From NCBI GenBank assembly GCA_964016885.1, contig OZ024764.1, forward strand, positions 20,150,001-20,214,000: a stretch of DNA of 64,000 nucleotides, in the 5' to 3' direction. The stretch comes from Eledone cirrhosa (Eukaryota). Shown one piece after another: positions 1-64,000 of this stretch. The notes below the pieces were generated by a model. It worked only from the letters and a program-made list of their open reading frames with translations. It had not been told where the DNA came from and did no database searches. The position numbers were made by a program, and so were the translations under genes. Each line of letters opens with the position of its first letter. The stretch's first letter is position 1.

Positions 1-90
1 GTTATGAGTTCAAATCCCACCAAAGTTAACTTTGTCTTTCATTCTAAAGGAGTGGATAAATTAAAGTTCCAGTAATCTACTGGGGTCTGA
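1..90 (+). mobile_element. tRNA-type SINE fragment
   Basis: B-box-like GAGTTCAAATCC followed by a SINE-like body. Paralog at ~22105-22190, which has an inverted related fragment at ~22049-22097. Confidence 0.55.
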
Positions 91-145
91 GATATTAAGG
101 TTTGAGTAGATTCTATCTTTTTGTGTGTTTGTATTTATAATCTTA

Positions 146-344
146 CTAGAAACCCTGTGACCTGTTGGGTCACGTTCCCTTTAAAAATAATATTTAAATA
201 ATTAAAATGTACACAGACATGTATATATTGTAAAATGAAATTAGTAGGCCCATGTATATATATATATATATATGCGTGTGTGTGTATATATATATATGCG
301 TGTGTGTGTATATATATATATGCGTGTGTGTGTATATATATATA

Positions 345-376
<32 letters not shown>

Positions 377-392
377 CACACACGTCACTTGT
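146..392 (-). mobile_element. Non-autonomous Helitron 3' part with (TA)n/(TG)n core
   Basis: Minus strand reads hairpin cgtgacc-caaca-ggtcacag, then CTAG (146-149) and T. The microsatellite spans ~254-385. Confidence 0.6.
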
Positions 393-429
393 TATAATTT
401 TATAACTTTGTTCAACAGCACCACCAGCT

Positions 430-660
430 ATCATTAGACACCATGGGGCAGATTTATAACACCTGTGGGAGAAGCGTGTTGTTTCATGCCAGCGAGACCT
501 GGGCCATGTTATCTGACTGTCTGAATTGACTCTGAAGAAATGACAGAGCTATGATCCACTGGATATGTAGTGTGACCATTGAGGATGATGTCAGCTCAAC
601 TGAGCTCCTAAAATAACTGCTGATCGACAACCTCAAGGATGTGTTTCACAGGAGACACAT
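430..660 (+). mobile_element. RTE-type LINE RT C-terminal fragment (degenerate)
   Basis: Encodes YNTCGRSVLFHASETWA; a longer paralog lies at 23330-23705. Confidence 0.6.
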
Positions 661-664
661 GCAC

Positions 665-3290
665 TGGTATGGCCATGTTGTGCATTCTCTCTCAACTCAT
701 CTATGCTTGGTCGTTGATGCACATTGACATTGCACATCCAACGGAGCATACTTGCTTCATTTCTCTCCAGCCATCGCATATCCTCCACAGTTGCTGTCCA
801 TGTCTCACTACCGTGCAGCATCACACATCTCACGCAGGCATCACCAGCCATTTGTTCTTAGGGAGAAACCCTTCTTTGTCAACAGAGCAAGCAGCTCCCT
901 AAACGTCTTCCAACCCGTCCTTATTCTAGATACTATGGCCTCTGAGCACCCTCCTCCCATGCTAATTTGATCACCTAGATACCGGAAGCTATCAACCACT
1001 TGTATAGAACCTATCTGCATTTAAAAAATGTGTCTATCAATGCGACTTCTACTGTCAAATTTCCCTGTACCTCTACTGCATATGTAGTTTTCCCTACCTG
1101 TTAGTTTGCCTGCTATCCCACTACATTTCTTGTGTACCCAAAATCTGCATTGTGTACATTATAGAATTTATGCCAGTTCCTTTTCTACATATTGAACAAG
1201 GCCATTTCCCTGATGGAATGACAGTTTTGTCCTCTTTTCTACTCAACACTTGTCTTAGTTAGGTTCACTCTCAGTCCTCTTGCTTCCAACTGCTGTTTCC
1301 ATAGCCAGAATTTATGCTCTAGCTCCGCTACTGATTCTGCTATAAGAACCACATCGTCAGCCTAGAGAAGTTCCCATGGGCAGCCAGTCTTAAACTCCTC
1401 TTTTATGGCTTGGAGGCCTATAATGAACAAGGGCGGGCTGAGGACCGACCCTGATGTACTCCTACTTGTATCTGGAATTCCTTATTAAACTCCATTCCTA
1501 CCCTCACTTTACTGACACCACCTCTGTACATAGCTTGCATTGTCCTCACAAACTATTCCTCTACACCTAGTTTCCTTAGGGACCACCAGATGACAGATTG
1601 GGGTACTCTATCAAAGGCCTTTTCTAGGTGAACAAAAGCTAAGTATAGTGGTTTATTCTTCTCTAAGAACCTCTCTAGTAGTTGTCTCACTAAGAAGAGG
1701 GCATCTGTTTGACCCTTTCTCTAAGTTGCGCTAGTATTCTTTCTGTCACTTTCATAACCTGATCCATCAGTTTTATGCCCATATAATTACTCCTCTCCAG
1801 AACATCCCCTTTACTTTTACCTCAATTTATGAGAATACTGCTGCACCAGTCTTTGGGTATGACACCACCATATATAGCTTGATTAATGATGCATGCAACC
1901 AGTTTACTTCCTACATCCCCTGATGCCTTCAGCATCTCAGCAACTATCCCCAACAGTCCAGCAGACCTCCATTTTTCCTTTCCTTAATTAGTCTTGGACC
2001 CTATAGTCGTCAATCTCAATAGCTGGTCCTTCTGTCAGGTCTACTGAAGGTAGACCCGACATTTCCAGGCCTCCCTTTTCTGATCATTCGCGACACTAAG
2101 TACATCGGCATCATCCCGGACACATTTATCTCCAACAACATCCTGATTTGCACTGACACACTGCCTTGCAATGTGGAACACTGCACGCCTCTGATCTTCC
2201 CGTCGCAGAACATTGGCAAACCTCCTACTCTCAGCCTCCCTGCATGCTAAGTAGACCTGACATCTAGCTTCTCTCTTAGTGGCTGTGTATCGGTCTCTAC
2301 CCCTACAATTTTTCCAAACATTCCATGTTAGTCTTTTGTCTCTAATGGCTCTATGTACCGTGCTGTTCCACCACCAGGTCACTCTGTGTCTGGTTGGAGC
2401 TCTGCTCCAGCCACAAGTTTTATGAGTAACCTGCAGTAAGTTGTCACGTAAGAAATTCCAGTTATCATCTATGTCATACAACGCTAAAACGTCTTCTTTT
2501 TCATCATACACATCTTGAAGGGTTTGCCTAAATTTATATTTTAGTGAAAGGTCTTTTAGTTTCTAGACCTTCCTTTTTCACACCTTGTATGTCTCTCTTT
2601 GTCTCTTGCTTACTGAGATATCACTAACGACTAACTTATGTTGGGGGGTTACATTGTTCCCTGGGGTATGCCTTAGCATTTGACACCATCTATCTGTCTT
2701 ACTCCCTAACTAGCAAGAAGTCAATCTGTCTCATGTGCTCACCTGATTGGTAGGTTATTAGGTGGTTGGTAGGTTTCTTGAATTGTTGCAAATGGTTAGT
2801 TCACTTGCATCACAAAATACAAGAAGCCTCACTCCTTCTTCATTTCTTGAGCCATAACCATGACCACCATGTACCCCAGTGTATCCATCCTGGAGCTGTC
2901 CAACATGACCATTGAAGTCCCCTGCTATTATAACTAGATCTCTGTCCTCTGTCATTGTGGTTATCTCTACTTATTCCTTTTCTACATATGGAGCAGGGCC
3001 ACTTTCCTCAAGGGGTCAGGGTCTTCTCTCCTATCCATTAGCACTTTAGTTTTGGCTAAGTATATTCTCAGAACTTACCATTTCAAATTCTATATCTATA
3101 GCTGGTCATCTACATAGAGGAGTTTCCATAGACAGCCAGTCTTAAACCTCTCTGTTATGGCTTGCAGAACTATGATGAACAACAGTGGGCTAAGAACTAA
3201 ACCATGATGAACTCCTACCTGTACCTTCAATTCCTCACTAAACACACTTTACTGACAGCTTCTCACAAGTCATTCTTCTACACCTAATTT
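665..3290 (-). mobile_element. RTE LINE relic (APE endonuclease to RT), frameshifted; last ~340 bp is a second rearranged RT fragment
   Basis: ORF pieces AGDFNGHVG...GYGSRNEEG (endonuclease), TWWWN linker, and MLHGSETW...LERNEASMLRWMC (RT C-terminus). Confidence 0.85.
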
Positions 3291-3296
3291 CTTTAA

Positions 3297-3504
3297 CCCT
3301 TTAGTATATAAACTGGCCATATCTGGACAGAATTCTCCCACATCTTTCTGTTCAAACTGGCCGTAACTGGTCACTTATACTTATGTTAAGGTATTGTTCT
3401 CAAATTAAGTAACATCAAAATCTCATAGATTTGATATTATGTGAGATAAAGCATTTACTGTGAAAATATAATAGTAAATATAGAGTAATGTGAATACTAA
3501 AGGG
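3297..3504. mobile_element. piggyBac-type MITE, 208 bp
   Basis: TTAA|CCCTTTAGTAT...ATACTAAAGGG|TTAA: terminal inverted repeats plus a TTAA target duplication (3293-3296, 3505-3508). Confidence 0.8.
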
Positions 3505-4136
3505 TTAATCTAATGTCACTAATAACTACTTTTATCTGTCAGTGTAATCTACTGTCACTAATAACTACTTTTATCAGTCAGTATAATCTAATGTCACTAA
3601 TAACTACTTTTATCAGTCAGTTTAATCTAATGTCACTAATAACTACTTTTATCAGTCAGTTTAATCTAATGTCACTAATAACTACTTTTATCTGTCAGTA
3701 TAATCTAATGTCACTAATAACTACTTTTATCAGTCAGTATAATCTACTGTCACTAATAACTACTTTTATCTGTCAGTATAATCTAATGTCACTAATAACT
3801 ACTTTTATCAGTCAGTTTAATCTAATGTCACTAATAACTACTTTTATCAGTCAGTTTAATCTAATGTCACTAATAACTACTTTTATCTGTCAGTATAATC
3901 TAATGTCACTAATAACTACTTTTATCAGTCAGTATAATCTAATGCCACCAATAACTACTTTTATCTGTCAGTATAATCTAATGTCACTAATAATTACTTT
4001 TATCAGTCAGTTTAATCTAATGTCACTAATAACTACTTTTATCTGTCAGTATAATCTAATGTCACTAATAACTACTTTTATCAGTCAGTATAATCTAATG
4101 TCACTAATAACTACTTTTATCAGTCAGTATAATCTA
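3505..4136. repeat. 39-bp minisatellite, left part (~16 copies)
   Basis: Unit TAATCTAATGTCACTAATAACTACTTTTATC(A/T)GTCAGT(A/T). Confidence 0.95.
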
Positions 4137-6519
4137 ATAATAATAATAATAATATTATTGTGTACAGTGCTCAGGTGCACTACAACTCATCAAAGGTGCA
4201 TGTATAGTACATAGAATAATGTACAAATGTCAGGAAAATAAACAGTGTATGAGTCATGATATAATAACAATAACAATAATGAAATATTGTGCACAGTGCC
4301 CAGGTGCACCACAACCCATCAAAAAAGTGCATGTACAGTACATAGGGCAATGCACAAACATCAGTAAAATGAACAGTGCACAAGTCATGATACACACATG
4401 TGTGCATGTGTATGGAAGGGGTACATCAGGTGTAGTTTTGGCGTATTTCGGGAAGCATGAGTGTCATAAAGGATGCAGTGTCTCGGCAGCTAACAATTGA
4501 CGCAGGTAGTTTGTTCCATGCTTCAGCAACTCTGAGCGTGAAAAAATGTCTGCGAAAGTCATGGGAGCTGTGCTGTTTTCTTATCTTGTAGGCATGTCCA
4601 CGTGTGTTAGACACATGGAGATCAAAGAGGCGCTCAGGGTTGCAGTTGGCGAGATGGTTAAAAACTTTGTGGGTATTCACCAAGTCCATTGCCAGACGTC
4701 GGAGCTTCAATGAATCCATGCCCAGGGAAGCAAGGCGTTCAGAGTATGGTAGGTGTCTGATGGAGGGTATGCGCTTGGTTGCACGTCTCTGAACAGTTTC
4801 CAGGAGGTCAATGTTCCGAGCAAGATAGGGGTTCCAGACTGATGATGCGAATTCCAAGTGTGGTCGCACCATAGCTGTATACAGTTTTAAATAGATGGCT
4901 GGAGAGCGGCTAACAAAGGTCTTGCTGAGCGATGCCAAGACACCCTCGGCCTTCTTGACAATCTTAGAGACATGCTTTGTCCAACGCAAATCGTTGCTGA
5001 CAGTAATGCCCAGGTCACGTTCACAAGAGGACTTTTTGATGTCAGTGTTGTGGAGGGAGTATGTGGACGCTGGATTTTTCCTTCCAAAATGCATGGTGGT
5101 ACACTTGTCCACAGCCAGCTTCAGTTGCCAGTCTGTGATCCATTGCTGCATTGTGTCCAGGTCTGATTGTAGGAAAGAGTTGTAAATTTCAGGATCAGTC
5201 CTTTTGATTTCAAGGTACAGCTTGATGTCATCTGCATATTTTAGTACCGTGGCATTCTGTAAGTTGGCATCTATGTCATTAATATATGCCACAAACAAAA
5301 GAGGACCAAGAACAGATCCCTGTGGTACACCAGATGACATCTCATATGGTGAAGAATGCTGTCCTAGAACCGTGACTACTTCCTTTCGGCTGAGAATGAA
5401 GGATTTCAGCCAGTCGAAAAGATCATCCCTCTCACCCATTGCAGAGAGTTTTGCCATAAGTCTTTTGTGTGGCACAGAATTAAAAGCCTTAGCAAAGTCA
5501 AGGTAAACAACATCCACCCATGAGCCGCTGTCAGTGATCCGGGTGATGTCCTCAAGGAACTCGATAAGCTGATCACAGCAGCTGGAGTTAGGGATAAATC
5601 CAAACTGTGAGGGCCGGATGAGGCTGTGAGAGCTCCAGAAGTTCCAAAGTTTCTCTGACACAGGATTCCATCAGTTTGGCCATACAGCTAGTAAGACTGA
5701 CTGGACGATAGTTGACAGGTGACATGCGGTTGCCCTTTTTGAACAGGGGAATGACACTGGCAGTTTTCCACTGCTCCGGAGTAGCACCATTGCTGAGACA
5801 GTATTGAAAGAAAAAAGAAAGCTGGCGCAAAAGGAAATCCCCGCCACGTTTGAGAAGCAGGTATGTCACACCATCAAGACCAGGGGAGGCATAGTTGCGC
5901 TTATTCTTAAGGTGACGTCGCAACATTGCAGGTGTAAATTCCATAGTTGTTATGGAATTTGATGTTAGAGATGGTGGAGATGGTACATTCTGGTTTTCAA
6001 CAGTAAAAATACTTGCATAGCACTCAGCAATGAGTTCTGCGCATTCCTTGGGATCGTCAGTGATCTGGCTTGTGTGGGGATTGCGAAGAGGACCAACTGG
6101 AGAGTGAGGTCTCTGCTTTGAATGAACATATTTCCAGAACACCTTACTGTCAGGATTGGTTGCGATGCACTGTTCAAATTCAAGCACTGCCTTCTTTGTC
6201 ACTTGCTTGAGATGGTTAGAAGATTTATTCCGCTTTTTTCTGTTGACATCTGATCTATGCAGTTTATATTCCCGTTCAGCGTTCCGACGTTCTTTCCTGG
6301 CAAGTCGGACCACTGAAGTTTCCCAGATTGCACTTTTGGGGTGGTTATTTTTCCGCTTCCGTGGCACTGATGCTGCACACACTATCCATATTGAGTCCAG
6401 GATGCTCTGGAGTATAGAGTTCACATCTCCAGAGTTATACATCTCATGCCAGTTTGGGCGCTGTAGCTCAGTGCAGTACAAGTTCCAATCCGCCCTCTTC
6501 CAATCAAAGCAAGCAGATT
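4137..6519 (-). mobile_element. 5'-truncated CR1-clade LINE inserted in the 39-bp array
   Basis: ORFs 5588-6481 and 4426-5661 are joined by one frameshift. Motifs NYRPVSLTS, YLDFAKAF, GVPQGSVLGP, YADD, TRGH and FF..RV..AWN.LP are present, with an (ATT)n tail at ~4137-4158. Absent from units B and C. Confidence 0.9.
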
Positions 6520-7236
6520 TGTCACTAATAACTACTTTTATCAGTCAGTATAATCTAAAGTCACTAATAACTACTTTTATCAGTCAGTATAATCTAAAGT
6601 CACTAATAACTACTTTTGTCAGTCAGTTTAATCTAAAGTCACTAATAACTACTTTTATCAGTCAGTATAATCTAAAGTCACTAATAACTACTTTTGTCAG
6701 TCAGTTTAATCTAATGTCACTAATAACTACTTTTATCAGTCAGTATAATCTAATGTCACTAATAACTACTTTTATCAGTCAGTATAATCTAAAGTCACTA
6801 ATAACTACTTTTATCAGTCAGTATAATCTAATGTCACTAATAACTACTTTTATCAGTCAGTATAATCTAAAGTCACTAATAACTACTTTTATCAGTCAGT
6901 ATAATCTAATGTCACTAATAACTACTTTTATCAGTCAGTTTAATCTAATGTCACTAATAACTACTTTTATCAGTCAGTTTAATCTAATGTCACTAATAAC
7001 TACTTTTATCAGTCAGTTTAATCTAATGTCACTAATAACTACTTTTATCAGTCAGTTTAATCTAATGTCACTAATAACTACTTTTATCTGTCAGTATAAT
7101 CTAATGTCACTAATAACTACTTTTATCAGTCAGTTTAATCTAATGTCACTAATAACTACTTTTATCAGTCAGTTTAATCTAATGTCACTAATAACTACTT
7201 TTATCAGTCAGTTTAATCTAATGTCACTAATAACTA
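6520..7236. repeat. 39-bp minisatellite, right part (~18 copies)
   Basis: Same unit as 3505-4136, resuming in register after the LINE. Confidence 0.95.
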
Positions 7237-7366
7237 ACCTATGTTAGTCAGCACATTCTTCACCAAGGAAGGCCTTAGTATTTATTACAGTCCATTTATC
7301 AATATAGAAATATTATATGAATTTTGTACTGATGTATTATAAGTTTCTGAGTATCTTATAATGTTC

Positions 7367-7380
7367 TTTTATTATTTCAG
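7367..7380 (+). promoter_or_regulatory. Candidate splice acceptor of the ZNF exon (paralogs end at 26997 and 52382)
   Basis: Pyrimidine-rich ttttattatttcAG, conserved in all three units upstream of the ZNF ORF. Confidence 0.5.
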
Positions 7381-8195
7381 AATACCAGAGGACATTGGCA
7401 TTAAAGAGCACGTTACATCAGACATATCCTCAACATTAACCATTTCTAATGAAAGACACTACCCATCATTTTCAAATAATTTTGAAAACACTCAACACTT
7501 TGAAGGGATTTAATAATATAACTAAATTTCTCAGTATTAAGCTGCTATTTGGAACATAACTTTGCACAATTTCATGAAGTTACAATGGAAAGTTTTTAGA
7601 TAAATATAAAGACTGGTATGAAAAGGATAAAACACTTTTATATCAGTTGTTTCATCAACACTATTATTTAAAGATTAAAGGAAGCTGTTATACAGAACAG
7701 ATACAACCTTGTTTATATGAATCTATGGGAGAAATACTGTGAAATATTTCTTGTAAACTCAATAACACTTCTATTCTTTGCTGTCTGGAATATGTAGAAG
7801 ATACAAAATAAAGCTGAAGAAATTTACACATGATTTTGTAAGATCTTCATATATTGACAAAGATGATAGTAGATGGAACTACAGGAGTAGAAATATTTCC
7901 ATTATTACAGGAATAACTAATCAAATGAAAACTAGAAAAATTAGATTCTTCACTGTCTGGAATATGTTCAAGATGATTTTATATGTATATTAAACTTGAA
8001 GACATCAACAAAACAGTTTGTATCATCTTTAAATATAAAGAAAGACCAAGTTGATGGAAATATATCTGGAGGAATATGTTTTAGGAATAATATTATAAAC
8101 ATAAAGAAGAAAAATATCCATATATTGCGAGGAGAAAAATATTAAAACTGAATTATGTGAGAAACTGAGGTGATTGATATCTTTTAGTAGGAGTT

Positions 8196-9314
8196 ATGTC
8201 GAAAAATATAGTAAAATCACCATTCCACTGTGATATCTGTGGTAAATCATTCTCTAAAAGTACTAAATTAACTAGACACAAACTAAATCATACAGAAGAG
8301 AAGCCAAATCACTGTGATATCTGTGGCAAATCATTCTCTCATAGTAATCACCTAACTACTCACAAACGTATTCATACAGGAGAGAAGCCTTATAAGTGTG
8401 ATATCTGTAACAAATCATTCAGTCACAGTAGTAGCGTCAGAGTTCACAAACAAATTCATACAGGAGAGAAGACACATCACTGTGACATCTGTAGTAAATC
8501 ATTCTCTTGCAGATATAGCTTAACTAATCACAAACATATTCATACAGGAGAGAAACCATATCACTGTGACATCTGTGGTAATTCATTCTCTCAGAGTAAT
8601 AACCTAACTACTCACAAACATATTCATACAGGAGAGAAACCATATCACTGTGACATCTGTGGTAAATCATTCTCTCAGAGTCATCACCTAACTACTCACA
8701 AACGTATTCATACAGGAGAGAAACCATATCATTGTGACATCTGTGGTAAATCATTCTCTCATAGTCATAACCTAACTACTCACAAACGTATTCATACAGG
8801 AGAGAAGCCTTATAAGTGTGATATCTGTAACAAATCATTCAGTCAGAGTAGTAGCGTCAGAGTTCACAAACAAATTCATACAGGAGAGAAACCACATCAC
8901 TGTGACATCTGCGGTAAATCATTCTCTGACAGAAGTAGCTTTGTTAAACACCATCGTATTCATACAGGAGAGAAACCATATCACTGTGACATCTGTAGTA
9001 AATCATTCTCTGACAGAAGTAGCTTTGTTAAACACCATCGTATTCATACAGGAGAGAAGCTATATCATTGTGACATCTGTGGTAAATCATTCGCTGACAG
9101 AACTAGCTTAGCTACCCACAAACGTACTCATACAGGAGAGAAGCCATATCACTGTGACATCTGTGGTAAATCATTCTCTCATAGTAATACCTTAGCTACC
9201 CACAAACGTACTCATACAGGAGAGAAGCCATATCCCTGTGACATCTGTGGTAAATCATTCAGTGACCGTAGTAACTTAACTACCCACAAACGTACTCATA
9301 CAGGAGTACTCTGA
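8196..9314 (+). CDS. Tandem C2H2 zinc-finger protein, 13 fingers, no effector domain (ZNF-A)
   Basis: 372 aa with 13 CxxC-x12-HxxxH repeats and TGEKPY linkers. A partly deleted 14th finger follows at 9307-9360. Confidence 0.9.
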   Translation: MSKNIVKSPFHCDICGKSFSKSTKLTRHKLNHTEEKPNHCDICGKSFSHSNHLTTHKRIHTGEKPYKCDICNKSFSHSSSVRVHKQIHTGEKTHHCDICSKSFSCRYSLTNHKHIHTGEKPYHCDICGNSFSQSNNLTTHKHIHTGEKPYHCDICGKSFSQSHHLTTHKRIHTGEKPYHCDICGKSFSHSHNLTTHKRIHTGEKPYKCDICNKSFSQSSSVRVHKQIHTGEKPHHCDICGKSFSDRSSFVKHHRIHTGEKPYHCDICSKSFSDRSSFVKHHRIHTGEKLYHCDICGKSFADRTSLATHKRTHTGEKPYHCDICGKSFSHSNTLATHKRTHTGEKPYPCDICGKSFSDRSNLTTHKRTHTGVL

Positions 9315-9631
9315 CAGTAGTACCTTAACCAAGCATGTGTGTATTCATACAGAAGTTTAGCTGTATCAATATCAAACTCATTACATCATACTACAACAAC
9401 AACAACAACAATTGTGTAGATCCATCATCCTTGCTAAAACTGGGGATAACCTTGTAGGTTTTACCTATGACAGAGATCATAAACACCAGGTTTCCATTTT
9501 TGAAGCAGTGTTTGAAGATTTTGTGTAAATTAAAGTTTTTCACATTAAACTTTGATTTATTATACTTTAACAGGTAAGATATATATTTGTATTTTTAGTA
9601 AAGTTGGGAACTTCTGTAATTTAAACCTGCC

Positions 9632-9637
9632 AATAAA
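9632..9637 (+). terminator. Candidate polyadenylation signal of ZNF-A
   Basis: AATAAA followed by a GT-rich tract (ttttgttgttg), conserved at ~28835 and ~54162. Confidence 0.4.
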
Positions 9638-9937
9638 ATGAAAACTTTTGTTGTTGCTAGTCTGACATTGATTTTAATTCTATTGTCCTGTACATTGTCT
9701 CAAATATCACAGATTAAACAGATTTTAACAATTTTAACAGGTCTTTTAGATTTCAACTTCCATCTACTGTACTATTCCATCACCAAGGCAACATTCATCT
9801 GGCTGGCAGCTTACATCAACTACAGATCTCATCAGTGGTTCACAACAGGCTGTCTGAAAGAAACTTCCAGATATCTTCTATGTCATAGCTATCAATCTCC
9901 TCCTCCTTATCATATGTATCATGTAGAACATCTCTGA

Positions 9938-10592
9938 ATTTATATTTAACAGGGAGATGTTTTACTGTCCCTACCCTTTTCTCTAGGTTGTCTTGTACCT
10001 CTCTCACAGTCCCTCTAGATCTTATATTTAACAGGGAGATCTTTTACTATCTCTACCCTTTTCTCTAGGTTGTCTTGTACCAGTCTCACAGTCCCTCTAG
10101 ATCTTATATTTAACAGGGATATCTTTTACTGTCCCTACCCTTTTCTCTAGGTTGTCTTGAGCCTCTCACAGTCCCTCTAGATCTTATATTTAACAGGGAG
10201 ATATTTTACTATCCCTACCCTTTTCTCTAGGTGGTGTTGTACCTCTCTCACAGTCCCTCTAGATCTTATAGTTAACAGGGAGATCTTTTACTGTCCCTAC
10301 CCTTTTCTCTAGGTTGTCTTGTACCTCTCTCACAGTCCCTCTAGATCTTATATTTAACAGGGAGATCTTTTAATATCCCTACCCTTTTCTCTAAGTTGTC
10401 TTGTACCTCCCTCACAGTCCCTCTAGATCTTATATTTAACAGGGAGATGTTTTACTGTCCCTACCTCTTTCTCTAGGTTGTCTTGTACCTCTCTCACAGT
10501 TCCTGTAGATCTTATATTTAACAGGGAGATCTTTTACTCTCCAACCCTTCTATCTCCAGATAGTCTTGTATCTGTCAGTCCCTCTAGATCTT
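9938..10592. repeat. 82-bp minisatellite (~8 copies)
   Basis: Unit agatcttatatttaacagggagatcttttactgtccctacccttttctctaggttgtcttgtacctctctcacagtccctct. About 1.5 copies in unit B (29105-29240) and deleted in unit C. Confidence 0.9.
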
Positions 10593-10869
10593 ACACCTAG
10601 TATCTAGTCTATGTTGAGTGGTACATCCTTCTCCAGTAAAGGAGTTAATATTCCCAACCATCTGTCTATCCTGTTTTCTGATGAGAATGAAGTCAATCTA
10701 GTTTATCTCTTCACCTGATTGAAGTAACTAGATCAAGTAACTAGATGTTTTCCTGTAAGTTAGTGTTGCAGTGTTTGGGTCACCATGTAAGGTTTATATC
10801 TATTAATATAGAGATGTAGTAAAGTTTTCACTGTTGTATCTCAATTTTCTAAATATCTTAATAATGTTT

Positions 10870-11270
10870 CTCTACTATTTCAGAATATCACATGACCTTG
10901 ACAGAAAAGAGTCTGTTAAAGACAACAGAAAGATGTTACATTCAAGTGATATAAACTTGTTTAGTCTGTGGTGAATTATGGTGAAATATTTCTTCTGAAT
11001 TGAGATAAATAACAACATTTTCCTTTTACACTGGAATATTTACAAGATGATTTTACGTTCTGATTAAACTTTGGATATTTACAAAGGAGTTTTCAAAGTA
11101 TTTGGATATTGACAAAGATCACATTTGATAAAATTATGAACAATAGAAATATTTACATCAACATAGGAATATTTTCCAGAAGAGATGGGAAAATCATTAT
11201 ACCACTTTAATATTTGTGGTAACGTATTCTCTCTTCTTTATATGTAGAACATCTAACTAAACACTTTAAT
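10870..11270 (+). pseudogene. Relic of a second ZNF gene (acceptor, leader and half finger)
   Basis: Acceptor ctatttcAG|aatatcac resembles 7380. The leader shares motifs with 7780-8190. An ATG at ~11185 gives MGKSLYHFNICGNVFS. Confidence 0.6.
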
Positions 11271-11375
11271 TAACAAACTATTGTGCTATAGAATTGACAA
11301 ACTTGAGGAATGTTTAATAAATGTTACAGATTTCTCCAAACTGTCGTTTACTAACTTTAATTTGAAGCTATATTA

Positions 11376-11566
11376 TCTATATACTACTAAAACTCTGTGA
11401 TTGTGTCTTGTCTGTAATTTAATACAGCTAAAACAGTGCATAATGGGGAAATACTTTGAAAAGAATAAAACAAGTTTTGTATAAATTGGAGCACAGGTTC
11501 CCAAGATACGGGGTTTTCTGGGTACCTTCATAAATATAAGGAGAGAAAGAGATAGTGGTTGTGAGA
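11376..11566 (+). mobile_element. Non-autonomous Helitron 5' part (3' end deleted)
   Basis: A|TCTATATACTACTAAAAC start, matching the complete copy at 54623-54991. Confidence 0.6.
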
Positions 11567-11651
11567 GAAGATATTTCAGTAAGAAGGTTCACATCCTGAC
11601 ATCTATAGCTGTTAACAATGAGGTTGGAATTCATTATTAAACAAATGTTAT

Positions 11652-12600
11652 ATCATCATCACTGTTTTACATCAGTTTTTCCACGCTGGCATGGGTTAGA
11701 CGAGTTATCCTGTTGTAAGCAATGCCAGGTCAGGTGACCACGTGTTGCTCCTACAAAACCAATTTTGGTTTGGTTTCTACAGCTGGATGCCCTTCCTAGC
11801 ACCAACCTTATTTACATTGAGTACTGGGTGCTTTTTACTATGTCAGCAACTCGACCACTTCACAGTGTGGGCTGGGTACTTTTTTACTTTTTGTCATGAC
11901 ACCTACATGACCACTTTACAGTGAGTACTGGGTACTTTTTATCGTGACACCTACATGACCACTTTACAGTGAGTACTGGGTACTTTTTGTTGTGACACCT
12001 ACACGACCACTTTACAGTGAGTATTGGGTACTTTTTATCGTGACACCTACATGACCACTTTACAGTGTGGACAGGGTACTTTTTGCCATGATACCTACAT
12101 GACCACTTTACAGTGAGTACTGGGTACTTTTTGTTGTGACACCTACATGAACACTTTACAGTGTCAGTGGGTACTTTTTGTTGTGACACCTACATGACCA
12201 CTTTGCAATGTGGAATGGGTACTTTTTGTTGTCACACCTACATGACCACTTTACAGTGTGGACTCGGTATTTTTGTTGTGACACCGACATGACCACTTTA
12301 CAATTTGGACTGGCTACTTTTTGTCATGACACCTACATGACCACTTTACAATGTGGAATGGGTACTTTTTGTTGTCACACCTACATGACCACTTGACAGT
12401 GTGGACTGGGTACTTTTTGTCATGACACCTACATGACCACTTTACAGTGTGGACTGGGTACTTTTTGCCATGACACCAATGTGACCACTTTACAGTGTGG
12501 ACTGGGTACTTTTTGTTGTGACACCTACATGACCACTTTACAGTGTGGACTGGCTACTTTTTGTCATGACACCTACACAACCTCTTTACAGTGTTGGCAG
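11652..12600 (-). repeat. RTE 3'UTR/SINE-like tail with a 48-bp minisatellite (~15 copies)
   Basis: (TCA)n tail and ctacagctggatgcccttcct motif shared with RTE 3'UTRs (31880-32018, 32350-32600), then repeats of cacctacatgaccactttacagtgtggactgggtactttttgttgtga. Confidence 0.85.
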
Positions 12601-12690
12601 TGAAATCTAATGCACCAGCTTCAGTAATCAGAAGATACATAATATACATATATACACACACACACACAAACACAAATATATATATATATT

Positions 12691-14754
12691 CAGTGGTACC
12701 TTGACTTACGAGTGTCCCAACTAATAAGTTTTTTGAGATTCGAGCCCTCTCTCGGCTGATTTTTTGCGTTGAGTTCCAGAGTAAAATTCGGGTTACGAGT
12801 CAGCTTCAGATGCCCCGCCACGAGTTGCCATAGTGACCGCCACAGGCAATACCGTAACACCCGCCCAGCATCCCATGGCTTCGAAGAAAGTGAGGGCGAA
12901 GGACAGTTCTGAGAAGAAGAAGCAGATGATGTGTATTGAATTAAAGAAAGAAATTATAGAAAAACATGACCAAGGTGTGTGTGTAGTGGACTTGGTGAAG
13001 CAGTACGAGCGTAGCACTTCTACGATATGTACCATACTTAAGTAGAAGGACTTGATAAAGGCTATAACCCCAGCTAAGGGTGGTAAAATAATTTCTAAAT
13101 AGCGGACATCTATCCATGAAAATATGGAAAAGCTGCTGATGGTGTGGTTGACGGAGAAGCAGGTCGCAAGAGATACTGTGATGAAGATTATAATATGTGA
13201 GAAGGCACGAGCTATTTACGCTGATTTGCTGCAGCAGACCCCAGGTACTTCTACGGACGAGGCATCGGCAAGCCCTTTAATGCCAGTCAGTTGGGGTTGG
13301 TTTGAGAATTTTAAAAAGAGGACCGGCATTCACTCCGTTGTCAGGCATGGTGAGGCAGCGAGGGCGGATATGAAGGCAGCTGAGGATTACCTCAAAACCT
13401 TTGTCTGAATTATAGCAGCGAAAGGATACATCCCTCAGCAAGTCTTTAACTGTGATGAAACAGGACTTTTTGGGAAGAAGATGCCAAGGAGGACTTATAT
13501 AACGGCAGAGGAGAAGAGGATGCCTGGCCACAAACCCATGAAGGATAGGCTAACCCTCGCACTGTGCCACTGAGCGGTGAGTGTAAGATTAAGCCGCTGC
13601 TCGTTTATCATTCGGAAAACTTTAAGTCACATAAGATTCTGAAAGAAAAACTGCAGGTTATGTGGAGGGCAAACCCGAGGTCATGGGTCACCAGGTAGTT
13701 TTTTGTGGAGTGAGTGAATTTGGTCTTTGGTCCTGACGTTAAAAAATATCTCCATGAAAATAACCTACACCTGTAAACCCTTCTTGTCCTACATAATGCA
13801 CCTGATCACCCACCCACCCTCGAAGAGTTCAAGTTTATAAAGGTCCTCTACCTTCCACCAAACACCACCCCTATCCTACAGACCAAGGACCAGCAGGTAC
13901 TTTCTAATTTCAAGAAGCTCTTCACCAAGCACCTGTTCAGTCGCTGCTTTGAAGTGACGGAGAGCACAAACTTCACCCTTGAGAGGTCTGGAAGGACCAT
14001 TATAATATCGTGATATGCCTCAGAATTATCGATATGACATGGCAGGGTCTTACAAAGAGGACCTTGACCTCTACATGGAAGAAGCTGTGGCCTGAGGTTG
14101 TGTCTAAAACAGACTTTGAAAGACTCGAACCCGAAGCGGCAGTGGTGGAGGAGATTGTACCCCTCGGTAAGTCCATGGGCCTGGACATGGATGAAGGTGA
14201 CATCAACGAGCTCATCGAGGAGCACTCCAAGGAGATGACAACGAAGGAATTAAAGGAGCTACAGACACAGCAACACACGGCGTTTTTGCAGGAAATAGGT
14301 GACACAGAGGAGGTTATCTCAACAAGTGAGATGAAACAAACCTCATTAGACAGGTTTTTATCGAAAATCCCTGCAGATAAAAGTGAGGAACGCGTGGCGA
14401 AAAGGGCAAAAATCAGCGAATAAGATTCAGTTATTCAGTTCATCCTTTCTCCTCCGTCAACATCCTCAAGTCGTCTGATCTCCAAGATAGATTCTGTACA
14501 TTATACTTAATAAAACCAGTTTATTGTAGTACATTCTATTGTATTGTTTTTTATATACAATATTTGTCATTTATAAGTACATTTTTCTTATTTAAAAACA
14601 CGTAACAAAACAAACTGTGGTTTTTTGGGGGGTCTGGAACGGATTAACGGCATTTTAATTTATTTCAGTGGGGAAAATTGATTTGACATACGAGTAATTT
14701 AAGTAACGAGGTCCTCCACGGAACAAATTAAACTCTTAAGTCAAGGTACCACAG
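12691..14754 (+). mobile_element. Tigger/pogo (Tc1-mariner) transposon, near full length, degenerate transposase
   Basis: 23-bp TIRs CAGTGGTACCTTGACTTACGAGT / ACTCTTAAGTCAAGGTACCACAG in TA-rich flanks. CENP-B-like HTH motifs (ELKKEIIEKH, GWFENFKKR, HGEAA) and an FNCDETGL motif, with several stops. Confidence 0.9.
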
Positions 14755-14779
14755 TGTGTGTATATATATATATATGAAG

Positions 14780-14948
14780 AAACGATCGACTTTCGTCAAA
14801 TCGGACCGAGGAAGCAATGTTTCCATTGGTCTTTCCAATTGTTAGTACTATCGGTCGCAATTCCAGGTAGAAGGAACAACGTGAAATAAAGTGTCTTGCT
14901 CAAGGTCATAACGCATCGCCTGGTCCAGGAATCGAACTCACAACCTCA
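14780..14948 (-). mobile_element. tRNA-derived SINE (5'-truncated); paralog ~41120-41287
   Basis: Reverse complement gives gaggttgtgagttcgattcc...ccttgagcaagacactttatttcacg, matching the full copy at 60558-60770. Confidence 0.75.
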
Positions 14949-15529
14949 AGATATATATATATAAATGAAGAATATAGAAATTATTGTAGCAAAAAGCCAA
15001 CAGTATTCCATTTCATTTGAGTTTGAGTCCATGCTCAGGCCAAGTCGAAGACTCCACCCATTATATATATGTATATATATATATATATAGTATAAAAGAG
15101 AAAACACAGGTAAGCATTAAGAGAAGGATTTTATCCAGGTATTTACGACCGTTTCATTGGTAAGTGCAACCTTATATTTCTATCCTGCAAATAGCAGCCA
15201 CTCAATTATAATTGTTGTTCACAGTCCAAATTTTCAAAATAGTAAGTTACTCTTGAAATGATTCTTAATATATAGAGAAAAACATTTATTTGGAATTGTA
15301 TTTACTAGTAGAGAGAGAGAGGAATAAGAAGGTGAGGGGACAGACGGAATAGTATAGAGAGAGAGGAAGGGGGAAGAGGTAGGAAGTAGAGTGACAAACT
15401 GAGATGGAGGGAGGCGTAGAGGTGGCAGGATTCTTTGGTCAGTTTTGATAGCAGACTTCATGTCGTGGAATATAGTGAGTTAAAGAGAATTAAATTGATC
15501 ATTTTTGGAGGGATGGATATATATATATA

Positions 15530-15683
15530 GTTAAATATTAGACAGGAACAAAAAAACAGAGGCAGTGCAAATGGTAGTTTATACCGAGAGAGGGACAGAC
15601 AAACACATCTATACCCCTACTACAGTAAAACATAAAACATATGTAAGGGGAGACAACTCTCGTTACATCGCCCCCTTCTTTTT
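15530..15683 (-). mobile_element. LTR remnant preceded by a polypurine tract; related pieces at ~19400-19440, 41800-41948 and 60828-60870
   Basis: Minus strand reads AAAAAGAAGGGGGCGA then TGTAACG..., with an internal TATAAA. Confidence 0.4.
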
Positions 15684-16380
15684 GATATACGTCCTTTAAA
15701 TACTTTGTTCAATGGAATCTGCTTTATTTTGTGTCCTAAGTAGATTTCTGTTTAAGTATTTACGAGATTCACAATGATTCACGTAACCAAGTTACTTACA
15801 TAGAGATATATTTCACATAGAATCACAACAAATGAAAATATTAAGTCAACACTCTGTCAATCAGTCTCACATCACATGGGGTGCCGGAGTCTCCCTCTAA
15901 TACTTTCTGAGACAGTCTTACCTCGAGTGATAGCAAGGCTAAGATGTTGGAACTACCAAACACCCTCATATGTATCACCTGACACCTCGGTAAGGAGAGC
16001 TGCCAACGATAACAAGAACCTCGTTGTCAGGGACCTATCTCCTCCAAACTTCTCCAACACCACAGACTAGAATATTCTACTCTTTATTCCCTATCAAATA
16101 TATATCAGTCTAGTCATTTGTCTTGTATCTTGTATATGTATTTTCAAAACTAACTGTCACATTTGTCAGGGTACTTAGTTGTTCCGGCAAATTATCCTCC
16201 ATATGACCCAATCTTACCGAGATACCCGGTGATCTCTGCCAGGGTACTCGATTGATCCAGCACCCTACTATTTCTACCAACAGGTTATATCGAGGTATCA
16301 AGTGATACTCTTTTCAAGTCAAGACCTCCTCTGCTGTCCTCTGTCTTCCAACTGCCCTGTTATTCTACAGACTCACGAAA

Positions 16381-18895
16381 GCTATCTCACCGCTTTTCAT
16401 AGGCGCCGCTAAATTGCACTGCTGGTCTCTCCTCTCCCACGTGCGTCCAACTCCTTAACACCGGGAGCTGCCAAAACTCGCGTCCACACCGTTGCTGGTC
16501 ACCACTAAGAGGGCCACCTGCTGGCCCTCCCGGTCGAGCACTCCCCCGCTTCCGGCCACCGCATGCCACACCATACCCACACGCCCCCCCCCCCTGATCT
16601 CAAGGATCAATTTCCTCCTCGTCCGTCTACATATGAAAGTCTGCTGTCCAGGTTGGTGGTTTACGACTTCTTTGCGAGATCCGCAGTGTTGGGGCAGCAC
16701 TTTGGGTTTCCTCTACCTCGGAGTCCGTTGACACAGTGATTCTACGGACATCCAGGACATGACGTGGTACTCCGTCCACGGACACATTGTTCTGGGAATT
16801 TACGGCCGTCACTGTTCCCCTTCCCCATTGAGATGTGCAACGTGCATCTGGGGGCTTAACCCAGACTTCTTCGCCCACCTGCACGGGTGCCACCACTCGT
16901 ATCTGAATACTGCTCTGTGTGGCACCGATTCCTCGACCTGTCCCACCCGAGGGGACATGTTGTACCAGAACACTGCCTCCATTGGTGAGATATGGCCCCG
17001 CTCCGCCATTGCCTTGATCCTCTGGTGGTGTCGCTCCACAATTCCATTCCCGCTCGGCATGTGCGCTGCTCTGAAGAAACGGTCCACCTTCCATCCATCG
17101 AGCATCTCCCTCAGCGCCTCCGAGCGGAACGCTGCGCTGTTGTCCATCAGCAGTTCGTCCGCAGGGCCCCGCTCCAAGAACACCTCTCTCAACGTCCGCA
17201 TGATTTCCTCGCCCGTTCCAGTCTTCATCTCCCTCCATATCGCCTTCCGTCCTGGTCCACAGTCGACCATCGAGAGGTACGTTCCCTGTCGGTAGTGCGT
17301 TACATCCACCGCCAATCGTTTCCAGTCGCGATCCACTGGGAGGCTTCCCGTTTCGTGTACACCCGGGGTGGATCAATGGACTGACATCGGATGCAGCCTC
17401 TAACCACCCTTTGAACACTGTGACTGTTAACGTCCGAGTCGATTCTCCTGGCTAGGAACAGGCTCCTATCCACTCCCATGTGGTGCATGTCATGCAACCC
17501 TTTCAGATCCGACTCGGTCAGCCGACACACGGCAGCTATCTCATCTTCTACCTCCTGCGGCGCTTCCATCCAGGCTTTCTTCACCCTAGTTAAGATGTCC
17601 GCCCTATTTTTCTCTGAGGGCACGAAAACTACGCTCAGCCTCAGGTCGAACTCGGTGGCCAGCTCTCCTAAAGTTCCCAGGCGGTGCTTTATCAGCATCT
17701 CCGCCGCGCCTCTCGTTCGCACTCTCTTCTCACTGGTGCGCACTGATCTCACCCATCCGAGTACAGTAGCCGAGTCGGTGCGTATCTCGATGGTGCGCAG
17801 CCCCCACCGCAGGGCGAGGTTCACCCCTCTCAACACTGCGTCCAGTTCGGCCACATTGATGCATCCTCGACCTCAACACCTCCTATCTCCAACGTGACAC
17901 CCAGCGCTATGCTGCTGGCATCGCACCATACGGTCCCGCTCTGTGATTTGGGAGCATACCAGCGTCGCCGCACTGGGTCGTCGGCCATCACCCTCCCCAC
18001 GATCCCCTGCATCATGGCCACCGTCCTCTCTCCCGCTCGTCTCTTGACATAGCTGCATGCCGTCCGGAGCCACCCAGCAATCGGGTAGTGACCCACCAAC
18101 TTTCCACACACCGAGAAAAGCTCCCGCCTACTCATACTTGGGCCCAGTTCTGGAACTTCATTTCCCCTCTGGAATACCAAGACGCCCGTCCTGTTTCGCC
18201 GTAGCCTAAGTCCCAGTGCGGCTCCTCCCTCCAACGCTTCTGACGGCTTCGCAGCCAGTCCATACCCCTGTAAATGGCTCGTGACCTCCGCCGCCGCCAC
18301 CACAGACTCGTCCACTAGGATGTCGTCAATATAGGAGTTAGTGGCCCACTTCATCTTGTCGGACTTTCCCAGAATGGTCTTGAGGACCGCCGCCATGATC
18401 TTCGGTGCGGAGCTCAGCCCGAATCCGAGCTTGGTCAGGCAATATGTCCGGCCCTTATACCTGACCAGCTGATACTGCCAGAGCTTCTCATCTATATGCA
18501 ATTGCAAGTATGCCGACTTTAGATCTACGATTGCTGAACCCCCCCGTCATGCGTCTCCACTCACGCAGGGTTTCCCCACAGACATCCGTGACCTCGCCAC
18601 CCGTGTGGCATGACAGGTGCTCGTTCAGCTCCCGAAAGTCCAGCACCGGCCTCACCTTGTTCTTCGTGGGTTGCGCCACCGCCATTAACGGCAATACTCT
18701 GCACTTCACCTCCACTTTCCAGGGAAGCAGTATGCCCTCCTCAATCCATCTCTCTACCTCGCTCCTAATAGTTTCCTTTCAATGTGTGTTGATAGCAGCC
18801 CACTTTGGTCTTCAGTGTTGGTGGTTCTCCCTTCCAGTACCACTCAACAACCCATTGTACACGGCCTTGAAGTCTTTGTCCTGCACAGTGTAAGC
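16381..18895 (-). mobile_element. Gypsy LTR retrotransposon fragment (RT-RNaseH-IN, frameshifted) with PPT and partial 3' LTR
   Basis: RPVLDFRELN, LGFGLSSAP, YIDDIL (RT); WCDAS, AELDA, RTDSATV (RNase H); H..HH..C..C, AVDVTHY, LMDN, NGIVER (integrase). A G-run PPT at 16584-16594 is followed by TG. Private to unit A. Confidence 0.9.
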
Positions 18896-20310
18896 GGTAT
18901 AGACCTACCTACAATTGATGTAATCCCAGTTATGTTGGACTGTAATATACTGGGGTATAGAGAGGCCTTAACCTGTCACAGCCGAGCCACCCAGGGTTGT
19001 GTCATCTAGGTACCAGACAGGGGTGACTAGACCATGTTGTCAACTGTCACCACCAATAGGAGTGAGGCGAGTGGGTCCCCTTGCTAGACACCACATATAA
19101 AAACGTATTTGTTAATTACTTTAATGAATAATTTGTTTCATACGTAATTATTACTTTTAACACAACAGGATTTTGTACACGTGTTTGTTTGAAAACATCT
19201 TTCAAAGAAGTATGAGACAGTCTTTTGCAGTCTTCTGGAGTTGCGACCGATAGATAGTATTAGCAATTGGAAAGACCAATGGAAACATTGTTTCCTCGGT
19301 CCGATTTGACGAAAAGTCGATCGTAAAGAAAAAATATATATATTTATATATATATAGTGAGAGAGAAACACACAAACGTACACTACTGTAAAACACATCT
19401 AAGGGGAGACAATTCTCGTTACATTCACCCTTCTTTTTGATATACGTTCTTTATATGTTTTGTACAATGGACTCTGCTTTATTTTGTGTCCTAAGTAGAT
19501 TTCTGTTTAAGTATTTACGAGATTCACAATGATTCACGTAACCAAGTTACTTACATAGAGATATATTTCACATAGAATCACAACAAATGAAAATATTAAG
19601 TCAACACTCTGTCAATCAGTCTCACATCACATGGGGTGCTGGAGTCTCCCTCTAATACTTTGTGAGACAGTCTTACCTCGAGTGATAGCAAGGCTAAGAT
19701 GTTGGAACTACCAAACACCCTCATATGTATCACCTGACATCTCGGTAAGGAGAGCTGCCAACGATAACAAGAACCTCGTTGTCAGGGACCTATCTCCTCC
19801 AAACTTCTCCAACACCACAGACTAGAATATTCTACTCTTTATTCACTATCAAATATATTTCAGTCTACTTATTTATCTTGTATATGTATTTAGAAAACTA
19901 ACTGTCACATTTGTGAGACCCCAGTTAGTGATGTTTTCGTCTCCCTCCCACATCCTACATGCTGTAGTAAAAGTGAGGGTCACTGCTTCTGTAGACGAAC
20001 GAAATAAAAGCTAAACTACCAGTAATTATCGGCAAAGTATTTATTCCAGTCTGTGATGTTTGAGAAGCTGGGCTGCTGACAACGAAGTTGTGGTCACTGT
20101 TGGCGGCTGGCTTTACAGAAGTACCCGATGACTCTTGTGAGGGTACTTAGCTGTTCTGGCGGTTTAGCCCCCATATGACCCGATCTTACCGAAGTACCCG
20201 GTGATCTCTGTAAGAGTACTTAGCTGTTCTATTTTAATTACATTTACTGATTTCAACTTTCATTTTCTTTATTACAATCTTTACATAATTTAATTCGGTA
20301 AAAATATTTT

Positions 20311-20455
20311 TTACGTCACAAAAAAACTTGACCTTTGACATTGAAGCATGCGCAGTGGTGCAGTTGTCGACTTCCTGTCCCCGTGTTAGTCTTCCTACAA
20401 CATCATTTAGAAAACATTTCTGTAAATACTAAACACCTGAGACTATAATGTAAGT
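20311..20455 (+). promoter_or_regulatory. Candidate promoter and non-coding first exon for ZNF-B
   Basis: TTACGTCA (CRE/ATF-like) at 20311, TGACCTTTGAC at 20329, GCATGCGCA (NRF1-like) at 20346, ACTTCCTG (ETS) at 20370, and donor GTAAGT at 20450. Confidence 0.45.
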
Positions 20456-20799
20456 ATTATGTCTATTAATATTGTAGATTTAAGCTCACTTTTCACATCA
20501 CAAATATATATTTTCTTCGCTCAACCTTAAGTCTCACGTCAGAAATGAAATTTATTTACATTTTCGATTCATTAAAAACTATTGTTTATCTGAATACAAA
20601 AACTGGTTGGACGACTACGGGCTGGCACTACGTTAGTTGATGTAAATGACATCGTTAATGAGAATACTACACTTGTTACTCTTATACCTGTCATACACGG
20701 TGACAATCTATGTTACAGTGGCTGGTAAGACGGCAGTGACAGTGTCAATTGTCCTGTTTATAATGAAACCTGCACATTAAACCATTATTCTGAGACTCA

Positions 20800-21181
20800 C
20801 AAGAAATGGAGATGGCGATGTAACCCCGACAATGTCTCCCAAGCAGTGCGACATAATTGTTTTTTTCAAGGAAGCCATGTGCCACTCGATCACCTTATTT
20901 GTATTTTATACATGTGGTGCTACAATTATACACAAGCTGAGATGATTCGAGAAACGGGAGTCTCCCAACCGACAATTATTGACTGGTGCAATTTTATTCG
21001 AGAAATTTGCCAGCAATATTTGGAGGAAAATCGCCAACAACTTGGAGGCTTCGATGACAATGGTGAGTCCATCATTGTCGAGATCGACGAGAGCCAACAT
21101 GGTACCAGAGCTGCTTTATTTCAATCTTATATTGCAGTCTTTGGTGACAGAGAGTTGGTGCCAACAAGTTTGGCGAGATGA
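20800..21181 (+). mobile_element. Merlin/IS1595-like transposase fragment
   Basis: WRWRC...FF.GS....W......IIDWCNFIRE.C....LGG.....IVEIDES; internally deleted. Confidence 0.75.
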
Positions 21182-21327
21182 TAAACTGCATTGGAGCAAT
21201 TGATATGGTGTTTCATTACTGGAAATATAAAATGTTATGGTAATTATCTATATTTTACCTCACACCTTAGGGGTTAACTACACACTTTGAGGCAAGCCAA
21301 CACACTGGCAGCAATACCACAGGTGAT

Positions 21328-21489
21328 GGTGAGGCTAAGGTGCTTAAATAACCAGGTACCCTCACGGGTATCACCTGACAACTCAGTAAGGTGAGGCTAA
21401 GGGGCTGAAATAACCAGGTACCCTCACGGGTATCACCTGACACATCAGTAAGGTGAGGCTAAGGTGCTGAAATAACCAGGTACTCTCAC
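21328..21489. repeat. 62-bp minisatellite (~2.6 copies)
   Basis: Unit ggtgaggctaaggtgctgaaataaccaggtaccctcacgggtatcacctgacacctcagtaa. Confidence 0.85.
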
Positions 21490-21845
21490 GGAAACGACTA
21501 GATTTGTAGAAAAAGCAGGTTGAAAGTATACGAAGAGATGTAGTTTCACAGATCTACTCACCTCACGTTGGGTGGGAAATAATTATTTTTCTTAGAATTC
21601 TTTCTCGACCCCTTTTGAATATTTTCTCTGGACCCCTTAGATACTTGTAATAGACGTTTTATTCCCCAGTATTAGGGTTAGGGTTTCCGTTTTCAGGAAG
21701 AATAGTCGATTGCAAACATCTAAGAGGTCGAGAAAAATAATTAAGGAAAGATAATTATTTCCCAGCCAACTGGAGAAGTGTGTAGCTCTTCTAAACTCCG
21801 ATAATCCTGTCTCCCACTTCTTTATCTACAAATCTAGTCGTTTCC
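21490..21845. mobile_element. MITE with 26-bp TIRs and a nested internal inverted repeat; paralogs 50107-50466 and 63679-64000+
   Basis: GGAAACGACTAGATTTGTAGAAAAAG...CTTTATCTACAAATCTAGTCGTTTCC (1 mismatch). Inner arms at ~21575-21612 and ~21722-21763 flank a TAGGGTTAGGGTT motif. No TSD seen. Confidence 0.75.
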
Positions 21846-22353
21846 TGCAACTTTGACGGCCCTATTTATTGATAACACCACCTGTAAATCTTTGTCAACT
21901 TTTCATACGTAAATTGTGAATCAGTTATTTTTAAACAAACTATCAAAGAAGTGATCTCACAGTAACTGTGTTTGATTTAATCAACTTATTCCCCCCAAAC
22001 ATTGTCGACCTTGTGTCTAAATCAGAAACTATTATTAGATCTTAAATCAACCCCGTAAAGATGAAGGGGAAAGCTAACCTCGGCGGGATTTCAACCCTTT
22101 ATGTTTTGAGTTCAAATCCCACCAAAGTTAGCCTTGTCTTTCAATCTAACGGGGTGGATAAATAAAAGTTCCAGTAATCTACTGGGGTCTGAGATATTAA
22201 ACGTTTGAGTAGATTCTATCTTTTGTGTGTTTGTATTTATAATCTTACTAGAACACCTGTGACCTGTTGGGTCACGTTCCCTTTAAAAATAATTTTTAAA
22301 TAATTAAAATATACACAGACATGTCTATAATCTAAAATGAAATTAGTAGGCCC

Positions 22354-22391
<38 letters not shown>

Positions 22392-22421
22392 AGATCAAAA
22401 GATGGTTAAAGGAGTTCCATG

Positions 22422-22492
22422 TATTTTATTATGCGCATTTCAAAAACAAACATCATCATGCAATAATATTTGTGTTTTCATCAGATAAAACA
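22422..22492 (-). ncRNA. Minimal type I hammerhead ribozyme (mirror copy)
   Basis: Exact reverse complement of 22611-22681 within the palindrome. Confidence 0.75.
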
Positions 22493-22610
22493 GGAGAACA
22501 TGATATGAAGGCTAAAAAACACTTGTGGATAGTGCAGTTTTAAATCAACATATGTTGATTTAAAACTGCACTATCCACAAGTGTTTTTTAGCCTTCATAT
22601 CATGTTCTCC

Positions 22611-22681
22611 TGTTTTATCTGATGAAAACACAAATATTATTGCATGATGATGTTTGTTTTTGAAATGCGCATAATAAAATA
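22611..22681 (+). ncRNA. Minimal type I hammerhead ribozyme
   Basis: Stem I UGUUUUAU/AUAAAAUA; CUGAUGA at 22619-22625; 16-pair stem II at 22626-22661 (one C-U mismatch, three G-U pairs); GAAA at 22662-22665; 2-bp stem III with a palindromic GCGC loop; AUA cleavage triplet at 22671-22673. Confidence 0.75.
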
Positions 22682-22831
22682 CATGGAACTCCTTTAACCA
22701 TCTTTTGATCTTATATTATGTATACTCCAGTCCTACAAACTGTAGAGTGCTTCTTATCCGATATCTGCATTGCTTTATTGTACTACAATAAAACTCACCT
22801 CCTACATATATATATATATATATATATATGC

Positions 22832-22899
<68 letters not shown>

Positions 22900-23142
22900 G
22901 TCACTTGTTACAGCTATCTCTCTCTATTTATAAAGGTACCAGAAAAACCCCATTTTTACGTGAAACTTATTTTATCCCATTTGTATTCCCATTTCAGGGT
23001 CAACTTCCTTTCAAACTATTTTCCCGTTATGCCCCGTTTTGGCTGTATTACATTACAGACAAGACACAATCACAGAGTTTTAGGTTTATAATGTTATAGT
23101 ATCATGATAGGGTAATACAGTTATTTATAGACCTGTGGTAAA

Positions 23143-23302
23143 TGTTGGTTCAGTCCACCCTGGGGGATGTTAGTGTTGGTTCAGTCCACCCTGGGGGGTG
23201 TTAGTGTTGGTTCAGTCTACCCTGAGGGGTGTTAGTGTTGGTTCAGTCCACCCTGGGGGTGTTAGTGTTGGTTCAGTCCACCCTGGGGGTGTTAGTGTTG
23301 GT
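23143..23302. repeat. 30-31-bp minisatellite (~5 copies)
   Basis: Unit gttagtgttggttcagtccaccctggggg(g)t. Confidence 0.9.
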
Positions 23303-23714
23303 CATTGATAACCTTTATAACTAGAGGCCTGTTGGTGAGGACAAGCTGGATGTGGTGACATCTTTCTGCTACCTGTGTGACATGTCAGCTGGAAGTGGAG
23401 CCAAGTTCACTGCCATCGTGCTGTGCCACTCCACAGGTAACAAGTTTAGGCAGCTTCTCGTAATCCTCAAGACATGCTGGCTACCATTAGACACCATGGG
23501 GCAGGTTTATAACACCTGTGGGAGAAGTGTGTTGTTTCATGCCAGCGAGACCTGGGCCATGTTATCTGACTGTCTGAATTGACTCTGAAGAAATGACAGA
23601 GCTATGATCCACTGGATGTGTAATGTGACCATTGAGGATGATGTCAGCTCAACTGAGCTCCTAAAAAAACTGCTGATCGACAACCTCAAGGATGTGTTTC
23701 ACAGGAGACATGCA

Positions 23715-26383
23715 CTGGTATGGCCATGTTGTGCATTCTCTCTCAACTCATCTATGCTTGGTTGTTGATGCACATTGACATTGCACATCCAACGGAGCAT
23801 ACTTGCTTCATTTCTCTCCAGCCATCGCATATCCTCCACAGTTGCTGTCCATGTCTCACTACCGTGCAGCATCACACATCTCACGCAGGCATCACCAGCC
23901 ATTCGTTCTTAGGGAGAAACCCTTCTTTGTCAACAGAGCAAGCAGCTCCCTAAACGTCTTCCAACCCGTCCTTATTCTAGATACTATGGCCTCTGAGCAC
24001 CCTCCTCCCATGCTAATCTGATCACCTAGGTATAGGAAGCTATCAACCACCTCTGTAGATCCTTCCTGCATTTGAAAAATGTGTCTATCAATGCGACTTC
24101 TACTGTCAAATGTCCCTGTACATCTACTGCATATGTAGTTTTCCCTACCTGTTAGTTTGCCTGCTATCCCACTACATTTCTTGTGTACCCAAAATCTGCA
24201 TTGTGTACATTATAGAATTTATGCCAGTTCCTTTTCTACATATTGAACAAGGCCATTTCCCTGATGGAATGATAGTTTTGTCCTCTTTTCTACTCATTAA
24301 CACTTTTGACTTAGCTAGGTTCACTCTCAGTCCTCTTGCTTCCAACTGCTGTTGCAATAGCCAGAATTTATGCTCTAGCTCCTCTACTGATTCTGCTATA
24401 AGAACCACATCGTCAGCCTAGAGAAGTTCCCATGGACAGCCAGTCTTAAACTCCTCTTTTATGGCTTGGAGGACTATAATGAACAAGGGCGGGCTGAGGA
24501 CCGACCCTGATGTACTCCTACTTGTATCTGGAATTCCTTATTAAACTCCATTCCTACCCTCACTTTACTAACACCACCTCTGTACATAGCTTGCATTGTC
24601 CTCACAAACTATTCCTCTACACCTAATTTCCTTAGGGACCACCAGATGACAGATTGGGGTACTCTGTCAAAAGCCTTTTCTAGGTGAACAAAAGCTAAGT
24701 ATAGTGGTTTATTCTTCTCTAAGAACCTCTCTAGTAGTTGTCTCACTAAGAAGAGGGCATCTGTTTGACCCTTTCTCTAGGTTGCGCTAGTATTCTTTCT
24801 GTCACTTTCATAACCTGATCCATCAGTTTTATGCCCATATAATTACTCCTCTCCAGAACATCCCCTTTACCTTTACCTCAATTTATGAGAATACTGCTGC
24901 ACCAATCTTTGGGTATGACACCACCATATATAGCCTGATTAATGATGCATGCAACCAGTTTAATTCCTACTTCTCCTGATGCTTTTTGCATCTCAGCAAC
25001 TATCCCCAACAGTCCAGCAGACCTCCATTTTTCCTTTCCTTAATTACCTCTTGGACCCTATAGTCGTCAATCTCAATAGCTGGTCCTTCTGTCGGGTCTA
25101 CTGAAGGTAGTTTCTCTCCTATTCATTCTCCACATTCATCAGTCTCTCATAATGACATTTCCAGGCCTTCTTTTTCTGATCATTCGTGACACTAAGTACA
25201 CCGGCATCATCCCAGACACATTTATCTCCAACAACATCCTGATTTACACTGACACACTGCCTTGCAATGTGGAACACTGCACGCCTCTGATCTTCCCGTC
25301 GCAGAACATTGGCAAACCTCCTACTCTCAGCCTCCCTGCGTGCTAAGTAGACCTGACATCTAGCTTCTCTCTTAGTGGCTGTGTATCGGTCTCTACCCCT
25401 ACAATTTTTCCAAACATTCCATGCTAGTCTTTTGTCTCTAATGGCTCTATCTACCGTGCTGTTCCACCACCAGGTCACTCTGTGTCTGGTTGGAGCTCTG
25501 CTCCAGCCACAAGTTTTATGAGTAACCTGCAGTAAGTTGTCATGTAAGAAATTCCAGTTATCATCTATGTCATAAGACGCTAAAACGTCTTCTTTTTCAT
25601 CATACACATCTTGAAGGGCTTGCCTAAATTTATATTTTAGTGAAAGGTCTTTTAGTTTCCAGACCTTCCTTTTTCACACCTTCTTGTATGTCTCATTTTG
25701 TCTCTTGCTTACTGAGATGTCACTAACGATTAACCTATGTTGGGGGGTTACATTGTTCCCTGGGATATGCCTTAGTATTTGACACATCTGTCTGACTTGC
25801 TGCCTAACTAGCAAGAAGTCAATCTGTCTCATGTGCTCACCTGATTGGTAGGTTATTAGGTGGTTGGTAGGTTTCTTAAAGTGTTGCAAATGGTTAGTTC
25901 ACTTGCATCACAAAATACAAGAAGCCTCACTCCTTCTTTGTTTCTTGAGCCATAACCATGACCACCATGTACCCCAGTGTATCCATCCTGGAGCTGTCCA
26001 ACATGACCATTGAAGTCCCCTGCTATTATCACTAGGTCTCTGTCATTGTGGTTATCTCTACTTATTCCTTTTCTACATATGGAGCAGGGCCACTTTCCTG
26101 AAGGGGTCAGGGTCTTCTCTCCTATCCATTAGCACTTTAGTTTTGGCTAAGTATATTCTCAGAACTTACCATTTCAAATTCTATATCTATAGCTGGTCAT
26201 CTACATAGAGAAGTTTCCATAGACAGCCAGTCTTAAACCTCTCTGTTATGGCTTGGAGAACTATGATGAACAACAGTGGGCTAAGAACTAAACCATGATG
26301 AACTCCTACCTGTACCTTCAATTCCTCACTAAACACACTTTACTGACAGCTTCTCACAAGTCATTCTTCTACACCTAATTTCC
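23715..26383 (-). mobile_element. RTE LINE relic (paralog of 665-3290)
   Basis: Collinear and highly similar to the unit A copy; same ORF fragments (25119-25607, 24172-24408). Confidence 0.85.
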
Positions 26384-26387
26384 TTAA

Positions 26388-26595
26388 CCCTTTAGTATAT
26401 AAACTGGCCATATCTGGCCAGAATTCTCCCACATCTTTCTGTTCAAACTGGCTGTAACTGGTCACTTATACTTATGTTAAGGTATTGTTCTCAAAATAAG
26501 TAACATCAAAATCTCATAGATTTGATATTATGAGAGATAAAGCATTTACTGTGAAAATATAATAGTAAATATAGAGTAATGTGAATACTAAAGGG
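26388..26595. mobile_element. piggyBac-type MITE (paralog)
   Basis: TTAA|CCCTTTAGTAT...ATACTAAAGGG|TTAA. Confidence 0.8.
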
Positions 26596-26854
26596 TTAAT
26601 CTAATGTCACTAATAACTACTTTTATCAGTCAGTATAATCTAATATCACTAATAACTACTTTTATCAGTCAGTTTAATCTAATGTCACTAATAACTACTT
26701 TTATCAGTCAGTATAATCTAATATCACTAGTAACTACTTTTATCAGTCAGTATAATCTAATGTCACTAATAACTACTTTTATCAGTCAGTTTAATCTACT
26801 GCCACTAATAACTACTTTTATCAGTCAGTATAATCTACTGCCACTAATAACTAA
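26596..26854. repeat. 39-bp minisatellite (~6.5 copies)
   Basis: Same unit as in unit A, uninterrupted. Confidence 0.95.
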
Positions 26855-27203
26855 CCTATGTTAGTCAGCACATTCTTCACCAAGGAAGGCCTTAGTATTT
26901 ATTACAGTCCATTTATCAATATAGAAATATTATATGAAATTTGTACTGATGTATTACAAGTTTCTGAGTATCTTATAATGTTCTTTTATTATTTCAGAAT
27001 ACCAGAAGACATTGGCTTTAAAGAGCACGTTACATCAGACATATCCTCAACATTAACCATTTCTAATGAAAGACACTACCCATCATTTTCAAATAATTTT
27101 GAAAACACTCAACAATTTGAAGTGATTTAGTAATATAACTAAATTTCTCAGTATTAAGCTGTGAATTATGTGAGAAACTGATTGATGTCTTTTAGTAGGA
27201 GAT

Positions 27204-28400
27204 ATGTCGAAAAATATAGTAAAATCACCATTCCACTGTGATATCTGTGGTAAATCATTCTCTCGTAGTAATCACCTAACTACTCACAAACGTATTCATA
27301 CAGAAGAGAAGCCATATCAGTGTGATATCTGTGACAAATCATTCAGTCACAGTAGTAGCATCAGAGTTCACAAACATATTCATACAGGAGAGAAGCCATA
27401 TCACTGTGATATCTGTGGTAAATCATTCAGTCGCAGTAATACCTTAACTACTCACAAACGTATTCATACAGGAGAGAACCCATATCATTGTGATATCTGT
27501 GGTAAATCATTCACTTGTAGTCATCACCTAACTACTCACAAACGTATTCATACAGGAGAGAAGCCTTATAAGTGTGATATCTGTGGTAAATCATTCAGTT
27601 ACAATACTAGCGTCAGAGTTCACAAACAAATTCATACAGGAGAGAAGCCATATCGCTGTGACATCTGTAGTAAATCATTCTCTGACAGAAGTAGCTTCCT
27701 TAAACACCAACGTATTCATACAGGAGAGAAACCATATCAGTGTGATATCTGTGACAAATCATTCAGTCACAGTAGTAGCGTCAGAGTTCACAAACGTATT
27801 CATACAGGAGAGAAGACATATCACTGTGACATCTGTGGTAAATCATTCAGTCAGAGTAATACCTTAACTACTCACAAACGTATTCATACAGGAGAGAAAC
27901 CATATCACTGTGATATCTGTGATAAATCATTCTCTCGTAGTAATAACCTAACTACTCACAAACGTATTCATACAGGAGAGAAACCATATCACTGTGATAT
28001 CTGTGGTAAAACGTTCTCTAAAAACAATAACCTAACTACTCACAAACGTATTCATACAGGAGAGAACCCATATCATTGTGATATCTGTGGTAAATCATTC
28101 ACTTGTAGTCAGCACCTAACTACTCACAAACGTATTCACACAGGAGAGAAGCCATATCAATGTGATATCTGTGATAAATCATTCAGTGACAGTAGTAGCT
28201 TCAGAGTTCACAAACAAATTCATACGGGAGAGAAGCCACATCACTGTGACATCTGTGGTAAATCATTCAGTCACAGAAATACCTTAATTACCCACAAACG
28301 TATTCATACAGGAGAGATACCATATCACTGTGATATCTGTGGTAATTCATTCTCTCAGAGTAATCACCTAACTACTCACAAACGTATTCATACAGAATAG
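27204..28400 (+). CDS. Tandem C2H2 zinc-finger protein, 14 fingers (ZNF-B)
   Basis: 398 aa with 14 intact fingers. It ends at a TAG within a linker, and two more in-frame finger repeats follow to 28571. Confidence 0.9.
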   Translation: MSKNIVKSPFHCDICGKSFSRSNHLTTHKRIHTEEKPYQCDICDKSFSHSSSIRVHKHIHTGEKPYHCDICGKSFSRSNTLTTHKRIHTGENPYHCDICGKSFTCSHHLTTHKRIHTGEKPYKCDICGKSFSYNTSVRVHKQIHTGEKPYRCDICSKSFSDRSSFLKHQRIHTGEKPYQCDICDKSFSHSSSVRVHKRIHTGEKTYHCDICGKSFSQSNTLTTHKRIHTGEKPYHCDICDKSFSRSNNLTTHKRIHTGEKPYHCDICGKTFSKNNNLTTHKRIHTGENPYHCDICGKSFTCSQHLTTHKRIHTGEKPYQCDICDKSFSDSSSFRVHKQIHTGEKPHHCDICGKSFSHRNTLITHKRIHTGEIPYHCDICGNSFSQSNHLTTHKRIHTE

Positions 28401-28568
<168 letters not shown>

Positions 28569-29514
28569 TAGCTGTGTCAATATCAAACTCATTACATCAT
28601 ACTACAACAACCAATGTGTAGATCCATCATCCTTGCTTAAACTGGGGATAACCTTGTAGGTTTTACCTATGACAGGGATCATAAACACCAGGTTTCCATT
28701 TTTGAAGTAGTGTTTGAAGATTTCGTGTAAATTAAAGTTTTTCACATTAAACTTTGATTTATTATACTTTAACAGGTAAGATATATATTTGTATTTTTAG
28801 TAAAAGTTGGGAACTTCTGTAATTTAAACCTGCCAATAAAATGAAAACTTTTGTTGTTGTTAGTCAGACATTGATATTAATTCTATTGTCCTGTACATTG
28901 TCTCAAATATCACAGATTAAACAGATTTTAACAATAACAACAGAAATCAATAACTTGTAAGCCTAATATCTAGCTTCCATTTTAACTATTTGATATTGTT
29001 GTTCCCCTCCTGTCTCTTCAGGTCTTTTTTGATTTCAACTTCTATCTACTGTACTATTCCATCACCAAGGCAACATTCATCTGGCTGGCAGCTTACATCA
29101 ACTACAGATCTCCAACCCTTCTTTCTCCAGATAGTCTTGTATCTGTCAGTCCCTCTAGATCTTATATTTAACAGGGAGATGTTTTACTCTCCAACCCTTC
29201 TACCTCCAGATAGTCTTGTACCTGTCAGTCCCTCTAGTATCTAGTATCTAGTCTATGTTGAGTGGTACGTCCTTCTCCAGTAAAGGAGTTAATATTCCCA
29301 ACCATCTGTCTATCCTGTTTTCTGATGAGAATGAAGTTAATCTAGTTTATCTCTTCACCTGATTGAAGTAACTAGATCAAGTAACTAGATGCTTTCCTGT
29401 AAGTTAGTGTTGCAGTGTTTGTGTCACCATGTAAGGTTTATATCTATTAATATAGAGATGTAGTAAAGTTTTCACTGTTGTATCTCTATTTTCTAAATAT
29501 CTTAATAATGTTTC

Positions 29515-29915
29515 TCTACTATTTCAGAACATCACATGACCTTGACAGAAAAGAGTCTTTTAAAGACAACAGAAAGATGTTACATACAAGTGATATAAAC
29601 TTGTTTAGTCTGTGGTGAATTATGGTGAAATATTTCTTCTGAATTGAGATAAATAACAACATTTTCCTTTTTCACTGTCTGGAATATTTACAAGATGATT
29701 TTACATTCTGATTAAACTTTGGATATTTACAAAGGAGTTTTCAAAATATTGGATATTGACAAAGATCACATTTGATAAAATTATGAACAATAGAAATATT
29801 TACATCAACATAGGAATATTTTCCAGAAGAGATGGGAAAATCATTATACCACTGTAATATTTGTGGTAAAGTATTCTCTCTTCTTTATATGTAGAATATC
29901 TAACTAAACACTTTA
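29515..29915 (+). pseudogene. Relic of a second ZNF gene (paralog of 10870-11270)
   Basis: ATG at ~29832 gives MGKSLYHCNICGKVFS, after which the array is lost. Confidence 0.65.
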
Positions 29916-29966
29916 ACAAACTATTGTGCTATAGAATTGACAAACTTGAGGAATCTTTAATAAATG

Positions 29967-32019
29967 ATACTGATAGAGGGACCAGCAGTGTTAGTCGAAG
30001 GTAGTATAATAAGTAAGGCAATCAAAGATATGAAGACGGGTAAGGCGGCTGGGCCTTCGGAAATAGTTGCTGAGATGCTGAAAGCCTCCGGTACGGTGGG
30101 ACACACCATGGTCACCCGGATAGTAAACCAAGTCATACAGAATGGGGTTGTTCCGAAGGACTGGCGTAGCAGCATCATCGTTAACTGTTACAAGGGTAAA
30201 GGAGACGCCCTAGATAGGAGTAACTATAGAGGCATTAAATTAATCGACCAGGTCATGAAGGTCACGGAAAAAGTAATAGCGCAACTAATCAGAGAGAATT
30301 GACCTAGATGAAATGCAGTTCGGGTTTGTGTCAGGCAAAAGTACCACAGACGCTCTTTTCATTGTACGACAACTACAGGAGAAGTACCTAGCTAAAAGTA
30401 AACCCCTATACTTAGCTTTTGTCGACTTGGAGAGAGCCTTCGACAGAGTCCCCCGTTCCATTATCTGGTCGGCTCTTAGAAAACTAGGTGTTGACGAATG
30501 GCTTGTGAGAGCCATACAAGCCATGTATAAAGAAACAGTCAGCAAGGTTAGAATTAACAACGAATATAGTGAAGAGTTTAGCGTAAAAGTTGGTGTCCAT
30601 CAGGGCTCTGTTCTTAGCCCCCTACTATTTATTATTGCCCTTCAGGCTATAACAGAGGAGTTCAAGACCGGCTGCCCATGGGAACTCCTATACGCAGATG
30701 ATCTAACGCTCATAGCTGAATCAATGGCCGAGCTAGAGAAGAAATTCCAAACATGGAAGCACGGTCTAGAATCAAAAGGACTTAAAATTAACCTGGCTAA
30801 GACTAAAGTTCTAGTTTGTAGGAAAGAAAATAAGGCGCCGGTCCCCTCCGGGAAATGGCCATGCTCAGTGTGTAGGAAAGGCGTAGGTAGAAACTCCATT
30901 TTATGTCCCAAATGCAAAGTATGAGTGCATAAAAGATGTAGTGGGATCACAGGTAAGCTAACTAAGAACACAGATTTTACATGTGGCCGGTGCTCTGGTG
31001 CAATAAGTAGCAGCAAGTGCCCACGAAATACTAGCTCATTCAACTGCGCAGAGGGCTCTATAGAAATAGTGGACAGCTTCCGTTACCTGGGTGACAAAAT
31101 CAGCAGTGGGGGAGGGTGCTCTGAAAGTACAGTAGCTAGAGTCAGAACTGGATGGAAAAAGTTCGGAGAGCTTATACCACTATTAGCCGCTAAAGGGTTC
31201 TCCCTAAAAATGAAAGGCAGGTTGTATGATGCCTGCATACGAACAGCAATGTTGCATGGCAGTGAGACCTGGGCATTGTGTGCAGAGGATATACGCAGAT
31301 TAGAGAGGAACGAAGCTTGCATGCTCCGCTGGATGTGTAATAGTAATATACCTGAACGGCAAAGCATAAACGAACTAAGGAAAAAATTAGAAATAAGAGG
31401 GATCAGATGTTTACTCGAGAGAAGGCTACGTTGGTATGGTCACGTGATGCACATGAAAGACGACAGCTGTATAACAAAGTGCAGGGCAATAAAGATAGAT
31501 GGTAGCCACGGAGTAGGCAGACCCAGGAAAACCTGGGACGAGCTGATAAATTCCGACCTCACACACTTACACCTCTCCAAGACAATGTCACTGGACCGAG
31601 ACCTTTGGCGGTACTCAGTAACAGAGAAGACCCGCCTTACCTAAATACAAAGTAAAACCTCCTAGTCAGTAGGCATCTCTAACAAAATTCACCCCGTCCC
31701 ACTCTATCCACACCGCCCCCTCGAAATGCAAAGTTATGTTGGTGCCACAACATCCAGGCCGAAACAAACGAGATCGTGTAGGTGTCACGACAAAAAAACA
31801 CACAGTCCATGCTGTAATGTGACCGTGTAGGCAACACGGTAAAAACCTCCCAGTCCCACACTGTAAATGTGGTTGGTGTTAGGAAGGGCATCCAGCTGTA
31901 GAAAACCCGCCAGACAGTCCTATGCGAGCAAGACAACCACTCTTGCCTCAAGTAGGAAAACCCCCGTCCAAACCAATGCAAGCGTGGAACAGGGACGTTA
32001 AACGATGATGATGATGATT
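29967..32019 (+). mobile_element. 5'-truncated RTE LINE, private to unit B
   Basis: ORF pieces 29964-30302, 30313-30924 and 30925-31644 with NYRGIKL, GVHQGSVLSP, YADD and HGSETW; 3'UTR and (GAT)n tail. Empty sites at ~11325 and ~54570. Confidence 0.9.
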
Positions 32020-32348
32020 ATTTCTCCAAACTGTCGTTTACTAACTTTAACTTGAAGCTATATTATCTATATACTACTAAAACTCTGTGATTGTGTCTTG
32101 TCTGTAATTTAATACAGCTAAAACGGTGCATAATGGGGAAATACTTTGAAAGGAATAAAACAAGTTTTGTATAAATTGGAGCACAGGTTCCCAAGATACG
32201 GGGTTTTCTGGGTACCTTCATAAATATAGGGAGAGAAAGAGATAGTGGTGGTGAGAGAGTGGGAGCTGGTGGTGTTGTTTAATAAAATATGTGTGTGTGT
32301 ATATATATATATCTATATATATATACGTATGTGCATATATATGTATCT

Positions 32349-34059
32349 GTCATCATCATCATCATCACCGTTTTACGTCCGTTCTTCCACGCTAGCATGG
32401 GTTAGACGGGTTATCCTGTTGTGGGCAGTGTCTGGTCGGCTGACCATGCCTTGCTCATACAGGAACTGATCTGGCTTGATTTCTACAGCTGGATGCCCTT
32501 CCTAACACCAACCTCATTTACAGTGAGTGCTGGGTGCTTTTTCGTGGCGCCTACACGTCCACTTTACAGTGTGGGCTGGGTGCTTTTTTGCCGTGGCACC
32601 TCCACGACCACCTTGTGGGGGGGGGGGGGGGGGGGCATATTGTTTATATGCTTCAGCATGTACCCATGGGAGGTCGGGTACCCTGTATTACTGCGTGACG
32701 CCAGAAGTCACGGTCGTGTGTCATTGACTTTGAGAGGTGTAGTTGGGTAAGGTCGGCTTTTATCACCTCATCCCAAGTCATCTTGGGTCTCCCCACTCCG
32801 CGGTTTCCATCAACTTCTAGTGCTCTGCACCTTTTTATGCAGCTGTCATCCTTCATACGCATCACATGTCCATACCAGCGTAACCGCCTCTCCTGCACGC
32901 AGCATTTGATTCCTCTTATGCTCAGTCTCTCTCTCAATTCATTTATGCTTTGTCGTTCACGTATATTACTGTTACACATCCATCGGAGCATGCAGGCTTC
33001 GTTTCTCTCTAATCTACGTAAGTCTTCCACCTTCAGCGCCCAGGTCTCACTACCATGCAACATCGCTGTTCGGATACACGCATCATACAGTCTGCCTTTC
33101 ATTCTGAGGGAGAAGCCTTTTGCAGCTAGCAGTGGTAGTAGTTCCCTAAACTTCTTCCATCCCGTTCTTACCCTAGTTATTGTACTTTCTGAGCACCCAC
33201 CTCCGTTGCTAATTCGGTCACCTAGGTAGCAGAAGCTGTCTACTGTTTCTACAGGGCCCTCCCAGAGATTGGTGGTACTTGTTTCCTGTGGCTGTTTGCT
33301 TGCTGTTTCAGCACAGCTGCTGCATGTGAATCCTACATTCTTAATTAAGCTTCCTGAGATCCCGCTACATCTCTTGTGTACCCATTGTTTGCATTTGGGG
33401 CAAAGAATGGAGTTCCTACCTACACCTTTCCTACATACTGAGCAAGGCCATTTCCCTGAGGGGATCTGGGTTCTGTTTTCTCGTCTACTTATAAGGACCT
33501 TAGTCTTTGTCATGTTGACTTTGAGGCCCTTTCTCTCTAGTCCCTGCTTCCAGGTTTGGAATTTATTCTCTAGTTCTACCATAGATTCAGCTATGAGTGC
33601 GAGGTCATCAGCATACAGGAGTTCCCATGGGCATCCGGTCTTAAACTCCTCCGTTATTGCCTGCAGGACTATGATGAACAGGAGAGGGCTAAGAACAGAG
33701 CCCTGGTGGACCCCAACCTGTACGCTAAATTCCTCGCTATACTCATTGCCAATCCTAACTTTGCTGACTGCTCCCCTATACATGGCTTGTACCGCTTTCA
33801 CAAGCCATTCATCTACTCCTAGTTTTCTAAGAGCCCACCAGATTACTGCACGTGGAACTCTGTCAAAGGCTTTCTCAAGGTCGACAAATGCCAAGTAGAG
33901 TGGCTTACTTTTAGCTAGGTACTTTTCCTGTAATTGCCTTACAAGGAAGAGCGCATCAGTGGTGCCTTTCCCTGGTACAAACCCAAATTGCATCTCGTCT
34001 ATATTCACCCGGTCCCTAATCAGCTGTGCTATAACTCTTTCTGTTACTTTCATGACCTG
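32349..34059 (-). mobile_element. 5'-truncated RTE LINE with an uninterrupted RT frame
   Basis: Open frame from QVMKVTERV to the stop at 32653 (MQFGF, DLEKAFD, QGSVLSP, YADD); 3'UTR and (GAT)n tail at ~32350-32367. Confidence 0.9.
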
Positions 34060-34079
34060 TATATATATATATACGTATG

Positions 34080-34383
34080 AAGCATATAGACAATATGCCA
34101 CCATAACCTCCCATTGCAAGGTGGTCGTGGAGGTGCCACGGCAAAAAAGCACCCAGCCCACACTGTAAAGTGGACGTGTAGGCGCCACGAAAAAGCAGCC
34201 AGCACTCACTGTAAATGAGGTTGGTGTTAAGAAGGGCATCCAGCTGTAGAAATCAAGCCAAATCAGTTCCTGTATGAGCAAGGCATGGTCAGCCGAGCAG
34301 ACGCTGCCCACAACAGGACAACTCGTCTAACCCATGCTAGCATGGAAGAACGGACGTAAAACGGTGATGATGATGATGATGAT
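34080..34383 (+). mobile_element. RTE 3'UTR-only copy, inverted relative to 32350-32655
   Basis: Close reverse complement of the neighbouring element's 3'UTR, ending in (GAT)n. Confidence 0.85.
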
Positions 34384-34896
34384 ATATATATATACGTATG
34401 TGTATATTTTAACTATTTAAAAATTATTTTAAATGACTTTTAAAAAATAGTGATAAAGGAACGTGACCCAACAGGTCGCGGGTGGTCTAGTTTGTTACTA
34501 AATACTAGATATTAGAGGGTCATGTTGTTCTAGATGTGCTGGAAGAGCCATTCCATCTCGTGAGGCTCACACCAGCAGCTAGCCACCTCAGCACCTATGG
34601 TGGTATATTTATTATATTATTTATTCTTTATCATTAACATTAATATAAAAGATAATTATATATTTTTAGAGAAGAACCTCTAACTTCATATAGCTTAGGG
34701 CTTCAGTAGGTAAAAGTCTGGCCCTGCTTGTCTTGTATTTTTTAGGGGAGAAGTTAGGGAATACTGTTATTGTGTGAAAGTTTTCTAAATCTTCTTCAGC
34801 CACTAACATGGAGAAGATATTTCAGTAAAAAGGTTCACATCCTGACATCTATAGCTGTTAACAATGAGATTGGAATTCATTATTAAACAAATGTTA

Positions 34897-35490
34897 TATC
34901 ATCATCACTGTTTAACATCAGTTTTTCCACGCTGGCATGGGTTAGACGAGTTATCCTGTTGTAAGCAATGCCAGGTCAGGTGACCACGTGTTGCTCCTAC
35001 AGAACAAATTTTGGTTTGGTTTCTACAGCTGGATGACCTTCCTAGAACCAAGCTTATTAAAAAGCACCCAGTACATTAAGTACTGGGTGCTTTTTATTGT
35101 GACACCTACATGACCATTTTAAAGTTTTGGCTGGGTACTTTTTGTTGTCACCTACATGACCACTTTACAGTTTTGGCTGGGTGCTTTTTGCCGTGACACC
35201 TACGCAACTGCTTTACAGTGTGGGCTGGTTTCTTTTTGTCATATCACCTACATGACCAGCTTATAGTGTTGGCTGTGTGTTCTTTACAGTGTGGGTTGGG
35301 TGCTTTTTGTCATATCACCTACATGACCACCTTAGAGTGTTGGCTGTGTGTTCTTTGCAGTGTGGGTTGGGTGCTTTTTGTCATGTCACCTACATGACCA
35401 CCTTATAATGTTGACTGTGTGTTCTCTACAGTGTGGGTTGGGTGCTTTTTGTCATATCTCCTACCTAACCACTTTGCAGTGTGGGCAGTG
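34897..35490 (-). repeat. RTE tail plus 48-bp minisatellite (unit-C-type variants)
   Basis: Same head as 11652; the monomers and downstream flank match 55600-57200. Confidence 0.8.
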
Positions 35491-35739
35491 AAATATCAGT
35501 AATGCACCAGCTCCAATATTCAGTAATCAGAAGAAGGGAGGTAAGCATAAAAGCAAAACTTGCTGTCTTCAATTAGGTTTTTGTTCCAACCCTTACCTAT
35601 GGTCACATATCTTGGGTAATGACCAAAAGAATATGATTGGGAATACAAATGGCAGATATGGGATTCCTCTGAAGGGTCTTTGAAGAAACGTTTCTCAATA
35701 AAGTGCATAGCTCTTAGATCAGAGAGTCACTCCAGGTGG

Positions 35740-36010
35740 AGCTGTTACTTCTCCGAATTGAGAGATCACAGCTGCAATACTATGGCCATGTGGTTAGAAT
35801 GTCTGAGGAAAGAATCACTGGATAGATTTTACAGGCTAAACTAACTGGCAGGAGACCCAGGGGTATACCTGAGCAAGATGGTCACATAATATCCATGAGC
35901 TTGGCTGGTCTCTCTGGGAGATCCAGCCAGATCAGTTGGAGTGGGTTGCTTCTGACAGGACCTGTTGGAGGGAGTGTTTGAGGACTCTGCCCCCAAGACC
36001 CTCTCTGGAA
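35740..36010 (+). mobile_element. Old RTE/RTE-X LINE 3' fragment; paralog ~57430-57700
   Basis: Translates to QLQYYGHVVRMSEE...GRRPRG...W...DRTCW. Confidence 0.5.
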
Positions 36011-36439
36011 TAAGAAGAGGTTGAGGTTACATAATCAACATCAGATTTCCCAGCTAGCAAGGGTTTAATGAGTACTTCAACCAAGTAAGTACTAAAGTGA
36101 GGCTACTGATCTCCCAGACAAACCAAGGATCTGAGACTTATTTACATAAGGTCTCATTTGCTACTGAGTGCACAGAAAAGGTTGTCATGTCTTTGTCATG
36201 ATTGAAGGGTTCTCCGACACTATTGTCGGGCAAGCTTTCTATGGCTAGATGTCCTTCACATGACCAACCACATTACAGCCTGTGTTGGGTGTGTTTATCA
36301 TGTAGGTGAGGCATAACAAACTGAGGGTTCCCTAAGGGCCACATAGGTCACGTGTTGTCTGAGGGTTGCACAGTGCAATTAATTATGTACACAACAACTA
36401 ATTAAAGTCATTTAATAAAATTTAATATAGAAAGATTTG

Positions 36440-37952
36440 TTACTTAAATTTAGAAACATACAATGTACATACAAATGTTTTAGTAGCATTCATGAATACA
36501 AAGTAATGAAGTAGTTTGACAAAAAACTAAAATTTAACATGTCAACATATACTTGCAGATTGTAACAGCAACAAATACATTGTACACAAATAACAACAGT
36601 TGAAAACTGAACATTTATTTGCTACTATTCAACCATTTTTAGTGTTTTGTCCTGAGGCTTGACACTTCTTTCTGTTGACAATTTTTGGTATATCTGGCTG
36701 AAATGTCTGTACAGTTTCAACTTTAATCAGAGATGACAAGTGTTGATCTGTCAGCCTTGTTCTCTGAGAAGTTTTTGTTAGCTAAGTACAGACTCAGTAT
36801 GGGCAGTGATTTTCAGCTCTTTGCACATAAGAAAATGAATTAAATTTTCATCTGACAACGGAGACTTCCATAAGCTAAGTTTTCTAATGAAGAACTTGAT
36901 GTCATCATACAACTGAGTGATGGGTTTGTTTTTACCTTGTAATTTCAAATTAAGGTCAGTTAATTGTGCAGTAATATCCACAACAAAAGCCAGATGTTGG
37001 AGCCAACTTTCATCTTTTATTTCATCTGTGTTTGGACTTTTCATCTCCAAAAACATAATTATTTCAGCACTTTGTGACATGTCAACCAGCAGACTTCTGT
37101 GTAGAATGGAACATCGGTGAACTGATTATCCATATCTTCCAACAACTGGCTGAACTGACGGTGGTTGAGAGCATGGCCTCTGATTTAGTTCACTGTCTTT
37201 GTGACCAAGCTAAGCACATGATGCAATTTTAAAATCTTTGAACATAAATTTTGCTTATGAATAATACAGTGAAAATGTGCAAATGATGAATCTAGATATG
37301 AGTTTTCTATTTTTGTTTGTAACTTGGCAGCAACACCATTATGTCTACCAACCATATTTGCAGCACTGTCAGTAGATAAACATGCAAGTTTACTCAGATC
37401 AAAACGATGCAGACCCTACTTGACCTTCTCAAAGATGTCCTGGCTTGTTATAGTGTCATGCATGGGGACCTGTTCAATCAGTTCTTCATAAATATTAAAT
37501 TCACTGTCACAGGCCCTGATGAAGAATGCAAGCTGTACTATTCCAGTGATGTCAAACAGTCTCTTCAATAGCAATAGAAACATGTTCAAACCTTGATGAT
37601 ACAGCCTTTAACTGTTGTTTCAGATCACCTGACATTTCATTAATCTGTTCAGCAACAGTGTTCCTGGTTAATGAAATGTCTTTGAATAACGCTGCTTTCT
37701 CCGGACAGTTTCAGCTGTTTTTACAAGACATTGCTTTACAAAATCTCCTTCACTGTAAGATTTCCCACTCATGGCAATTATTCAACTGAGTTCATAGTTT
37801 GCAGTAACGGAAGTGACATCCTCTTCCTGAATTAACATAAAACAGGTCTGTTGCTGTGTCAAGTTAGACTTCAAATCCTTGAGTCTTGAAACACACATTA
37901 GGCCTTCATATTTATCGTAAGATCGAGGGTTTGTTTCATAATGTCTTTTTAA
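36440..37952 (-). mobile_element. hAT (Charlie/Buster, GTF2IRD2-like) transposase relic
   Basis: WLQHLAFVVDITAQLTDLNLKLQG...KLSLW, an HCIIH region and a C-terminal RTRLTD..L motif; paralogous to 57960-59749 with different deletions. Confidence 0.8.
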
Positions 37953-37954
37953 AT

Positions 37955-38950
37955 TTAAAAATTATTTTAAAATAACTTTAAAGATAATTTTAAGGCAACG
38001 TGACCCAACAGGTCGCGGGTGGTCTAGTTTGTTACTAAATACTAGATATTAGAGGGTCTTGTTCTAGATGTGCTGGAAGAGCCATTCCATCTCGTGAGGC
38101 TCACACCAGCAGCTAGCCACCTCAGCACCTATGGTGGTATATTTATTATATTATTTATTCTTTATCATTAACATTAATATAAAAGATAATTATATATTTT
38201 TAGAGAAGAACCTCTAACTTCATATAGCTTAGGGCTTCAGTAGGTAAATGTCTGGCCCTGCTTGTCTTGTATTTTTTAGGGGAGAAGTTAGGGAATACTG
38301 TTATTGTGTGAAAGTTTTCTAAATCTTCTTCAGCCACTAACATGGAGAAGATATTTCAGTAAGAAGGTTCACATCCTGACATCTATAGCTGTTAACAAGG
38401 AGATTGGAATTCATTATTAAACAAATGTTATATCATCATCACTGTTTAACATCAGTTTTTCCATGCTGGCATGGGTTAGACGAGTTATCCTGTTGTAAGC
38501 AATGTCAGGTCAGGTGACCACGTCTTGCTCCTACAGAACCAATTTTGGTTTGGTTTCTACAGCTGGATGCCCTTCCTAGTACCAACCTTATTTACATTGA
38601 GTACTGGGTGCTTTTTACTATCTCACCATCACGACCACTTCACAGTGTGGGCTGGGTACTTTTTTACTTTTTGTCATGGCACCTACATGACCACTTTACA
38701 GTGAGTACTGGGTACTTTTTATCGTGACACCTACAGTACCACTTTACAGGGTGGACTGGGTTCTTTTTGCCATGATACCAATGTGACCACTTTACAGTGT
38801 GGATTGGGTACTTTTTGTCGTGACACCTACATGACCACTTTACAATGTGGAATGGGTACTTTTTGTTGTGAAACCTACATGACCACTTTACGGTGTGGAT
38901 TGGGTACTTTTTGTCATGACACCTACACAACCGCTTTACAGTGTTGGCAG
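37955..38950. repeat. Internal direct duplication of ~34410-35100 continuing into a unit-A-type 48-bp array
   Basis: The Helitron 3' end, spacer and RTE tail are repeated ~3.54 kb apart. Confidence 0.85.
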
Positions 38951-39027
38951 TGAAATCTAATGCACCAGCTTCAGTAATCAGAATATACATATACACACAC
39001 ACAAACACAAATATATATATATATATT

Positions 39028-41095
39028 CAGTGGTACCTTGACTTACAAGTGTCCCAACTAATAAGTTTTTCGAGATACGAGCCCTCTTTCGGCTGATTTT
39101 TTGCGTTGAGTTCCAGAGTAAAATTCAGGTTACGAGTCAGCTTCAGATGCCCCGCCACTAGTTGGCATAGTGACCACCACAGGCAATACCGTAACACCCG
39201 CCCGACATCCCATGGCTTCGAAGAAAGTGAGGGCGAAGGACAGTGCTGAGAAGAAGAGGCAGATGATGTGTATTGAATTAAAGAAAGAAATTATAGAAAA
39301 ACATGACCAACGTGTGTAGTGGACTTGGTGAAGCAGTACGAGCGTAGCACTTCTACGATATGTACCATACTGAAGTAGAAGGACTTGATAAAGGCTATAA
39401 CCCCAGCTAAGGGTGGTAAAGTAATTTCTAAACAGCGGACATCTATCCATGAAAATATGGAAAAGCTGCTGATGGTGTGGTTGACGGAGAAGCAGCTCGC
39501 AAGAGATACTGTGATGAAGATTATAATATGTGAGAAGGCACGAGCTATTTACACTGATTTGCTGCAGCAGACCCCAGGTACTTCTACGGACGAGGCATCG
39601 GCAAGCCCTTTAATGCCAGTCGGGGTTGGTTTGAGAATTTTAAAAAGAGGACCGGCATTCACTCCGTTGTCAGGAATGGTGAGGCAGCGAGCGCGGATAT
39701 GAAGGCAGCTGAGGATTACCTCAAAACCTTTGCCTGAATTATAGCAGCCAAAGGATACACCCCTCAGCAAGTCTTTAACTGTGATGAAACAGGACTTTTT
39801 GGGAAGAAGATGCCAAGGAGGACTTATATAACGGCAGAGGAGAAGAGGATCCCTGGCCACAAACCCATGAAGGATAGGCTAACCCTCGCACTGTGCCATT
39901 GCGAGCGGTGACTGTAAGATTAAGTTGCCGCTCGTTTATCATTCGGACAATTCCAGAGCCTTTAAGTCATATAAGATTCTGTAAGAAAGACTGCAGGTTA
40001 TGTGGAGGGCAAACCCGAGGTCATGGGTCACCAGGCAGTTCTTTGTGGAGTGGGTGAATTTGGTCTTTGGTCCTGACGTTAAAAAATATCTCCAGGAAAA
40101 TAACCTACCCCTGTAAACCCTTCTTGTCCTACATAATGCACCTGCTCACCAACCCACCCTCGAAGAGTTCAAGTTTATAAAGGTTCTCTACCTTCCACCA
40201 AACACCACCCCTATCCTACAGACCAAGGACCAGCAGGTACTTTCTAATTTCAAGAAGCTCTTCACCAAGCACCTGTTCAGTCGCTGCTTTGAAGTGACGG
40301 AGAGCACAAACTTCACCCTTGAGAGGTCTGGAAGGACCATTATAACATCGTGATATGCCTCAGAATTATCGATATGACCTGCCAGGGTCTTACAAAGAGG
40401 ACCTTGACCTCTACATGGAAGAAGCTGTGGCCTGAGGTTGTGTCTAAAACAGACTTTGAAAGACGCGAACCCGAAGCGGCAGTGGTGGAGGAGATTGTAC
40501 CCCTCGGTAACTCCATGGGCCTGGACATGGATGAAGGTGACATCAACGAGCTCATCGAGGAGCAGTCCGAGGAGATGACAACGAAGGAATTAAAGGAGCT
40601 ACAGACACAGCAACACGCGGAGGTTTTGCAGGAAATAGGTGACACAGAGCAGGTTATCTCAACGAGTGAGATGAAACAAACCTCATTACACAGGTTTTTA
40701 TTGAAAATCCCTGCAGATAAAAGTGAGGAAAGCGTGGCGAAAAGGGCAAAAATCAGCGAATAAGATTCAGTTATTCAGTTCATCCTTTCTCCTCCGTCAA
40801 CATCCTCAAGTCGTCTGATCTCCAAGATAGATGCTGTACATTATACTTAATAAAACCAGTTTGTTGCAGTACATTCTATTGTATTGTTTTTTATATACAA
40901 TATTTGTCATTTATAAGTACATTTTTCTTATTTAAAAACATGTAACAAAACAAACTGTGGTTTGGGGGGGGGGGGGTCTGGAACGGATTAATGGCATATT
41001 CTATTTCAGTGGGGAAAATTGATTTGACATACGAGTAATTTAAGTTACGAGGTCCTCCACGGAACAAATTAAACTCATAAGTCAAGGTACAACAG
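39028..41095 (+). mobile_element. Tigger/pogo transposon (duplicated with the unit)
   Basis: Same TIRs, flanks and several shared stops as 12691-14754. Confidence 0.9.
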
Positions 41096-42217
41096 TGTGT
41101 GTGTGTATATATATGAAGGAACGATCGACTTTCGTCATATCGGACCGAGGAAGTAATGTTTCCATTGGTCTTTCCAATTGCTAGTACTATCGGTCGCAAC
41201 TCCAGGTAGAAGGAACAACGTGAAATAAAGTGTCTTGCTCAAGGTGATAACGCATCGCCTGGTCCAGGAATCGAACTCACAACCTCAAGATATATATATA
41301 TATATATAAATGAAGAATATAGAAATTATTGTAGCAAAAAGCCAACAGTATTCCATTATATATATATATATATATATAGTATAAAAGAGAAAACACAGGT
41401 AAGCATTAAGAGAAGGATTTTATCCAGGTATTTACGACCGTTTCATTGGTAAGTGCAACCTTATATTTCTATCCTGCAAATAGCACCCACTCAATTATAA
41501 TTGTTGTTCACAGTTCAAATTTTCAAAACAGTAAGTTACTCTTGAAATAATTCTTAATATATAGAGAAAAACATTTATTTGGAATTGTATTTACTAGTAT
41601 AGAGAGAGAGGAATCAGAAGGTGAGGGGACAGACGGAATAGTATAGAGAGAGAGGAAGTAGAGTGACAAATGGAGGGAGGGGTAGAGGTGGAAGGATTCT
41701 TTGGTCAGCTTTGACAGCAGACTTCATGTCGTGGAATGTAGTGAGTTAAAGAGAATTAAATTGATCATTTTTGGAGGGATGGATATATATATATATAGTT
41801 AAATATTAGACAGGAACAAAAAACAGGCAGTGCAAATGGTAGTTTATACCGAGAGAGAGACAGACAAACACATCTATACCCCTACTACAGTAAAACATAA
41901 AACATATGTAAGGGGAGACAACTCTCGTTACATCCCCCCTTCTTTTTGATATACGTCCTTTACATACTTTGTTCAATGGAATCTGCTTTATTTTGTGTCC
42001 TAAGTAGATTTCTGTTTAATTATTTACGAGATTCACAATGATTCACGTAACCAAGTTACTTACATAGAGATATATTTCACATAGAATCACAACAAATGAA
42101 AATATTAAGTCAACACTCTGTCAATCAGTCTCACATCACATGGGGTGCTGGAGTCTCCCTCTAATACTTTCTGAGATAGTCTTACCTCGAGTGATAGCAA
42201 GGCTAAGATGTTGGAAC

Positions 42218-44568
42218 TTTAGCAGTATTAGTTGTAGATGTTATCGAGATGCAAGTGACATAATAACAGCAGAAATTAGAGATGAAATATACGTTTATTT
42301 TTTTGTTGTAGCACAAACAATGGTGTTGTACAGAGGCTGGTATTTGGCGTGTGATCCGTCGGCTTTCCAGTGGCTGTCTGTCTTTTCTTTCTGGCGTTCT
42401 CAACCGGCGTTGTTCTATCAAGGAGCGTGAGGCGTCTTACTACAGTACCCCGAGCCAGATTTTGAAATTATCGAAAATCGATGTCATTACTCACATGTGG
42501 AGTAAGATGGCGAACAATGCAACAAGGGGGAGCTATCCGCTCTAGCACAAATTGAATCCAGAATAAGGATTTGAAAAATGTTAAAAAAAAAACGACATGC
42601 AAGCATAAAAAAAACAAGGCAAAGAAAAAGCAGAAACACAGAGGCCAAAAAAAAGGTGCAGCTAACATAGTCTAAATATAGACGGTGCTGCAAAGTTTTT
42701 TGGGCCAGTGGACCCTACGACCTGAACGGGTCGTGGTCTTGTAACGTGGCGATGGTGGTGGTGTAGGGACAGGCGATGATGGTGGATCAGGAATAGTCGT
42801 TCGCTCAACAGGCAAATACGAAGGGGTTCGTGGATCAGGAACCACAGCGTCCGTATCAAGGTGCGCCTGCCTAAGCCTGTCTAATGTAACTGTCACCCTG
42901 GACCCCTTAATATCTAACGTGAAATGCTTAGCCGAGCGCGCTAAGACACGGTAAGGCTGTGTGAGCGGGGGCTTCACCGTATCATTCCTTACAAAGACAT
43001 GCGTCCACGAGGCAATATCCCTCGGGACAGCAGTCTTGACAGTTTGTTTCCTAGTGTCCATTGGCGGCAAATCCTGGAAATAGGAGCGCAAACGGGACAC
43101 GTAGGAAGCGTGATCTTGGGCATCAAGATCGATAGGGGCAAGCATTTGCCCGGGCAACGTCAGAGGGGCACCGTACAGTACTTCGGCCGGTGAAAATCCA
43201 AAGTTGACCTTCACTGTTGACCGAATCCCTAGTAGCACAATAGGGAGGTACTCGCTCCAATGCGCCGAGTCCATTGAGGCCATTAAGGAGGCCTTCAGTT
43301 GGCGGTGAAAACGCTCCACCATACCATTCGAAGCGGGATGGTATGCCGTAGTTCGAATGCGTTTAGCACCAATTATTTTTGACAGCTCGAGGAAAAGGCT
43401 CGACTCGAACTGTCGTCCACGGTCGGTAGTTATTGTGGATGGAACTCCATAACGAGAGATCCATCCAGACACAAGAGCACGTGGTGTTGTCTCCGCGGTG
43501 ATGTTTTTCAAGGGGATGGCCTCGGGCCATCTCGAAAAACGGTCAATGACGGTAAGTAGATAAGAAAAACCATCGCTGACAGGCCAAGGTCCCACTATGT
43601 CAATATGAATATGCGAAAAACGCGCATCTGGGTTAGCAAAGGTACCCAGGGGAGCCTTGACGTGTCGATGGACCTTTGATCTCTGGCAAGCGACGCAGGA
43701 ACGGCACCAAGCAGCAATTTCACGTCTCATATTTGGCCAGAAAAATCTAGCTGATATGAACTTTGCTGTGGCAGAAGATCCTGGATGCGAGATACAATGT
43801 AATCCCAGAAACACGGTCCGACGATGATTCTCTGGAACGAAGGGCCTAGGCACGTCCAAAGAGACGTCGCAGAGAATTTGGCCAACTGCAGTCGACAGAG
43901 GCAAGTATTTCATCTCGCAATTCGCAAACTCGGGCGATGTGACATCCAATGACTCAAGGGGAGGCTGATCCGCAGCCAAACGAGTCAGATCTATGTCAGA
44001 GGATGACGAGATCGCTGTCGCGGGCAAGCGTGACAAAGCATCGGCCGCTGTATTTAGTGAACGCGGAATGTGCTGGATATCACTCGTATATTGCGAGATG
44101 AAATCAAGGTGTCTCGTCTCTCTGGGCGAGTATTTATCAGCCTTCGCTCTCAAAGCAAAAGTCAATGGTTTATGGTCAGTGAGGATAGTAAATTGTCTAC
44201 CCTCTAGCACATGTGAAAAATGGTTCACGGCCAAATAGATGGCTAAAAGCTCTCTTCCAAAAAAAGGCCTACAATGTGGCAATAAAAGTTCAATTGATGA
44301 AAAAGAAGGGCTACATTAAATTCTTACGTCGGGGTCACCACTTTAGCATTATTAGTTGTAGATGTTATCGAGATGCAAGTGACATAATAACAGCAGAAAT
44401 TAGAGATGAAATATACGTTTATTTTTTTGTTGTAGCACAAACAATGGTGTTGTACAGAGGCTGGTATTTGGCGTGTGATCCGTCGGCTTTCCAGTGGCTG
44501 TCTGTCTTTTCTTTCTGGCGTTCTCAACCGGCGTTGTTCTATCAAGAAGCGTGAGGCGTCTTACTACA
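42218..44568 (-). mobile_element. Internally deleted Gypsy element with two 227-bp LTRs, tRNA-Trp PBS and TSD
   Basis: LTRs at 42218-42444 and 44342-44568 (2 mismatches seen). TSD GAAC(T) at 42214 and 44569; PBS TGGTGACCCCGACGT at 44340-44326. Empty site ttggaactaccaaac at ~15947, ~19702 and ~61132. Confidence 0.92.
42672..44282 (-). CDS. Gypsy RNase H C-terminus plus integrase, uninterrupted frame (no ATG at the frame start)
   Basis: RELLAI, TDHKPL, ADALSR; HHCC motif (H..SHPG...CVAC); DDE motifs [14 protein letters not shown] and GMVERFH. Confidence 0.75.
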
Positions 44569-45171
44569 GAACTACCAAACACCCTCACATGTATCACCTG
44601 ACACCTCGGTAAGGAAAGCTGCCAACGATAACAAGAACCTCGTTGTCAGGGACCTATCTCCTCCAAACTTCTCCAACACCACAGACTAGAATATTCAACT
44701 CTTTATTCCCTATCAAATATATTTCAGTCTAGTCATTTGTCTTGTATATGTATTTTCAAAACTAACTGTCACATTTGTGAGACCCCAGTTAGTGATGTTT
44801 TTCTCTCCCTCCCACATGCTACATGCTGTAGTAAAAATGAGGGTCACTGCTTCCGTAGACGAACGAAATAAAAGCTAAACTACCAGTAATTATCGGCAAA
44901 GTATTTATTCCAGTCTGTGATGTTTGAGAAGCTGGGCTGCTGACAACGAAGTTGTGGTCACTGTTGGCGGCTGGCTTTACCGAAGTACCCGATGACTCTT
45001 GTGAGGGTACTTAGCTGTTCTGGCGGTTTAGCCCCCATATGACCCGATCTTACCGAGATACCCGGTGATCTCTGTAAGAGTACTTAGCTGTTCTATTTTA
45101 ATTACATTTACTGATTTCAACTTTCATTTTTTTTTTACGAACTTTACATAATTTAATTCGGTAAAAATATT

Positions 45172-45316
45172 TTACGTCACAAAAAAACTTGACCTTTGAC
45201 ATTGAAGCATGCGCAGTGGTGCAGTTGTCGACTTCCTGTCCACGTGTTAGTCTTCCTACAACAACATTTAGAAAACATTTCTGTAAATACTAAACACCTG
45301 AGACTATAATGTAAGT
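45172..45316 (+). promoter_or_regulatory. Candidate promoter and first exon for ZNF-C
   Basis: TTACGTCA at 45172, GCATGCGCA at 45207, ACTTCCTG at 45231, CACGTG at 45241, donor GTAAGT at 45311. Confidence 0.45.
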
Positions 45317-46249
45317 ATTATGTCTATTAATATTGTAGATTTAAGCTCACTTTTCACATCACAAATATATATTTTCTTGTTTGTTTCATTACTGGAAATA
45401 TAAAATGTTATCGTAATTATCTATATTTTACCTACCTCTAATTAATTAAAGTGAAAACTTTTGTTGTTGCTGAAAAATAAATTAACAAAACTAAATATTT
45501 AAATATTGTAAAGGTCGTTTTTATATTATGTGATGATATAATTAATATATTTTATTACAATTGTATAAATTTACAGTAGAATAACGTTGTAAATATGTTT
45601 TAAATATATACATAAATAACATAAGTGTGTAAATAACATTATAAATTGCTGGCAATTCCTTGAGAAAGACATTACAAATATATTGTCTAAACTGTGTATA
45701 ATAATATAATTTATTGAACAATAATGATAAAGGAAAGAAAAACACAGTGGGAGATGGCAATTCACCACCAAACGAGGTAAACATTTTCAACTTTCCCCTT
45801 TTTTTGCTTTGTCCGAGACAACTCAAAATATTCTTCAAGGAACTGGATTTTCCATTCGGTTGGATCGAACGGATTTTACCATTTATAATCTACGGAGAGG
45901 AATAACAGATGTTCGGAGGAAAAAAGAATTGTTTGTGGCAACAACGTAGGGAACCAACCTGGAGCAATTGTATCACACAATTATACTTTCCTCCGTCAAT
46001 TTTTCAAAATCAAACCCCCCAAATATGAAATATAAATAATTATAAATGGCGAGGAACCATCCCATCTCCCTCTTGAAATAACCTGAATCTATTTATAGTC
46101 AGGTGTGACTGAAAGGTCAATCCATACTTCCATTCTATTTCACAGAATTAGAAGCTTTGACCACTTGATAGAATTCAGGTCCAGTAATGTAATCATTCCG
46201 TAATTGTAAACATCTTGTATCACTATCATTCAGGTTTTGATTTTACTTA

Positions 46250-49200
46250 AGTCTTGCCCATGTTTTTTTGTTTTTTTTCTTTTTGACACAAACTCACAAT
46301 TTCGGTTTTTACTGCGGATTTACCCATGCGAACTATTACACAAACTCACAGCCTTAGATTTTGTATTTCTTGCGTTTTTATTTTCCTTCTCTTTGCATGT
46401 TCAGTGCTCTTTCTCTCCCACTGTATTTACCTGCCTCTCACATGACCACACTCCTCTCCACGCACTCATCATCTTCTCACTCCTTCTCCACCTTCCATCC
46501 CTCCCCTTGCTCAACCCTTACTTCCTCCTCGCGCACAGCCCACCTAGGTATTCGTTCAACCCGCCGGTGGCCCGATGTTTCGACCGAACTATTACCGGCG
46601 ATTGCCGATTGCTAAAGTTGCCACCACTTTAACCTAGTCCACTCTAGGTGGCGTTGGCATGCGTCGAACGACCAAGAGACCTGCTTGGTGGAACGACTAA
46701 TGTGACAACCGGTCAGCCTTCGACCTCTCATTCTCCACCAACGGCAGCACGCACGAGAGGAGCTAACTTGACCCCACCTACCCCTCCTCTCCTTCACGGC
46801 AGATTCCGAACGAATCCAACCCGGCCAACCACACCACCCCTACAACTGTTAGCTCACCACCCAACCTCCGCTTTAGTCCCACCGTTAGAACCACTGTTGT
46901 CTCCTTTACTGACTCACTCCCTTCACCGAATTCCAACGCTGGCCCTCTACTGCCGGCTGTTGCCAGCCCGCCACCTGATTGCGCCCTCTGTGCCCGCACT
47001 AACCAGTACTTAAAGACAATTAAATGTCACCTATGCCACGCAAGCTACCACAGAAGCTGTGTCGGCATCACCAAAGCTCAAGCCGAAAGGCTTCAACACT
47101 GGACCTGTCATCGGTGCCACTTCAGCTCTGACTATTCTGTGGGGATGACCAACACTCTACCGACGACTTTTCACAGCCCCCCCAGGGCGTCTCCAAATCA
47201 AAGCTCGTTAACCGGACACTTAAGGGAGCTCGGAACAGCTTTGCAGGTGCCCTCTCTAATTTACTGAAAAACGTTTGCTCGTCCAACAATAGTCTGGCAG
47301 AAATTGTTTTGTTTCCCCTCATCTCTCTTCACGTGCACAATGCGAACTCGGGTTCCCTCAAGTCCTCTCTCAAGCGGCAGTTCCAGCTGTTTGAGTCCAC
47401 CCCAACCACGTCTCATCTCAGTTCGTCTCCGAGCTCGGTGTCCACCAACAGACAACCGGTAGACCTCAAGCGAGCCGTCAATGCCAAATTCAGCGAATTT
47501 GACATTAAAGGGGCTGTCCTCCCTTGCTCCATGCAACTCTGACTCTCGTGAGCGTCTGAAAGAGAAGCACCCCAGATGATCAGCAACACTGGCCCGAACC
47601 ACCAGAATACTTGAGACCGGTTTACACCACCAATATCATCAGAAAGGCGATTTCATCCTTCCCCGCTGTGTCAGGCGCGGGAATTGACGTCCTTCATCCT
47701 CAACATCTCAAGGATGGTATCTCCTTATCGGCCGGTGATGCCGGACTCGAGCTCTTACAGAGTCTGACTCAGTTTGTGAATCAGTGAACGTTCTCCCGTT
47801 CATCCGCCCACTGTTCTTCGGTGCGAAGCTATTTGGTCTCACCAAGCCCAACGGGGACCTGCGCCGCATTGCGGTTGGCTGCACACCTCACCGCCTCACT
47901 GCAAAGGCGTGATTGCTGTTGGTCTCCAACCCACTGGCGGAGGAATTTTCCCCCATCCAGCTGTGGGTGGGTACCAGGTTGGGATGTGTGGCTGCTGTCC
48001 ACGCTGCCAGAACATTTGCCAACTTGCCCTCCTCATCCCCCAAGGTCATCCTCAAACTTGACCTCAGGAATGCCTTCAACTCCGTCAGCCGTAACATCGT
48101 CCTCGGCTCAGTAAGAGAGAGGGTCCCACAACTCTACCACTTTGCTTGGCAGGCTTATCGGGAGCCCTCCTACCTCTCTTTCAGTGACCAGATCATCACC
48201 TCTGCCTCAGGAGTCCAACAGGGTTACCCACTCGGGACCCCCCCCCCCCCCCCGCACTGGACATTGATGACGTCACCATGATGAGGGCTGAGTTGGACCT
48301 CAATGTCTGGTAGCTCGACGACGCCTGTTTGGGGGGAACTCTGGATATGGTTCTCGCCACTGCCAACAGGATGGTGGAGGAGCTTGGCGCCGGGGTCTCC
48401 AGATCAATAGCTCCAAATGTGAGCTCTGGATCCTCAACCACCTGGCTTCTTAACACCAACAGCTGATCGACCTGTTCGCAGAGTCCTTCCCTTCCATCAC
48501 GGTCCCTCCCCCGTCAGCTTGGTGCTCCTTAGGAGCCCCGATCACAGACCTGGCCTTCGAGTCAACCATCCAATTGAAGATATCGAACCCCATCAAGGTT
48601 TCTTCTTACTCAGGAACTACCTGTCTATTCCTAAGCTTCTGTATCTGCTCAGGGTCAGCCCCTCTCACAGATTTCCATCCTGCCTCCAACGCTTCGACGA
48701 CCTAATCTTCGAGAGACTCGAGTGTCTGGTCAATGTTAGTAAGTGTTCGTCCCTCTCTCTGCCCTGCTTCCTTTCCTCCACCCAAGCTTGCAGCATCCTC
48801 TCCTCTCCAACATGGACTAGTTCAAACAGGGAGTTGTGTGAAGCTCTCCAGCAATGGAGTGAGTTGGGCTTGTCTCTTCCTGAGAAGGTGGAGGACAGTC
48901 GAAGTCAGAGAACTTGGGACAGGATACGTTGGAATGCCACCTTCGACTCCCTCTTCGTCCTCTCAGATCAGTTTACAAGGTGCCGCTTACCATCTGCCAG
49001 CGCCAAATACTCCGGTGACTGGGTCGATGCCTTACCCGTGGCCAACATTGGAGGCCTACTCAGCCTGGATGAACTTCGTGTCTCCATCACCCTCAGAGTG
49101 GGAGCTGACGTCTGCATGGGTTTGAGATGTGGCTAACTCCTCGACTCCACAGGCCCCCACAGTCTTTCTTGCTGCCTGAATGCCGGCCACTTCGCCCGTC

Positions 49201-49750
49201 ACACGGAGCTAAACTTTATTCTGAAGAGAGCTTTGGCCCGGGCAAACATCCCCTCAGTCTTGGAACCATCTGGGTTGTCCAGAAGTGACGGCAAAAGACC
49301 TGACGGCCTTACCCTGTGCTCCTGGTCGAGAGGCAGGTGCCTAATCTGGGACGTCACTGTTAGTGACTCCTTTGCTCTTTCCCACATCCTTGATGCTGCG
49401 GTAAGGACGAGAGCCACAGCTTCGGCAGCCGAGCGGAGTAAGACCCTCAAATACTCTGATCTGTCGGCCAGCTACATTTTTCAGCCTGTGGCTTTCGAGA
49501 CGTTTGGGGGAGTCGGGTCGCTGACTGCGAGGTTCCTTTCTTCACTGGCGAAATCGCGAGGGTGCTTGGCTGTTCCAGCACCTCAGCCTCGCCATCACCC
49601 GAGGTAACACTGCCAGTGTGCTGGCTTGCCTCAAAACTCATTAGAGAGGTTTCCCAGTACCCCTCGTTGCTGTCTTTTGCTCTGGTGTTGGCTCCGTTGT
49701 CCACCCCTTCCTTTACATTGTCTTTAATATTGCAACATTGAAGGAATTTA
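46250..49750 (+). mobile_element. CRE-like (RLE-type) non-LTR retrotransposon relic with an N-terminal PHD finger
   Basis: PHD CALC...CHLC....H..C...WTCHRC at ~46979-47120; RT LDLRNAFNSVSR, GVQQG.PLG, W*LDD; RLE RHTELN...GKRPDG...WDVT...PVAFETFGG. Many frameshifts; ends approximate. Confidence 0.8.
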
Positions 49751-50474
49751 TCTTTCATTGTATCATCCTTTATAGTGTTACCGAGGCATTTGTAATGTTA
49801 TTTATATATTTAAAACATATTTGTTATGTTTTTCTACTGAAAATTTATTTATATGCTCTGTTTATGTTTTCATTCTGAAGGAACTTATCCACTTGTGTTG
49901 ATATAAGTGATGCTATGACTTTCCTCTAAGCATTGTGTCATTATATATGTTATTATAAACGTGAATAAATTGAATTTATAGTGTGATAATAGGCCACACC
50001 TCACACCCTAGGGGTTAACTACACACTTTGAGGCAAGCCAACACACTGGCAGCATTACAACGGGTGATGGTGAGGCTAAGGTGCTGAAATAACCAGGTAC
50101 CCTCACGGAAACGACTAGATTTGTAGAAAAAGTAGGGTGAAAGTATACAAAGAGATGTAGTTTCACAGATCTACTCACACCTCACGTTGGGTGAGAATAA
50201 TTATTTTTCTTAGAATTCTTGCTATACCCCTTTTCCAGTATTTTTTCTCTGGACCCCTTAGATACTTGCGATAGACATTTTATTTCCCAGTATTAGGATT
50301 AGGGTTTCCGTTTTCAGGAAGAAAAGTTGATTGCAAACATCTAAGAGGTCTGAAAATAAAATTAAGGAAAGATAATTATTTCCCAGCCAACTGGAGAAGT
50401 GTGTAGCTCTTCTAAACTCTGATAATCCTGTCTCCCACTTCTTTATCTACAAATCTAGTCGTTTCCTGCTACTT

Positions 50475-51105
50475 TGTTCCCTGGGGTATGCCTTAGTATT
50501 TGACACCATCTATCTGTCTTACTCCCTAAGTAGCAAGAAGTCAATCTGTCTCATGTGTTCACCTGATTGGTAGGTTATTAGGTGGTTGGTAGGTTTCTTG
50601 AAGTGATGCAAATGGTTAGTTCACTTGCATCACAAAATACAAGAAGCCTCACTCCTTCATCGTTTCTTGAGCCATAACCATGACCACCATGTACCCCAGT
50701 ATATCCATCCTGGAGCTGCCCAACATGACCATTGAAGTCCCCTGCTATTATAACTAGGTCTCTGTCATTGTGGTTATCTCTACTTATTCCTTTTCTACAT
50801 ATGGAGCAGGGCCACTTTCCTGAAGGTGTCAGGGTCTTCTCTCCTATCCATTAGCACTTTAGTTTTGGCTAAGTATATTCTCAGAACTTACCATTTCAAA
50901 TTCTATATCTATAGCTGGTCATCTACATAGAGAAGTTTCCATAGACAGCCAGTCTTAAACCTCTCTGTTATGGCTAGGAGAACTATGATGAACAACAGTG
51001 GGCTAAGAACTAAACCATGATGAACTCCTACCTGTACCTTCAATTCCTCACTAAACACACTTTACTGACAGCTTCTCACAAGCCATTCTTCTACACCTAA
51101 TTTCC
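50475..51105 (-). mobile_element. RTE relic, truncated paralog
   Basis: Matches 2655-3290. Confidence 0.8.
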
Positions 51106-51109
51106 TTAA

Positions 51110-51317
51110 CCCTTTAGTATATAAACTGGCCATATCTGGCCAGACTTCTCCCACATCTTTCTGTTCAAACTGGCCGTAATTGGTCACTTATACTTATGTT
51201 AAGGTATTGTTCTCAAAATAAATAACATGAAAATCTCATAGATTTGATATTATGTGAGATAAAGCATTTACTGTGAAAATATAATAGTAAATATAGAGTA
51301 ATGTGAATACTAAAGGG
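51110..51317. mobile_element. piggyBac-type MITE (paralog)
   Basis: TTAA|CCCTTTAGTAT...ATACTAAAGGG|TTAA. Confidence 0.8.
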
Positions 51318-52239
51318 TTAATCTAATGTCACTAATAACTACTTTTATCTGTCAGTATAATCTAATGTCACTAATAACTACTTTTATCAGTCAGTTTAAT
51401 CTAACGTCACTATTAACTACTTTTATCAGTCAGTATAATCTAATGTCACTAATAACTACTTTTATCACTCAGTATAAGCTAATGTCACTAATAACTACTT
51501 TTATCAGTCAGTTTAATCTAATGTCACTAATAACTACTTTTATCTGTCAGTATAATCTAATGTCACTAATAACTACTTTTATCAGTCAGTATAATCTAAT
51601 GTCACTAATAACTACTTTTATCTGTCAGTATAATCTAATGTCACTAATAACTACTTTTATCTGTCAGTATAATCTAATGTCACTAATAACTACTTTTATC
51701 AGTCAGTTTAATCTAATGTCACTAATAACTACTTTTATCTGTCAGTATAATCTAATGTCACTAATAACTACTTTTATCTGTCAGTATAATCTAATGTCAC
51801 TAATAACTACTTTTATCAGTCAGTTTAATCTAATGTCACTAATAACTACTTTTATCAGTCAGTTTAATCTAATGTCACTAATAACTACTTTTATCACTCA
51901 GTATAATCTAATGTCACTAATAACTACTTTTATCACTCAGTATAATCTAATGTCACTAATAACTACTTTTATCACTCAGTATAATCTAATGTCACTAATA
52001 ACTACTTTTATCAGTCAGTTTAATCTAATGTCACTAATAACTACTTTTATCAGTCAGTTTAATCTAATGTCACTAATAACTACTTTTATCAGTCAGTTTA
52101 ATCTAATGTCACTAATAACTACTTTTATCAGTCAGTATAATCTAATGTCACTAATAACTACTTTTATCAGTCAGTATAATCTAATGTCACTAATAACTAC
52201 TTTTATCAGTCAGTTTAATCTACTGCCACTAATAACTAA
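51318..52239. repeat. 39-bp minisatellite (~23 copies)
   Basis: Same unit as in units A and B. Confidence 0.95.
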
Positions 52240-53182
52240 CCTATGTTAGGCAGCACATTCTTCACCAAGGAAGGCCTTAGTATTTATTACAGTCCATTTA
52301 TCAATATAGAAGTATTATATGAAATTTGTACTGATGTATTACAAGTTTCTGAGTATCTTATAATGTTCTTTTATTATTTCAGAATACCAGAGGACATTGG
52401 CATTAAAGAGCACGTTACATCAGACATATCCTCAACATTAACCATTTCTAATGAAAGACACTACCCATCATTTTCAAATAATTTTGAAAACATTAAACAC
52501 TTTGAAGGGATTTAATAATATAACTATATTTCTCAGTATTAAGCTGCTATTTGGAACATAACTTTGCACAATCTCATGAAGTTACAATGGAAAGTTTTTA
52601 GATAAATATAAAGACTGGTATGAAAAGGATAAAACACTTTTATATCAGTTGTTTCATCAACACCATTATTTAAAGACTAAAGGAAGCTGTTATACAGAAC
52701 AGATACAACCTTGTTTATATAAATCTATGGGAGAAATACTGGAAAATATTTCTTGTAAACTCAATAACACTTCTATTCTTTGCTGTCTGGAATATGTAGA
52801 AGATACAAAATAAAGCAGAAGAAATTTACACATGATTTTGTAAGATCTTCATATATTGACAAAGTTGATAGTAGATGGAACTACAGGAGTAGAAATATTT
52901 CCATTATTACAGGAATAACTAATGAAATAAAAACCAGAAAAATTAGATTCTTCATTGTCTGGAATTTGTACAAGATGATTTTATATGTATATTAAACTTG
53001 AAGAGATCTACAAAACAGTTTGTATCATCTTTAAATATAAAGAAAGACCAAAGTTGATGGAAATATATCTGGAGGAATATATTTTAGGAATAATATTATA
53101 AACATAAAGAAGAAAAATATCCATATATTGACAGGAGAAAAATATTAAAACTGTGAATTATGTGAGAAACTGAGGTGATTGA

Positions 53183-53896
<714 letters not shown>

Positions 53897-54622
53897 CTGT
53901 ATCAATATCAAACTCATTACATCATACTACTACAACAACAATTGTGTAGATCCATCATCCTTGCTAAAACTGGGGTCAACCTTGTAGGTTTTACCTAGGA
54001 CAGGGATCATAAAACCAGGTTTCCATTTTTGAAGCAGCGTTTGAAGATTTTGTGTAAATTAAAGTTTTTCACATTAAACTTTGATTTATTATACTTTAAC
54101 AGGTAAGATATATATTTGTATTTTTAGTAAAGGTTGGGAACTTCTGTAATTTAAACCTGCCAATAAAATGAAAACTTTTGTTGTTGCTAGTCAGACATTG
54201 ATATTAATTCTATTGTCCTGTACATTGTCTCAAATATCACAGATTAAACAGATTTTAACAATAACAACAGAAATCAATAACTTGTAAGCCTAATATCGAG
54301 CTTCCATTTTAACTATTTGATATTGTTATTCCCCTCCTGTCTCTTCAGGTCTTTTAGATTTCAACTTCTAACTACTGTACTATTCCATCACCAAGGCAAC
54401 ATTCATCTGGCTGACAGCTTACATCATTATACCACTGTAATCATTATACCACTGTAATATTTGTGGTAAAGTATTCTCTATTCTTTATATGTAGAACATC
54501 TAACTAAACACTTTAACTAACAAACTATTGTGCTATAGAATTGACAAAATTGAGCAATGTTTAATAAATGTTACAGATTTCTCCAAACTGTCGTTTACTA
54601 ACTTTAATTTGAAGCTATGTTA

Positions 54623-54991
54623 TCTATATACTACTAAAACTCTGTAATTGTGTCTTGTCTGTAATTTAATACAGCTAAAACAGTGCATAATGGGGAAATA
54701 CTTTGAAAGGAATAAAACAATTTTTGTATAAATTGGAGCACAGGTTCCCAAGATACAAGGTTTTCTGGGTACCTTCATAAATATAGGGACAGAAAGAGAT
54801 AGTGGTTGTGAGAGTGAGGAGACAGATGGAAGAGAGAGAGAGAGAGAGCTGATGGTGTTGTTTAATAAAATGTGTGTGTGTGTATATATATATACGTATG
54901 TGTATATTTTAACTATTTAATAATCATTTTTAAGTGACTTTTAAAAAATAGTTTTAAGGGAACGTGACCCAACAGGTCCCGGGTGGTCTAG
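54623..54991 (+). mobile_element. Complete non-autonomous Helitron, 369 bp
   Basis: A|TCTATATACTACTAAAAC...GC-rich hairpin...CTAG|T; no TSD; internal (GA)n and (TG)n(TA)n tracts. Confidence 0.75.
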
Positions 54992-55394
54992 TTTGTTACT
55001 AAATACTAGATATTAGAGGGTCATGTTGTTCTAGATGTGCTGGAAGAGCCATTCCATCTCGTGAGGCTCACACCAGCAGCTAGCCACCTCAGCACCTATG
55101 GTGGTATATTTATTATATTATTTATTCTTTATCATTAACATTAATACAAAATATAATTATATATTTTTAGAGAAGAACCTCTAATTTTATATAGCTTAGG
55201 GCTTCAGTAGGTAAAAGTCTGGCCCTGCTTGTCTTGTATTTTTTAGGGGAGAAGTTAGGGAATACTGTTATCGTGTGAAAGTTTTCTAAATCTTCAGCCA
55301 CTAACATGGAGAAGATATTTCAGTAAAAAGGTTCACATCCTGACATCTATAGCTGTTAACAATGAGATTGGAATTCATTATTAAACAAATGTTA

Positions 55395-57175
55395 TATCAT
55401 CATCACTGTTTAACAACAGTTTTTTCACGCTGGCATGGGTTAGACGAGTTATCCTGTTGTAAGCAATGCCAGGTCAGGTGACCATGTCTGGCTCCTACAG
55501 AACAAATTTTGGATTGGTTTCTACAGCTGGATGCCCTTTCTAGCACCAACCTTATTTACATTGAGTACTGGGTGCATTTTACCATCTCACCATCACGACC
55601 ACTTTACAGTGTGCGCTGGGTGCTTTTTGTTGTGACACCTATATGACCACTTTACAGTGTGGGCTGGGTGCTTTTTGTTGTGACACCTACATGACCACTT
55701 TAAAGTTTTGACTGGGTGCTTTTTGTCGTGACACCTACATGACCACTTTATAGTGTGGACTGGGTACTTTTTGTTGTGACACCAACATGACCACTTTAAA
55801 GTTTTGGCTGGGTACTTTTTGTTGTCACCTACATGACCACTTTACAGTGTGGGCTGGGTGCTCTTTGCTGTGACACCTACGCAACCGCTTTACAGTGTGG
55901 GCTGGTTTCTTTTTGTCATATCACCTACATAACCGCTTTACAGTGTGGGCTGGTTTCTTTTTGTTATATCACCTACATAACCGCTTTACAGTGTGGGCTG
56001 GTTTCTTTTTGTCATATCACCTACATAACCGCTTTACAGTGTGGGCTGGTTTCTTTTTGTCATATCACCTACATAACCGCTTTACAGTGTGGGCTGGTTT
56101 CTTTTTGTCATATCACCTACATAACCGCTTTACAGTGTGGGCTGGTTTCTTTTTGTTATATCACCTACATAACCGCTTTACAGTGTGGGCTGGTTTCTTT
56201 TTGTTATATCACCTACATAACCGCTTTACAGTGTGGGCTGGTTTCTTTTTGTTATATCACCTACATAACCGCTTTACAGTGTGGGCTGGTTTCTTTTTGT
56301 TATATCACCTACATAACCGCTTTACAGTGTGGGCTGGTTTCTTTTTGTTATATCACCTACATAACCGCTTTACAGTGTGGGCTGGTTTCTTTTTGTCATA
56401 TCACCTACATAACCGCTTTACAGTGTGGGCTGGTTTCTTTTTGTCATATCACCTACATAACCGCTTTACAGTGTGGGCTGGTTTCTTTTTGTCATATCAC
56501 CTACATAACCGCTTTACAGTGTGGGCTGGTTTCTTTTTGTCATATCACCTACATGACCACCTTATAATGTTGGCTGTGTGTTCTTTGCAGTGTGGGCTGG
56601 TTTCTTTTTGTCATATCACCTACATAACCGCTTTACAGTGTGGGCTGGTTTCTTTTTGTCATATCACCTACATAACCGCTTTACAGTGTGGGCTGGTTTC
56701 TTTTTGTTATATCACCTACATAACCGCTTTACAGTGTGGGCTGGTTTCTTTTTGTTATATCACCTACATAACCGCTTTACAGTGTGGGCTGGTTTCTTTT
56801 TGTTATATCACCTACATAACCGCTTTACAGTGTGGGCTGGTTTCTTTTTGTCATATCACCTACATAACCGCTTTACAGTGTGGGCTGGTTTCTTTTTGTC
56901 ATATCACCTACATAACCGCTTTACAGTGTGGGCTGGTTTCTTTTTGTCATATCACCTACATAACCGCTTTACAGTGTGGGCTGGTTTCTTTTTGTCATAT
57001 CACCTACATGACCACCTTATAATGTTGGCTGTGTGTTCTTTGCAGTGTGGGCTGGTTTCTTTTTGGCATATCACCTACATGACCACCTTATAATGTTGAC
57101 TATGTGTTATTTACAGTGTGGGTTGGGTGCTTTTTGTCATATCACCTACCCAACCACTTTGCAGTGTGGGCAGTG
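55395..57175 (-). repeat. RTE tail plus expanded 48-bp minisatellite (~30 copies)
   Basis: Homogenised unit atatcacctacataaccgctttacagtgtgggctggtttctttttgt(c/t) from ~55890, with longer variant monomers at ~56552 and ~57008. Confidence 0.95.
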
Positions 57176-57959
57176 AAGTATCAGTAATGCACCAGCTCCA
57201 ATATTCAGTAATCAGAAGAAGGGAGGTAGGCATAAAAGCCAAACTTGCTGTCTTCAATTAGGTATTTGTGCCAACCCTTACCTATGGTCACATATCTTGG
57301 GTAATGACCAAAAGAATATGATTGCGAATACAAGTGGCAGATATGGGATTCATCTGAAGGGTCTTTGAAGGAATGTTTCTCAATAAAGTGCATAGCTCTG
57401 AGATCAGAGAGTCACTCCAGGTGGAGCTGTTACTTCTCCTAATTGAGACATCACAGCTGCAATACTATGGCCATGTGGTTAGAATGTCTGAGGAAAGAAT
57501 CACTGGATAGATTTTACAGGCAAAACTAACCAGCAGGAGACCCAGGGGTAGACCTGAGCAAGATGGTCACATAACATCCATGATCTTGGCTGGTCTCTCT
57601 GGGAGATCCAGCCACATAAGTTGGAGTGGGTTGCTTCTGACAGGACCTGTTGGAGGGAGTGTTTGAGGACTCTGCCCCCAAGACTCTCTCTGGAATAAGT
57701 GGGTTAATAAGAAGAGGTTGAGGTTACATCATCAACATCAGATTTCCCTGCTAGCAAGGGTTTAATGAGTCTACTTCAACCAAGTAATTACTGAAGTGAG
57801 GCTACTGATCTCCCAGACAGACCAAGGATCTGAGACTTATTTACATAAGGTCTCATTAGCTACTGAGTGCACAAAAAAGGTTGTCATGATTGAAGGGTTC
57901 TCTGGCACTATTGTTGGGCAAGCTTTCTATGGCTAGATGTCCTTCACATGACCATTAAA

Positions 57960-59749
57960 TTTAGAAACATACAATGTACATACAAATGTTTTAGCAGCAT
58001 TCATGAATACAAAGTAATGAAGTAGTTTGACAAAAAACTAAAATTTAACATGTCAACATATACTTGCAGATTGTAACAGCAACAAATACATTGTACACAA
58101 ATAACAACAGTTGAAAACTGAACATTTATTTGCAACTATTCAACCATTTTCAGTGTTTTGTCCTGAGGCTAGGCACTTCTTTCTGTTGACAATGTTTGGT
58201 ATGTCTGGCTGAAATGTTTGTACAGTTCCAACTTTGATCAGATGACAAGTGTTGATCTGTCAGCCTTGTTCTCTGAGAAGTTTTTGTTAATTTCATGAAG
58301 GAAAATAACTGTCCACTCACATAGGTAGAACCAAACATTGCCATAATCTTTGTGACAAACTTTCTGATGTTAATAAACTTTTCAGGAAGGTATGAAAAGA
58401 AACCAGGTATCCCCACTACAAGATACTTTGTTCTGAGTGTAGAATCTGACTGCATTTCCAATAGTTCCATCTGCAGGCATTCTTCTGCCTTCATCAAAGG
58501 TGAATGGTGCTGAGAATACTGATGTTCAAAAAATGAGAAATCACAAAATCTTTCCTGAAATTTCTTTAACAACAATTCCAAGTGAGTGTCATACTTAACT
58601 AAGCTAAATACAGACTCAGTATTGGCAGTGTTTTTCAGTTCTTTGCACATAGGGAAATGAACTAAATTTTCTGCTGATAACGGAGATTTCCATAAGCTTA
58701 GTTTTCTAATGAAGCACTTGATGTCATCATTCAACTGATTGATGGGTTTGTTTTAACCTTGTAATTTCAAATTAAGATCAGTTAATTGTGCAGTAATATC
58801 CATAGCAAAAATCAGGTGTTGGAGCCAACTTTCATCTTTTATTTCATCTGTGTTTTAACCTTTTATCTCCAAAAACACAATTATTTCTTGTCTGAACAAA
58901 TAGAATCTTTTCAGCACTTTGTGACATGTCAACCTGCAGACTTCTGTGTAGAATGGAACATCGGTTAACTGATTATCCATATCTTCTAATAGAAACATGT
59001 TCAAACCTTGATGATACAGCCTTTAACTGTTGTTTCAGATCACCTGACATTTCATTAATCTGTTCAGCAACAGTGTTCTTGGTTAATGAAATGTCTTTGA
59101 ATAACTCTGCTTTCTCTGGACAATTTCAGCTGTTTTTACAAGACATTACTTTACAAAATCTCCTTCACTGTAAGATTTCCCACTCATGGCAATCATTCGA
59201 CTGAGTTCATAGCTTGCAGTAACGGAAGTGACATCCTCTTCCTGAATTAACATAAAACAGGTCTGTTGCTGTGTCAAGTTAGACTTCAATTCCTTGAGTC
59301 TTGAAACACACATTGGGGCTTCATATTTATCGTAAGATCGAGGGTTTGTTTCATAATGTCTTTTTAAATTGTACTCTTTTGGCATGGAGATGTAGTTGTT
59401 GCAAATTAAACAGTGTATCTTTCTGTTCAGCGTAGAGCAAAAATACTGTAATTCCCACTTTTCTTGAAACACTTGCCTTTCTTCGTTCAATTTCCTTTTT
59501 CTCTTAGCTGGAGGAGCACTAACCATTTCCAAAACAAAATCTTATGAAATTTTGAAAGAAAGTTTTCTGTTAATGAGCTGCACGTGATTAATGGAAGTTA
59601 AAAGTAGTTGACAAAAATTGCACAAAAAAAATAATTGTATCGAAAATGTTTTAAATTTTATATTACGAAAATGAAACATGCTCGCACTATAAAAACCTTT
59701 GTGTGGGCCGCAGGTTTGCTTGCCAAGGGCTGCATGTTTGACATGTCTG
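57960..59749 (-). mobile_element. hAT (Charlie/Buster, GTF2IRD2-like) transposon relic with its 5' end
   Basis: FQEKWE..YF....CLIC......KEYNLKRHY (59146-59532); MFGSTY...LFS.MK...RTRLTD (58150-58734); hAT-like terminus CAGACATGTCAAAC...GCGGCCC at 59749. Confidence 0.8.
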
Positions 59750-59849
59750 ATGCAGGTTACCAACACTAGGGAGGGCAGCATGTCCTTCAGTGTGTTCTGC
59801 TACATTAACTACCAGGAGGTCACCACATGACACAAAGACTACATTTCAA

Positions 59850-60230
59850 AGATGGGTCATAAAAGAACTAAATACGAAAGTCCTCACAGCAAAAAGGAAA
59901 TAATTGAGTTTTGGGTCTAGGTCAAGGGGCAGAAGTGCTGCGCCCTGTGGATAAGACTGCAAAAGTATTCGCCCCGGACGATGGACAGTGACACCCACTG
60001 CAACAGCCACCCCAACCTCATGGGGCTCCCTCTTCAGAAGAGCCACCAACGTTCTGATCTTACAGAGGAGCTTGGCAGTACGGGGTCCAAGTACTTCTGA
60101 GGTCTCGATGGTGACCGGTGTGAAGAGACCTACAATTGATGTCATCCCAGTTATGTTGGACTGTAATATACTGGGGTATAGAGAGGCCTTAACCTGTCTC
60201 AGCCGGGCCACCCAGGGTTGTGTCATCTAG
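59850..60230 (-). mobile_element. Old RLE-type non-LTR 3' fragment; partial paralog 18905-19010
   Basis: FTPVTIETSEVLGPRTAKLL resembles FQPVAFETFGGVGSLTARFL of the element at ~49480-49540. Confidence 0.5.
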
Positions 60231-60557
60231 GTACTAGACAGGGGTGACTAGACCATGTTGTCAACTGTCAACACCAATAGGAGTGAGGCGAGTGGGTCTC
60301 CTTGCTAGACACCATATATAAAACGTATTTGCTAATTACTTTAATGAATAATTTGTTTCATACGTAATTATTACTTTTAACACAATAGGATTTTGTACAC
60401 GTGTTTGTTTGAAAACATCTTTCAAAGAAGTATGAGACAGTCTTTTGTAGTGTTTATTATAATAAATTACTGTATGTTGAGCTGTTTTAACTTCTCCACC
60501 TTCCATTATTTTATATTGTTTTTGTAAAAAAACGAGATCTTTTTCATATATATATAT

Positions 60558-60770
60558 GAAGGCGTGTCGCTGAGTGGTTAGAGAATTGGATTCGGAATTG
60601 TGAGGTTGTGAGTTCGATTCTCAGACTGGGCGATGCATTATGTCCTTGAGCAAGACATTTTATTTCACGTTGCTCCTTCTACCTGGAGTTACCACCGATA
60701 GATAGTATAAGCAATTGGAAAGAAAAATGGAAACATTGTTTCCTCGGTCCGATTTGACGAAAAATCGATC
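60558..60770 (+). mobile_element. Full-length tRNA-derived SINE; 3' part also at ~19237-19325
   Basis: A-box-like TCGCTGAGTGG, B-box-like GTTCGATTCT and body ccttgagcaagacattttatttcac, set between (TA)n tracts. Confidence 0.75.
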
Positions 60771-62069
60771 ATAAAAAATATATATATAGAGAGAGAGAAA
60801 CACAAACATACACTACTGTATTACATATGTAAGGGGAGACAACTCTCGTTACATAAACCCTACTTTTTGATATACGTCCTTTAAATACTTTGTTCAATGG
60901 AATCTGCTTTATTTTGTGTCCTAAGTAGATTTCTGTTTAAGTATTTACGAGATTCACAATGATTCACGTAACCAAGTTACTTACATAGAGATATATTTCA
61001 CATAGAATCACAACAAATGAAAATATTAAGTCAACACTCTGTCAATCAGTCTCACATCACATGGAGTGCTGGAGTCTCCTTCTAATACTTTCTGAGACAG
61101 TCTTACCTTGAGTGATAGCAAGGCTAAGATGTTGGAACTACCAAACACCCTCATATGTATCACCTGACACCTTGGTAAGGAAAGCTGCCAACGATAACAA
61201 GAACCTCGTTGTCAGGGACCTATCTCCTCCAAACTTCTCCAACACCACAGACTAGAATATTCTACTCTTTATTCCCTATCAAATATATTTCAGTCTAGTC
61301 ATTTATCTTGTATCTTGTATATGTATTTTGAAAACTAACTGTCACATTTGTGAGACCCCAGTTAGTGATGTTTTTGTCTCCCTCCCACATCCTACATGCT
61401 GTAGTAAAAGTGAGGGTCACTGCTTCCGTAGACGAACGAAATAAAAGCTAAACTACCAGTAATTATCGGCAAAGTATTTATTCCAGTCTGATGTTTGAGA
61501 AGCTGGGCTGCTGACAACGAAGTTGTTGTCACTGTTGGCAGCTGGCTTTACCGAAGTACCCGATGACTCTTGTGAGGGTACTTAGCTGTTCTGGCAACTT
61601 AGCCTCCATATGACCCGATTTTACCGAGATACCCGGTGATCTCTGCCAGGGTACTTAGCTGTTCTGGCAACTTAGCCTCCATATGACCCGAGATAACCGG
61701 TGATCTATGTCAGGGTACTCGATTGATGCAGCACCCTACTATTTCTACCAACAGTTTATATCGAGGTATCAAGTGATACTCTTTTCAAGTCAAGACCTCC
61801 TCTGCTGTCCTCTGCCTTCCAACTGCCCTGTTATTCTACAGACTCACGAAAGTGGACACCACCTGAAGGAGAGAGTGGTTGGTGTAGTGGTCATCGCTGG
61901 CTATTGTTCAAGTGACACAGGTAAAATACAGTACCTAGACTGAGGTGAAACGTCTACCGTCCATTCCTCACCATCAACACCTTACTTTCTCTATTTGAAT
62001 TACATTTACTGTTTTCAACATCACTTTTTATTACAAACTTTACAGAATTTAATTCGGTAAAAATATTTC

Positions 62070-62201
62070 TTACGTCACAAAAATCCTTGAAGCATGCGCA
62101 GTGGTGCAGTTGTCGACTTCCTGTCCACGTGTTAGTCTTCCTACAACATCATTTAGACAACATTTCTGTAAATACTAAACACCTGAGACTATAATGTAAG
62201 T
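62070..62201 (+). promoter_or_regulatory. Candidate promoter and first exon for a fourth ZNF copy beyond the window
   Basis: TTACGTCA at 62070, GCATGCGCA at 62092, then ACTTCCTG and CACGTG, and donor GTAAGT at 62196. Confidence 0.4.
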
Positions 62202-62554
62202 ATTATGTCTATTAATATTGTAGATTTAAGCTCACTTTTCACATCACAAATATATATTTTCTTTGCTCAACCTTAAGTCTCACGTCAGAAATGAAATTTA
62301 TTTACATTTTCGATTTATTAAAAACTATTGTTTTTCTGAATACAAAAACTGGTTGGACGACTACGGGCTGGCACTACGTTAGTTGATGTTTTGGATGTAA
62401 ATGACATCGTTAATGAGAATATTACACTTGTTACTCTTATACCTGTCATACACGGTGACAATCTATGTTACAGTGGCTCGTAAGACGGCAGTGACAGTGT
62501 CAATTGTCCTGTTTGTAATGAAACCTGCACATTAAACCATTATTCTGAGACTCA

Positions 62555-62936
62555 CAAGAAATGGAGATGGCGATGTAACCCCGACAATGTCTCCCAAGCA
62601 GTGCGACATAATTGTTTTTTTCAAGGAAGCCATGTGCCACTCGATCACCTTATTTTTATTTTATACATGTGGTGCTACAATTATACACAAGCTGAGATGA
62701 TTCGAGAAACGGGAGTCTCCCAACCGACAATTATTGACTGGTGCAATTTTATTCGAGAAATTTACCAGCAATATTTGGAGGAAAATCGCCAACAACTTGG
62801 AGGCTTCGATGACAATGGTGAGTCCATCATTGTCGAGATCGACGAGAGCCAACATGGTACCAGAGCTGCTTTATTTCAATCTTATATTGCAGTCTTTGGC
62901 GACAGAGAGTTGGTGCCAACAAGTTTGGCGAGATGA
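62555..62936 (+). mobile_element. Merlin/IS1595-like transposase fragment (paralog)
   Basis: Nearly identical to 20800-21181. Confidence 0.75.
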
Positions 62937-63082
62937 TAAACTGCATTGGAGCAATTGATATGGTGTTTCATTACTGGAAATATAAAATGTTATGGTAATT
63001 ATCTATATTTTACCTCACACCTTAGGGGTTAACTACACACTTTGAGGCAAGCCAACACACTGGCAGCAATACCACGGGTGAT

Positions 63083-63678
63083 GGTGAGGCTAAGGTGCTT
63101 AAATAACCAGGTACCCACACGGGTATCACCTGACACCTCAGTAAGGTGAGGCTAAGGTGCTGAAATAACCAGGTACCCACACGGGTATCACCTAACACCT
63201 CGGTAAGGTGAGGCTAAGGTGCTGAAATAACCAGGTACCCTCACGGGTATCACCTGACACCTCAGTAAGGTGAGGCTAAGGTGTTGAAATAACCAGGTAC
63301 CCTCACGGGTATCACCTAACACCTCAGTAAGGTGAGGCTAAGGTGCTGAAATAACCAGGTACCCTCACGGGTATCACCTGACACCTCAGTAAGGTGAGGC
63401 TAAGGTGCTGAAATAACCAGGCACCCTCACTGGTATCACCTGACACCTCAGTAAGGTGAGGCTAAGGTGCTGAAATAACCAGGTACCCTCACGGGTATCA
63501 CCTGACACCTCAGTAAGGTGAGGCTAAGGTGCTGAAATAACCAGGTACCCTCACGGGTATCACCTGACACCTCAGTAAGGTGAGGCTAAGGTGCTGAAAT
63601 AACCAGGCACCCTCACTGGTATCACCTGACACCTCAGTAAGGTGAGGCTAAGGTGCTGAAATAACCAGGTACCCTCAC
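63083..63678. repeat. 62-bp minisatellite (~9.6 copies)
   Basis: Same unit as 21328-21489. Confidence 0.95.
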
Positions 63679-64000
63679 GGAAACGACTAGATTTGTAGAA
63701 AAAGTAGGGTGAAAGTATACGAAGAGATGTAGTTTCACAGATCTACTCACACCTCACGTTGAGTGGGAATTAATTATTTTTCTAGACCCCTTTTCAATAT
63801 TTCCTCTGGACCCCTTAGATACTTGCAATAGACATTTTATTCCCCAGTATTAGGGTTAGGGTTTCCGTTTTCAGGAAGAAAAGTCGATTGCAAACATCTA
63901 AGAGGTCGAGAAATAAAATTAAGGAAAGATAATTATTTCCCAGCCAACTGGAGAAGTGTGTAGCTCTTCTAAACTCTGATAATCCTGTCTCCCACTTCTT

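Follow-up and report, generated by a model that had tools for sequence, protein, structure and literature searches.

Penelope-like elements (PLEs) are among the closest described systems to the locus analysed here. Head-to-head inverted pseudo-LTRs (pLTRs), with palindromes at their junctions and an optional tail on one side, belong to the standard anatomy of these elements (PMC3846280, PMC8557442, PMC8969392), and (TA)n targets with a hidden target duplication have been reported for Neptune and Naiad, the Naiads being described without canonical hammerheads (PMC3846280, PMC8557442). The minimal hammerheads of metazoan PLEs are of type I, with a long helix II, a tiny palindromic helix III and an activity predicted for dimers only, and pairs of hammerheads on opposite strands 100-700 bp apart have been noted (PMC4209133); minimal hammerheads of pLTRs have also been reviewed (PMC6765202). 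With regard to the enzyme, PAc of Anolis Poseidon, a predicted dimer, cuts AT-rich DNA and extends both strands; two reverse-transcription start sites downstream of the hammerhead delimit the tail, and the hammerhead is dispensable for insertion (PMC11167929). For Penelope, an internal promoter whose start is defined has been described (PMC2377424). Families of Penelope with recent activity have been reported in Octopus vulgaris (PMC13282606), and the origin of the inverted repeats and tails of PLEs is called an open question in PMC8557442 and PMC11167929.

In the twin or dual priming of L1, the two target strands prime two cDNAs, and the joining of these at their 3' ends leaves an inverted insertion (PMC2837659). 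Non-LTR retrozymes are short, ORF-less repeats with a type I hammerhead, thought to be derived from PLEs and mobilised by them (PMC7229834, bioRxiv 10.64898/2026.07.22.740005), and they are defined by head-to-tail tandems and circular RNA. Long duplexes derived from repeats are known to undergo A-to-I editing, lizard Penelope being massively edited, the palindromic Harbinger of the frog also being edited, and octopus having a high duplex content (PMC5625713); octopus was left out of the repeat-family analysis of that paper, and it names no octopus family.

The locus studied here lies in a tandem cluster of C2H2 zinc-finger units, rich in LINE, LTR and DNA-transposon fragments, that makes up the window, by which we mean the whole 64-kb stretch of DNA that was analysed (Table 1). 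Recomputation confirmed that positions 22384-22719 form an exact inverted repeat without spacer or loop, with arms of 168+168 bp (336 bases); a second inverted-repeat scan extended the arms to 173 bp at 99%, and in the whole 64-kb window this is the sole palindrome with arms of at least 12 bp that is not a microsatellite. The initial annotation had also placed it in a (TA)n tract and reported it missing from the paralogous site in unit A, and both observations hold, since (TA)n lies on both sides and the site in unit A consists of a microsatellite only. The extension that had been measured as 88 bp is indeed present on one arm only, the right one, with (TA)n resuming after position 22805, but its length is about 86 bp. 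The arm has no long reading frame and the insertion contains no ORF. What remains of the earlier description of the insertion as very young is that it postdates a duplication of units whose copies are 94-96% identical; the identity of the arms is no clock, because a single RNA is the likely source of the two arms and a perfect palindrome may become homogenised.

Table 1. Positions of the palindrome, its parts and its surroundings in the window
Feature	Position	Strand	Remarks
Left (TA)n target tract	22357..22383	.	Edge of the element uncertain to within a few bases; a target-site duplication, if present, would be masked by the repeat; single TA tract at the corresponding place in unit A
Left arm, tailless element copy, antisense on the plus strand	22384..22551	-	Extends between the 5' end of the family and the internal 3' end (mirror of 22719); complements the right arm exactly
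Minimal type I hammerhead motif, minus copy	22422..22492	-	Descriptor match, core at 22484
Self-complementary ATAT at the palindrome centre	22550..22553	.	Fixed 5' end of the family, common to both arms, from the junction rows
Right arm, sense element copy	22552..22719	+	Exact complement of the left arm; holds all 12 run-specific A>G/T>C sites (22590-22695)
Minimal type I hammerhead motif, plus copy	22611..22681	+	Descriptor match, core at 22619; predicted cut after 22673
Stem/loop III 8-nt palindrome that could pair two ribozyme copies	22665..22672	+	Duplex -10.5 kcal/mol; stem III probability in the monomer <=0.001
One-sided tail, about 86 unique bp, between the two family 3' ends	22720..22805	+	Unpaired in the hairpin; 0 run-specific A>G/T>C sites
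Right (TA)n/(GT)n/(AC)n microsatellite	22806..22899	.	Collinear with unit A
Paralogous microsatellite in unit A, empty of the palindrome	255..384	.	Both flanks collinear with the palindrome site
ZNF-B, downstream C2H2 zinc-finger ORF	27204..28400	+	Context only

The palindrome is genuine: it represents a single insertion of a short repeat that is very abundant and bears a hammerhead motif, and its centre is the fixed 5' end of this repeat family rather than a random truncation point. It resembles the inverted pLTRs of endonuclease-bearing PLEs (PMC3846280, PMC8557442) in its head-to-head copies, junction palindrome, tail on one arm, hammerhead within the repeat and (TA)n target. There is no poly(A) at the insertion, and the target is AT-rich or (TA)n both at the locus and at the two 3' ends of the family. 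This likeness to the literature supports what had been proposed from the sequence, namely a PLE-type terminus with a predicted minimal ribozyme of the dimer type, inserted in inverted form with a one-sided tail. The locus differs from these pLTRs in that no ORF or direct pLTR is found between or beside the arms and that the overlap of the two copies is perfect and of full length. Other features stand against a PLE model in its published form: the tail exceeds the 30-40 bp published, the 5' end is fixed whereas PLE copies are described as randomly truncated at the 5' end, and stem II lacks the G10.1-C11.1 pair called highly conserved in PLE hammerheads (PMC4209133). In comparison with PAc, the family has in common the AT-rich targets and, under the model set out below, the extension of both strands and two start sites delimiting a tail; the PAc ORF, however, starts inside the hammerhead, whereas the equivalent frames of our family stop within 20 codons, and the available text of PMC11167929 does not tie the two start sites to the junctions of inverted pairs.

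Weighing these likenesses and differences, we consider it reasonably probable that the palindrome arose when a high-copy, ORF-less hammerhead repeat of about 256 nt, likely a PLE pLTR stub copied by a PLE enzyme (RT/GIY-YIG) encoded elsewhere, inserted into a (TA)n tract, and that the mirror was likely built during insertion. The repeat works like a PLE pLTR insertion, its formal membership awaiting a parent ORF. A search for such an RT/GIY-YIG ORF gave none among the 67 scanned of the 119 ORFs in the window and none in the insertion. In metagenome contigs the exact pattern used for the parent search had no matches, and the relaxed pattern had three, all of them chance matches of about 14 bases in prokaryotic DNA with no wider similarity.

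To characterise the family, four public sequencing runs, X1 and X5 (organism A), X4 (organism B) and X22 (organism C), were aligned to positions 22512-22805, a stretch of 294 bp that takes in the tail together with one arm and 40 bp of its partner. Run X1, which is DNA-like and may be the source of the window itself, yielded 4166 contigs on this stretch, 1347 of them at least 99% alike, which confirms at the family level that many other genomic copies exist. The summed depth in X1 was 0.25-2.3 million as against 7-160 for single junction contigs, and although summed contig depth is noisy and does not equal copy number, we infer from these values a family of hundreds to thousands of copies. Words of the element were found in 20 run rows covering 16 organism codes and 15 studies, 15 of these codes being other than organism A, and none of the rows is listed as RNA. 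Run X4 contributed five contigs with a depth of 2-5 and 0-2 differences, and X22, a sample other than the listed holder of the words in organism C and read to about 1/100, contributed no reads, a zero that does not count as a negative. Horizontal spread of the repeat was considered and set aside, carry-over between libraries of a very high-copy repeat being the simpler reading of the trace depth in X4. The sequences upstream of the loose ends differ between records, the best-supported one having four contigs, and no common upstream body is visible; four X1 contigs carry a common AT-rich sequence before 22549 (agreement 0.9), a candidate master or autonomous locus. Loose ends in X1 also point to three subfamilies: one near 22605 that diverges past the first 55 nt (7 contigs), one near 22643 with another 5' strand of stem II and the core kept (7 contigs), and one near 22706 with another 3' terminus running into (TA)n (40 contigs).

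The structure of the other copies was examined at their junctions, using the best-supported 15 of 34 joints and the best 12 of 15 filler rows, that is 27 rows that may overlap and in which the far end of the long arm falls outside the tables. Other copies are head-to-head pairs as well, with one arm shortened. Among these best-supported rows the antisense arm exits at 22547-22553, the centre of the palindrome, in 25 of 27, so that one arm is variable and the other sits at the fixed end, while the partner arm may start anywhere in 22550-22784. The start of this short arm lies at or beyond 22705 in 17 of 25 best-supported rows, which makes the tail-bearing arm the short one, and in 11 of 27 it lands within 22705-22713, just upstream of the internal 3' end. 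The family has two 3' ends, at about 22719 and about 22805, each of them followed by (TA)n; the loose ends concerned were found behind 22716 (10 contigs) and 22724 (32 contigs) in X1 and behind 22804 (one contig) in X5. The depth peak in X1 is broad, with about 2.0 million over 22662-22711 and lower values on either side (upstream 0.9 million, tail 0.8 million). Although summed depth is noisy, this implies more long overlaps than the list of junctions suggests, a point against the model of insertion set out below.

The two arms are joined through 0-4 bases of microhomology or through a short filler. Fillers after 22553 start with C in seven of the nine rows listed, a C being expected at this place from the copying of a cap G. 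In several fillers the C seems to be followed by the final 4-12 bases of the terminus copied again, in one case twice over, and one filler row contains repeated re-copies of the terminal 12 nt. These patterns suggest cap copying together with a reiterative, telomerase-like re-priming.

The junctions seem best explained if both target strands act as primers, with reverse transcription beginning at two start sites. Under this model the RNA would start at the fixed 5' end (22550) and would probably be capped. Judging from the published PLE enzyme, an endonuclease would then nick both strands of AT-rich DNA, and each strand would prime reverse transcription, one at the internal start near 22719 and the other at the end of the tail, 22805. 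The junction rows bear out in part the step that would follow, in which the internally primed cDNA reaches the 5' end and the tail-primed cDNA usually stops early, mostly just past the start of the other, before the two cDNA 3' ends are joined in the ways just described. At the palindrome locus both cDNAs would have been completed and paired via the self-complementary ATAT, leaving a perfect palindrome with the tail on one side. Such a process would differ from L1 twin priming (PMC2837659) in that the internal start is apparently fixed, poly(A) is missing, and the overlap ranges from deletion to full duplication.

An alternative that starts from the same PLE-type stub, and that we regard as unlikely, is that the mirror arm is made by fold-back self-priming, the cDNA reaching the 5' end, snapping back and copying itself, or an antisense template priming itself as proposed in PMC3846280. 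The constancy of one arm at the 5' end in the best-supported rows agrees with such a process, as do the short self-complementary word at the centre, the filler row with its repeated re-copies of the terminus and the interpretation of junction palindromes as self-priming products in PMC3846280. However, a first strand without a tail cannot template a tail, and while many copies end tailless at 22716-22724, the short arms of most of the best-supported rows reach into it; these tailed short arms therefore argue against fold-back, and a snap-back with zero loop could not directly yield the palindrome locus.

Still less probable is a non-LTR retrozyme, whose tandem hammerhead repeats would have been cleaved into monomers that became circular and were inserted again, the inverted pair at this locus being a coincidence. 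The unit of about 256 nt, the lack of an ORF and the type I hammerhead would fit, and retrozymes are reported to be derived from pLTRs (PMC7229834, bioRxiv 10.64898/2026.07.22.740005). The family nevertheless consists of head-to-head pairs with defined ends; head-to-tail joints, which are direct tandems, numbered zero among the best 15 of 34 joints and none occurs at the palindrome locus. The predicted cut does not coincide with the 5' end of the family but lies about 120 nt downstream of it, there are two 3' ends into (TA)n, and the hammerhead is minimal, not canonical.

We give very little credence to a fold-back DNA transposon or a MITE whose palindrome would exist before it moves and whose hammerhead-like motif would be incidental: a perfect inverted repeat in TA-rich DNA would be expected of it, and a palindromic DNA transposon of the frog is a known editing target (PMC5625713), but the centres vary between copies and carry fillers, which means that the mirror structure is not passed on as one piece, the two ends lack symmetry, and the hammerhead descriptor had no match in 30 simulations. 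A fold-back artefact of assembly or library preparation, which the initial annotation had itself raised, is scarcely credible, for in spite of the perfect spacerless symmetry and of the fact that no listed contig spans the entire 294-bp stretch, such a fold-back would mirror the flank too, yet both flanks are collinear with unit A, the left arm stops where other copies stop, and all 26 sampled words of 22390-22800 are present in two runs (possibly the source sample of the window itself, and with junction words not singled out).

The hammerhead motif is the second feature by which the family can be compared with PLEs. In the 64-kb window the type I hammerhead descriptor matched the two arms and nothing else, and the simulations mentioned, 64-kb order-3 Markov sequences, had matches in 0 of 30. 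The search for hammerheads that the initial annotation had called for was thus positive with the descriptor on both arms, but none of the Rfam hammerhead models matched, even at E-values of up to 10; over the 64 kb, Rfam gave no match at the gathering score, and scans by E-value returned only sub-threshold look-alikes of miRNAs, driven by hairpins, and of box C/D RNAs. The claim that each arm folds into a complete hammerhead stands for the 8-bp stem I (with one G.U), the CUGAUGA and GAAA segments, the 2-bp stem III with its GCGC loop, the AUA triplet and the cut predicted after it; stem II, however, has 15 pairs and not 16, arranged as 3+12 around a C/U mismatch and including three G.U pairs. 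In the palindrome copy stem II is closed by A-U in place of the usual G10.1-C11.1, and a subfamily among the loose ends of X1 has G at position 10.1. The motif therefore shares with the metazoan PLE hammerheads described in PMC4209133 the type I topology, the long helix II and the palindromic helix III, and it departs from them in its longer helix II and helix I and in its A-U closing pair. The palindromic helix III is predicted to allow ribozyme dimers.

The conservation of the core in other genomic copies was upheld, given that no position of the catalytic core varies at 5% or more in run X1. The variants at or above 5% within the hammerhead are four, three of them stem changes that keep a pair and one a change in loop II. 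In an X1 loose-end subfamily the core and stem I are changed at 0 of 13 positions and the 5' strand of stem II at 6 of 17 (p=0.02). That stem II keeps its pairs carries little weight, since 13 of 15 transitions in its 5' strand would preserve pairing in any case.

The initial annotation had supposed that RNA from this locus would choose between a hairpin and a self-cleaving fold. Computed folds do not bear this out: the full hairpin has -274.3 kcal/mol against -6.4 kcal/mol for the monomer hammerhead, the antisense arm is transcribed first on either strand, and no hammerhead pair formed in seven of seven folds of read-through prefixes. With the hairpin favoured by more than 260 kcal/mol and the antisense arm made first, these models argue against a two-state switch in read-through RNA. 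Such RNA from either strand is instead predicted to zip into the 168-bp duplex before the ribozyme folds, a long hairpin that would silence the ribozyme and leave the hammerheads as silent passengers at this locus. The two motifs lie on opposite strands, which precludes dimerisation in cis. In RNA starting at the centre, the computed probability was about 0.97 for stem II, 0.02-0.82 for stem I and at most 0.001 for stem III. A functional switch in an intron of ZNF-B, toggling between self-cleavage and hairpin formation or editing to regulate the gene, is accordingly most improbable, for although the site lies 4.4 kb upstream of the ZNF ORF, which has a candidate splice acceptor (26996-26997), and the family appears edited, the palindrome is missing in the paralogue, the hairpin wins and forms first on both strands, no cis dimer can form, and the intron predicted earlier finds no backing beyond that one acceptor, no upstream exon having been located.

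Long hairpins of this kind would be expected as substrates of ADAR, as the initial annotation had proposed, and run X5 bears on this at the level of the family. This run (88 million letters) comes from organism A and from a sample other than that of X1, it is not on record as RNA although we take it to be so, and its variant sites are listed at 5% or more only. Of its 29 listed variant sites, 17 are common to X1 at similar shares (ratio 0.4-3.7), and the remaining 12 reach 5-21% in X5 and less than 1% in X1. Each of the 12 sites specific to X5 is an A>G or T>C change, as against 4 of the 17 common sites (Fisher p=6e-5), and they occupy 12 of 106 A/T sites in the arm and none of 41 in the tail (p=0.02). 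Their 5' neighbours are U in seven cases, A in four, C in one and G in none, a pattern as described for ADAR in PMC9989829. The presence of both A>G and T>C corresponds to both strands, as a hairpin would give, and the tail, which the hairpin leaves unpaired, is spared. Contigs less than 90% alike amount to 90 of 514 in X5 versus 208 of 4166 in X1. A loose end of X5 was tried as a further subfamily and rejected, since it is better read as hyper-editing, with four T>C changes in succession together with the top X5-only site. If X5 is RNA, these results make ADAR-like A-to-I editing of the duplexes of this family likely, in the manner reported for the hyper-edited repeats of PMC5625713; the ADAR proposal thus gains support for the family, and no edit can be assigned to the palindrome locus itself. 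Since X5 and X1 are different samples, the X5-only sites might in principle stem instead from alleles or from a small number of expressed loci.

Adopting a conservative view, the locus is an ordinary copy of a repeat, and inverted tailed pLTRs, minimal hammerheads and edited Penelope repeats have all been published already; what distinguishes the family is its fixed 5' end, its 86-bp tail and the lack of an ORF. Within the open-access literature, with subscription papers and repeat databases outside the scope of the search, we found no description of the family and none that links the inverted junctions of PLEs to twin priming, although octopus repeat libraries of the Repbase or Dfam type, or the supplement of PMC13282606, may already contain it. 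A short, high-copy family with a fixed 5' end offers hundreds or more natural junctions, so that twin priming and fold-back can be separated by computation alone, and it is a candidate source of long duplex RNA in what is likely an octopus genome. A more far-reaching possibility, which we put forward tentatively and consider doubtful, is that the family is a self-propagating, SINE-like parasite of PLEs in an octopus genome, with a capped RNA of about 256 nt made from its own internal promoter, a dimeric PLE enzyme, and twin priming for which one RNA offers two fixed start sites. If so, each insertion would be a new ADAR substrate of variable length that switches off its own ribozyme, the family could be a sizeable source of the hyper-editing of cephalopods, and the junctions, where stalling would cluster at the second start site, a C would be templated by the cap and the last 4-12 nt of the template would be copied again in the manner of telomerase, would be an in vivo record of a step of PLE integration that is unresolved. 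A scan of the sequence for sigma-70 promoters remained at chance level, its model being bacterial and not applicable to an animal.

With regard to the surroundings of the palindrome, the window contains three tandem C2H2 zinc-finger ORFs (8178-9314, 27186-28400 and 53183-53896) that differ in their numbers of fingers and whose units are 93-97% identical outside the finger arrays, and a fourth unit apparently starts near 60000. The four relatives of highest identity to the N-terminal part of ZNF-B are Octopus proteins (66-70%), Octopus accounting for 7 of 35 matches, so that the host is likely an octopus; protein searches with the whole ZNF and RTE ORFs were uninformative on the host. Each ZNF exon is preceded by a 39-bp minisatellite whose copy number varies widely (3505-4158, 6520-7259, 26596-26876 and 51318-52238), and that of unit A is split by a LINE RT insertion (about 4160-6520). 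To the right of the microsatellite, unit B has about 570 bp (22912-23479) that are missing from unit A and include a 31-bp tandem repeat (23143-23302). Upstream of the palindrome there are two older, imperfect inverted repeats, 21490-21845 (74%) and 22046-22159 (68%), from which further duplex RNA could arise, and two RTE-like RT ORFs in opposite orientation (30249-31644 and 32653-34326), which share 77% identity over 1.4 kb and are separated by about 1 kb, constitute another potential long duplex.
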